From Balanoglossus misakiensis (Eukaryota > Animalia > Hemichordata): 64,000 bases of DNA. Below are positions 1 to 64,000 of the stretch, in pieces; positions within the stretch are counted from its first letter, which is position 1; the number at the start of each line of letters is the position of its first letter. A model generated the notes under the pieces. The model saw nothing but the letters and a program-made list of their open reading frames with translations, did no database searches and was not told the origin of the DNA. A program made the position numbers and the translations under genes. The stretch is from contig CM082585.2 in assembly GCA_040954595.2 (NCBI GenBank), forward strand, positions 8,567,649-8,631,648, in the 5' to 3' direction.

Positions 1-953
1 AGTCAGAGCTCTTAGTGGAACTGTAACGTAATAGAGGCCAGGAGAACCGTTCGGAATACAGTAAGTGGTTTCTTGCAATGTTTAAACATGTGTTAACTAA
101 TGCTAGGACATGCGATGAAGCTGACTGATCACGACTTTTTTTATTTCATTGAAAGCAAATTGCAGCGGAATTTAATCGTACTGCGTTTTCTTTCTCGGAT
201 ATATGATCTGGGATCATCCTTAGTAACGACAAACATGCCGTACTGAAACGCGTCCGGAAATGTACATCATAAAAATGAGTAGTTGTTGAGGCCACAGTCC
301 CAGCTGTTGCTCAGAAGTAAAACCAATCTGTAGTCAACTGTGAAACAAACCGGTCCAAAATATCTTCAAGTATAAAGACCTCTGGGTGAGAAAAAAAATC
401 AGTCTTGCTAGAAAAAGAACTTGATGCTACCAACTGTAACAAATCTCAGGAATTTTAAATATTTCAGTGCATGAATTGCTATTCCAAACCAAACAGCTTT
501 CGGATCTTTCTATCATTAAACGGACTGACTATACTTCATATGTTGACAGCTCAAGACATCCTTGTTTTGATATATAAAGCTATCCATGTGTACGCAGAGT
601 AGCTGAACAACTTTCTGAAATACATCACCAAGCTATCATTAAAATCCCCTAGGGGTATACATATAATCCGTCAGCCATGAAACATCCAAAATGTCAAGAA
701 TGTACAACAAACTGACGACCTTACTTGGGTATTACGGTCGACACAAATATTACATATTTTGATTTAATTTCCTGTAACGAAAGTTGTGCTTCAATCCTTT
801 GACGTAATATCGCACTATGACTTTAAGCTATCTCAGAGAAAGCTTATTGCTCTGTCAGTCAACCATCCAGTAACTGAGTACTTAGAACTGAACTGATAAA
901 ATTTCATAATCCTACTGAAGTACCCAAAATAACATAGTCTGTTTATCTCTATC

Positions 954-1008
954 CTAGTATCTAGTCGTGTGAGTGAGCAAATATGGACAACACGCTGCTA
1001 GATACTAG
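954..1008. repeat. Small inverted-repeat (hairpin) element
   Basis: ctagtatctag...ctagatactag arms, with gtttatctc repeated directly on either side (~941 and ~1013). Confidence 0.55.
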
Positions 1009-2387
1009 ACTAGTTTATCTCCCTTTAACCCCCATTTCCTCGTAGATGGATTCAACCATCCATTGAAAACAATAGGACTACACCAAATCAAGATGCACTT
1101 TCTAAAACAACTGTCCTATATACCAAACTAATTCACCACAGTGCGGAAGATAACTCAATCACAGAGATGTTTGCATTCATCCTGCCGAATTGTACTGGTA
1201 TAATTCCAAACTACAAGACAAGTTAGAGAAGACAAAACATACATGTACCACTGATCCTGTACAACTGGCAACATGTGAATGTGCTAAAATTCCACTTTTG
1301 CAATGTATTTAATTATTATAAGTGTTTGCTAAACATTTACAATACTAAAAATATTATCAAATTCTACATTGCCAGTTGGTAGGTTTCACTTGTACAAGTT
1401 AGGGCACTGCAAACAGCACACTGTCTATGCTCTTTTACGGACAAAGGTTACAAACAAGTAAACATACAAACAAGCAAACATGAGACACACTCTCAAAGTT
1501 CACTTTTCATTTTTAAGTTGACTTCTGCATGACATTGGCAAGGCTGTTGTTCATTTCAGTACTTTTACGGAAAAAGAGATTTCAAATAAATTAAAATAGA
1601 TTCTAGTTGAATTTTCCATTCACACAACTTTGATGTTGAACTGGAAGAACACGGAAATCTGAACATCAGCCAAAAATCTGAAACGCCAAGAACTGAGAAG
1701 AAAACAAAGAAACTGACACAATGATGAAAGGTGAACTTTGACCTTGAACAGTGCAGAATGTTAAATACCAGTCATCGTTTTATCTTTACGGTTGCCTGGA
1801 GACAAAAAATTATGAGAAACAATCATATGATATGACAGAAAATAATTCTGTTATTCTGATCAGAAAAATGAATCTTAATAAAGTCCTTATTAAATTTATA
1901 TTCAGGGCAATCAACCTGCTTAATAGAAAATACGATCATATAATTTGTAAAAAATATCCAAAAATTTAGTTGCAGGGAAAATGATCAGTCCCCAATGAGC
2001 ATTACAATTACCTTCACAATGAAAAAATTGCACATATCATTGCCTGAGTAAATTCATAATCAATTTACTAATAGGATATTAGAGCATTGTGCACTTTGAA
2101 ACGGATGCAATTATACTGTCAAATGATTGTCAAATATGATGTCCAGTAAAACATACAAAATGGATTACCTAAGATAAGAATTATTTTTACCATATGAACA
2201 CACAGTGAGTACAAATATGACTGAAAAAAATGAATAACTTTGTGACAATTTTGAGATGAAATAATTCTTCTACACTTGACGTTTTCAATTGTAATTATAT
2301 AATACAAATATTAAATTTGTGTATGGATTATACAAACATAAATTCATACACAGTTGTAAAGTTATCGTGCTTGTAATTAGTACCTAC

Positions 2388-4935
2388 CTTGTATTCCTCT
2401 TAGTCCCTCCCCGCATCCATGTTGACAGCCCAGAACTTTGAAGATCCTCATCAGAGTATCCATCACTAAGTTGTGCATGGTCATTGGCTCGTTTTTCATT
2501 TCCTCCAAGCGCTGTTTCGCTCTGACCGCCTTGTCGACCGGCTTCTCTTCCTCCTTTTTCTGGTCGCCGTTTCCCTCCTCTTCCTTCTTCTCCTCTTTCT
2601 TCTCCTTCTTCGGCTCTTTCTTCTCCACCACGCTCATGTCTAGAAGGTGCTCGATGATTCCGAGGGAGACGTCGCAGATCCGCCCGCTCGGTTCCCGGGA
2701 CACGACGCTGTTGAGGGCCTTGATCAGGACGCCGTGGTTGATCTGACCGTTGGGAGAGATGTAGTGGGCGGCGCCGGGGGCTTCCGGGATGTCCTCCTCG
2801 ATCACCGTGGTGTAGTTGACCATGGTGTCGGAAGCGCTCCGGGATATGGGCTGCGGAGGGGGTGGCACGGCCAGAGTTATCATTCCGTCGATGTCCTTCC
2901 CGGGATCATCGTCGCACTCCTCCTCGCTGGAAGACTCTCGTTTCCGGGAGACCGATTCGCTCGGAGGGCTGGGCGGCTCGTCCCGCGGGACGGTGATGGT
3001 TTCCACTTCGGGGGCGAGGGTCACAAACAGCGGCTTGTGGGAGGAGGAGGAGGGCATCGCTTGGGGGCGTGGCACTTCGGCGATGTTCAAAGTGGCGGCG
3101 CTGGCCGTTAATCCGATGTTGGTGGTCGTCTCCGAGCTGCGATCGATCGCCTTCTCGAATCCCGGAGACTCTTTCAGGGTCTCCTTCGGAATCAGGAAGC
3201 GGTCGTCGACTTCCATGAGAGACGGCAAGTTCTTCAACTTCACCACGTCGATTGTAAATTTGAACGGTTCCACTTTCGGGGGAGCGAAGTTGCCGGCTCC
3301 TTCGATCAGCTTCCCCAGAGTCGAGAGAGGACTGCTGGACCGCCTGCTGCCTTGACTGTCCGGTTTCTCCTTCAAGAGTTCTTCCGTACTGGCACTCATC
3401 GATGTCGAGCTCTCCTCCGACTCTTCGTTGATCGACTGGGGAACCGCAGCTGCCGTCGCGTGGGTCAGACTCGACTGTCTCCGAACAGGTGTGCGTCTCT
3501 TCCCACTGCCTCGCCTCTCGAGACTTCCCCTCCTCTCCAGAGCACCTTTCCTCTCGAGACTCCCCTTCCGTCTCAAGCCCCCCGAAGTGTCCGAGTGGTC
3601 CGTCTTGATCTTCTTGGGAGAGTTGCTTCCCTCGTCGTGTCCGTCGCTGTGTCTCTCCTTCCCGTTGTTTCCCTGATACATTCCCGCCGTGGGCGGTGCC
3701 GACAGCTGCTTGGAAGCCGGAGTCTTGAAGAACGACACCTCGATCCGCGGAATCGGCGACGAGTTACTGCGCTGTCGGAAGCGTTCCAGCTTCAGCGCCT
3801 CCATGACGATTTGTTTCAGCCGGTTCTGGATGTAGCTGAGCGCCCAGTAGATGCCGTCTTCGGACCAGTGGGGATTGAAAAGGCATCTTAACACGGCAAC
3901 ATCAAAGAAAGTGGCGAGGTAGACGTCGCTTTTCTGCGAGATAATCTTCTGCGACTGATCGTGCTGCGGACTCATTGGAGAGGGGCTCCTTGAGTCGGGC
4001 GTTTGGCTTCCCTGAACGGACGGACTCCGACTATCGTCCACCGAGTTCCTCTGCAGCCGTCCGCACTGACAGGACTTGGTTTCGCCCGAGTTGAAACTGA
4101 CCGAGGTGTTGCAGACCTCGCAGAGGAACTCCACGGTCACAGACGGGGGATCCGACGACACCTCGCTGCTGAAGTGTTCGCAGACGTCGGACAGCGTGAC
4201 GAGGGGCGCAACCTGGTCGCTGCTCAGCTCGCTGCTGATTTCCGGCGGCTGGATCTGGCTGCTGCACGGACTGGAGGACGATCTCGACGAATACATGGAG
4301 TAGACCGACGTCGCGGCCTGCACCGTGTTCTCGATGGTAAGACTGCTGCTTTCGTTGGTAGAATGCTGTTCGTTGTGCTGGGGCTGCGTTTGTTCCACGT
4401 GCTCCCTGTCTTCCTGATTGTGCTTTCCCGATTCCTTTGGCACGTTGTTGGGAATTGGCCGGACGATGTGCAGCGTTCGGTGCTTCGGTTTGACCAGGGC
4501 GGAGAAGAACGGATTATCCGGGCACTTGAAGTCCCACAGCGCCTTCCACATGGACATGCCGTTCTCCAGCCGGAAGGTGAGGTCCGACTCGCGGACGCTG
4601 AACGCCAGCGGCGCGAACAGGTAGACAAACAGCTGGATGGTGGTGAGCGGAGCCTCGTACCAGATGTTTGCTACATCCCCGTTGTCCTCCTGGAAGCATT
4701 CCTGAGGGGCGTCCAGAAGGACCCAGTGCAGCGTGTACAGCAGCTTGGTCTCGCCCACCCCCAACTTGTCGATGTGACCCAGGTTGACGCGGTTGGACAG
4801 CAGGGCGGCACAGCAGTGCATGAGATGCGGCAGGGCTGTCTGGATGAGCTTGTAACGAGGAATGCTAGCGACAGCATCGCAAAGACTTGGTGATAGGCCG
4901 TGCAGCTTGTTTTCCACCAGGACTCTCTCAAATGT
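2388..4935 (-). CDS. unc-80: unc-80 coding exon 3 (2548 bp; TFERVLVENKLHGLSP...GCGEGLRGIQG); gene continues beyond the window start
   Basis: Acceptor tgtctcttttctag|ACA TTT GAG is in phase 0 with exon 2; donor is CAA G|gtaggt. UNC80 motifs present: ENKLHGLSPSL, ALPHLMHC, KLGVGETKLLYTLHW, TIQLFVYLFAPL, ATFFDVAVLRCLF, WSEDGIYWAL, GCQHGCGEG. The exon is GC-rich against AT-rich flanks. Confidence 0.95.
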
Positions 4936-6292
4936 CTAGAAAAGAGACACAGAAATATTGCACATTAAAAATTTCATATTCAATATTTTATAACAAACAA
5001 TATACCAGTAGAAGAACTTTTGCACCAACAAAAATGATTACTGCATTATTAGATTTTGGAAAAGGACCATAGCTAAATAAATTTTCTGTATGACACTATA
5101 AACTTTCCCTAACAGATGTACAAACACAGGGAATAGATGGCATGTTGCTTAATATTTCATCAGTAATAAATGTTATTATTTTGCCCCAAATCCTCTGCCA
5201 GTGGAGGTAAGCCACCTTTACCTCAATGTCTGTCCACTATCAGAGTATATCTTCTAAAGAAACAGTCCGTATCTGTTAATTGCCCTGGCTTAGCCCACTG
5301 ATTAGTTTTTCCAAGAGATTATCATTCCCACAAGATTAACCCCTACGCAAACATTGCATGGTGAGAAAGTATTATGATTCTGGAAATTGCATACATTCCA
5401 AGTTTAAGCCAATATGTCAATGCCTGGTTTACAGTTACGAAAGTATCTGAAATGCAGCCATGTCTTAATAGCGTCCAGAAAGACCACTGCATCTATCAAA
5501 ACAGACAGACGGAGACCTCTGCCCTCAGTTATCAGAGTCATAGATCTCTCTCATCTGCTGAGGACAAATTACGTAAACAACCCCTGGTTCATTCACCAGT
5601 GAACTTGTGGACATGACAAGGTCATGTGGTTATCCAACCCAAGACATGCCTGGGCACAGACTATTACAACGGCCAAGTATTAATACAACCACGTGGTATG
5701 CCGATGAGACAAACAGATGTCCCCATAAGTACATGGATCCAGTTTCATCAATGGCCATTACTAGAAGGGAATCAATCATATGTCCGTAACTCAACTTTTG
5801 AAATAAAGACCTCACATTACAACGTGAGATGAGGGAGGTTCATGAAACAGGTTTATTAGAAAACAGCCAGTCAATATTATGATGCACAAGTACATGCATG
5901 TTCATATGTGGTGCACTTTCATGCTTGTCTTCAGCCGAAAAAAATTAAATAATTTTATTTTATTTTCCTCCATAGGTATCCCTTTCGGCAATTCAACACA
6001 CTTAAATACTACCAGTACACATACTGAGTTAACTTTACGCAATATCCCCTGGCACAGGACAGATTCACCCATTTGCATTCTACGACTGCCAACAAACTGT
6101 GTACACCCCTGGAGGAAACCGCTATGCTATGAAACATACAATGAAAACACTTGCAAAGCCAGTCAAATCGAGAAAGAACTGCCTTCTGGCTATTTACCGG
6201 CTCCATTGCAGTGGCACTCAGGTTTCTGCTACACATGACTTCCGATTCAACACACACCACTCCCATCAAGATAACCACTTACTGCTTACAAG

Positions 6293-6520
6293 TTATGATA
6301 CGCATCTTAAATATGCAGCGTAGTTATCGTTATTTACATCCCAATTCATGCCACCCACTATTTTTTTATTCATAAAATATTTTGTTGTGATCGTCTGAGC
6401 TTTGATATGATACGCGCGGCATCTTAAATATGCATCGTACATTTCTCGGTATTTACATCTCCATTCATGACTACAACAAAAAAATTCACAAAATATTTTG
6501 TTGCGACCTTCTGAGCTTTT
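6293..6520. repeat. Degenerate ~113-bp tandem dimer
   Basis: tatgatacgc...catcttaaatatgca...tatttacatc...aaaatattttgttg...tctgagcttt occurs twice. Confidence 0.8.
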
Positions 6521-7455
6521 CTTTTATTTGTTTTCTTTGGTTTGGCTCCGGTTAAACCTACTGAAACCACCTTGACAAAATTGTTTATACATACATTCTG
6601 AATGAATATAAATAAACAAATGTACTAGAGGACCCTTCATGGACTTTTCTACCAGAAATTTAACCTTCTATCTGTCAGTGGTAGGGGTGTGGAATAAGGG
6701 ATTTAGAAAGTAGAATTAATAATGTACTTTAATCCATTTATTTATTTAGGTTTCCTTTTGAAAGACTACCATGATTTGCCTTTTTATTGTCAGCCATATA
6801 CTGAATTAACAATTCAAAGATCTGATTTGAATAGCAAAAGTACACTAAACTGCAACAGATCTCTTGATTAAACGGATGGTATACGCACATCTTTACCATT
6901 TGAAAATTAAATCCAATCTTGGGTCTCATTCAATTTCCACGTTACAGCATCCGGCTCAAATACTATCTGTCTTACATGTTTTCTCCATTTCAAGTCATAA
7001 AACGTTTTATGCGGTTCGTGGAACGCCTTTTATTACACACGCGATAGGATATCAAATTTTAATTAAAAGACCAGTGTTCCGGTAGTGGGGATATCACAGA
7101 AAAGAAAGAAAATAATGGCCGACGTAGTACGATATCACTGAGATACTTGGGTTGGAAAGAGGATAGGATCATGCTGTTTATACCTTGCTTTCCCTGATGT
7201 CAAAAACAGCTGTTTTCACCGATAGCGATGACAATACACTATCACCAATGCTAGTTTAGTCAGTTACCATGATGAAATATTTCTTTCCCATGGATGTAAA
7301 ATCCCATAAAACAATTCAAAAGATGTGTCATGGTTGGTGACCATGACACATGAACTGTGTTAGTATTTTGTGTACAAAAAATACTAACACATTCCCCCCC
7401 CCCCCCCCCCCCCCCCCCAATATAATGAGGAATTTTGGTGTGTGGCCTGAAAGAG

Positions 7456-7793
7456 TTAAAGGAAAACATAGCTGTAAAGGGTTTTTCTTTTCGAAAATTT
7501 CCTGGTGTGTGTTACTGTTAGCAACATCAGTATGTCTTGTTTTACTCCATTTTAGGTCTATTGAAGGATTACTTTGCTGGTTGACATAGACTGTTCATGT
7601 TTAAATATGCACCGCTATTGCCATCAAAGGAATTAAAGTCTGGATTTAAAATTCCATTGTTAGACGTACATAAGCTGAAGGTTTTTCAACCTGCCATGGG
7701 GATTAAACAGGAAACCGTCACCGATACATTCGCATAGAATTAAAAAAGAAACATTGAAAAGAGATCAACATTTCACAGCTGCAGTCCCTTTAA
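7456..7793. mobile_element. Degenerate TTAA-flanked non-autonomous DNA element (Kolobok/piggyBac-like MITE)
   Basis: The left end ttaaaggaaaacatagctgtaaa resembles the reverse complement of the right end, ttaaagggactgcagctgtgaaa. Confidence 0.5.
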
Positions 7794-9081
7794 CTGTTCA
7801 AAAAACCTATAGAATATTTTTATGATGACCAACAAAAATTAAAGCACAGGGGATGTGAAATGCTGGGGGTGACAAAATACATGTATAAGTGGTATATTTG
7901 ATATCTGTTCAGAAATTATCTCTTGAGTACTGAGTCCTTACATGTGTGTGTGGGCTGCAAAACTCACAGAGTTCAAAAGTTTTGAGGTCGCATGCCTTTA
8001 TTTTACAGAACTTTAAACTACAAAATCTTTTGATTTCATGTTTGGTATTCATTGCTCCTGATTTATTCTACTTCATATATGAATATGAGATCATGTTCAA
8101 ACACACCAGATGTACAGGACATAACATGCAAATACATCAATGACATAATTTCTGGTACACACCATAAATTATGTCATTGAAATATCGGCATGTTATATGC
8201 ACATTAAAGATGTTAAAACTGTGCCAAATAAATTAGACCACACAGAATTTTTTCTTATTGGCAGTTGATTATCATAAAGTCAAACACAATCCGGTGGTCT
8301 GCCCTCTCGGCCGAGTATCTATGAATGCAGAGGACAATGACCTTTGATCTCCTTCTTGATTTCTTGCCGACCCACACCCTGAATTGCACACTCTGCAGTC
8401 AATTAAACTCAGTGGGTGAACCAATTCCCAAATGAGTTTCTGGTGGCTGTATATTATGTTATAATTTCAATGTCAAATGCTGTCGCAAATTACATTTGAA
8501 TGTATAATTAGCAAATACAGCTTCAAACTGGAAAATCCCTCATTTATTATCAAAACTAATATCATAACAAGATTAGTGTCATTATTTGTTCCGGGGACCG
8601 ATTTTTTTTCAATTCCAGTTTTCACCTTGCTGGCAGATGCTCTATCTTTTCAACATGGTTATGAATCAGGTGGGCCATATTTTCCGACGATGGAAATGAA
8701 CCGATATATGGTAGGAAATAAAACGTGTCACACGCATTTTTCAATCGGAAAGTGTGAAAGTAATACCATACAGCTGTGAACAAAGTATATGGTAATGTGA
8801 TTCGGCGATGTTGGCACATGCTGGTCAGCGGATAATGCAATAGACAATAAATGAAAACGATTTCTACGGTAATCCAGCAGAGATGTACTGCTGTCTGAAC
8901 ACAGCTTAATAAATCAATTGAGCCATGGAAGGTTGATGTCCTGACGAGTGATGTTCTTTTCATGAGAGAAAGATGAAAGATAAAAATGAAATATTAATTA
9001 AAGACCCTTTGCTGTAACTTCAAGAATTTTCAAGTTTACCAACTGAGATCAAGATGTCGGCCAAATTCAAGATGCGCGGGG

Positions 9082-9109
9082 ATTTCCATGGAAACCGTTG
9101 CTAGGCAAC
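9082..9109. promoter_or_regulatory. Paired RFX X-box-like palindromes (ATTTCCATGGAAAC + GTTGCTAGGCAAC)
   Basis: Direct match to the RFX consensus GTNRCC(N0-3)RGYAAC / GTTGCTAGGCAAC. Confidence 0.6.
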
Positions 9110-12100
9110 TAGGAATTCAGACTGCCTAAGTTGAATTCTGCCATGTCAAGCTTTAATAGGGCTGAAATTGACTCGCACGTAATGGCGGAGTACCACAGCA
9201 ATTTGGCAGGCAAAATGGCCGACACTGTATTTCGCCCCACAAATCTTTGCAGACAGCTGTCAAACCCGAGCTCCATAACCTTCCTCTGTACAGTTAACAG
9301 CCCAGAAATAAGGGCACTTTAATGACAGGGCTGCAATATACGATCCAATTACCAGCCATGTCACCCATAAGGTGGAGGGGAAAAAGAGCAGTTTAGATTG
9401 TGTCACCGGTGGTTTGTGTATGACACTACATTAATCATAGAAGCGTTAACACTCGGCAGATTATTTACAGTCAACTTGACTTGAAGATTAAAAATATCTG
9501 CGTCACCATGGAGAAAACAGACCAATATGGCCGATTCCTCCACAAAACAGTGTTTTATGCTGTACTGTTGTATCGCACATGTTATTTATGCGAGCGAAAT
9601 TGTATCAAGTCCTTACTTCATAATACACATTTTCGTCACAAACATATAGATTTGGATAATAATCCGATGAATAAATCTCATGCCCATATGGATTTAATCT
9701 GTTGTTCTATTGATTGGGTTTCTATTTTTGTGATAAATCCAGCACAAGGTCCCTGCGTGCAGAAAAGATGTTGCAGATATGAGGTCAGAGGTTTTCCGTA
9801 TTTTCTGAGAAATCGATCGGCATTCTTTGACAAGGCACGTAACAGCTGCCGTGATCTGGATTTTACTAATTGAATGTTTCCACAAAGGATTTCCAAAATA
9901 CTTTATATTGAATGATTCCGCGACTCGGAATGCTACATCACTATATTCTTCAGTATACGCCCTTAAAAATAATGAACTTCTAACATCACAAATGCGCTAT
10001 ATGGGTCAATTGCTGAGCTATAAAAGTGGACATCACATTTCGCTTTCCATATTGTCGAGCTCGGCAATGTGTGACGCCAAGTTAATAGTCATCGCAGGAA
10101 ATACAATTTTCAATCAACGCAATTTCACTCTAAGTGGTGCAACACGGCGAGCCATTATAAATACAGTGCGCAATACGTGAACTTATTTTAGCTGTCCAGA
10201 GTTCTCAAAGTGCTCTTACAAGATTTGCGTGGGAGCGTTTTTTTACCAGGTCAGACAGAATGCCAGCGTGGCCTTGAACATGGATGAGAAAACAGGATAC
10301 GACCTTCTCAAGTGCAGGTTATTTAAAGAGAACTGGCAGTTAACAAACCCTAAAATCACTGACATGTCACATGTGATCTTTGAGGAGAAGTAATTTCTGA
10401 ACAGCAACCCTAACTACAGTAAATGTCACAAGGTATCCTTAATACAGAAGTTTGTTATGCGCAGAAGTCGTGCGCAGAACACCAAAAGAACCCAGCGGGC
10501 AATATCACCGGGCTTTATCAACTCTACAGCCATAATATATCACTTTTTTTCTATGTCACATGAGCGTGTCTCAGCCAATCACGAACACGACATAAAACGT
10601 GAGGTGTAATAAAGGTTGTTATACTGAAGTGACATGTATGACTGAAGTATTCTGAATGTCTCTACTGTAACTCAAACCAAGAAACATGTTCCTACTCAGA
10701 GCTATTTTAACAGTCATGCAATCCTCGATCCTTTGTAGAAAAAAAAACACTAATTAGAATGTACACTATGCTTTCAAGCCTCCTTTCCGGCACATGTTCT
10801 TGTGCACGAACAGAAATCACTACCTGAAATATTATCTGTGTACCTGTTAACACGGAACAACATGATTGTTATTCATGCCCCCCGATAAAAATAGACTCTG
10901 TGTGTTTGCCCGATTGCTTGATCACTCTCAAACACAATTTATCAACCGTGCATGTTGACTGTACAGGTTCTCTCATGGGGAAATTACAGTTGCATGCACG
11001 GTCCCGTCCTTCACGCCAAATTTGTGTGCGCGTCATGCCGCGTGCCAAGGTCATTTCAGCCGTCTATCTCGATGTTGGTTTCCCAAATGCTGTGAACATG
11101 GATTTACACAAGTGCATGTAGAAAAGCTCATGGCCATCAGGTTATGAATTTTAATACTGTCTCAATTCGTCGCTAGCTGTATCACAATGTCTGTGACCCT
11201 TCATTTACAGGGGTCTGTAGATCACAGTTCAACTGGTCTGTCGACCTGTCTGAATTCAACAACTGTCAAAAATTATAGCCACTTATCCTTCAAACTGCTC
11301 TAATATCACACAAATACAATATCTAAAAGCTCATCTGGTGCATCTACCGGTATATAGACGTGTTTTAATTACTATCTTTTAAAGTTACAATGTACTGTAA
11401 TTTGCCTCCCTTTTACCACAGTGTATACACAGTGCACCGAGCTCGTCATGTGGATTTCATTTACTGTCAATATTACAGTCGCAAGCATCCTCCCTGCCCC
11501 CTTTTCACTGTGTATACTCGACGTAAACACCTCATCAAGTCCGTCTAATAGGATGTAAATTTCATCAGAGTCGGGGCATTTGCATTCAAATGCCGTTTTC
11601 TTCGCTGCTCTTTCTATGCCGCGCACTTCATCATCGCGAAGTGGTCAGCTGTGCGCCATTAAAGTAAATTATCTGAATGGGTGAATTGGAATCGACGGGG
11701 CAAATGTCACCCGAGTTCTTCCCTTCATCAACTCGTCAAGAAAACTCAAATATCAATCACTGCAGTTCATTACTTTTTTTTCTGGAACTGAATGCACGCC
11801 GAAGTCATTTAGGCAAATGCTGTGAATAGGTGAATTCTGATAAATGGACCTTGGCATGCTCAGACGTACCACATTGCAATTATTCAAATTCACAGCTTTG
11901 GAATGAATGTCTGAAGTCCTTCATTTCCACGACAGCGTATGATGGAACTGCGTTTCAACCTTATCAACATAGTTCTAATTTCCTCCAAAACAGTTCACTC
12001 AATATATCTCCTTAAAATAGATTCGTTCTGAGAACTGCAATCGATTTAAAGATGGCAGAATCAACTGGTGAAAACAACGGTATACAAATTTAGCTTTAAA

Positions 12101-15049
12101 GGTGTGTCACATACTTAATTCCTCACGTTGGGTCAATTCCAAAGATGACACGTTAGCAAGGAGTATGAATTCAGTAAAGGGCAATGTATCCATTTGACAA
12201 TAAATCCCTGACTTTAAACATATGTTATTTGTCACGATATTCTTATAGCCAGTAGGTAAAAAACAGGGAAAATCAATCTTTGAATCAGCTCAACTTTTGT
12301 ACAAAATAGGCATAGAAATAAACGATTTATGTACAAATTTTTAAAATTAGGTGAGCAAGTCTAAGCAGTACACCTGACTGGCCATGTTAATGTTATTTGA
12401 ATATTTGAATTATATAAATTACCATGAAATTTTTCTCATTTGCAACGGACAGGACTGACTATGATTGAAGATTTTAATAATTCATTTGTTCTTAAATTCA
12501 ACACTCCATCAGGTGTTTGTACCTGGTACAGCTAATTCCCACAATACACTGCAACCTGTCACTAACAGTTGGATATTATGAGTGGAGATTTCACTAAGAA
12601 AGCATGCCGACTTTCCTAGATTCTATTCATCCCGAATACACATCATCTGCTTATCTCTGCAGGTTTACATAATCATTTCTGCCTTGTGCAAAAATTATGA
12701 CTTGAATTTTGCTTAACACAATTAATGTTACATGAGATTAACTTAAATCTGGTCGTTGCACAGTACAAGAGGCTTGCCGTTTCTGTAGAATAAATGATGA
12801 AAATTTAATAATGGAGCCTTTCACGTTTTTCCGAGAAATCATCTTCTATCAGGGTTAGCCGGCGACTGCAGGCATCACGTACTTGCTGATGCATATCGTC
12901 CCAGTTCTTTGAATCCCCGAGACATGTGAATTAATGACGCGACGTATCAATATCAATTTCCACAATTTGTGGAAAGCAATCATGTCAGGTTTGGGGAGAA
13001 CTCCCCGTAAATCAATGCTGCCGAAATCTGATAGCATCAGCTCGTGGTTGAAAGGTATACTGGTCGTGCAAATACCGCTTTTTTGTTTCATACCCGACAA
13101 CCTGCAGAGACATCACTACCGTTTTCAATATTGACTACGCTTCCCATTAAGTCGTCGGTCACTGAAAACACAAGTGGTGCTGATCGAGACATTTGTGCCT
13201 GGCACTATATCCACCAGCCTTCTTTCAAAATGATAAATTACCCCTGCTCAAAAATAACTAGTAAAGTCAGTGGGTATGCTTTTCAACCAACTACCCCTGC
13301 AAACAGAACTATAAAACTGTATCTTCCAAATATGATGTCAACAGCTCTTTAATATTTGACCTCTTCCCAAAATGCTAGAATTATATGTTCATTAATTGTG
13401 CATGGGTCTCATCTTTGACCTGTTTGATTGGCAGGGAAGATCAGGATAAATCTTCCCATTTGCCACGGGCGCAATCAGGTTATAGATGTTACTTCAGCGG
13501 TAATTATTTAAGGCTCCCTAGTCTACTCTTCACAGACTACAACAGGGCTTGTAATTCTCCGAGTCCTACAGAAAGTTGGCCAACATCCGTGACGAGATAT
13601 TACAAGTTACCACTGCAACTATGAGGAAAACTGAACAATTTCTTTTGGCTGTAAATATGACAATAAAAGAATTTTTGAGCTAAAATTTATGCGACATCAA
13701 CTATCAAGCCGTCTTCTTATAAAAGATTGCTTTATTTCCATAATACTTGAAGCAGAATTGATATAATTTGTTTGGCAAGACACAGAGTCACTAGGGATGA
13801 ATCAAGGTAGACAGATATAAAAAAATCATTCTCTTAACAAAATTCGTGTCGCATGGCGTGATATATACCCATTTTTATTGCCCTGTTGTCCTAGCCATAT
13901 TAACTTCGAGCTCTCCTCACGTCAGACTTCATCAAGCGAAACATGATGAATGGATCTAAACTCCAGGCAACATCAGCGATACAGCACGTTAACAACGCAT
14001 TTGTCTGCGTGGCCTGTTTTTTTGCCATTTCAGAAACACATCTTTCATTCCGTACGAAACCCCGACAACAAAAACCGAAATTGACAACGTTATTTGCCGT
14101 ATCAATCTTCTCTTCCGTTGACTGGCTCGCCATAATGGGCTCGCTCGAGCGAAGGAACATATTTCAATTATTCATGCCTGTATACGTGAATGTGATACAT
14201 GTACACCTCCGGCAAATTTACCAGGCACCAGCCATGTTCACACTTTTTCATAGTCTCCTTCTCCAGGCACAGAACACCCACACACACGCAAACCCAATCT
14301 GCTTGTGTACCGTACAATGCTTTATGTGCCTCGCTAATGTCCAATAGGCACGTACTTAGATGGAGCCCTCAATGTATTTTCCAGGGCACATTGTGAAAGC
14401 AAATGGGGAATTTTTATTTTTCCTTGAAAACTCACATCCCTGCAATTCATGCAATTTTTGAGGCAATTTAACATGATTTATTAATTTCATAGAAAATTGA
14501 GCGACAGTAACTCTGTCACGTCTATAAACCGAGCTCACACGCAAAAATGAAAAATTTAGAACAAGATATCAGAGAGAGAGTCTACAGCAGAGTATAAAAA
14601 ACAGAGAAGAAAAAGCAATTGAAAGTACGAAAACCCACCATCCGTGTGCAGTGAAATATGTTACTTGAGATCTGCAAATAGACGGGAAAGGAGTAGGCAA
14701 ATTGAAGTCTCGGAGGCTATAGTGGTTGTGGATGCGGGAAGTAACTCATTTGCAAGCTGAACAACACGCGTCCACTAACAGTCTGACGTCAATGTACTTC
14801 AGTGGCTTTCTCGTTTCGTGTTTGCTGTCTAGATACCGCATATGTTACGTGATAACATCCCTTGGGCCAGTAAGACTCTCTTTTTTCCCCCTACATTTTT
14901 TCTATGATTGGAACATGACAAATAACACATGCCTGCGTTTTTTGTTATCAAGGAGAGAAGGTCTCGAGAGTAGGCTGTGTGCATAATTGACATGTCTGCA
15001 AGTTCTGCTACCAGATACTACACAAGCCTTTTCTTGCACTTGTTTTTTG

Positions 15050-15596
15050 TTAAAGCTGCACTATCTGACTATTTTTCAGTATTTTTTCTCTGTTGCAGAT
15101 TTACTGTGTGCGAGTGATTGACAGGGAAGATCACACTCAGGTTTCACTGCATATGACCTCGGCGCGGTGTGAATAGTTAAATGTCAAACAACCTCAAAGC
15201 AAACACCTTGCAAAATCAGGCTCAGATAAACACACTGCTATAACCTGATAATGCATCCCCTAGTTTTATATCATGGAGAGAATTTATGAAAAAACATTGT
15301 TCCCATTCATATACGCTTACAAAATGAAGACTACACTATTCCAAAGAACGAAATTTCAAACTGCGAGCCCAAAAAGGAAATCTAAATAACAATCTTTTCA
15401 TCAAGCCCTACATCAGTAGTTTATTATCCTTCATTTTCAATGGTCTCTATGTCATTCAATTATTTTGATACTGATACACTGTTAACTTAATTAAACCATA
15501 TAATGAAATTAAAGTTTTATTACAACGACCATTCAAAAAGAAAATGGAATTACTTATGAAAATAATGCTGATAGTAATCTTATTATGCTGCTTTAA
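15050..15596. mobile_element. Possible TTAA-flanked MITE remnant
   Basis: Ends are ttaaagctgca ... tgctgctttaa. The internal tgattgacagggaagatca is shared with ~13425 (tgattggcagggaagatca). Confidence 0.35.
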
Positions 15597-18500
15597 CTTA
15601 CATAGAGTATTAGGCTCTCAGTATAGTAAACAGAAAAGCACTTATTCTCGTATGTTTGCATTAATGTAGTTCTGCGTACTTGAATCTCAAGACTACAAAT
15701 TAAATGCAGCTGTTAGTGTTATAAACAGTGCGCGTTACCTTTCAGAGAAATACCTCTTCCGTTGTAATGAGACACACACAAGATCACACAAACGACAGCA
15801 AGATTTGACACTTGTAACATGCGCTCAGTAATAACCTTTTCAAATCAGATGCAAGGCCACGATGAATACAATCAAAATCTCTGTAATATGCACCTCTCCA
15901 ACAGGTATATATGCATCATGACACTCAGATATTACTTGTTTGACCTCTGGCAAGTGTGTAATGCTTATTCATATACGCCCTTCAAAGACTTCTCATACCC
16001 GGTACTCGTATCATGTTACATTTAGATGGTGCAGGTCAAAACCCCACAAGCACAGAACATGATGGCACATCTAACCAGTAAATTGCTTTTTGAAGGCTAT
16101 AGGGCATCCTGTAAACAAATATAAAACATTTATAATTGGTTTACAACCCTACTGTATGTTGCCACCTAAAATATTTTTTTTCGCTGTCCACTGTTCAAAT
16201 TTTCTATCATCCTGTCCAGATGGTCCCATCATACGCACCTTCAGGTTAGAATTCACTGTTAAGAAAATAACCTTCACCTATAAGCATATTTTACAAATCC
16301 GATAACCTTTAATTCAATATGATCTTTATCACTAATACCACATCAAACCACATATACATGAAAAGCAAGTGTATCACACTAGCTTTCTACCCTCCTCTGT
16401 GACGGTTTTTCAACACAGGACAACTGGAAATTATTTATTGATGTTGCACTCAGACGTTGCCTGGCACTGCAGCCAACAAATTATCAAATACTTCAGTGAC
16501 ACCACTGAAGAGAATTCCAGCAATGCCTGGAAAATCTTCCCGACATAAATATATTGATGCCTGCTGTATCAAAGTCGACACGGACACTGCAAAAATATGT
16601 CAGCAGCAAATCATCTGGGAGATCATGGAATTTGTCATGAGCCAAACAGATGATAAAGACCTTGTGTTTCCTGCAGTAAAATCGAGTAAGGAGGGATTGG
16701 AAATGTACTTCAGGAATTTAACAAGCTGTATAAACATCTTTAAATTGCATCCTTCAATTAAGTCTTATTAGATGATCCCTTCCATTTGAATATGGAACTT
16801 TAAAAATACATGTCATGCAAAATGTATTATTGGATTTTGTAGTCCTTGTTTGTTTGTTTGTTTGTTTGATTTAAGCATATATTTGGTGAAATCCATACCA
16901 GTATGCACTATGACCAGTGTACGACAAAAGTGTGAAATGGAATGGATAGATGAAGGAATCATTTTTCACCAAAACGTGGCTTTAAATGACACTATGTGTT
17001 TTTTTTCGTCGAATGACATGGCCATAAAACATCTGACAGAGATCCCACAAGCGACGTTTTCATCCGCTAACAAATAAACCAGACAGGCATGTCTACATCA
17101 TACAAGTGTCTCCGCATATTAGTTTTAATGGTGATCATTACAAGCACTATCATCATATCCCCAAAAACATCAAACAAGTAAATCTGATCCAATTGTACTT
17201 TTATTGACACTGCGGTTCTAACTCGGGGGCAAACATCGCCATGTGCGCACATCCACGCATACCGACACTCGCACGGCCCTGCGCTGCTTCTAATTTTAGG
17301 ACGGCGTCGCCCGAAAAACCTCCGTCAGCAGCCGGCGAGTTCCTCTGCGCCGGAAAACTGATCTAAATACAGCTATGGACAAACACACATGATATTTTCT
17401 AAAGCAGCCTGGTTATTTGACCACTGGCCTTTTAATTTAGAGCCCATGGCTGGCTCAGCGGTCGATGGCATTCCGGAGATTCCAGTCATGGAAACTTTGA
17501 CTCAGTGTATGCATATATAGATGGGTCGCGTTTCAGAATATTTCCGGAGCACACGCCATAAGATTATACTATGTCAGATAATAAACGTGTGGCATGTTTG
17601 ATGAATCCGTTGTCCACGGAGCCATTAGCTGTGTGTAAGCGGTATGTTTCCCCATTAAATGCCATGTGTCATGATTGCAGTCAGTTGGTCTAGACAGCAT
17701 TTGTCCTGGCATATCAACTGTCGGTATACCCGTACGCAATGTATTTCATAGACATGTTGCAAAAAGGAAGTCCGACGTACTGGGCAACACCTTAAACATT
17801 TACCAGAATGAAAAAGTGATACACAGATATTTACTTAATTATTATTTACCAATTTGAAATTAATTAACTCCTTTTTAAAGCTAGATACAGTTTTGAAATG
17901 AGCCTTTCTTTCTGTTGGGTGTTGAACTGGCACATTTTGCAAACAAGATGTGCAAACGCATGTGTCCAAAAAAAAATGTAAGATCACCATATGAATATTC
18001 GTAGGCTATGCAACTATTCATAATTGTTTGTAGGCCATCATATGGTCACTGGTACCAAGCTATATGTGTATTATCTTTCTGAAAACATCTTTCAGTCTTC
18101 CATATGTGCCGTCGCAATTCAAACTGTCGGGAATCCATTCCAGGGGTAACATGCTCTTTTGATATCATAATGATATGGCTACATGTACTTCATGATCATG
18201 GCTCTGGGTATTAGAGTTCGTACAACACAAAAATGCAACTTGATGTTGGCTGCGAACATTCCGTATTTTTTATTAACAACATTTCTCATCTTCTCCCTCT
18301 TGTATTATCATTTTATTCCCATGCGATTCACTTCAACATCATTCCATAATAAACTTCCAATTTCCTGTCGACACGCTAATTCTAATTTGATTTACCCTTC
18401 TCAATATATTCTACGATACGTTCGTTTCGTCAATGACAGGGGCCACCACGCAACTACCCACGAAGCAAATTTGTCGTGCAGATCACTAAAGCAATAAAAC

Positions 18501-20948
18501 GCGGATTTTATTTTTGTGCCCATTGTAAAACACAAACGAGGTAGACAAACTTAGTAAGCTGAGTTTTCTAAATCAGGATACAATTTCCAAGTCACGAATG
18601 AATTGATTATTCCAAATCTTCTTTTCGACTCGCAATGTTTACTTCACGATTTCAGCCTAAACCCTCCAAGTAAATTGAATCACATTAGAGCAACACCATG
18701 CATGATAATAAAATTTGTTCCCTTTTCATCGATTTTGTCTCCTGGCTACAGACATATTCAGCTTAAGCAGCTGCGGGCTACGTATTTCAAATGCCGGGTT
18801 CGTTTCGTACTGAACGCTAGTCACTGCAATGCGCCATTTCCAAAGTGTTCAAAATTTGCACACGGACAATACAGTGTGCAGGAATGACAGTGCATCACTT
18901 ACATTGAATCTGTCACTAAATTTTTTACAGTCACGGCAAACCAGGGATTGATATAAATCTTCCAGTTGCTTTCATGAGGTACATTTTCTCAAATGACCAA
19001 TAAAACAGTTGGCAAAGGCAGTGAAGATTCAGTACTGCCAGTGCCTCAAAGCTTATTTCTGTAATCATCATAAATATACTGTAAAAAAGTGGCATGTTGA
19101 TCTTCTTTTTCGGTCTTGAAAAATGCCTAGATTAATTTGTAAAAACCACTGTTGTAAATTAAGTATGATGAACATCCACGTATCACTGCTTAGACTCGAT
19201 CCAGCTGCACTTCACGTTCACTGAAGTACACATAACGAAAAGTCCACCGACTTTTTTCTAAAATTCATTTCCCAGGTTACGGGTCCATCCTCCATGATGT
19301 CTCGGGCATTAACGGATCAAACTCGTTTGACATTTTGAGTGCTTCGAGTTTCTGAAGCGATTTATCAGTTGTCGCTTTTATTGACAATGGTCTGACATGC
19401 TCTAGACTGTAGCACCCTTACTACTAAATATTTAACGCAACATCATTTCATTCAAGATGTGTCAACTTGCGGTGTTTTATTATGTGATTTATAATCCTAT
19501 CTTTATGAAAATCGCAAACAATATACAGCTTTGTATGTACCGGTACTGTACACCTATTTAAGGAGGTCAGCTTTTTCAAGCTTATACGCCACAAATTTTC
19601 TGCATTATTTGCAAAACAGCCTTCTATCTTTAAGTATATTGTGAAATGCTAACCTTTGATATGTTTAATTTAAATGCAAACACTGTTGACAGTAAAACAC
19701 TTCACTTTATTTTATTCTATGGTCTGAAGCATACGAAAGAGAAATTAAAAATTTATAATTAATATCTGGACAACGTTACCCAGCACGACTTAAAAATCGT
19801 TTTTGAATATCACATACCCTTTGCATTTTTTAATTGAGGCAATGCGAATTTTAATCTTCCTCACAGCAGGAATACTGGGCAGGTAATTGTGAAAATGAAA
19901 ATGATACACACGGAAGGGAGACAGGCAAAGAAACCTTATACACAAATATCTCCCTTTGATAACGGTTGTACAATCACTGTACAGACCAAGCTGAGACCTG
20001 ATGTTTCACTCGGAAATGATGTTTAAGGTTTCCCATTGCAATTTAGTACAGCGCGCCTTGTAGTGATCCTCAGCGAACAAGAAATATTGAAGTCCTCGTT
20101 AATTATTGCTGCATCCGGGGAGCCCATTGTGGACTCCTCATCACTGGGTATTCATGGCATTCATCCCTTCCTTCCTGTTCTCCGACGGCGGCGCTAAAGA
20201 GCAGGAAGTAGGTTTTGTAATAGCTCGCGTCAGTTGCAATATCTACGATGTACTGCCACTGGCATGTGAAGTACACACATACATAAACTGAGTGTTTCTG
20301 CTAAGGTTGGAGAACATAATGATTTGGAAACCCTGGTAACACTTCTGTTACCCATACACTTCTATGACGCCATTGATATACCGAGGGGAACGCCAGTAAA
20401 ATGACTAGGAAACCATGGTGATATTTACCTGGGTACCGCCCTTGACAAAACACTTAAAGATCAAGGCTCCACTCAAAGACAGCATTGACATTTTACATCA
20501 TTGAATCTATATTCTGAGAGGTCTGTGTGGCTTAACTTGTGTTTCTCTCATTATGTCAGTTTTAGCTTTTTCTCTCAAAAATATCTGAAACCAGTGCAGC
20601 GGCGATTTTTGAGATGATGTCACTGAATTAAAATCACGGTTTTCCTGTGAAACACTAATTAAAAGCACTTACTTGGACATGATAAAAATCTTTCTCAAAC
20701 ACAACACAATTCAGCCATAAAATCAGTCAATTCAATAAATGGAAACCACCAACTGATGCTATGGCTGGGAGTGCTAGTGGATTATTTCCTAAGGTACGCA
20801 GATCACTTAACTGGATCTATTAACACAAAATTCTGGAGTCTGAGAGAGGAAAATATGTTTTACACACACCGCTGTTTATGTAATACTACACTACAAACAG
20901 GAATCCAGCCAAGTGGTGCAAACTCAAGAAAATTACCATCGGCAGATA

Positions 20949-20983
20949 GTTTCCAAGCAACCCCCATTGGTTGCTAGGCAACC
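20949..20983. promoter_or_regulatory. Paired RFX X-box-like motifs (GTTTCCAAGCAAC + GGTTGCTAGGCAACC)
   Basis: Direct motif match; the second site is a near-perfect palindrome. Confidence 0.6.
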
Positions 20984-23900
20984 GTGGATGAAATTGCAAG
21001 ACGTAATGATGCAGCTGGCAGTGCGGGGTCACAGAGAATATGGTTACTAGAGGTAGTACACACAACGAGGTCGCGTTAATAATCCTTCCACTTTCCTAGT
21101 TACTTCACGGAACAATCATTAAGAGCTCCCACTCACTCGACCCTGTCAATCATAATTTGTCACTAAAATTCCAGAATTTGAAATGCCCAGCCGCTTGATT
21201 ACGACGGCATATTTGCACAGCATTGATTTTTTTTTTCATCTCAAAACCTCGCCTAAGGCAGGATTACGTGCTCAGGTGCTGCAGTTCTGGTTTAGAAATC
21301 CCTCAAATCTTGATATTTCATTAAAAGTAAAATCACAATCGTGGTCTGCTTACGACCGTCGGACCGCTGTAGCATGTACAACCACTGTGTCATCCTTCTT
21401 TGATCGCGGTGACACTGCGAAAAATCAAGAGCAGGTCTAGTTTAGTAATGAATGGGGGAGCTTTGAGTTAGAGCAGCACGCATTAATTATACCAAATATG
21501 GAACAGACATTCCTGGATAGTTCAGTGAGGTTATCCTCTGAAAAGAACTCTGGTAAAATGATTGCGGAGCCGTGCTGACATTTACGGCTCACTGACCTTG
21601 ACAAAAACACGGCCCGCCACCGCTACACTGCATCTCATCAATTGGCGCGTAATATCAGATTGTCAGAATCTCATTGTGGTGAGCGCCGAGCCATTTGCTG
21701 AGGTAGATTTTAATGCTACATTTACAATGCATCATGCAGTGCCTTAAAAGGCCTGACAAGAGGAGTATCAGAGCTTGCACAAATTCAAAGAGATTAACTT
21801 CAAACATGGTTTTGATAATCCTACAGGTTTTAGTTTGTTTAACCTCTTTGACCTGCAGTGCCAATTATAGCTAATTATACATGTCTTGAATTCACCCCTT
21901 TTAGCTCTCGCCATTACCAATATTTCCACACGAGTCCAATGAAGGTCATCAGTGTATGACTGGGTTATAAGCAAGAATTCAGCTTGAAGATGATGAAGGG
22001 TTAAACTGAAAGAGTCAATGTCAAACAGATAATGAGCTTTGACCACATGACTGACAAGAACTTCAAGAACATAAACACCTCCATTCATTAAATGTTGACA
22101 CATCTGCCCATGAATCGATTGCCAAAACGAATTACGAGAGTTAAAAACAAGAAATCAATTGATAACCATGCATGCAGGGATGGGTTTCTATCCTGTTCCA
22201 CAAACTTAAAAGATGATACTATGACATACTATTTACTTGGCATCAATTTGTCTATTCAGAGGACTGTAAAGTGGATTTGCGTGAAGTCAATCAACAATAT
22301 GCCCCATCTGACGATAATGATCATTCTAACTCAATACACTCTATTGTCAGAGCACAAGTCGCATCCCACAGAAAAAAAAAACACTTACTGGTGATTATTT
22401 TAATTATTGAAAAAACGATCTTTCATTTCCTCATGCGACAATTCTTTTGTTCTCTACCGCATGTCGCGCAAAATACGACAAAAAAATAAAATAAAATGTG
22501 AGCAATCAGAGGGAGAACACTAGAAGTGATCAAAAACAGTCTTCCATCACGCAATGAAATGGCAATGGAATGAATTCCGATTTTTATCTCCAATGCCTGC
22601 GGGACGACTTGTAATACACTGAGTAACGCGAGAAAGGCCTGTTATCAGTCCAGCCCAGCGCTGTATGTTTCACATCAGGCATTCAGGTGTGATCGACAGG
22701 TCCAGAATGAATGGGCGATATTTGCAGCCTGTAGGGGGTTCTACAGCACACTACAGTTGCCCCCAACAGACGCTCGTGGAAAAGATACGGCATGTAAGAT
22801 ACACAGTTGGGAAGGAAAAAAAACGTGTATGCGTTATGAATGTTCATTATCAATCAAGACCATATCCAATACACTCTCTCTGGCTAGACATTCTGATTTC
22901 GCAGTTCATGCACAATCTGTGTGTCAATTTCTACGTATGACGCACAAAAAGTGAAAATGGCCACATGAGTACATTTGTACCTGTTGAGAATCAATGTTTA
23001 TTAGGAAACAAACAAGGCTTGCCTCAGTTTTTGTGTCATAGTGTGGTTGTGGATTGTGTGTGACGTACGTGTGTGACCTGAAATTTTGGGGACACAATCA
23101 TGCTTGCAATGTCATCATTCTCAGCTTCATTATATGTTCAGGCCATACATAACCAGCCACTGATGGCATTTTAAAATTAAATTTGGTACCTAACCAGCAG
23201 ATGTACCGGTATTTATAAATATAATGTGAAGCATAGGGTTTCGGTCACGATACTGCTATGAAGCATATGAATGTAAGATGGCTATTAATAAGAATCAATT
23301 TAATATTAAAAAGAAAGCAACCAAGCGGCCAATGTAGCTCTGTTTGTCAAGGACTTGTGTATCACATATCAAAGTTGACTGACAATTTGTTTTATAGGTG
23401 AATTTTTTTGATGTCAAAAACATCTTATAATACACAATTTCTCATTTTGTCAGTTTGAACAGACCAGGATAAGATTAATCCTGGAGACCCAGGAGCTAAA
23501 TTTGAAAGACGGGTCAGAGAGAGAAACAGTTGCTGAGAAGACACCCCTTTGATAAATGGAACATCCCAGCCCGCGCACTTTCCATCAAAATGCAAATTGG
23601 GTTGGAAAATAAACGTGAGAACTCCAGCTCACTCTCACAGCTGTACGTCTCCGGAACTTTACGGACTCGAATATTTTATCCTGATGATATATTGGTGCAA
23701 TTTCAATGGAAATTGGATGGTGCAAGTAACAGGGGCTTGTTAATGAAATGCAATTATGCCGGTGCGCCGAGGCGCAGGCTGAAGTGACTTGAACTCGTCC
23801 TCTACAACCGCTCGACCTCGTAAATTTTTCGTTTGATATTTTACCGCCGGTTTCCGAGTCCATCACAACAACACTGCACCAGATTCACTCAGAAACACAA

Positions 23901-26900
23901 CGAGCAGTTTTACTTTATGTTTGACAGATAATTCAGTGTATCATCTAGGATGGCATATCCTTAGGGGGGATGTCCCTCCTTGCCAGAATATTGGGGGGGG
24001 GGGGGGGGTTCAGGCAGCGCCGGTCGCCCTTTGGCCAATCGCTAGGGGGTGCCAGAGGAGGAATTGCCCCCTTCCAGATCATGTAACACTGGGAATTGTA
24101 ATTTGGACAGATGTAGATGGAAAACGTTCATATTTGGACATATAACTTTTGTCTTTCTCCATATTTTTAAAGTCACGAAAAAATAATATGGACGCTCTGC
24201 TGAAATAACCAGCTGCCTTTTCAAATTGCAAACACATGTTGTACAAGTCATCTGTTGCATCAAGGGTGACTAATTATGTTAAGTACAGATGGCATGTGTT
24301 TCTTTCGAAAGGACACTGTGACCTGAAAATGTATATAATGAAGTTATTTTTACTTTGGCAACAGAAATGGCCTCCCCTACAGTTACATATACAACCACTT
24401 GCTACTGACCTCTCCCCCAAGGTCATATCAGGTCAATGACCTTTATATACTTTTTGCATGCATGTGATGAATATATCAACAAAGACGTATAAATCCTTCA
24501 CTATATCAAAACACTTTGTCAAAAGATACTTCAAAATATGCTTCCAGCTGTTCCACATTTTCAAAATCACAAACATGAAGCAATCTGATTTTTTTTCAAA
24601 GGAAAACACATCTCAGAAACCACCTGTTGACTTCATGAAAGTTCCTGAAGCAGCCAATAAGATGTTGAAATACGGAGAAAGTAGATAATGTTACTGGCAA
24701 TCTGATTCCATCTGGGAACTGATTGATATCGATGCATATTTGAGAAAAATAATTCCCTTTTTGGTGTAACATGACTCTTTCCCTTCATATTTAATGTTAT
24801 TCCTAAATTTCCAGTGAAATATGTGGATTCAATCAATGGAAATTCATTTTTTAATAATGGCTACTTACGGAAGAAAATTGAGTGTAATTGCAAGCAACTT
24901 TCTTTTTCTGAAGCCTTGGTATGTACATCATATTCTGTAAAATATCATTTTCAGTATTTTACTCAAATTGGAAAAAGAATACACTAAAAAAGTATACTAC
25001 GCAGTTTGGCAAGATTCAATGACAATTCAAACTTCACATTTTGTGAATGTATGTCATCCATGTTAGCGGGGGAAAAATTGCTTGATATTTTATTATTTTG
25101 AACAATATCAACATGCAATAGCAAATTATACTCCTTTAGTCCAAAATTAACTCAATAATAACCACAAAACACTGAAAATTTGCAAAAAATATACCAGTGG
25201 GAAATTGTTATAGGTTACATAAACAACCTTTCACCTATTATCTCAATTTACCATGATCAGTCTATTGAATGACAAATTGCAGTCTGCTAGCTTTGTGTGT
25301 GTGTATATATATTCAAATCCTCAAAGAGCCATTAATTCTTTCAATTAGACCAAAGATGACAAGATAATGAGGCCGGGGAGATTTGCGTACCGGCGAATTT
25401 AATGATGTGTCATCGCCAATGAATTTAAAGGCCAAAACTGAATATTTAACCGGCTGAAAATTGTGGAAATAATGGACGTCACAAAGTACGTGTCAGATAG
25501 TAGACAGAGATCACTGTGATTACTATCGTCAACGCGATGAAAAGCAACCAACATGGCCATGACCAAAGCGATATCAGCACCTAACATCACAATTTCATTT
25601 TACCTCTTGCGCTTTTCAACATGCGGCAGAGTGTTTGCTGAAATATGCGTCCGAGCCCCATGGTAAATTGCATTTCTCTTACATAATGCTTCTAAAACAA
25701 CTAATTTAAATGATATGAACGGTATTTTCACACTCGTATTAGTACCTATCAAGAGAAAAATTTCAGATCATCATTACATTTAATTATGTTACACAGCTGT
25801 AAAAGTAGAATGCTTCGGTCTCTCAGAACGCATGAACTCAATATGGGGACTCTGCATATTGTTACTGTACATTGTGGAATTTAGTTATTAGGGGCTTCAG
25901 CTTCGTAGGTTACAGCAGTATATGTGTGTGATACAAGTAACAGTTACACTCCCTTGCAGGCATACGAAAATGTGAACAAACTGACGCATCCGTTACCTAC
26001 ATGAACAGCTGTACCCGACATATATAATTTAGTCGACATATATCAAATTCACACAGCCAGAAGGGCTTTAACTATTCCTCTGATGGAAAGTTATTGTCAG
26101 GAGGCTGATACACACAAGGACTGAATAAATGGCTGCCATGGAGTATATACAGCGGTCTGAATATATGTGATTTCAATGACTGACCAAAGCCAAATCAGTA
26201 TTAACAATATACATAACCATATAGTAATCATGGTTGACCGGTGAATGATGGAATGCATCTTTGTCCAATGACACAAAAGCTCTTATTGTCTTATTTGTCA
26301 CCCAGCTTGTAACAAAAAAGATGATTGGTTCGTGGTCAACAAAGATATCACCTGATCAAACTTGACCGATTTCATCTCCCTGCGTAAAAATTTCAGAAAG
26401 GAAAAATACACCTGGGGTAAAATGTATCACAAGCTTAAAATGCTAACTCAGTGACATTTAACCATAGTCAGTGCGGCCTTTTTCAACAAGAGAAGTGCTT
26501 GATTCCCGAGTGTTTCCTTGACAACCAACAAAGTAGGTGGTCCAACTCATTCTTCAGGAGCGTGTGAGAGCCATGGCCCTAATGCAGGCTTCATGAGTGA
26601 TTTCTGGGGCATGAGTGGAAACGATAATACACTGTGTGCAGAAATCTGTCAGTGCAGTAAAACTGGACTACGCAACATCCAAGAAAATTGACTACAAATA
26701 AAACCTACCCCACCCACCATCTCAAGTACCTTCTTTAAATTTAGGATTTAGGTCCTAATCAAAATATGTAAAGGCAAATGAACAGATTTGCAGTATATTT
26801 GATTGAAACACAACAGTTGTGGTAAAAATAGGAAGGTTAATAAAACGCAAGCTGTTGTTTTGTAGTATATACACGACGCTTTGCAAATGAAAACGATCGC

Positions 26901-28720
26901 GCTAGAATCGAGGATGTTTCGGCATAAATCACTTGCACGCCACTAAAAATTTACGATTTGAACTTGTGCAAGTCAAAGTATGCGACTGAAAGCGATCTGA
27001 GGTCAAACCTGTATTCGAAATTGCGCTATAAAAACAGGCAACTATTAAACTACATCTTAAATCTCAATAACCTGCATGTACACAGAAATAATGCAGAAAT
27101 TCTTGTATAAGTCAGGTGACCACTAAGAGCCAATTAGATATCACTATTTAAACTAAATTACCATATTTTTGGCCCAAAATACAGAGTACTTTTTTATATT
27201 TACGAAGCACTGTTGACGTTTTCACTTGAAATTATTAAATGGCGCGGTCTTCAAAAGACAAACATGGATGATTTAATGTCTTAACAAAATATAAAAACAT
27301 CCACACAGACTAAATTCATCACAAATAATAACAATCAGTACAGATACATTTATGAGCCTGTGCGCAAATGTTATATAGTTTAACGTCCTTTTGCAGTGGC
27401 CTGACAACCGCACACATGTTGTACAATGAAAAGGTCATAAAAATATTGTCACATTGATTCTGGTCCAGTGCTAACTGAAATGAGGCCATCCAGTGATTAA
27501 ACAGGCGGTTTTGTAAAATTTGAAGTTCGCATATTTTCACTGAGAAATTTAATGTCTTTTTCAGGTTTTTTATATAATTTCTACAAAAAGTTATAATTTT
27601 ACAAAACTTTGTGATGGTGGTAAGTAACATGGTTTTTGCTTGTACTTTCATATCACTCAAACTGGTGCATCAACAATTTAAATTTCTCCACCGTACATTT
27701 AGGAAGGGACGTCGACACTTGATATCGGAATATGGTACCAGTTTTCTGATAATATAAAAGGCCATTAATCCCACTGGCTATATATGTACATGATTAAATG
27801 CATTCAACAATGATCAATGGATGACGATGCCAAAAATACATGTGTGCTGTGCAATCGTTCGTAAATGACAGGTTTACCAACTGACATGGTTTCGAACTTA
27901 CAGCTGCAGGTTTTGGATAGACTCCAGGCGAGGTAACTCTGGAACCATGGGATATTATTGTGACCAATCATGTCACATCAATCATTGTTACAACCAACAT
28001 GTGCCTGTTTATCAGGCGCCGACATGATGACCTTTGTTTCACATGTGCATGTTTCATGGAAGGGGAAGGATTACATATGCTTTGAGGTTGCTTCATAAAT
28101 TATTCTGCATGCAATATGTGGAGGAGGGGGGGGGATGTGCAGAGGTGGCCTCAATTCACACCCCATACATGGATACTGCACATGAATACTTCCCACTACT
28201 TAATTTTTGGTCAGTACCAACAATTAATTTTTGGTCAGTACCAGAAATTAGATTGCACAGACAATTCTCATGTTATGCATGCACTTTGTATGGCTTTGGT
28301 TGCAACAACTGGTCATTAAGCGTGTTTCAGTGTGTAGAAAAACATAAATAACCCATCACAAGTATAAAAATAACCAAATAATGTCGACTTTGTCCCTTTA
28401 ATCACTTGACCTGACAGAACCAAAACTGACACTTTTCGACACATCCAGAACGCTGAGCTGTAACGATAGTGACAGCTATTTCAGTGAAATAAATGACCAA
28501 AAACCGCCCTTCCGAGAAATCTGTCGAACATGAAAGATAAGATTACCCGGCAGACAGCTGACACTCGTTTTGTGTGATGATACTATGTAAAAGGCTTCTA
28601 TACAGCACAAGCCAACATGGCGTTCGGCGTCATTGCATAATTACTCAACCATCCGAATCTAAGCTCTCTGCTTACCACTATCAAGCAAATCACTGCATTT
28701 TGCATGAGCCGGCTCCTTGG

Positions 28721-28733
28721 GTTTCCTAGCAAC
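28721..28733. promoter_or_regulatory. RFX X-box-like motif GTTTCCTAGCAAC
   Basis: Direct motif match. Confidence 0.5.
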
Positions 28734-31700
28734 GCTATTGATGAAGACAAACAGACTCTCTAGCCGGTGACAGGCTTGAAACCTAGATGAATTCGTATAT
28801 TGATGACAGGATTCCAAATTCACCAATTTCACTTTATTTATTTTCGTAACGCTTACTTAAACCATCAGTCTTGCTCAGTCCATGAATTTTTCACACTCGC
28901 TCTTAATGCTCGCAAGATGACTTGTGCAGTCACTGCGAAATTTGTGACATAAAATAGTTGAAATCTTAGGCTTTCATCAGAAGAAGATTAAAAATCATTT
29001 AAAAATGTTTATTATTAAAGACAGCTGCAAAAGCAATTCATATCTATCAAAATAAGATACAGTTTTACAAGATCACAAGATTGCTTTTTCTCAGTCCACA
29101 CAAAATTTTATAATCCTCTTGGGTTTCAATGTCACAGGTAAACGTTATTGTTCAATTTCCGGCCTCATACCTGTCACACATATGTCACACGGTTGGACTT
29201 TAACAAGTAATCCTCGCACGTATGGAAAAGAGAAATAATTGAATTCAATTTCAGAGTTGAAAAGACAACCGTATGGCAGTTGGGTAATACAGAAATAGGA
29301 CCCACTGAAATATTCTATGCACAATTTTCAGGGCACAATAAAATTGTCACTTTGAGCCGACAACACACTGCTGTTACAACGCATTTGAATAATAAGAGTG
29401 CATACAAAAATTGCTCTTTATGAATGGTTAAAATGAATAGGAAGTACTGAGAATCTCATTCACAATAAGATTGATATCCAGTAATTGCCTGAAATGGGAC
29501 AAATAAATCTTTTGGCACTTTATGCTTAATAGCTACAAACTGTAGAGGTCCAACTTTAGCGTAGAAAACAACGGATTTGGGCTGAACCATATGGTGGTGA
29601 GAGGGTCAAACCAACCCAGATTTGGAACGACGAAGTGTAATGTAGCTGAGATACTAACATTTTTGTCTTCAATTGATTATTTCTCACTATCAATCATTGC
29701 AGTGATTTTTTCCTGCAAAGTGGCGGACTTTATTGGACAAGCTCTCGTGCAAATAATCACAGACAATAAATCAAGTGTCGTGCAAACAGTGTGGAGAATT
29801 CACTCAAGCACGCGGATCAAAAGGAAGCACAAACAACGTTTGAGTGAAGTGTCGTTTTCTAAATGCGTGTGTGTAATTAAGTTAATATCGGGACACCAGA
29901 CAGACTGCCATCCTACAGTGAAACTGGATTTCATCATCAGTTGATGAACCAAAAGCCCTGAATATTCACTAGTTTGCACACTTAATAAATTAAATCGAAG
30001 CATATTATTTGATTGTAATCAGGTTTATAGACTCTGTTTCTTCAAGGTATCGGACATGCACCTGGGAAGGAATATTAAACAAGAGCTGACGTTTGTCACA
30101 AAATGTCTAGCAAGTGGATTTTCGCCATCTCAGATGTCTAAGACCGCATCCATACGTATCACTACCTGGGGTATAATCAATAGCAGTGCACAGTTCCCAC
30201 AATGCATCTATCCAATATTTGATTCACAGTATCACACATTCTTGACCTAGATTTTCTGATATCAGAAATGTCAGCTCATTTGAGCTATAAATTTCATAAA
30301 ATTTCCTTACGTCAACCCTATATGTCTTTTAACATGTAAAATGGATTATAAAAAATTTCAAATGTCTTGTGTCATGAATTTCTAAATGTATCTGGTCTGT
30401 ATCTTTATTATGTAAAACGAAAAACGATACCTGTCCTGGAATATGACATATACTGCTATGCATCTGTAAAGTGGCACAGATTGACTATGTTAAGAGAATT
30501 TTCTCGCCTACAAAGAAATCTCTGTGTGTCATTCAAACTAACAATCAAAGCCCCTGCATTCTTGCGCCATTATTCACATTATTACGATGAACACACACAC
30601 ATAAAGACGATTCTGTGAAATACTATACCGGTGGACAGATTATATTCCAAGATATTCGTGTAGAGGTTTGTCCATGGGTTCACTGACCCAATCCATCATA
30701 AAATACAAGCGTAAATACACAGATAATAAGCCAGCCAGTCTGTACATACGACTCTCAAAGTAAATCACCAATAATTGGATAATTGGCGATAAATATTAAT
30801 AATGCCCAATAAAATGCTTTTGTCCCAATTGTCGGTGTAATTACGCCCTTGCATCATGCCGTAAATTTCACCGGATATCATCAAGAATGGCTGGAAAATA
30901 TCGGAATTGTATTCTTTATTCAGTCTTGTGTACATTTGGCATCTGGCAAATATGACATTGTTTGCGTTTGAAAATTAATATGTTTGCACTAACCTCTCGT
31001 CACAATTACGCTATCAATTTTCCAAGGGAATTTCATTGACTTGGAGCCAAGCACGGCGACAGTTGCACAGATCACATATATTTGAACCGCATATGTTACT
31101 GGTTTTTAGGGTTCTAACATCAGAAAATGTTGAATATAGTGAGCCAGCATAACACTAGCATGCATCAATATTTTATGAGCAATCTCACAAAAATCTTATG
31201 AAAATCACATTATCTGTGCTGAGTTTGTATAAAAGCTAAATTAATCAATTAATAAAATGCGTCGCTGTATTATTGATATTGAAATGCGATTTACATAAAT
31301 TTTATATGAGAAACATAAAAACAGCCTCAATGAAAATTTATGTTATCATCCTTTTTACAAAATGTATTTTACTTTTAAGATGCAGCAGATATCGTCGAAG
31401 TTAGGAGCTAAAATTTAATCTTCTCCATAAAACTGCTTAAAGTCTCATATTCTGCAAGACTGGATTTATGATTTTAACTTTATCTGTCATAAAAAGTTCA
31501 CCATGAAGGGAACATCTCAAGGAGAAGCTGACTGCTTGGTAACATATGCAGTGGTTTGTTACAGTTAGGGATGGTACCAAGGTAAAATCTTACCCACAGT
31601 AATTTTACCAGGGCCCTTTTTAATGTATCAATACAGTCTTATTACGACGTTAATTTCAAGGCATAAATTCTTCGTGTCATTTCTGTGCCTCTGAACTTTT

Positions 31701-32294
31701 GTATAGGGGAGGGGTTTGAGGTCAAACTTCTATTATAATTATCCACAATCCCTTACGGCTAACAGCAGGCTTGCCGCATACAAGAATCAGCTTAGATTAG
31801 GTTCTGGATGCTAAATGACTAAATCACCTTCAAGGCTGTACAATGCATGCAACCGTGAAAATTGACAATTCCAATTTTCCCTCATAATTCAACCGTAGAC
31901 TACAGCCATTTCGAATTTCAATATCTGAGTTCGGACCAAGTTTCTCGAAGATTTGATTATCTCGAATACAGGTAATAAAAAATTCCATGACCCTGATTTT
32001 TGCTGGTTTAAAAGATAACAACTGTATCATTATAAACCGAAGAGTGCGTAAAAATTTACGACTATAGTTTTTGAGCTGCGTACATCCCTGCAGGCTGAAA
32101 AATAATGAACGCCAGATATAGACGCAGCGTGTGCCCGTACAAGTTTACGACCAGAAACGACCAACATACATATTGATAGTACTACAACTTAGATACATGT
32201 ACATGACATGTATGTACCAGTTAAAAATACAACTGTATACAATATAGGCAACTGATAAAGCCATCACTGAAAAATTTAATATGCAGAGAATCTC

Positions 32295-32328
32295 TTTTCT
32301 GGCAACCTCCGCAAGTATCCATGGCAAC
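32295..32328. promoter_or_regulatory. X-box GTATCCATGGCAAC (32315-32328) with an adjacent half-site CTGGCAAC
   Basis: Exact fit to the GTHNYY-AT-RRNAAC X-box consensus. Confidence 0.55.
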
Positions 32329-32993
32329 ATATTAAACCAATACTGTACAATGCACACTCTATTGCTCTATCATCTTCCACTATTTAGGCCTGCGTCAAAA
32401 ATATTACATCATGAAAGAGAGGAGTTTCAGCCATGCAAACACTTTGCATTTCACATTTTATAAGAACTCAGGTACAGTTTGTGACATAAACGATTAACCG
32501 CGTCGTATCGTCATAATCTCAAACAGCTGTGAGGCCACTCCATCAACACACATTTTCAAAATCGCGTCGAGCTCAGACAACCTAGCCTAATGCATTGCTC
32601 TGATGCCCAGACACTAGCCTTAAATCCTGCGAAAATATAAATCACGTACACCGATCGTTTAGAAAGCCCTGTTTGTATCAGAGATGACAGCTATCAAAAA
32701 ATTCCGCGCTGGAAAGTTGGCGGAAATCATTAAAGGGGCATAAAATCCATCGTAAATAACTTCGATATTGCTTCACTTGGTTTCATTGTTTGTCAGCATG
32801 TACTTGGAGAACATATGGATCACGTTCACCATGAAAGAATCGCAAGGTTTTGTATATCATGGCTTAGATGAAGGCCAAAAATAGCCAACAGCAATTTTTT
32901 TTCAGTTCTGGCAAGTGACTGCACTCTTATCAATGGCGTAATCCACCCACTGACAATATTATGGTATAGCGTGGCCAACTTGGAAAATGACCG

Positions 32994-33270
32994 GAGTCTG
33001 TTTCACTGTTACGTTCAATGCATTTATTAACTATGATAATTCTTTCAAGATAAACAGCCATTCTGGTATGTATGTGTGCACACTCAACTAAATTTTCATT
33101 TATTCTCATGCACATTTTTCAATTATCCACAACCCCAACTGTGATAATTTTATACGGGCTGATAAAATAGCTGAATCCATTTCTCAGAAACAATGTCATA
33201 ACTCGAGTCTGTTTTCACTGTTACCAACACATTTAGCATGATAATAATTTTTCAAGGGAAACAGCCATAG
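32994..33270. repeat. Degenerate ~70-bp direct repeat pair about 210 bp apart
   Basis: gagtctgttt(t)cactgttac...ttcaag...aaacagccat at ~32994 and ~33205. Confidence 0.65.
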
Positions 33271-36200
33271 GCAATGCACATGCACATAAGTGTGCTATGG
33301 GTTTTAGACAATATGCTGATTAATATAAAAACACATGCGGTGCGTCACATGTGGTTTTTTGTTCGATAGATTATTTAACCGCCTGGGGAGTTATGTTATC
33401 GCAAGCAAAAAAGGGTTCGTCTGATATAAAATTCATCAATTTTAACTACGGGTTACAGAGGTTAGTGTTGATAGATTTTACAAGAACCAAGAAAAGCTTT
33501 TCTACATTTACAATTTCTCGGATCTTCGCGAATTTACTTTAGTTTGTGTTTCTTTGTATTTTATTTTACATCTCTTTTTTATCATATTCTTCACATGAAG
33601 AAAAATTAACATTTCTCCTTGGGATAAAGATACCATCTTTGGCACTCACTTTGGTTTTTATTTTCCGAGTCATAAACAAATTTGCAGTATTTTTATTTTG
33701 TCCAGCTTATAGGAATGGCAAGTATCATAATTTGAAATAAACGTACCATATTGACACTGTTGATTATAAACTTTCAATAATTTTGTCAAGAAAAAATTCA
33801 ACAATTTCAATAATACTATACATTCTACAGGGCGTCAGGGATTTCACATATTGGTTATTTCCTGAAATTCTCAGCACAGAATAAAATGTATATAATATAC
33901 TGGCGAACAAATACATAATTTGGTGTCATGGTTTTTTTCATCTATATAATAAATTATGCCCTCTGGATATTTATGTATTACAGACTGAATGGGAACACCA
34001 CTCTAATGACCACATGGACAAAAACCTTGTGCACAAGAAAATAGCCACGAAAACAACCAGAACTCTGCACTGTATACAACACTGCAAAATAAAATAAACA
34101 ATCTAAACATTCCGGTCATGAACTTAAACCATCTCTCTGCTCCAGTAAACGGTTATAACAAGCTTTCATTCGTGACCGTGCATATAACCTTCATGTCAAG
34201 ACAGATCACCGTTACAGCTGCAAGCAATCTTGGTATTCACTATCCCCCCCCCCCCCCCCCCCCCCCCCCACTACTGTTAAATTACAAATTACCCCCGACT
34301 ACTACCAAAACCAGTGTTTAAAAACTCTCAAAAATATTGTGTTTTTTTTCATAATTGATCAGAAACATCACGATAATGTCAATACTGCGCAGTCAATCAA
34401 CTCCTCAGAGCTTCTCATATATATTGATAATTATTTCATTATACTGCAGGCAATGGGAAAGATGTTTCAATAAACACTTAATTTTTGTTTCTTTGCATAG
34501 AGATCTCACAATTGTAAAACTGACAAATTCAAACAAAACAACTCTCAATAATGGATTATGAAGATTCAGTTTTCAAGAAACCTTCTGAACACAACAATAC
34601 AATCAGATGTCATTTGGGTGCCTTCTTTCATAAATAGTTAAAGCGTATAGATTAAGCCCTGCGGGCTCACGTATGATTTCAAATAAAAGCCCTTCAAGTT
34701 ACTCAGTTGAAAGAGCAGCATGCGTCGCTTTTCATCCTGACATCCCTATTTCACAAATATGGATTAGTCCTACCTCCATGATCAATATGTTGAATAGTCC
34801 AAGACGTGGGGCAATCTGGGGGTTGGGCCGCGTGGCATGCGGTTTCCATAACACACTAAGTATCCAATTAGTCTACAATCCATATTTTGCACAAGACAGA
34901 GACAAGCAATTTACACTGTTATACAATTTTCAAAAGGAGAGACCTCTAGCTTAGTTACGTTCACATAAATCACTCGATTTCAAACGACGGGGCTATAAGC
35001 CTTCATAAAAAACACAGAAAAACGTTAATATCGCTGTTAATATTAAAAGCATGTTGTTGTACGTTTCAAATTTCATCCAGAATCCCACCGATATCAATCT
35101 CTGTAATAGCTACTTAGAAGTTCGTATTTTAATGAAGTTTTTTTCCTGGCTGATAACACGAGTGTCTACTTAAGAATCTCGATGTTCAGATACAAAAATG
35201 ATGGCAGGTCAGTGTGTGCATACGCTATTACCTTATTACAGTGAGCCTATGTCACTTGGCTGCATACACACAACCGAGCCTATGTCATATGTATGCAAAT
35301 TGCCGACGTATACAATTTGCCCTCTGCCTCTGAGCTTAATCCCCGGCAGGCAGCTGAAAATCCGATCTCGTGCCACTTTTTTCATGCATGGAATACACAC
35401 TGAGGTCTTGGCCATCTTAATGAGACTGGCTACAGATTGGAATTTTTTTTAAAACTCAGACCTCGCTGTCCCTCCTTTATAAGAATACAAACACTGCGCA
35501 AGAATGCGAGCTATTTGCCAATATTATTCTGCGTATGAATTTGTAAGTGACACTTAGCAACCGAAGAAATTCTTATTTTCTCATCATGCAGTTACATTTT
35601 CCAGACAGCTAGCATATAAGAGTTTCAAATGACATAAATCTGCTGCATGGAATTGCAAAATACTAACCAATAACATTGACTTCATAAAATTTGTCCCACA
35701 AAATCTTGAAAAAATAACTGACAAAATCACAACTGATATTCTTCAAAAGTTGTAAATAACACAAGGTATGTCTTGAAATAATGGCAATCAATGTGTCTTG
35801 GAAAACAAAGTATCAGAACTAATGCAGCTCCTGTAATCTGTGTAATGACGAGAGTTCAATCCAATTTGTAAAATGTCACACATCATATAGATCGCAGATT
35901 AAGTGCAATGATGGGGGTTATGTGGGATTGGTGAAATGTCACAAACAAGCTAAGCTTTGCAAATCAGTCTAATTGCGAGGCGTGTATATATAGTTCTGGA
36001 GAGATACAGCTTTGCATAAATAATACAGGTTGCAAAAATCAGATCAAATTGTAAAATGTTTTAGACGATCGACAATTACGCGAGTCATTTGGTTTTGTCC
36101 GATAGTAAAATCTGATGCACTATTGAACTGCAGTGACAAATATGACTAAAAAGGGACTGGGGTGATTCTATACCTATATAGAATCGACTTAATACACTAT

Positions 36201-36299
36201 TTTCTGCATTTTCATAATTGGAAAATAGCATATGAACTATTGCCCCAGACTGCATATTCATAAATCAGAAAAATTACATAGCAAGTGATATAATAGAAG

Positions 36300-36600
36300 G
36301 ATTGATTTGCTCTGGGCAACTTTACATTTATATTCTATCTTAAAATTAAAAATGAAAATTTTGTGTCACCATGTAACATTTTGTATAAGACAACAAAATA
36401 ATCTTGAATTTGAAATTCAAAATGGCCGCCAGTTTAGTATGAAAACAAAATGGTGGACATGCAGTTTTCTTATGTTTTTTTTTCAAAAATAGCATTCAAC
36501 ACTAATTCCTTGTTTCAAGCAAAGCAACCGCAAATTATTACCACAAGTACCTAAACTGTGTGGTATAATATACTACGTCAGGTCGGAGTGGCACTTTAAG
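36300..36600 (+). mobile_element. Partial copy of the same interspersed family inside the unc-80 intron
   Basis: Core tttgaaattcaaaatggccgccagtttagtatgaaaacaa. Boundaries are approximate. Confidence 0.45.
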
Positions 36601-38259
36601 GGAAAACATCACTATACGCAGTACTTTTGATCAAATTTCACACTTTCAGATGAGTTGGATTGTCTCAAGCTGACACTTATTACAGGATAGACATCTTGGT
36701 GATAAAAGTGACAAACCATCAAAAAATATCTATTACTTTTAAATGTTAAAATGTCCACTTGACACTGTGGTTGTCTCTTTGTTATGCAAATTATAACTTA
36801 ATTATGCACAAGTCTTGATTGGATAACATACAAACCACATTTACAATACACTTGAAAATGTAATCAGATTCCAATTATCAGTAATTTTTCACTCCTAAAA
36901 ATGAAATAACCTACCAATATAAAAATAATTCTACTCCCACAAGTGAAATTTGTGAAAACATTTTACTTGGTTGCATATTAGCCAGTTTGGGTATAGTATA
37001 ATTCCGTTATTACCAACCCTATGAACACTGCCTTGGAATGACCCGTTTTGCATATTAATTGCTGTGGCTGGACTCATGCACTTGGAAATAGGGGTGGCAT
37101 GCATCATTATAAACTGACATCTCAGATATTTCTGATCATGTGTCTTACGCTCTATAAGTTCATGAATTATTATCAGTTTGATTATGGCAGTTAACAACAT
37201 CATTCATCTTGTGTTAAAGTTATATTTTCAATCTGGGAAGTTAGCTCCCAAATGTCCATTACACTGAATCCAATCTATTATACAAACCATAGAGGTATAC
37301 ATTTCCATTTTTCACAATTTTATTTATCACACTTGTATTCCTATATACTGGCTACAATCACAAACTAGAGGTTTCGCTTGACTGGCATCCCTAACAAAGT
37401 CCCTGGTACAAAATCTCCTTAATTTTCATTTTTTAATGACTTGGTTAGAATTTCCTAACAAACAGCCTAATTCACAGGATTTCCCTTTTTAAGATTTTAA
37501 TGCAATTATAAAGTAGCAGCCACATCCATTCGTCAGAATGCTTATACCATACGGTCAGTCATTAAAACTCCCTGTTTGCATAACTAATCCAATGTTATCA
37601 AGAAAATGGGAGGGATTTGTAATAAAAACAAAATGCTTTCAATTTCACAAAAGGTCTCAGTTGAGAGAACATTAATGTCTAAGAAATGTGAACGGGAAAA
37701 CTCAACAAACGTCAATTAAAACCCCTGGGAGGGCGCATATTGATTTTCATATATTTGAGTACCATATTTAGTCTGTCTGTTATATCAACAGATTTTTACG
37801 CTCACTCTTAATGACACAGTGGTGCCGGAGGCGAGAAATTGGCTGATGTTTGATGATAAACAAAACTTTCACTCCCACAATAAACATATCCACGTCCGCT
37901 ACAAGACATGGCATAACTTGACTGCGTGGCCTTTAAATATTTGCACTGAAAATGGTTCTTGCAAGTACAAATAATCGTACGCGACGCGACCGTCCGTTTT
38001 ATGATGCAAAGTGTATGTAACGCTCTCCGCTAAGGTTTGGACCGCGCTCATTGTTAAAAAAATCTTATATCTGATTGCCCTTTTTCCTGATCTGTCTGCC
38101 TCGCTGACGGTGTATAGCTGATTTTTCGCTTCGTATGGAGGGCATCACGCGTTCACGCGCCCCCTTTTTATACAAGTGCAAATGTTCACAATCAAAATGC
38201 GCCGATAAGGTTGAAAGAGAGAGAGAGATGCGGCGAGCAGTAAAGATGGGAGAACTTAC

Positions 38260-38308
38260 CACGCAGCTAGCCTCGTATTGCTTTCCGAGCTTTGGGCGAA
38301 TAAACGGA
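38260..38308 (-). CDS. unc-80: unc-80 coding exon 2 ((S)PFIRPKLGKQYEASCV, 49 bp)
   Basis: Acceptor tttcctccacag| and donor GTG|gtaagt. The phase fits exon 1 (AG+T=Ser), and the peptide matches UNC80 'SAFLRPKLGKQYEASCV'. Confidence 0.95.
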
Positions 38309-38637
38309 CTGTGGAGGAAAGATAATGAAAATATTTCAGTGAGATATTTCCCCGAGAATAATTCGACTTGTACATTTCAGTCGATCAGTCAGTCAGCACA
38401 TGCGAAAATAAACAAACTGATGTTGATTTCAAGCCACGCGTACGTCCACGTTCACTTTCGGGGCTACATCGCATCGATGCGATGATGATGGAGATTGGCG
38501 GGTCGAGATGAAACATACATCCACGGATGACCATCGCTATCTTCCAAATCAGATGCCGGGCTCGTCAAAATTCCAATCGGTGTCAACAACACCACTGTTG
38601 GGGCTAAAAACTGCAGGGCTGTAATAAAACGACATAC

Positions 38638-38732
38638 CTCGTCTGCCGCCATAGGAAAGTCTGGATTGGGAGCGGGATCTGTTTGGCGGCATCTCTCGAT
38701 GTCTCGGATGTGGATTTTTTGCGCTTCACCAT
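38638..38732 (-). CDS. unc-80: unc-80 coding exon 1 (MVKRKKSTSETSRDAAKQIPLPIQTFLWRQT, 95 bp, phase-2 end)
   Basis: Manual translation from ATG at 38732 gives MVKRK...IPLPIQTFLWRQT, matching the conserved UNC80 N-terminus (MVKRKS...IPLPIQTFLWRQTS). It is followed by the donor AG|gtatgt. This frame is not in the ORF track. Confidence 0.95.
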
Positions 38733-39426
38733 CGTTCTTCGTGAGTCGGCTCACACGGCGATGTCCTCATGGCAAAATGATACGTCTCTTCGGATATTTG
38801 TCCCAAAAATGCGGCGGCGATCGGTGTGCGGCTCGGTATCACATCCACACACATATATACACACTGCAATCAGTCGAGTCCCCGCCGCGATGGGCGATCC
38901 TGTACCGGCGAGTGTGTATCACACACGTCCTAGTGTAGTACTGTATACCATACCAGCTGCCAATTCTGCGAGTTCACCTAATTAGCATAATAAAATTTAA
39001 TCTCGAGTCAGAAGCCCGCCGGCAAGAGTGAGCGATCGAGTCAGTTCGACCCACACAGGAAGACATAAACAGCTAGAACCCGCCATGCGTCGGTTTGCTA
39101 AACTTAGATCAAATATATGAGTTAAAACGTTCGTGAAAGTACGTCGTGTCGCGTGTGTCTGCGAGACCATTTATAAACGACATTCATGCAAATATCTAGC
39201 TCACATTAAGCTTATGTAAACCAGTCACGCATCTGTTTAAGTTTTTCCTTCTAATTTTAGAACTTTCACATATGCGATTGACTGTTTTTGTTTTAACTTT
39301 TAGTGCCCCTACATGTAAGTAAACATACAATTCATAAATTATACACAATGGTGAGCAAAAGATGAAAATAGGGCCTATGTTTATATTTTGTGGATCGCAT
39401 TTTTCAATTTATTTAGATGTGTAAGT

Positions 39427-39436
39427 CACTTACTTA

Positions 39437-39472
<36 letters not shown>
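39427..39472. repeat. (ACTT)n microsatellite upstream of unc-80
   Basis: Directly visible in the sequence. Confidence 0.9.
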
Positions 39473-39817
39473 CGAAATTATAAACCCCTAAAAACTTGAA
39501 TTCAAATGATATCCTCTGTTCTTTTGCCCTGTCTAACTTTCGGTTTCGAAATTTCATTTCACAGCTAGCAGTCCGTATTCACTACCGCGTGACTAATTAC
39601 AAAATATGTCGTTCCGTGGTCAAATTGCTTCCAAGATAACTGAACAGGCCAAGTCTTGAGAAAAATTAACGCCGTCGCCGAGTAATTAAACCAAGTCTAT
39701 CGCTCCTTGGAAACTGGGCACATTTTACGAGGTTCGTGCCCTGTTTTTCACACGTCATCGTAATAAAATCCAATCTAGCGTGTCGCACATGTGCCTGGAC
39801 ATGCGACGTAGAGTGTC

Positions 39818-39831
39818 GTTTCCATGGAGAC
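39818..39831. promoter_or_regulatory. X-box GTTTCCATGGAGAC ~1.1 kb upstream of the unc-80 start codon
   Basis: Direct motif match within a CpG-containing segment upstream of exon 1. Confidence 0.55.
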
Positions 39832-42800
39832 GGCGATCATAGCAATGCGCGATTACTGTGTAGCGATCCGTGAATAATTATATCGTGCTATGTCATTAAG
39901 GGCTGAAATATATTAAGAGCTAAAATATTCGGCGCGGTGTGTGACGCGGAAAACGGAAGATCAGGATCTAAATATTTCTTTGAGTAATAATAATAACCAT
40001 CAACATCATCATCAACACCACAAAATCATCCATCCACTGTCCATCCATCCAGGGTTATTTAGGGGTGGGGCGCAGATTACCTAAGCTTAACACATGGTAT
40101 GTCTACACTATGATTGCATTGAATCATTTGACCATGACCAAAATTAAGCTTAGTGCATCGAAAGTAAAGAATAAAGCAGGTATGACTCTACTGCCGGGCT
40201 TTATTGAATTGCATCAGGCCCATTAATCAGCTAGCTGGACTATGTCGCAAAATACCAAACTAAACGGAAAACACACAAAGTATCAAGTACTAGTATCTCG
40301 CGCTTAACATTCGTGGATCAAAATTAATATTAATTTAGTTAAACTTGCGGTATTGCAATACAGAGTAAAATATTCAACGAGGTGCCAACCGGGTTTTGCC
40401 AAGGAATTGATACTTTCCTATAATCAAGCAAGTTTTGCCTAGCACCATATATTTGCTCGCGTCTTGTGCCACACCCCCCCCCCCCACCCCATTCGTACAC
40501 GTAGGCCTGGCTATAAAGTTCTCGGTACACATGTTCGTTCCAATGTTGCATCGTATTTATACAGCTTGACAGCGTGATAGTAAAAAAAAAAACATGGACT
40601 GCGATAAAAAATGATGTGACATTATAGTATAAAATTAATACTGCAAAGAAAAAAAGTGATGTCATGGTACGGCATGATAAGCTTAATTCGTCTATCGACC
40701 ATGCAACAATATTACAGTTGACCTATAGTCCGCTCTACTCATCATATACACGACACGACCCTGGCTTTAACTTTCTCATATCTCACCATGATCATAAGCA
40801 AATTGACAACCGCGTTTTCAATTGCATCATATATTTTCACCGGACGGTTCTTTCAAGCAATAAATCTCAATAATTATAACAGTCAACCCTCGAATAGTTA
40901 TGAATGCCCGGATAAAAGAAAACGAAACGAAAGCGACATGACATATGGATTTCACGGTCAAATATCGCCCTCTGTGGCATGACAGGATACGCGAGAGGAA
41001 AGTTGATTGCAGCTGACACCCGTACGCATATTAGTTTGAGTAAAATTATTTTTATGAACATTTTCAGATATAAATCATTTATGCTGTACAACATTTATTT
41101 ATACTTGATAACAGATTGCACTTTTTTTATTTGTCCTCAATTATTTTTCATATCTTGCGGACAAATCCGTCTTGTCATCAAGCTCGCGTCTATACACGAA
41201 CAGTAAATCAACATGTATGATATAGGACTGACTATTCGAACCTTCCTCATATCTACAAATTCTTCAAACTTAAATGTCCATCTTTTTAGGCGCAACTAAC
41301 AGTCCTTGTGTCCTTTGCTATTGAATTAAAACGAGGCACCGTACTCGACCCAGCTCATCCTAGAACAAAAATTTGCATTTTGTCTGTAAACAAATGTGTG
41401 GAAAGCTGAACGATATATATATGATGCCATACACATTTGTCAACAACAACACCGGGTGCATACGTAAGGTCACCAGGGGGCATGAAAGTGGAATATTGAG
41501 CCATCGATTTCATCGACCCTTCTGGCAAAATGAGAGCAAGAACTACTATATGAAAATGATTGGCCCGATATTGTCTGCACTATTGAAAGTGGCGACGCGT
41601 ATAGTAAAAGATGCATGCAACAGGTGCGAGACATTGACCCTAAAATGTTTACCCGACGTCATAAACTACGATATTGCGACAGTTTCAGCCAACCTACCTT
41701 ATTTCCTGGGATCATGTCACAGGAAATCGACATAAACGTAATTTTTGTGTCCAAAAGTTGTCCCTTTCCGCTAATAACACGCAACCAAACGACACATGTT
41801 TCCCGTCTCTTTTGGTAGCGCATTGCACCCTGGGGGCAGACGAGCGCGCCTTGAGTCAGTCGCGCGTACGGTGACGTCGATTGTCTTCATTATATATTCA
41901 TAAAATATCCCCCATTTTTTAGTTCTTGCGACAATCTACCCGTGATTGCTATCAGTATACCGGCCAACTCCATCGAGAAAAGCAGTCTTTTTACAGCGAA
42001 ATACCTAGCAGATAAACTTAGTCTTTATATTATGAACACTTCTGGGGCATAGGGGAACTAAAGAGGTAGATGACGTCACTGCGTCTTATTATCTGTTGCG
42101 AAGGAACCGCTGTAAACGTTTGTGCACACTCCAAGAAATTGTTTTAAAAGGCTAAAAACATGTCCGACCAACCTGACCTATTTTATAAAAGCACATTTCC
42201 CTATCCACATGTTCAGATATTTTTCCTTAATTGAGCTAGTCACCGGTTCTTCCCATGTGATTTGTACGTGGCGCTACAATATGTATCTGAATGGGTGCTG
42301 GATCGCAGATATAAAACACCGATATACAGGCGCATATCCCCGAGAGAAGTTCATAGCAACGCCATTTGGCTGTACTGCGTGGCGAGTAAAGTGTATCAGG
42401 CAAGTTGCCGCGGTGAGGCGCGCACGTTGCCATGGCGGCAGAGGATACCGTTGATTGCAATGGAGTATAATATCCATAATTCATGGTCCGGATTTCCGTG
42501 CAATTGAAACGCTTGAAGTGCACGGCAAACGCGTGTGAGTTGATTTCAAGGTTCGCTCACCGGCAGATATTTAACAAGCTCGCGCTGGAATTTGCATTCG
42601 GCGTGTAATCAATTTTAATTAGGCGGGCGTCAATTATTTAGATAGCGACGGGTGAATTAGATGTGCTCGACAACTTGAGTGAGTGCGTGATGCATCAGTA
42701 AGTGTTCATAGATGAAGTAGAGGATGTTTTGTTCCATTACTAGTCTTTCTGATAGAATGCCGCAAGAGGGCGCTGTACAAAGTTGTCAAAGACCAAGAAG

Positions 42801-43163
42801 TTTTCGCATGCACATGTACACTCCTGCCGCGAATTGGCCGAACAAAATATTATACGCATCTCCAGCGATATTTTGAAAGAAATTACAAATGCTTAGTCTA
42901 CAGGATAATTTGATAAATAATTTTATTTCTGAAGTAAAAAAAGGAAGTGAACATTGAGTAAATTATTATATTGATGATTATACGTATCTCAGTGTGACTG
43001 GGCTTTTTAAAAAGTCTATCGTCTTGATTGGGATGGTCAGTGCAAAGTCTTTGTCCAGTGATGGAGGAGATAAAAAGAGCGACTTCGAAATTATGCACCC
43101 ACATGTAACCCTCCACGGCCTGTTGTCATGGCGATACGGAGGGATGGTCATCCTGCTACCAAG

Positions 43164-44078
43164 TCACACTGCCCCTGCTCGGCGTGGCCGCATTTCCTGT
43201 CTAGAGCTGCTTCGGCCACTTTCGGACATATCGCGGCAGATGGGCGCGCCGACGGACACAGTTTCGACAGAGATAAAGCTCAACACTCTCGTGACGAGAT
43301 AGATCGCCAGTACGAACGGAGACGTCATCAGAGTCAGCGGCCCGATGGCGATAAAGACAAGACTCACTCTCTTGAGGAGGTAGATCGGCAGCCTGAATGA
43401 ATATGTGACCAGAGTCAGTGGCACGGCGGTGACGGCAAAGATAAAACTCAACACTCTCTTGCAGAGGTAGATAGGCAGCGCGAACGGAAACGTGATCACA
43501 TTCAGCGCAATCCTAAGTGTCGTTCTGACCAAGGCAATCGTGGCGACGACACGGCGTTTGATGTCGCTGACCAGGCGTGCGAACGTAACCAGCGTGTTTT
43601 TGAGACGAAGTACCCACTTCTCAGTAACGGTTATCACTCGACCTATCACTGGTAAACGGCGGAGGACGCGAAATAATATCTTGACCGACCACAGAAACAG
43701 AAACTTGGCAATAATTAAGTATAGTGCAGATCTAGGTTTGCCATCGATAGATTTCTCCGGTTGAGTCGATCTCTTGTCTAAGAAATCCCTCTGCTCCATC
43801 CAGAGAGGCCGAGTCCTTGGGTTACTAACTTCGTCGTAGCAGGGGGACTGCATCAGGCCTACCGCCCTCGCCGTAGAAACCATCATGTAGGGTACCGTCA
43901 TCATGCCGAACATCACGGACAGACAACCCAACTTGTAAGCAACGGCTCCGATCGGGAAATTGGTAAGCAGAAACACCAAGACTCGAAGGACAACTGTCAG
44001 AGCCGGGACGAGGTACTCCATAGCACACGCTGCGGCGGGCTTCCCAAAATCCTCGATAAATAAGTTCACGGATTCCAT
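43164..44078 (-). CDS. Uncharacterised hydrophobic/basic membrane protein with three internal ~27-29-aa repeats (about 304 aa from the first ATG)
   Basis: The frame is open for >330 codons and is GC-rich relative to its flanks. It has several hydrophobic segments and a repeat of the form TxPFxLPIYLxKRV. First ATG is at 44078; an AATAAA lies at ~42922-42927 on the minus strand. No family recognised. Confidence 0.65.
   Translation of the reverse strand: MESVNLFIEDFGKPAAACAMEYLVPALTVVLRVLVFLLTNFPIGAVAYKLGCLSVMFGMMTVPYMMVSTARAVGLMQSPCYDEVSNPRTRPLWMEQRDFLDKRSTQPEKSIDGKPRSALYLIIAKFLFLWSVKILFRVLRRLPVIGRVITVTEKWVLRLKNTLVTFARLVSDIKRRVVATIALVRTTLRIALNVITFPFALPIYLCKRVLSFIFAVTAVPLTLVTYSFRLPIYLLKRVSLVFIAIGPLTLMTSPFVLAIYLVTRVLSFISVETVSVGAPICRDMSESGRSSSRQEMRPRRAGAV
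43270..43510. repeat. Three degenerate coding tandem repeats of ~80-90 bp
   Basis: Units begin gataaa...cactctc...gtagat(c/a)g(c/g)cag at ~43271, ~43350 and ~43440. Confidence 0.85.
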
Positions 44079-46417
44079 CCTTGACGGTGCAAAGTATCGG
44101 TCGTCAACTTCAGAGCGAGGAAGCACTTCTCTCCAACCAGCGTACAGTGCGTTTCGAGTCAAGAGACAGCGAAATTTGTCTCAGCAAGCTGCATCCAACA
44201 TCAATGATGAAGGAAAGTTGCGGCAAACTATGCGTTGCTAAAACAAATGTGAGATTCCGACGCGCTGTTGCTACGGCAGGCTCTCGTTCTATCTATTCCA
44301 CGGAACAAAATGTGATCCCGTGCGCGCAGAACCATACGAGAATTAGTCGTATTTCCAGTTCTACAAGTACTCGCCATGCATGCGCTACCATTTTCAGCTT
44401 TTGCACAGCCCTTACACGACCGATGACTCTTGAAAAAAATTACTACGGTCATTAGGCCTATGTTATTTTGTCTTTTAACTGTCTGTGCTTATAGAATTTG
44501 CCTTCAGACATATAACGATCGGTATTTTATTTTTTTTATGGATGCCGAATTTACAAGATGGTGGCGACTTACACGCTGACTGACGTTGATTATTCACTGT
44601 ACAGCACGACTTCTGGGCTTGAGAATTTGCAAAATTAAAGCGCGGATCACGATTTATACAGTCGTGCGGACACGGTACGCGAACAGAAGTAGCTTGAGAC
44701 ATGATTTTCTCTCGTTATCCGTGATAAAGGCCGAGGAAAACTAAGGTGTGTTTTCTCGATAACTGGGTGGTTCGGTAAGAAATTCTGTTTTAGTATTTAT
44801 TTTTATTTCCCCAGTGCGCGTCTCGAAGGCAGGCAAGGGACCATACCTAGAGTTTTGAGCAGGAATATGCATGGCGTCATTGTCATACATGTACATGTCT
44901 ATCTCCTGGATTTTGCCTGATTTTTCGAGTTTCTTTCGTTTTCGTTCTGATTCTCGTGTCACCTTGCCCATATGGATATATTACATAACAGTTTAAACCA
45001 CGGGGACATATTCACTGAGTATACATCATTTACATGTACATGTACATGTATAGACATCTGGCAAGAACGGTCACCGCATGAACTGACGCATGGCGCCTTG
45101 GCGGCTCTCTCAGCAGTGGGAGGGAATAGTCTGTACCAAAAGTGAGAACGATGCGTACATCATACAGCATGCATTCGCGCTGTGATCAAAACTTTTCCCG
45201 TTAATTATACCTAACATACCATCACTGGCTATGACAAAACTCACCTTTTAATACTCGTTGCTGAAACTTTCTTGATGTCACGTCGGTAACACACAGCGCT
45301 GGCTTCGTGTTCCTCAGAAATGCTTCTGTGTCAGTACAAAGCCTGGGCCTACTACGCATATGCATATATAATAAGCAAGTCGTCTGGGATTCGGGTGGCA
45401 ATCGGATGAGTTTGTCTTTCGCTAATCTCGACGACTGACACGGCTCAACGGAGCGAAATCACTCGTATCGCTGACGGTGCTAGGGGTAATATGTGCTGTA
45501 TATAGGGAGATTCGCCGTCCGCGGAGTGTGCCGTTTGAGTGAACCACACACAGGCAGCGGGACGAAACGCGATAGCACAGGACATCACTCCCGGGGTCAT
45601 AATCCCCTAATGCTCATAATTCTATCAGTGAGTTCCGACAACTCGTAAATTTCAGTTAATAAGATGTCAGGACCGTGGACACAAATTGAGGTTATCGCTG
45701 CTCGATGCATATACATGTAATTAGATGACCGACTTTATACTGAAAACGTGTATAATGCGAAGAAAAAAGAAGCGAGCATATTTATCAATAACTTAAACAT
45801 TTATTGCCCCGAAGCCTCAATCCAGTTAGTGAGTTGTCTATACATATTATTGTCTAATAATTATCTCTCCGCTTCATGATTTCAGTAATTATGGAACTAA
45901 AATTACGCACTGGGCGTCTGTTTAGTAAATCTTCATATACAATTCTATAAATCAATGCTAAGTGAAAATAGTATACAAAATGATAAACTGGACCTTCTAT
46001 AATTACCCACCAACACCACATTAAAGATTATTTAGGAAGCCCTTATATAACAATGACTTATTTCTGGTGTGCAACGACGAGGTCGCACTTTAAATATCAG
46101 GGTATAAATTTGAATTTGCATTCCACGTTGATAGGTGGGCAACAGGTGAAATTGCGAACAGCGCCATAACTTACATTAGTAGAAAGTTGCACTTTATATA
46201 GAGGCAGTGACAGAAATATTGAATATCCTGTAAAATATAAAAAAGTAGCGCAACTGGGATTTATTGAATAATAATCTCAGGCTTCTGAGGACATTTGTCC
46301 AGGTGGATAATTTCCCTTTGATATCGTACATTTGATGTACATAATTTGGTTATCTGATGCAGAAATTATGACAGAGTAACCACGTACAGTGCTACACTGA
46401 GTGATTATTTTGAAGAA

Positions 46418-48253
46418 TTACAATTCAAAAGGCTCAAACTTCGCCAGAGCGCCACTCTGCGCTTCAATCCACTGCACCGCTTGGCCAAGATACGTGACCG
46501 AGAAGGCGCCCTCAACGTACGTCTGTGCGTTGTAAACGTACACACTCGTACCGGGTCTGATCAGTTGGGAAGCCCAGTATATTGCTTTCATGCTGCCAGA
46601 TTTCCCGGGGAAAGTTCCCGCCATAGCCGGCCCCATTGTGATGACGATGTCCCAAACGGTTCCTTTCAGGTCGTCTGGAAAATTTTCCGCCAGAGCAGTT
46701 TTCTCGTTCAGAAAGGATTTCCACTTCGCCTCGTCCGTGAGGTAGTCGGCAAAAATGACCGACGTTCCAGGCATAGCCTGTATCTGAACGGCGGGAGAAT
46801 TTTGTTGCAAGACAAATGTCGTCTGCCCGTTGGCATTCGCCCTCTGCCACAGCACAACGTCTTCAGCCGTGCCAAATACCAGCAGTCTCGTACCGGCGGG
46901 CCGTAAGAGAATGTCGTCCAGGATAGCGGCCGTCTGTCTGAGCGTAAATAACATGTCTCGGTGGTAAAATCTTTGCAAAATGGCATATTTCTCGTCTTCC
47001 ATCATTGTTTCATCTAAAATTACGCTAAGAATCTCCAGTACATCTTCAGGTGGGACTGCGGTTACGTTCTCGCTTGTTTGTGACTCCTTTGAATAAATCA
47101 CCCAGTGGTTCAAACCGAAAGCTTTCGATAAACCGGAGTAGCACTTGGTGTGAAAATTCCTACAATCAAATTCAGGGGGGACTATTTCAACTATGTGGGT
47201 CCCAGGTGGGCAAAAGACAGCATTGGCCAATGCGGGACTGTGTGGGCCGATCACAATGAACGCCTGTGAAAATAATTCCTTGTTTTTCTGCCAAGTGTTG
47301 CCTGACGTCTCCAGCGTGGTCAAAGTGTAGGATTCAGGTAAAGCTGCACGAATAGCACCGAGTACTTCATTTTCGTTGAGTATGGTTTCCCGCGCCCCGT
47401 CCGGTTCTTGCAGGTACAATAGTACATCCGGGTTCGCGGGGGGTCCTCCACCCGGCAGGTTACTGAGAGAATCCGGTGGGATGAACCCTTGGTTGTAGGG
47501 TATGTAGCTCGGATGAAAGCTCGGGTGGTACACACTTTTCGCTTTGAAAATTACGCCCGAGTCAGATTTGATAATTTGCCAGGTGTCCAGGGGACAGAAG
47601 TGCATAAGTAATTCCGAGGCAATCCGCGATTGGACCAGAACCCGTAATGAGGCAGTCGTTTGCATAAAGTTACATGTAAAGTTCAGGACGGGGAGGACGC
47701 CAAAAGCTACGTCTTCAAATGTGTCTTGTTTAATGTCGGCGAGCGACAAAATGGCGGGGAAGTTTAAAATCCCGCCAGTCTTTACTGGAAATCCCGAGGG
47801 TTTGTCGACAGCTAGTAACTGAACCGCTTTATTGTCATATATTGAGCCATTTCTGACGATGTAGCCGTCGACGATTCTCCTGATGACACCCTTAGAGGGC
47901 ACTGTCCACGTGTACCCGAAGGATTGCAAAATGTTCTCCTGGAAAACGACACTTTTGACTTCTTCAGCCGGCGGCATTCCCGGTAATACATGAATGACAT
48001 CTTCCTTCGCTACGTCGCTGCCTTCGTTTGGTCTGTAATCCTCCAACTTCCTCGCCTTCAGAAACTGCTGACCCAGACCGCGGCCATCTTTCCCGTTCGC
48101 ATCCTCGCCGAAAGGTGGCGCCGTGTGCACGAACGACGGACTGTCCAACAACACCATGTTGCTCATGAACACCAACGCGGCCACTGTCGTCAAGACGACC
48201 GTGCACCTGCACACGCGCACCATTCTCATTCTTCGCAAGAGGTACACCATCAT
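46418..48253 (-). CDS. Type II membrane protein: GT61/DUF563 glycosyltransferase-like domain fused to a DUF579-like (GXM/IRX15 polysaccharide methyltransferase) domain; single coding exon
   Basis: A 611-aa ORF from ATG 48253, with a basic N-tail, a transmembrane anchor (TVVLTTVAALVFMSNMVLL) and a stem. GT61 motifs: R..ILNENEV and F.QA.IVIGPH...LANAVFCPPG.HIVEIVP. DUF579-like motifs: LLVFG...D..LW...N..G.T.F, P......WD+++..GP, G.M.AIY.A, T.V+V++....VE..FS..+L. Confidence 0.85.
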   Translation of the reverse strand: MMVYLLRRMRMVRVCRCTVVLTTVAALVFMSNMVLLDSPSFVHTAPPFGEDANGKDGRGLGQQFLKARKLEDYRPNEGSDVAKEDVIHVLPGMPPAEEVKSVVFQENILQSFGYTWTVPSKGVIRRIVDGYIVRNGSIYDNKAVQLLAVDKPSGFPVKTGGILNFPAILSLADIKQDTFEDVAFGVLPVLNFTCNFMQTTASLRVLVQSRIASELLMHFCPLDTWQIIKSDSGVIFKAKSVYHPSFHPSYIPYNQGFIPPDSLSNLPGGGPPANPDVLLYLQEPDGARETILNENEVLGAIRAALPESYTLTTLETSGNTWQKNKELFSQAFIVIGPHSPALANAVFCPPGTHIVEIVPPEFDCRNFHTKCYSGLSKAFGLNHWVIYSKESQTSENVTAVPPEDVLEILSVILDETMMEDEKYAILQRFYHRDMLFTLRQTAAILDDILLRPAGTRLLVFGTAEDVVLWQRANANGQTTFVLQQNSPAVQIQAMPGTSVIFADYLTDEAKWKSFLNEKTALAENFPDDLKGTVWDIVITMGPAMAGTFPGKSGSMKAIYWASQLIRPGTSVYVYNAQTYVEGAFSVTYLGQAVQWIEAQSGALAKFEPFEL

Positions 48254-51200
48254 CCACCCCGGGTGCCTTGACACTGTTTCAAACCGAGCGCGAAAAACAG
48301 GGTCTGTCCATCGTCACCGTGGAAACGGTCACACCGCAGATGCGGGGAAAGGAAGACGCGGCCGCATCAACAGATTCCGCTTCGGTCAACAAATGATGAA
48401 TCGTTGAGTTTCCTGCAGGGATGATAAAACAAAATTGGATTGATATCATGACGGAGAAATTGCAATTTTTGTATTCAGTCGCTCATGTCAACTTCAGTAA
48501 TAAAGACAAGCACAACTTCCGCGATTGCCTTTGTATAATGAGAAGTCAATACGGCGCCTAACGCTACATCTGATTTTAATCAGATTGATATATGGTGTAT
48601 TATAACAGGAAATATCTCTGCAGGGTGACCCCAGCTTCATAGGTTTATGGAAATAAAAACACATTAACAGCATTTGAAATAGACGTCAATTAATTTAATA
48701 CACTTGAAATCCAACACCGTTATCCTTTTAACAATGTTTGACATCCGATAGTTATTCCATCGCATGTTCGTGTTGAAGTCGTCAAAGTTAATCCTATATC
48801 ATGAGAGTGCAAAGTCCGCAAAATTATGTCATCATACCCAAACATATTTTGCTAATTGTGTACACGACCGCTACAAATCGGGAAAGAAGGAAGAACTATA
48901 CGCGATAAATCGAACGTCAAACTGAAATGCAGGACTCAAACAGGGAGATTGCTTCAAAAAATTCTGGTCTTCGTAAGAAGAAAACCCGAAGTCGCGAACG
49001 GAATGTTTCCGATCGAAATACGGTCACGTCGCCGGGCAGACGACAGTCCTTCAACGCGAGGCCAATGCAACATTGTATAGATCGTGATTGATTACTCTGT
49101 TGACAGAAAACGTACCTGGCATCCAGATATCCTGCGTTGGGCAACGAGATTGAAGGTCGCCCACGCAGACTAGGACAAAATTTATGTTTATAGCACCCTG
49201 AGACAGGTACCCCACGCCTTGCATTTAATTCAAAGTTGTCCCGAAAGCATATAAGCCCATAGTCTCGGATGTAGATAAAAAATGCACCCGCCGAAGATAA
49301 GCGACCGACGTAGACTTTATCCGTCAGGTGGATGAAAATTTATGGGCTCTGCTTGAAAAAATCTCATTTCCGGAAAACTTTATATTCCGGTGAACACAAT
49401 ATACAACATGGCAATGTACTTGCCCTGAATTCAATATTTACTGTGGCATGAAGGTAGCGAGTCAAAGCTAACATCTGCATTCGATTTTCTATAAATTGCA
49501 CGGACTAGGCTAATTGTCACCTTCCATTTTAAAAAGTGATTATCATTAATTTTCGAAATGCATATATCAAAATTTCGTCTCCATGTATTCGAACCAGCGT
49601 CGCGCTTGCAACTAAAAAAAGTAGAACGTTTCATTGTTCCCAGCCCCGAAGTCAACCTTTTCCGACAACACTGCTCTTTGTGTGGACTTTACGCATAGAA
49701 TGCACACAGACGTACTTATGCATACATCTCCCATTATGGTCTACAACCAGTTGAACTGAATTCATTTATCAGTAACATCTGCCAGGTCACGTTTGGAGCA
49801 GACGACATGCACCAGAGCCTAGTAAAAATATAAAATGGATCCCCGCGTGTTCACTCACGCTTACACATACAAATATCAACTGCATTACTTCAAACTATAA
49901 ACTGCAATGTACTTACAACTGTCGGTATTTCACTTCGCGGTTACCAAGAATACCTGGATGCTTAAACCCGACGTTATATTGAACACTTGACTGTGGCGAT
50001 GCTAAATATTCATTTCCAAGGTCACTTTAACAAACAACGACCAAAAACACGCACCTGCTGTCGACTGGGACATTGGAAAACGAACCTTCAATATTAAAGG
50101 TGTTTTGTAAACTTGAAAACTCCCCAACATTCATGGTTTATCTGATATAAACAGAGGATTACGGCATTATATATTACGGTCTTATCAGATAGAAATGCTA
50201 TTTGTTTAGGCTAATACCCGTATCATACCAGTACCCTATATAAAGCAGATCGCGATTAGAATGTGCCGGAAACGGAAATAATATTATGAAGTGCTTCAGA
50301 AACAATGAGCGATGAGTCCCAGACATAAAATTTGTCGAAGTGAAACAAACAAACAAACAAACAAAAAAATAAACAAACGAATAAACATGATTTTATGGTA
50401 CGTTTGCATTCGAGTCAAGGTTGCATCGAACAATGGAATAGATTATTATATTTCCCACTAGACTGACCTCTGGTTTCGTTTCTCATATTTTCGTCACTTT
50501 CCATCGGTCTATTCTTTTGTTGTATCAACACTCTGAAACTCGATCAACCCGACACCAAACCCAACAAATTACCTGTTGATCCTTCTGGTTCCCGTTGAGC
50601 ACCAGACGTTTCTATATACTGCCCCAACGATGGGACAATATGGCAGTAAATACACATAGGCCTATATGCGCAACAATGGCGCGATAACCTGAAGATAACC
50701 CGCCAGATAACTACTCACTCATGCTACATATTCCGAAGTCGACCAGAAGTGACCTAAATCATTTGGTTCGCTATCACAAGACGTGCGGTCATATCAGAGT
50801 AATTCAATCAATCGCCCTATGGTTGGGGACACGACCTCGTAGTACGTTCACTTACAAGCTGTACATTCTGTGATAATCCGCCCTTAATTGGCCCAGTCCC
50901 GCTGCGCCTGAAGTCGCGAACATGTCTTTGTGTTCGGGTCTATATGATTGTGTGGAGCCGTCCAGATCAGGTCATCAAGTCACCCGGTGAATCTTGGCAT
51001 GCAACGGCTACCTCAATGCAAATGTGGTTTTCGAACTCTTAGCGCGGTTTCTGTTGCAAGGCACTGGGCCGTCTGGTCCGCGTCTTTATTACAGCGCCCC
51101 CGTTCCCGTTGACTGGTTCCCAATCCCGAGACTATAATGGGCGGACTTACCTCCGTGACTACGTATACGGGAGAAAAAAAATCTACGACCAAATCTTTGA

Positions 51201-52900
51201 TAACTGCAGCGAAACAAGCGTTTCATCCCGCAGGTCTGAAAGGAAATGGGGCCACTGTGTTCGCTTCTGTGACCGCCCCCAATGTGATCGTATCAATGAA
51301 TCGTCACCACCTCCACAAAATAACCGGAACTCAAGCCACAAAGAGGAAAACTGTCTATACCCATGATAAATGAAAAGCAAAAAATTGCCTTGAGAGTTAT
51401 TCGTTCGAAGCTAATCTAAATAACAAAAAAAGGGGAGCGATAAACATTTTGACGGACCAATGGATGATTTTTTGTCCGGCAACTTCACGACGCGACTGAA
51501 TCACGTGCAAGTCTCACATGCGTTTAGTCTCTGTATCAGTCGTATTTTCAAACTAAGTTTGTATACCAGGTGTGTCTCCACGTTTAAAAAAAATAAGTCG
51601 TAGTTTTTTCTCTCGGCTTTAGTATTTACTTGTGTCGTTCAGTATCTACAGGATACCAATTGACGTTTGATACATGGAGGGCGCCCCAGTTGACCCCCGC
51701 CATTCAGCGTAATGACCAAGCGTCTCGTGGTGTCAGGGGAATGTACAGAACCGAACTTTCCCAAGTCATATATTCACGTAAGACGCCTTCAAACCCCGTT
51801 CTCGAAGAGTTTGGACGTTTCTGGTGAGCAGTAGGTGCTGCCATGTCATCCGAACGAATCTGGAGATCGTGGGAACTACAGAGTATTAATTCGGTCCACT
51901 GCCGGGAACGCGGCATATGTCGACGGGTTTCGCGAGGGATATAAATGTAACGTTTGTCACACTATCAGCATATACAAGTAGTACACTACATATCTACCTA
52001 CCTATACCTATCTGTCTGTTAATCTAAATGGCATCGGATTTACATTGTAAAATGCGGTGACCACGTGTACTAGCGCGGTCACCACACAAAACTGGCCACT
52101 ACCAATCGCGGGGGTTGCGCAAATGTGGTCATGGCCAGCAGGGATTATGTGCCACGAATTCTACTGCATGTGACCACGCTTACTGTTACTATGTGTGACG
52201 TTCTTTTTAACAGCGGTATTTTCGGTTGACCTTAATTACAGCTTTTGTTGGAGCCACAGTTGGTCGGCCACAAAAACATTTGCGTCTTTTCCCCTCGAAA
52301 GCTTTGAATACATGCATACTGTATTGAAATCACACCAGTCACTTCAAAACAGCCGCCACTGGACACAATATACATGATATACACAAACGGTAAACATGTA
52401 ATGCGACCTGAACAAACCATGGATTGTCTATGAACAAACCGACCCAGGCGAAAAACACAGAGTACATTCAGAGACCGCGGTGTACTCACTAAAGCATAGA
52501 CTACCATAGACTGTAGTGACTAAAGCTGGCAGAGGACTATAGCTAGCCGTTGGCCGACACCAAGACAAAACAACTGCTTCTGTTACGTCACGCCATATTG
52601 TCCACGTTTAGTTGTTGTGCATATTTAAATTTGCAAGCCAGTGATGAGTGAATGGTATGTGTACGATGAAAACGGGTGCAGACCGAAGCTCGTGGTAATG
52701 ACTTACCTGATGAGCGCGTTGTTTGTCAACAGAGTTGGCCGCGCGGGGTTGTTGTTTGCACTGCGTTGCGTGCGCGGGATTTACATGGGTCGGAATACGG
52801 CGTGGCGGACAGTTTACTTCCACGCCACCTCCGGTCCGGAACGCATACACCGTGACCGGTGACCGTGTTTGTGTTGAAACTATTCAGTCCCTGATTGTGC
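48254..52900 (-). other. Probable spliced 5' UTR of the GT61-DUF579 gene
   Basis: Strong acceptor ttttgttttatcatccctgcag|G with the exon starting at 48412. Consensus donors G|gtaagt at 51151 and 52707 close GC-rich segments that lack long ORFs. How these exons connect is inferred. Confidence 0.45.
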
Positions 52901-53104
52901 CCTTTCTACCCGCATCCTTTGCATATAGGTAAATTTCTATCAGCGCCATTAATATGTAAATTCCCACTACGAACGTTTGGAATATTTATTGCTTTTCAAC
53001 GCTGTAAGCTCCTGGCCGACCGGAAGAGCGTGCGTACCGCCTGGCATAGTCGGGATGTGGAGTGAGAATCGCGGGCCTAATTCAAGCGACACTCGACGAT
53101 TGCA

Positions 53105-53154
53105 ATAAAATCGCGGCATCACTGAGCCCGATATAAAATCGCGGCATCACTGAG
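53105..53154. repeat. 22-bp direct repeat ataaaatcgcggcatcactgag x2
   Basis: Directly visible in the sequence. Confidence 0.85.
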
Positions 53155-54323
53155 TCCACGATTGTGTAGCGTGGACGGGTTGCCGCGACTCAAAGCTCTT
53201 GTTGTTATGGATACGAAAGCGGTCAGAGAAAAGTATGGGTTAACTCACCGGACGAACTGATTAACTAACTAACCGATTCTGGCTACGTGATTAATTTGGC
53301 AAAAAAGTATGGCAGGGTATCTATCGCCAATCTCCATCACTCCCCCATAAGCTTTAGTCTCCAACGCGCACCCTATACGTCCATGGTATGAGGAACGCGA
53401 CGCAATTAAGAAAAGCCAAAACCAAAAAGCCTAAAAGTTTTAAAACGAGAGAAAGCGACCGTCTAAAGTGTCTTACAGATGTTGGTATTATAATCGAGCA
53501 GTGCAGGAAAAAAAAATCTGAAAAATTTATCATGAAACGTTGGAAGTGTGTTTCCCCCAGATAATTCTCAATACATTCTTGTGAGGAAATTTATCCCGGA
53601 TGAGTAATGAATGGGTATGATTCAATGTTGAATCAGAGCTCGACTGTCTGCAAATATGACGTCACTGGACATGTTCCTGTTGCCAAGGTTATCGTTTCTA
53701 TCCAAAATTATTCGACGAGTTTTGATATTGTCCCTCCGATGATCAAAATATTGTCTGGGTGTAATATTTCTACCGCATATCATCGGTCACTGGTTATTTC
53801 AAGAACGTTGCCGTCCCGTCCCGGCGCGGGTCATAATGTAACTCAGTAATGATGAATGAAAAGAACAGCTGTAGTATTAGCTTTCAATTTCTTGAAGGAG
53901 AAAAAAAGGGTACATCTTCACCAAAATCGATAAAAAAATAAACTTAAACATACCTTGCTTTTAAGACTGCCCACTCCTGTCAATGTCAAAAACTACAGGT
54001 CGAGACAGAGCATGAAATTTTCAGCTGTCGCGCGCTCTTTGTGCTATACTACAGTGCCACTGACCCCACGGACAACGTGATTCACTGAACTTATAATTCT
54101 ACGCCTCGAAGAGTCATTTGTCGAGTATGACGCCCTCGACGTTGAAATCACAATGTACTTGTACGAAATACTAAACGGGTTGGCAGCATGTTCTGTGTGG
54201 GAGCACTGAGTAAGATGTGACGTCATTAAGGCGAGTAATGCTTCGAAGACGTGACTTGATCATATACATTGTAAATATTTATTTATAAACATTTTAATTC
54301 CACTCATTTTCGATATACATGTA

Positions 54324-54428
54324 CAGTGAAACCTGTCAATACAGACAATCTATGACAATCTGGACACCTGTCTATTAAGGACAGTTTTTTCTGTTCCCGT
54401 AGATGTCCTCAATAAACAGGGTTCACTG
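54324..54428. mobile_element. 105-bp MITE of Tc1/mariner-pogo type
   Basis: TA|CAGTGAAACCTGT...ACAGGGTTCACTG|TA: imperfect terminal inverted repeats starting CAGT, with a TA target-site duplication. Confidence 0.8.
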
Positions 54429-55457
54429 TACTTAATTACCCTGACAACGATGATGCTGGTGGTGGAGGTACATTACCCCTGTTTCATCATTTTTGTTTCC
54501 AAAGATTCTTCCAACGCTGGCTGTGAGGGCGGCATCTTCTGAATTAAAAAATATTAAGGTGGAGGTTTCTGTATCTCTGGGTCAGTTTCAAAATGTTCGA
54601 GATTCTTATAACCGAGGTATTTGCGCCTGTTGCGCACATCAGTTGAAACTTTGTCAATCCAAAAATATCACACGCACAGCTCCCCGTCGTTGAGCCCAAA
54701 TAGGGTAACTTGACGCGTTGTGTACCTACAAATGAACAAAAATCAATCTTGGGGTTGGGTGGGTGGGTGGATGTTGTACCTATTACTGCGACAAGTTGGA
54801 GATGTAAATTTCATTGAAGGCAATCCATGTCTGATTAAGAACATACAATATGAACAGATTTCCAGATAAACGTTTATTTCAACTTACCTTCCGTTTTAAT
54901 CTTCCTCCATTGCCATTAGTCACCCCAACGAACTGCGAACAAGAAAAATGCATAATTGAAACATACTGGGCTAAGTACGTATAGTTGTACACTCATGTCT
55001 GTTCGGTTGGCTCGGGTTACCAATTAGTTAATGGATTAAACCAGAAATGATAATGTAACCTTTATAATCTGACAATAGACGCAACTGACTTAACAAAGGG
55101 TTGTTAGCCATGTAATACAACCAAGCTTTGTATGAAACAAAATCAGATGCCGAGTTGAACAAAAACTGTAGTTTTGTGCCGTTTAACACGTGTTGTTTGT
55201 CCTGCATCACGAGAATGTTCTCCCACATACTAGTATATTGTCTAGCCACGCGAGATCTCGCAGGGTCTCGTGGAGTTCGATCGGAAAGTGGTCTCTATCT
55301 AAGTTATCGTTTGCACACAAGTTTTTGACCAGCACCAACGCATATACATGTAATTGGCAGCTGCCGCCAATGTTGGTGGTGACGTTTGTCAGCGTTTGGT
55401 CGCATTGCTTAAACATGTACAAAAAAAATAAAAGTTTAGGGAAATAGCGGTACCCAC

Positions 55458-55692
55458 CTGCGAGTGAAAACACCAGAATAATGCTCAGAAAACACACCAG
55501 AAAGACGATCACGCACGTCAATGTGTCGCTTAAAGACATCTGACCAATAACAGTTTTCTGAGGTTTCTTAGTCGCCTCCGGTTCCCTGGCAAAGATGACG
55601 CGTACATACTCCACGTGTGTTTCCCCGCCGCTGCCGTTGGTCTCAACGTGGTGTCCGCCTTCACTTTGGTATTCTGGAACATCGTAGATCAC
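55458..55692 (-). CDS. Exon 2 of the same gene, encoding a transmembrane helix (CVIVFLVCFLSIILVFSLA)
   Basis: Acceptor ttcttttttgtcatttggaag|GTG and probable donor G|gtgggt. Downstream exons are unresolved; candidates lie at ~55060-55295, 54888-54932 and below ~54725. Confidence 0.55.
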
Positions 55693-56031
55693 CTTCCAAA
55701 TGACAAAAAAGAATTGAAAAGGCCATTGAATAGAAAACTAAGTTTGTTTGTTCATGGTTATATAAAACCTTATGTAACGAAATAATTATACATATTATAC
55801 ATATATCTTGACATAAAATAAAAATCAATGGCAGCGGCGTCCTCGCTGGATCAATATATCGAGAGATATTGGAGAAATTCCACGTGGAACGAGTCATTAG
55901 GACAGGCTAAATACGTTCTCCTTTCCTGCACAAGTGCAGACACTGCAGTGCAACAGAAGTGTTAGGACCGTATAAGAAAGTTGACAAGTGCAATGGCCGC
56001 TGTTGGCTGCCCCCTTCTCTAATATACTTAC

Positions 56032-56214
56032 ATCTTCATCTTGCTGTATTTCCATTTCGCGTCCATTCGCAGAGTCCCACTTGCCTGTCGTCTGCGCCTG
56101 ATTTTCACCAAACATTCGCGTATCCTCTACCATTTCATAGTTTTCCGAGGATTCCACCCCCTTGTCTAAATCGCTGTCGACATCAAACTCCCTGTGTATG
56201 CTGATTTCCGCCAT
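56032..56214 (-). CDS. Exon 1 of an uncharacterised single-pass membrane protein (acidic N-terminus MAEISIHREF...QQDED)
   Basis: AATATGG start context and 61 codons ending GAT|gtaagt (phase 0), joining in frame to the exon at 55692. Confidence 0.55.
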
Positions 56215-56977
56215 ATTGGAAATAATGGCAAGAATCTGTATTCAACGTCACTACTTTTTATACTATTGTCCGAAAAATAATGTCATTACATAATGGCGAC
56301 AAACCTATTGTCTCTAGTATAGGTTCAAGGTTGCCATATTTATCCTAGCTGCTCTACCGTTTATTCATTTTGGTGAGATTTTTACTCTCATATCCCTACA
56401 ATGGAAGTTGTGTGCGGTCGAACGTTTATTCACTATATATCCACATGTAGAATAACATAAACCGTGTCTTGTATCAAACATAATTAACGGAAAAGGGGCA
56501 GCGAGAGAGAGACTTTGCCCCTTTAAATATTATCATCTGTAATTATGTTTCGAAGATTTCATGCGATCTTCTGTGTAGCTCGCAGACGATAGATTCCGCC
56601 CGCAGACTGTCTTCACTTATTAATGTCAGCAAACATAAACGGATCAAACGACAGGAAATTTGAGCTGAAGTATCGACACATGATGAGATCAAATTGCATG
56701 TACATTTGTATTGACGTTTATGACTGCAGAGCTCTTGTATAGGCTCTACTCAAACGTTGTTTCCTTGATACAAACTGTTGCAGGTCTGGAATACAAACTC
56801 AGTCGAAGGACCGGTGGAAAATCCTCCAATTTGAAAAAAATCTTTGAAGACTTCAGAGGGATTTTTTTTCATCACTTCAATCTCGACCGGAAATCGATCA
56901 CCGCGTATCTGGTATTCTACATAATGACGATCTGCCATATCACCCTCATGGTACCTCCCCCCTCTCGCTCTGTTTTC

Positions 56978-57300
56978 AAGGTAGAAGAGGCCTATACGCC
57001 TCGAAAATCACGGTCTTAAAGTTGTTCTCATACATGTATTTCGCTCAAGACAACTTTTAAATTACGGTATATTTTCTCTTAAAATTGGGAATAAAAATTA
57101 GGGGTCAACTTGCAAAATTGTGAATGAGGGAGCAAAATTATCTCAAATTTGAAAGTCAAAATGATTGCTATAATCCCCGTGTTAACCTTGACTCAATGTA
57201 GAAAGCCTGGATAAGTAATGGTATATAATATGAAAACAAGACGGATTTCTTAGAGTCTTTTTTTCCTCAAGCACTTAAGTTTGTCCCAGAGACTCATAGG
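56978..57300 (+). mobile_element. Degenerate copy of an interspersed MITE-like family
   Basis: Shares motifs with 58060-58380 in inverted orientation (atgaaaacaagacgg at 57230-57244 versus ccgtcttgttttcat at 58168-58182) and with ~36300-36600. Confidence 0.55.
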
Positions 57301-58059
57301 CCCATATACCGCAAGGCCACCGCACAAGAGAGAAAATTTCTGACCAATTTCCCTCGAAATTAATGGACATTTTGCTTAATCTAAATCCTGTCGAGTCGTT
57401 TGCGGTAGACTTTATCATAAATGTGTCTTACACTGGCAGACGTTCGATACGTATAACCCGTCCCTAATAACAGATTACGATATCTTCCGCGACAAATCGG
57501 TGGCTTCAAACGGATATATCAAACGGATATATTTTGAGAAAAAAAAACATAATATCTAGAATTTCAAAGACACACTTCCCGGGCACATGTACAGTGTATT
57601 CCGACTAGAGACCTTCTTAGAGACCACACTGTGAGTTTTAAAAGTCACGCCGATTATATCAGAGTTAACAGCAGATATCAGGAGACCCACTGTACAATGA
57701 AGCTTGTGAACACCTAATAGACCTCCGTCCGTTCCAAAGCGTTTCTTTATATTTTAGGCAGAAATAATAACACGTAGACGGGAAAATAGGCCCATAGTGC
57801 ATGTGTCTTTATATTTTATGCAGAACTAATTTAGAAGTACAGGGAACTTGGGATTACTCCAAGGCATACAAAATCTAACCCAAGGAAGCCTATTTTCTCC
57901 AATAATTATCAAGCGACCTCTTTCATGTACAACATTCTGTTTTGAAATCCCCGTCGCGCAGTGAACTCTGTCGGCTGACTAATCCGTCGGTGCTCAATGG
58001 GAGGGACTAAATGGAACCAACTATATGATCGTAGCCACACTGGCAGTTACTGTAACCTA

Positions 58060-58380
58060 CATGCGCCTCAGAAAAATGATAATCCTTCAATAAATCTTCC
58101 AATCATTTGCTATATTAAAGCGTGTGGGGAGTCCTTTTAAAAAGCAAAGAAGAAAACTGGGTGTTCACCGTCTTGTTTTCATGAAAATCCTTCTTTACAT
58201 TTTCTCCATAGACTGGCGGCCATTTTGAATATCGAAATTGAGACAATGTTGCTCTGTCATTCATAATTATGCGCGGTGACTCACATTTTTTATTCTGAAA
58301 TTTAATAGAGATTAATATCCTCAAGTTGTCTAGGGCAAAATATTAGAGAAAGTTTAAGAGTTGATTTTCGAAGGGTATAT
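58060..58380 (-). mobile_element. Second, inverted copy of the same interspersed family
   Basis: Core ggcggccattttgaatatcgaaatt is the reverse-complement match of aatttgaaattcaaaatggccgcc at ~36408-36430. The gcgcctc and ttttcgaag end motifs mirror 56995-57006. Confidence 0.55.
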
Positions 58381-58913
58381 AAAAAATAAGAATATTTTAT
58401 CCAAAGACGTACTGTCATGAAAGCCTCTGTACTGTATGACCTTTCATTGCATTACAAGAAAAAGGACATGTCTATCATAACCAAACAGCCTAATGATTTT
58501 GGATGTCGAATTGTTACACCAGCTGCAACATATACACAGTTAATGATATTCTGAAGAAGTATAGGTCTTATGGACTTTTCGTTCGCAGCTGATCATGACG
58601 AGCGAGGTAAATTGCTGTTCTGTTTCGTCAGGCACGACTAGCCGAAAGAGCACTTTCCTCCAATTAGCAAAGGTTCACAGTCGGGCTACGGTAGGTCCGT
58701 AGGATGTTCGCGTATACCTATCAATAAGCTTATTTAGATGTTCCAATTCAAGTGAAATTATGAAAATAGTGCAAAAAATGGCTACTCTTGGGGCGATAAA
58801 GTGCACATTCAATAAGCCACGATAGAAAACGCCGCGTGATTATAAACTTATTCAAGTGAAGCCAAGTTTGTCTAAACAGTGTGGATTATTCAACTTGAAT
58901 AAAGAAATGAAGT

Positions 58914-59990
58914 TTACACTCTTTGGCACCTGAGAAGTTTCTTGATTGTTCTTCGGAGAGGCTTGTCCCTGAAGGCGTACACGACGGGGTTGATGGCAGA
59001 ATTTAACATGCCCATAGAGAAGGCAATGTGGGTTAGTGTATAGTAATTAAAACCGCGGATTGTATATTGCAGCACTAAAAGTAAGGCGAACGGTGACCAA
59101 CAAAGAGCAAATACCCCTAGAATCATCGACAGTGTCTTTGTCGTTGTGTTCTCCTTCTTGAAGATCCTCACGCGGCTCTGCTGGGCTTGAGACGGCTGCT
59201 CTACGGCAACACCGGGCGACACGGTCGACAAGCCAGGGCGGGCTGCGTGGTGGCTGGTCCCCGGCGCCGCGACGGTCACCAATTCGGTCGGCGGCGTCGT
59301 GTTAAGGCTGGCGTGAAGCGCGTTGATGTTCCGCCGCTGTTTGATGGCAATGTGCGCCAGTAGCCCGTACAGCACGCACATGACGACCAGCGGCAAGAAG
59401 AACACGCCGAGGCAGAAGAACATGAGGTACCCGCCGCTCATCGCAAACGAAGGCAGGCAGACGACGTGGGGCGGCAGCTGGCTGCTCCAGCCAACCAGCG
59501 GCAGGGAGGCGATGATCGCACCGCTCAACCAGACACCGGCGATGCAACAGGTGCACCGGAAATTGGTCATGTTCATGTTGTACTTGAACGGTATCGTGAT
59601 CGACATATATCGATCCACGGCTATGAGGACCAAGTGGAAAATACTTGTGGACCACAGGAAAAACAAAAAGCACAGAGTGTACACACAGTAGTGCGGATTT
59701 CGCTCAAGTGTCTCAGGCCATCCCATGTACATGGCGCCCACGCCAAAGTAGAAGCCGGACACAGTGTCAATACTGGCCAAACTTGCGATGTACGCGTACC
59801 GCCGTGCTCGCAGTTCGCCATTCAAGAAAATGGACAGTATCACCATGAAATTGCCGAAAACTGTCAGTAAACCAAAGAAAGACATGCGTACAACTGCCCA
59901 CATGTCTCTTTCGTAATATATCGAGTCGTTCAGAAATAATGTGAAATTGGCGGTGGTGTTGTATGCCGACGATAAATTCTCCCTGTTCAT
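58914..59990 (-). CDS. Rhodopsin-class (class A) GPCR, adenosine-receptor/MECA-like orphan; single coding exon
   Basis: Seven hydrophobic segments with GN (TM1), LASID (TM2), DRY (TM3), W..LPLVGW (TM4), FFLP (TM5), FALCWSP (TM6) and NSAINPVVY (TM7). N-terminal N-glycosylation sequons are present. Confidence 0.93.
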   Translation of the reverse strand: MNRENLSSAYNTTANFTLFLNDSIYYERDMWAVVRMSFFGLLTVFGNFMVILSIFLNGELRARRYAYIASLASIDTVSGFYFGVGAMYMGWPETLERNPHYCVYTLCFLFFLWSTSIFHLVLIAVDRYMSITIPFKYNMNMTNFRCTCCIAGVWLSGAIIASLPLVGWSSQLPPHVVCLPSFAMSGGYLMFFCLGVFFLPLVVMCVLYGLLAHIAIKQRRNINALHASLNTTPPTELVTVAAPGTSHHAARPGLSTVSPGVAVEQPSQAQQSRVRIFKKENTTTKTLSMILGVFALCWSPFALLLVLQYTIRGFNYYTLTHIAFSMGMLNSAINPVVYAFRDKPLRRTIKKLLRCQRV

Positions 59991-60946
59991 CACGACGTCC
60001 GAATCCGCTTTTTTCAGTACACCAGAAATTGGACCTTCTCATCTACTGCTGTCGTGCGCTCACTTTTTTCACCCCGTCTGCAGACAAATCGAGGCCTGCC
60101 CTTGTGTGTGTCAGCTGAGCTTTTTTTATACATATGGAAACTGTTTATCCTCTTTTCCTGGGTTAGAGCTAGCAAAAACTTGGGGCAATTGAAGGACATT
60201 AGCTTATATGCCTGTCTAATATAATATGCCCATGGCAACCCGTGACATTTTACCGCATTCCATATCCGTTGACTACGTATGCGTACTATTATCATGATTT
60301 GAGACTTTAAGAAGGGTGTGCGCATGTGTCTCTTCCCATAGGATTACATACAAAATTGTTATAAAACTCATGACTTCTTGTCATTTGCACGAAATGTTAC
60401 AAAAAGCGCAGTCAAGTAAAGATAGACTCATTTATCAATAAAATCGTTTGGTTATCTTACGATGGGTGACTTAAACTTCCCCTTGAATATTATTGCAATA
60501 TAAACTCTTACATCCCGTGAAAAAATGCTCCCTTTAAACCAGCGCCAACACGTACGAGCATTAAAAAAATCTTTCGTTTTTATAGCGAACGCAATGTGTG
60601 TCCATCCAGTTTGTGACATGAAGGGCGACCACTTTTCCCATCGCGACAAGCCAAAGAAAGTATTTGAGGTCACGTTACATGCTATTGCCGCCAATGGCGA
60701 ACTTTATTAACTTTTCGTGGCTAGAAAATCAAGATTTATAATACATTTCTTTATACTTGTCATAAACTTTCAGCTGTTTTGGTGAATTTCGCCTCCTTTT
60801 CCAGAATCAGTCCGATTGCTGCCCGAATCCATGATACACGTAAACACAAAACGGACAGTACCACTTGCAGCATAATTGAACATTTCAAAAAGACACCACA
60901 ACTGTACGTTCCAAAGGTTCAAGATGATGCAGATTACGAACTCATC

Positions 60947-61219
60947 ACAGGAAACAACAACGACAATTTAATACAGTACGATAACTTTGGACCACTGCCA
61001 AGTCACAGTCATATTTTGACAGTATTTTACGTCGATAATTGAATACAACATTGCCAAATCTACCACAGAACTTCTTAAGTGATCGAACTACAGGAAACAA
61101 CAACGACAATTTAATATAGTACGATAACTTTGGACCACTGCCAAGTCACAGTCATATTTTGACAGTATTTTACGTCGATAATTGAATACAACATTGCCAA
61201 ATCTACCACAGAACTTCTT
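60947..61219. repeat. Near-perfect 130-bp direct duplication (60947-61076 and 61090-61219)
   Basis: The copies are identical except for one substitution I could see (atacagt/atatagt), and are separated by a 13-bp spacer. Confidence 0.95.
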
Positions 61220-61409
61220 GATAGAGAAACACACAATTCTCCACATCATGGCTAGCTGTATTCACGAATTTATTTTGTATCAAGAATAAAGCAACGGAAA
61301 TCTACCAGATCACCTCAAGCTCCCCCAGTACATAGTGAATAGCATGTTATAAATATTAGGAATTCGTTACAGACACACAGCAAGTGCTTATTCAGTGAAG
61401 ATTTTGAGC

Positions 61410-62528
61410 TCATACTCTCTGGCATTTGAGAATCTTCTTGAATGTTTTTCTGAGTGGGATGTCTCTCAGGGCGTACAGGACAGGGTTGATGGCCGAGTTG
61501 GCCATGCCGAGGGAGAACGCAACGTTGTTGAGGGTGTGGTTGTAGAAGCCCGGAACGGTGTACTCCGCGATCAGCATGAAGGAGAAGGGCAACCAGCAGA
61601 GAGCGAAAACGCCCAGGATCATGGACAGCGTCTTGGTCGTTCGCATTTCTCTCTTGAACGTCTTCAAGCGGCTCTGCTGGGTCGGCTGAGATGGCTGTCC
61701 GGCACCGGAGGGTTGGACGGCCGATGGTTCATCAGCACGTCGGGCGTATTCGGGCTGCAGTCCGGGTCCGCTGCTGACGGTCTGCCCTTCGGTGCTGGGT
61801 CCGGCCGCGTTCACGCTGGCGTGAAGGGCGTCGATTTTCCGCCGCTGCTGGAGCGCGATGCGCGCGAGTCGGCCGTACAGCACGCACATGGCGATCAGGG
61901 GGAGGAAGAACACCCCGAAGCAGACGAACATGAGGTACTCTCCGCTCAGCACGAATGAGGGTATGCAGGCGATGTACGGCGGCAGGGGCGGTCTCCACCC
62001 CAGCAGCGGCAGGGCGGCCACGGTGGCCCCGCACAGCCAGGCGCCGGCGACGAAGCAGGAACACCGGCACTTGGTCATGGTCATCTCGTAGGTGAACGGG
62101 TTCGTGATTGTCAGGTAGCGGTCGATGGCTATGAGGACCATGTGGAATATACTGGTGGACCAGAGCAGGTACAGACAGCAAAAGATCGTGACGCAGAATT
62201 GGGGGTTGCTGTCGAGGATCTCCGGGGCGCTGTTGTGCATGGCCCCGACCGCGATGTAGACACCACTCAGAGCATCCACCGTGGCCAAACTCGCTATGTA
62301 GGCGTACCTCGGCGCCCGGAGCTCGTCGTTCAAGACGACGGACAACACCACCAGCAGGTTGCCGAACAGAGTCACGACACCCAGGACGACGATGCGCACA
62401 ACGGTGCCGATATCGATGACGGAGCCAATGTAGGCGTCATCGTCGGTGTAAGCGTCGTTGAACGACAAGTCTGTGTCGTTGCAGTACTTCGAGTGGTTGC
62501 ACGGCGAAAGGGTGCTGGCCGCAGACAT
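61410..62528 (-). CDS. Rhodopsin-class GPCR, tandem paralog of 58914-59990; single coding exon
   Basis: Motifs GN, LATVD, DRY, LPLLGW, FALCWLP and NSAINPVLY. It shares long stretches with its neighbour (RYAYIASLA, WSTSIFH, TTKTLSMILGVFALCW, C-terminal CQRV). First ATG is at 62528. Confidence 0.93.
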   Translation of the reverse strand: MSAASTLSPCNHSKYCNDTDLSFNDAYTDDDAYIGSVIDIGTVVRIVVLGVVTLFGNLLVVLSVVLNDELRAPRYAYIASLATVDALSGVYIAVGAMHNSAPEILDSNPQFCVTIFCCLYLLWSTSIFHMVLIAIDRYLTITNPFTYEMTMTKCRCSCFVAGAWLCGATVAALPLLGWRPPLPPYIACIPSFVLSGEYLMFVCFGVFFLPLIAMCVLYGRLARIALQQRRKIDALHASVNAAGPSTEGQTVSSGPGLQPEYARRADEPSAVQPSGAGQPSQPTQQSRLKTFKREMRTTKTLSMILGVFALCWLPFSFMLIAEYTVPGFYNHTLNNVAFSLGMANSAINPVLYALRDIPLRKTFKKILKCQRV

Positions 62529-64000
62529 TTCTCCGTTGTACCTACACGGAGTTACTGTCAACTACAGCTTCTGTACACTTGCTCCCTTCTATTTTTCGTG
62601 AATCAGGAGAACTGTTTTAAAACAGAACTACCTCTCTCAACTGTCGAAGAGCTCTTTTAACATATGTCCACCTGACAAATAGTTCGGCAAATTTAAAGAG
62701 TAACCACGATCCGTCCTTTCGCATTGATTATGTAAATTGTCTGAGATCTCGTCGGAGGACCGACCGCCGCCGCCAGCATTTGTTGCGACAGACAGCCTTC
62801 TCCGCACCTTTTTTTCGTCGCTTTTATAAAACACACATCAGTCACGTTATATCTCTATGAGATTACTTCAGGCGCGCATTGATATTCCCCCAACAATTTT
62901 ACCATTAAATGGAGGAGGGGGGGGGGTGAAATCAGACAGGTAACAGAAGTATGTCATTGGTGAAGTTTTTTTAAATTAAAAAGTTCAATGTCTGGCAGTA
63001 TCAGGTCTGCTTGTTGGGCTCCTCATATAAATCGTCCCTATCATAAAACGCTATAGTTTTCTAACTTTGTACAGGACAAACGCAAGGTTACACTGTATTT
63101 GGATAATCGTCATCAATACATATTGAATATAATGTTACAATTATAAGTGTTTCCTGACGATCCGCTGAACATGACAGCTTATGATTGACGTTGACACGTC
63201 ACAGTTTCCTTGACGACCGTGTAAAATATGCAGACAACATGCCAGAAGGTGGAGGCAAAAACACTGTTTCTCACACAATGCATTTTGTTTTCAGTAATAG
63301 TTTGTTGCAGGCGGTTTGTAGCATACATATCTGAAAGTACCGCATGTACCATTCTGGCATTCAATCCAAAACGTGATTGTCCAACTTGCTATGTCGGTGT
63401 ATATCGCCCGCAGCATGTCGGTGAAGACAAAAGGATCTTGGTGAATACAGTTTGGAGCAACGACAGTGAATAGCACACAGGAACAGAACAAATATCATTT
63501 TGCTGGACTACTAAAGATACGCGAATGTTGTTCCTGCGTATTCTCGCGCCTTTGCGGTGAATCTTTGATTTTTTTTTCATGTTGAATGAATGTTTGCGAA
63601 CATTTGCAATGTGTCTCTGCTGTCAATATTGCGAATCGCAGCTGCGTTGTGGAGCGGTGTAACCCATTTCTTAATTGCCGTTTATGTTATGAATGACCAT
63701 TCTTAGAAAAAGAATGTAGATGTCGTGCAATACCTCGTCCAATGCATCTGAACTGTAATATATTTTCAGATATTGGCAAATCCAAATTTCTATATTCTGA
63801 TTCATTCATCCGCACATGAGTGACATGTAACAATCGCCGTGTTGTAATGTTAAAGGGACAAAATCTCCTTCTCTCGCTGATTTTACACTGCTTGCCACTG
63901 AGCTTGCCACTGGGTTCAAAATGGCGGCTGGTTCATATCGCGTGCGGTCAGATGTAAATTCAATCTTATCGTATTAAAAGGGCAAAAACACAGTACGAGG

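Follow-up and report, generated by a model that had tools for sequence, protein, structure and literature searches.

The acorn worm Balanoglossus misakiensis encodes a protein, here called P0001, in which a GT61-like glycosyltransferase domain is fused to a DUF579 domain, and this fusion is real. DUF579 is described as a family of plant wall-polysaccharide methyltransferases; the present analysis places it in animal genomes as well, there as a fusion with GT61. By profile, P0001 is a member of both PF21729 and PF04577, but its catalytic motifs, as read from the sequence, place it outside the active enzymes of either family. The explanation that we prefer, with somewhat better than even confidence, is that P0001 is a conserved, folded and doubly dead enzyme whose present role may be that of a scaffold or glycan-binding subunit in the lumen of the ER/Golgi.

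Gene structure and genomic context

The DNA analyzed, referred to as the window, is a stretch of 64,000 nt from assembly GCA_040954595.2 (CM082585.2, positions 8,567,649–8,631,648). In window coordinates, the features of the P0001 gene are as follows:

46418..48253, minus strand: single-exon coding sequence of P0001 (611 aa), collinear with a 591-aa Saccoglossus protein (E 1e-143)
48146..48202, minus strand: predicted type II signal-anchor, aa 18–36, after a short basic tail (hydropathy peak 2.11; orthologue segment 2.84)
47969..48145, minus strand: stem, about aa 37–95, with an inferred boundary; conservation is lowest here (25 identities in 79 aligned positions over aa 1–95)
46994..47968, minus strand: GT61-like domain, about aa 96–420, with altered catalytic motifs (PF04577 above cut-off, hhalign probability 99.5, column counts)
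46421..46990, minus strand: DUF579 / IRX15-GXM domain, aa 422–611, with a predicted class I methyltransferase fold (PF21729, model pLDDT 88.5, fold matches, conservation)
48413..48437, minus strand: pyrimidine tract that closes with CAG and lies 159 nt ahead of the ATG; putative acceptor site for splicing of an intron in the 5'-UTR (sequence)
46260..46265, minus strand: AATAAA about 150 nt past the stop codon; putative polyadenylation signal (one of two such hexamers in the 1020 nt scanned)

The open reading frame runs from 48253 to 46418 through 611 uninterrupted codons, and its coding part is intronless. The initial annotation let the protein end at residue 618, which is wrong; the four motifs that it quoted from P0001 are all present letter for letter. 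The pyrimidine tract with its CAG and the AATAAA hexamer suggest that the transcript is spliced in the 5'-UTR and polyadenylated.

We compared P0001 with its Saccoglossus kowalevskii orthologue (P0003; LOC100367755, XP_002730759.1), which has long been in RefSeq and is annotated only as 'uncharacterized'. The two proteins align from end to end, with an identity of 37% by BLAST (229/611, E 1e-143) and 39% by MAFFT, and the N-lobe of the GT61 domain is the best conserved region (43%, compared with 40% in the C-lobe and 38% in the C-terminal domain). P0001 has one hydrophobic segment close to its N-terminus, preceded by basic residues (best 19-aa window from aa 18, mean hydropathy 2.11), and P0003 has a matching segment. 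The cysteines C194, C220, C348, C364 and C371 of P0001, predicted to be lumenal, are common to both proteins, as is an N-glycosylation sequon at N191. Hydropathy, cysteines and sequon fit a type II topology with ER/Golgi residence, which we infer for P0001, and a cleaved signal peptide would also be possible. Judging from 38–43% identity over three globular regions and from the common cysteines and sequon, the chain appears to be under continued constraint in both animals.

The window is animal DNA, as it contains a spliced UNC80 gene and two rhodopsin-family GPCR genes. UNC80 lies on the minus strand, with its first two coding exons at ~38635–38735 and ~38260–38310, followed by an intron of ~33 kb and a large exon at 2377–4935. 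Nesting of the P0001 coding region within a UNC80 intron was ruled out, because the UNC80 start codon (near 38.7 kb) is downstream of the P0001 gene, which thus lies upstream of UNC80. The GPCR genes are tandem single-ORF genes on the minus strand (58914–59990 and 61410–62528). Public DNA contigs from three runs of one sample cover the P0001 region, differ from the window at a few percent of positions, and include single contigs that span both ends of the ORF into non-coding flanks (one at 47769–48521 and two at 46373–46523). No second copy of P0001 was found by tblastn within the 64-kb window.

An alternative is that the P0001 gene was acquired by transfer and survives as a relic without function, or that it is an assembly contaminant; its coding sequence is intronless, and the named DUF579 relatives other than P0003 are non-animal. 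We consider this very unlikely, because the two species carry intact collinear ORFs with 37–39% identity and cysteines in common, the contigs bridge the ORF into its flanks, and P0003 is annotated in RefSeq as an animal gene, on a contig of 654 kb. The claim of the initial annotation that the fusion sits in an animal genome is upheld by the gene neighbors, the bridging contigs and the Saccoglossus orthologue.

Two other elements of the window were observed. In all three runs, a short element at ~48543–48594, lying about 130 nt ahead of the putative acceptor site, had very high summed depth together with numerous loose ends; it is a dispersed repeat. A 304-aa ORF at 43164–44078 (minus strand) is hydrophobic in several stretches, carries three internal repeats, each of 27–29 codons (43265–43507), and has in-frame 6-nt indels in another individual's contigs. 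Pfam gave no match for this ORF up to E = 1; it is likely to be an uncharacterized membrane protein.

Domain assignment and predicted fold

Both domains proposed in the initial annotation stand. PF04577 (GT61) matched aa 275–355 with 41.2 bits (E 2.4e-10, cut-off 27), and comparison of the GT61 part with 66 bacterial GT61 sequences by hhalign gave a probability of 99.5 (E 9.9e-23) over 222 columns, reaching the N-lobe motif. PF21729 (IRX15/GXM) matched with 45.2 bits (E 9.9e-12; 50.4 bits for the domain alone; cut-off 27.8). The related model TIGR01627 did yield a match at E 1.2e-10, but its 41.6 bits (46.8 for the domain alone) are far below the cut-off of 149.85. In an Atlas feature search, GT61 clusters scored 0.83–0.84, which serves as a lead only, and PF21729 clusters scored 0.92.

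We modelled the C-terminal 190 residues (aa 422–611) from a 112-row alignment containing 111 homologues, and obtained a pLDDT of 88.5. All of the Foldseek and VIA matches listed were methyltransferases or methyltransferase-like proteins, and the best was the sugar O-methyltransferase SpnH (Z 13.5, rmsd 3.0, 160 aligned residues), which was tied within 1 Z with several other class I methyltransferases. According to the model, the DUF579 domain of P0001 has a class I SAM-methyltransferase fold, Rossmann-like with seven strands; because the model is driven by 111 intact homologues, it shows fold and not activity. A single-sequence model of aa 92–611, which includes the GT61 half, had a pLDDT of 33.6 and was not usable for the GT-B fold. 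With the DUF579 profile, no real match was obtained from the PDB sequences; the hits, weak ones that included short repeat matches to lectins of Photorhabdus, were judged to be due to chance.

Active-site residues of the DUF579 domain

We searched 1.84 billion representatives with the C-terminal domain of P0001 using phmmer, obtained 378 matches at E up to 0.001 and examined the best 150. From these, 149 relatives were used to define 18 columns that are at least 95% conserved. P0001 misses seven of the 18 columns and P0003 misses 10, compared with none in 120 of the 149 relatives and five in the worst relative, in a set that was recruited with P0001 as the query and should therefore favor likeness to P0001.

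The replacements in P0001, with the conservation of each family residue among the relatives, are G463A (144/146), E482L (144/147), W487P (146/148), D540M (148/149), R554S (148/149), D575N (146/147) and R578T (147/148). The same seven columns are also altered in P0003, and at six of them the replacing residue differs between the two animals, as would be expected of relaxed sites. The plant motifs FLEE, VDAP, GRM and VHDV.R correspond to FVLQ, TMGP, GSM and VYNAQT in P0001, a contrast that was already visible in the comparison given by the initial annotation. In the model, G461–G463 follow strand 1, and the E482, D540 and D575 positions end strands 2, 4 and 5, respectively; we take these to be the positions that contact SAM and the metal in class I O-methyltransferases. 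The features of an active DUF579 enzyme (GxG, an acid after strand 2, DxP, GR and HDxxR) are lacking in P0001 and are altered in P0003 as well.

No mutagenesis of DUF579 residues was found in the literature consulted, and the roles of these residues rest on conservation and fold position, by which the E482, D540, R554, D575 and R578 positions are likely to be catalytic residues of the family. The column analysis thus names, as a by-product, likely catalytic residues for a family that lacks a real sequence match in the PDB. The invariant polar residues D465, D535 and E581 are kept. A preferential loss of polar over other invariant positions was considered and dropped, as the difference was not significant (Fisher's exact test, P = 0.14 and 0.66).

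Some of the conserved residues could still allow the methyltransferase-like domain to bind SAM or SAH without turnover and to serve as a sensor or regulator, as both proteins retain L458-V-F-G461, D465 and N473, and one of the two retains W469. However, the acid that ends strand 2 (the E482 column) is Leu or Val in the animal pair, the nearest other acid being more than three residues away, and Ala stands in place of the second Gly of motif I. We accordingly attribute only a slight probability to such a sensor.

Active-site residues of the GT61 domain

The GT61 motifs have been defined as NxxHxxxD, RxxxRxxxN and HGAxxT (PMC13123520; PMC8360118; bioRxiv 2025.07.18.665579). In the accessible parts of these sources, the Asn and both Arg residues are reported to be required in EOGT and POMGNT2, the N-R-R triad is regarded as a possible hallmark of active GT61s (PMC13123520; bioRxiv 2025.07.18.665579), and His166 is proposed as the base (PMC8360118). 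We used 66 bacterial loci as a reference, whose members are without assayed activity and whose profile was seeded on 32 loci picked by the HGA motif.

Among six columns that are at least 85% conserved in the 66 references, P0001 misses five and P0003 misses four; 45 of the 66 references miss none, the worst misses four, and only one misses as many as P0003. At the NxxHxxxD columns, both animal proteins have T178, D181 and G185 (P0001 numbering), so that the His-base motif, with His in 60 of the 66 references, is absent. The first phosphate-binding Arg column (Arg in 65/66) is Glu in both proteins (E283 in P0001), and the second (Arg in 57/66) is E289 in P0001 and Ile in P0003. Each protein has one Arg that lies one column away from the RxxxR positions, and these are different ones (R288 in P0001, and an Arg facing Q282 in P0003). 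The HGA loop reads HSPALAN (H338-S-P) in P0001 and RSTAVAN in P0003, with Ser in both at the Gly column (Gly in 65/66). N293 is kept.

These replacements leave room for a GT61 half that is still active with rewired chemistry, in which Asp181 would serve as the base, the donor would be bound in another way, and the dead DUF579 half would be an acceptor-binding module. Lectin or FnIII appendages occur on other Golgi and ER transferases. The motif QDTFED..FG.LP, which places an acid (D181) at the position of the catalytic His base, is common to both proteins and lies in the N-lobe, and the first motif position is known to vary among N, F, Y and G across taxa (PMC13123520). However, the variants described in the accessible parts of the same source all keep both arginines, which are here replaced by Glu in both proteins and by Glu or Ile, and the HGA loop has become HSP in P0001 and RST in P0003. 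We therefore regard rewired sugar transfer as possible but doubtful. From the losses in both halves, it would appear that neither sugar transfer nor methyl transfer has survived in P0001.

Relatives of the fusion and its origin

P0003 was the only full-length orthologue found among the best 150 of the 378 matches, which also makes the DUF579 domain of acorn worms the sole animal example found there; on this scope, the animal range of the GT61-DUF579 fusion is a lower bound. We scanned with Pfam all 35 relatives longer than 300 aa among these 150, and 19 of them, the orthologue included, carried a glycosyltransferase-family match, so a transferase-DUF579 fusion is common among the best matches and is not new as a design. 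The partners belong to GT2, GT4, GT8, GT34, GT41 and a nucleotide-diphospho-sugar transferase family, and the GT61 pairing occurred in one of the 35, P0003 itself.

This frequency is consistent with a recurring design in which sugar transfer and methylation are coupled, and the initial annotation had proposed precisely that one chain adds a sugar and then O-methylates it. Both domains of P0001 score above their Pfam cut-offs, the closest fold match (tied as described above) is a sugar O-methyltransferase, and there are bacterial GT61 Atlas clusters with Methyltransf_24 on 54% of 52 members. If both domains were active, however, they would have to work without residues that are kept in 98–99% of relatives and that are replaced differently in the two animals, and a fold model derived from intact homologues does not speak for activity. 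The coupling is thus contradicted by the sequences, in which near-invariant residues of both DUF579 and GT61 are replaced in both animal proteins, and we judge it highly improbable.

A source look-up for 26 of the best 150 matches showed that the named ones besides P0003 are bacterial, algal or other micro-eukaryotic, and the Atlas clusters of the DUF579 domain are mostly bacterial or viral. The description 'plant-type' in the initial annotation was hence too narrow. A metagenome scan with the two-sequence alignment of P0001 and P0003 found no relative among 320 pattern matches. In an unrooted tree of 42 of the 151 rows, which has long branches, the two animal DUF579 domains joined at 100/99 and shared their side of the tree with 10 sequences, mostly micro-eukaryote-like, with a split from the rest at 96/84; in the tree of all 151 rows, likewise unrooted and with long branches, the split of the animal pair's side from the rest was at 99.

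These relationships make an origin of the fusion by horizontal transfer plausible. Hemichordate genes with marine microbial relatives are a known pattern (PMC4729200, in its accessible parts), which the GT61-DUF579 gene fits. It is also conceivable, although we think it unlikely, that the acorn-worm lineage took the fusion from a marine micro-eukaryote and rebuilt both halves, turning the DUF579 domain into one that reads methylated or uronic-acid glycans and giving the GT61 domain a new Asp-base chemistry that dispenses with the N-R-R triad.

Several relatives were observed to have intact motifs. Viral contigs contain DUF579 methyltransferases that look intact (18 loci), two Atlas clusters are mostly viral, and phage-encoded glycan O-methyltransferases are a point of interest arising from these loci. 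P0002 (2241 aa, from a eukaryote protein set), P0007 (652 aa) and P0038 (1167 aa) contain two to three tandem DUF579 or several glycosyltransferase-like domains. Two Logan sequences, P0063 (288 aa) and P0035 (248 aa), are DUF579 proteins of the stand-alone kind; both have a hydrophobic segment at the N-terminus, and their branches lie close to the two animal domains. If they are animal, they would be better candidates for glycan O-methyltransferases than P0001.

A possible non-catalytic role

The pseudoenzyme argument that we favor rests on two sequences, P0001 and P0003. The ancestor may have been an active transferase-methyltransferase fusion of microbial or micro-eukaryote type, from which both chemistries were lost while both folds were kept. 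Glycan chains or a partner glycosyltransferase might now occupy the clefts, as has been proposed for plant IRX9, and by this analogy P0001 would be a scaffold or glycan-binding subunit of a lumenal glycosylation complex. Further examples of pseudoenzymes are Cosmc, METTL14 and Trm6. If the pseudoenzyme reading is true, P0001 represents a clean case of two unrelated enzyme folds that are dead in one chain yet kept, and points to an unknown glycan complex in the secretory pathway of these mucus-feeding animals.

Glycan O-methylation has been described in snails and nematodes (PMC6272458), and the initial annotation put the protein forward as a candidate for the enzymes behind it in invertebrates. 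P0001 is a poor candidate for the snail and nematode reactions, because the sole orthologue found is from a hemichordate. P0001 probably does not solve invertebrate glycan O-methylation, and a tempting but probably false lead is thereby removed.

The statement that the fusion had no prior description in animals agrees with our literature search, mostly outside the subscription literature, which found no paper on an animal DUF579 protein, a GT61-DUF579 fusion, the locus or its accession. Two supplements of the hemichordate genome paper, in their accessible parts, contain no DUF579, DUF563, Pfam numbers or P0003 accession (PMC4729200). The GT61 pairing, the presence in animals and the double degeneration are accordingly the new elements, for which no description was found.

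Comparison with known systems

The Saccoglossus protein resembles P0001 in its whole architecture and is altered at the same active-site columns, but its replacement residues are mostly unlike those of P0001, and its C-terminal domain is the more degenerate of the two (10/18 versus 7/18 columns missed).

Plant DUF579 proteins are stand-alone methyltransferases. The plant proteins GXM1-3, AGM1/2 and IRX15/15L (PF21729) have the same domain family and predicted fold as the C-terminal domain of P0001, whereas in P0001 the domain is fused to GT61 and near-invariant residues are missing. According to the accessible parts of PMC6508755, the plant proteins are Golgi-localized, GXM and AGM methylate GlcA, and IRX15 is without shown activity.

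EOGT, POMGNT2 and plant XAT/XXT are similar to P0001 in their PF04577 match, in the collinear positions of their motifs, and in having an anchor and a lumenal domain; a phmmer comparison of P0001 with POMGNT2 chains gave weak matches (best E 0.045). In contrast to these enzymes, P0001 lacks the N-R-R triad, the catalytic His and the Gly of HGA, and its C-terminal appendage is DUF579 rather than FnIII.

The DUF579-glycosyltransferase fusions of microbes and micro-eukaryotes also join a methyltransferase domain to a transferase. However, a GT61 partner was found in P0001 and P0003 alone (one of the 35 long relatives among the best 150 of 378), and nearly all of the others keep the invariant residues.

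Finally, IRX9 is described as a glycosyltransferase-like Golgi subunit that acts structurally rather than catalytically and can do without its catalytic residues (PMC4132061, in its accessible parts). In subunits of this type an enzyme fold is kept for a structural role, as we propose for P0001, but P0001 differs from them in combining two degenerate enzyme folds, unrelated to each other, in a single chain.
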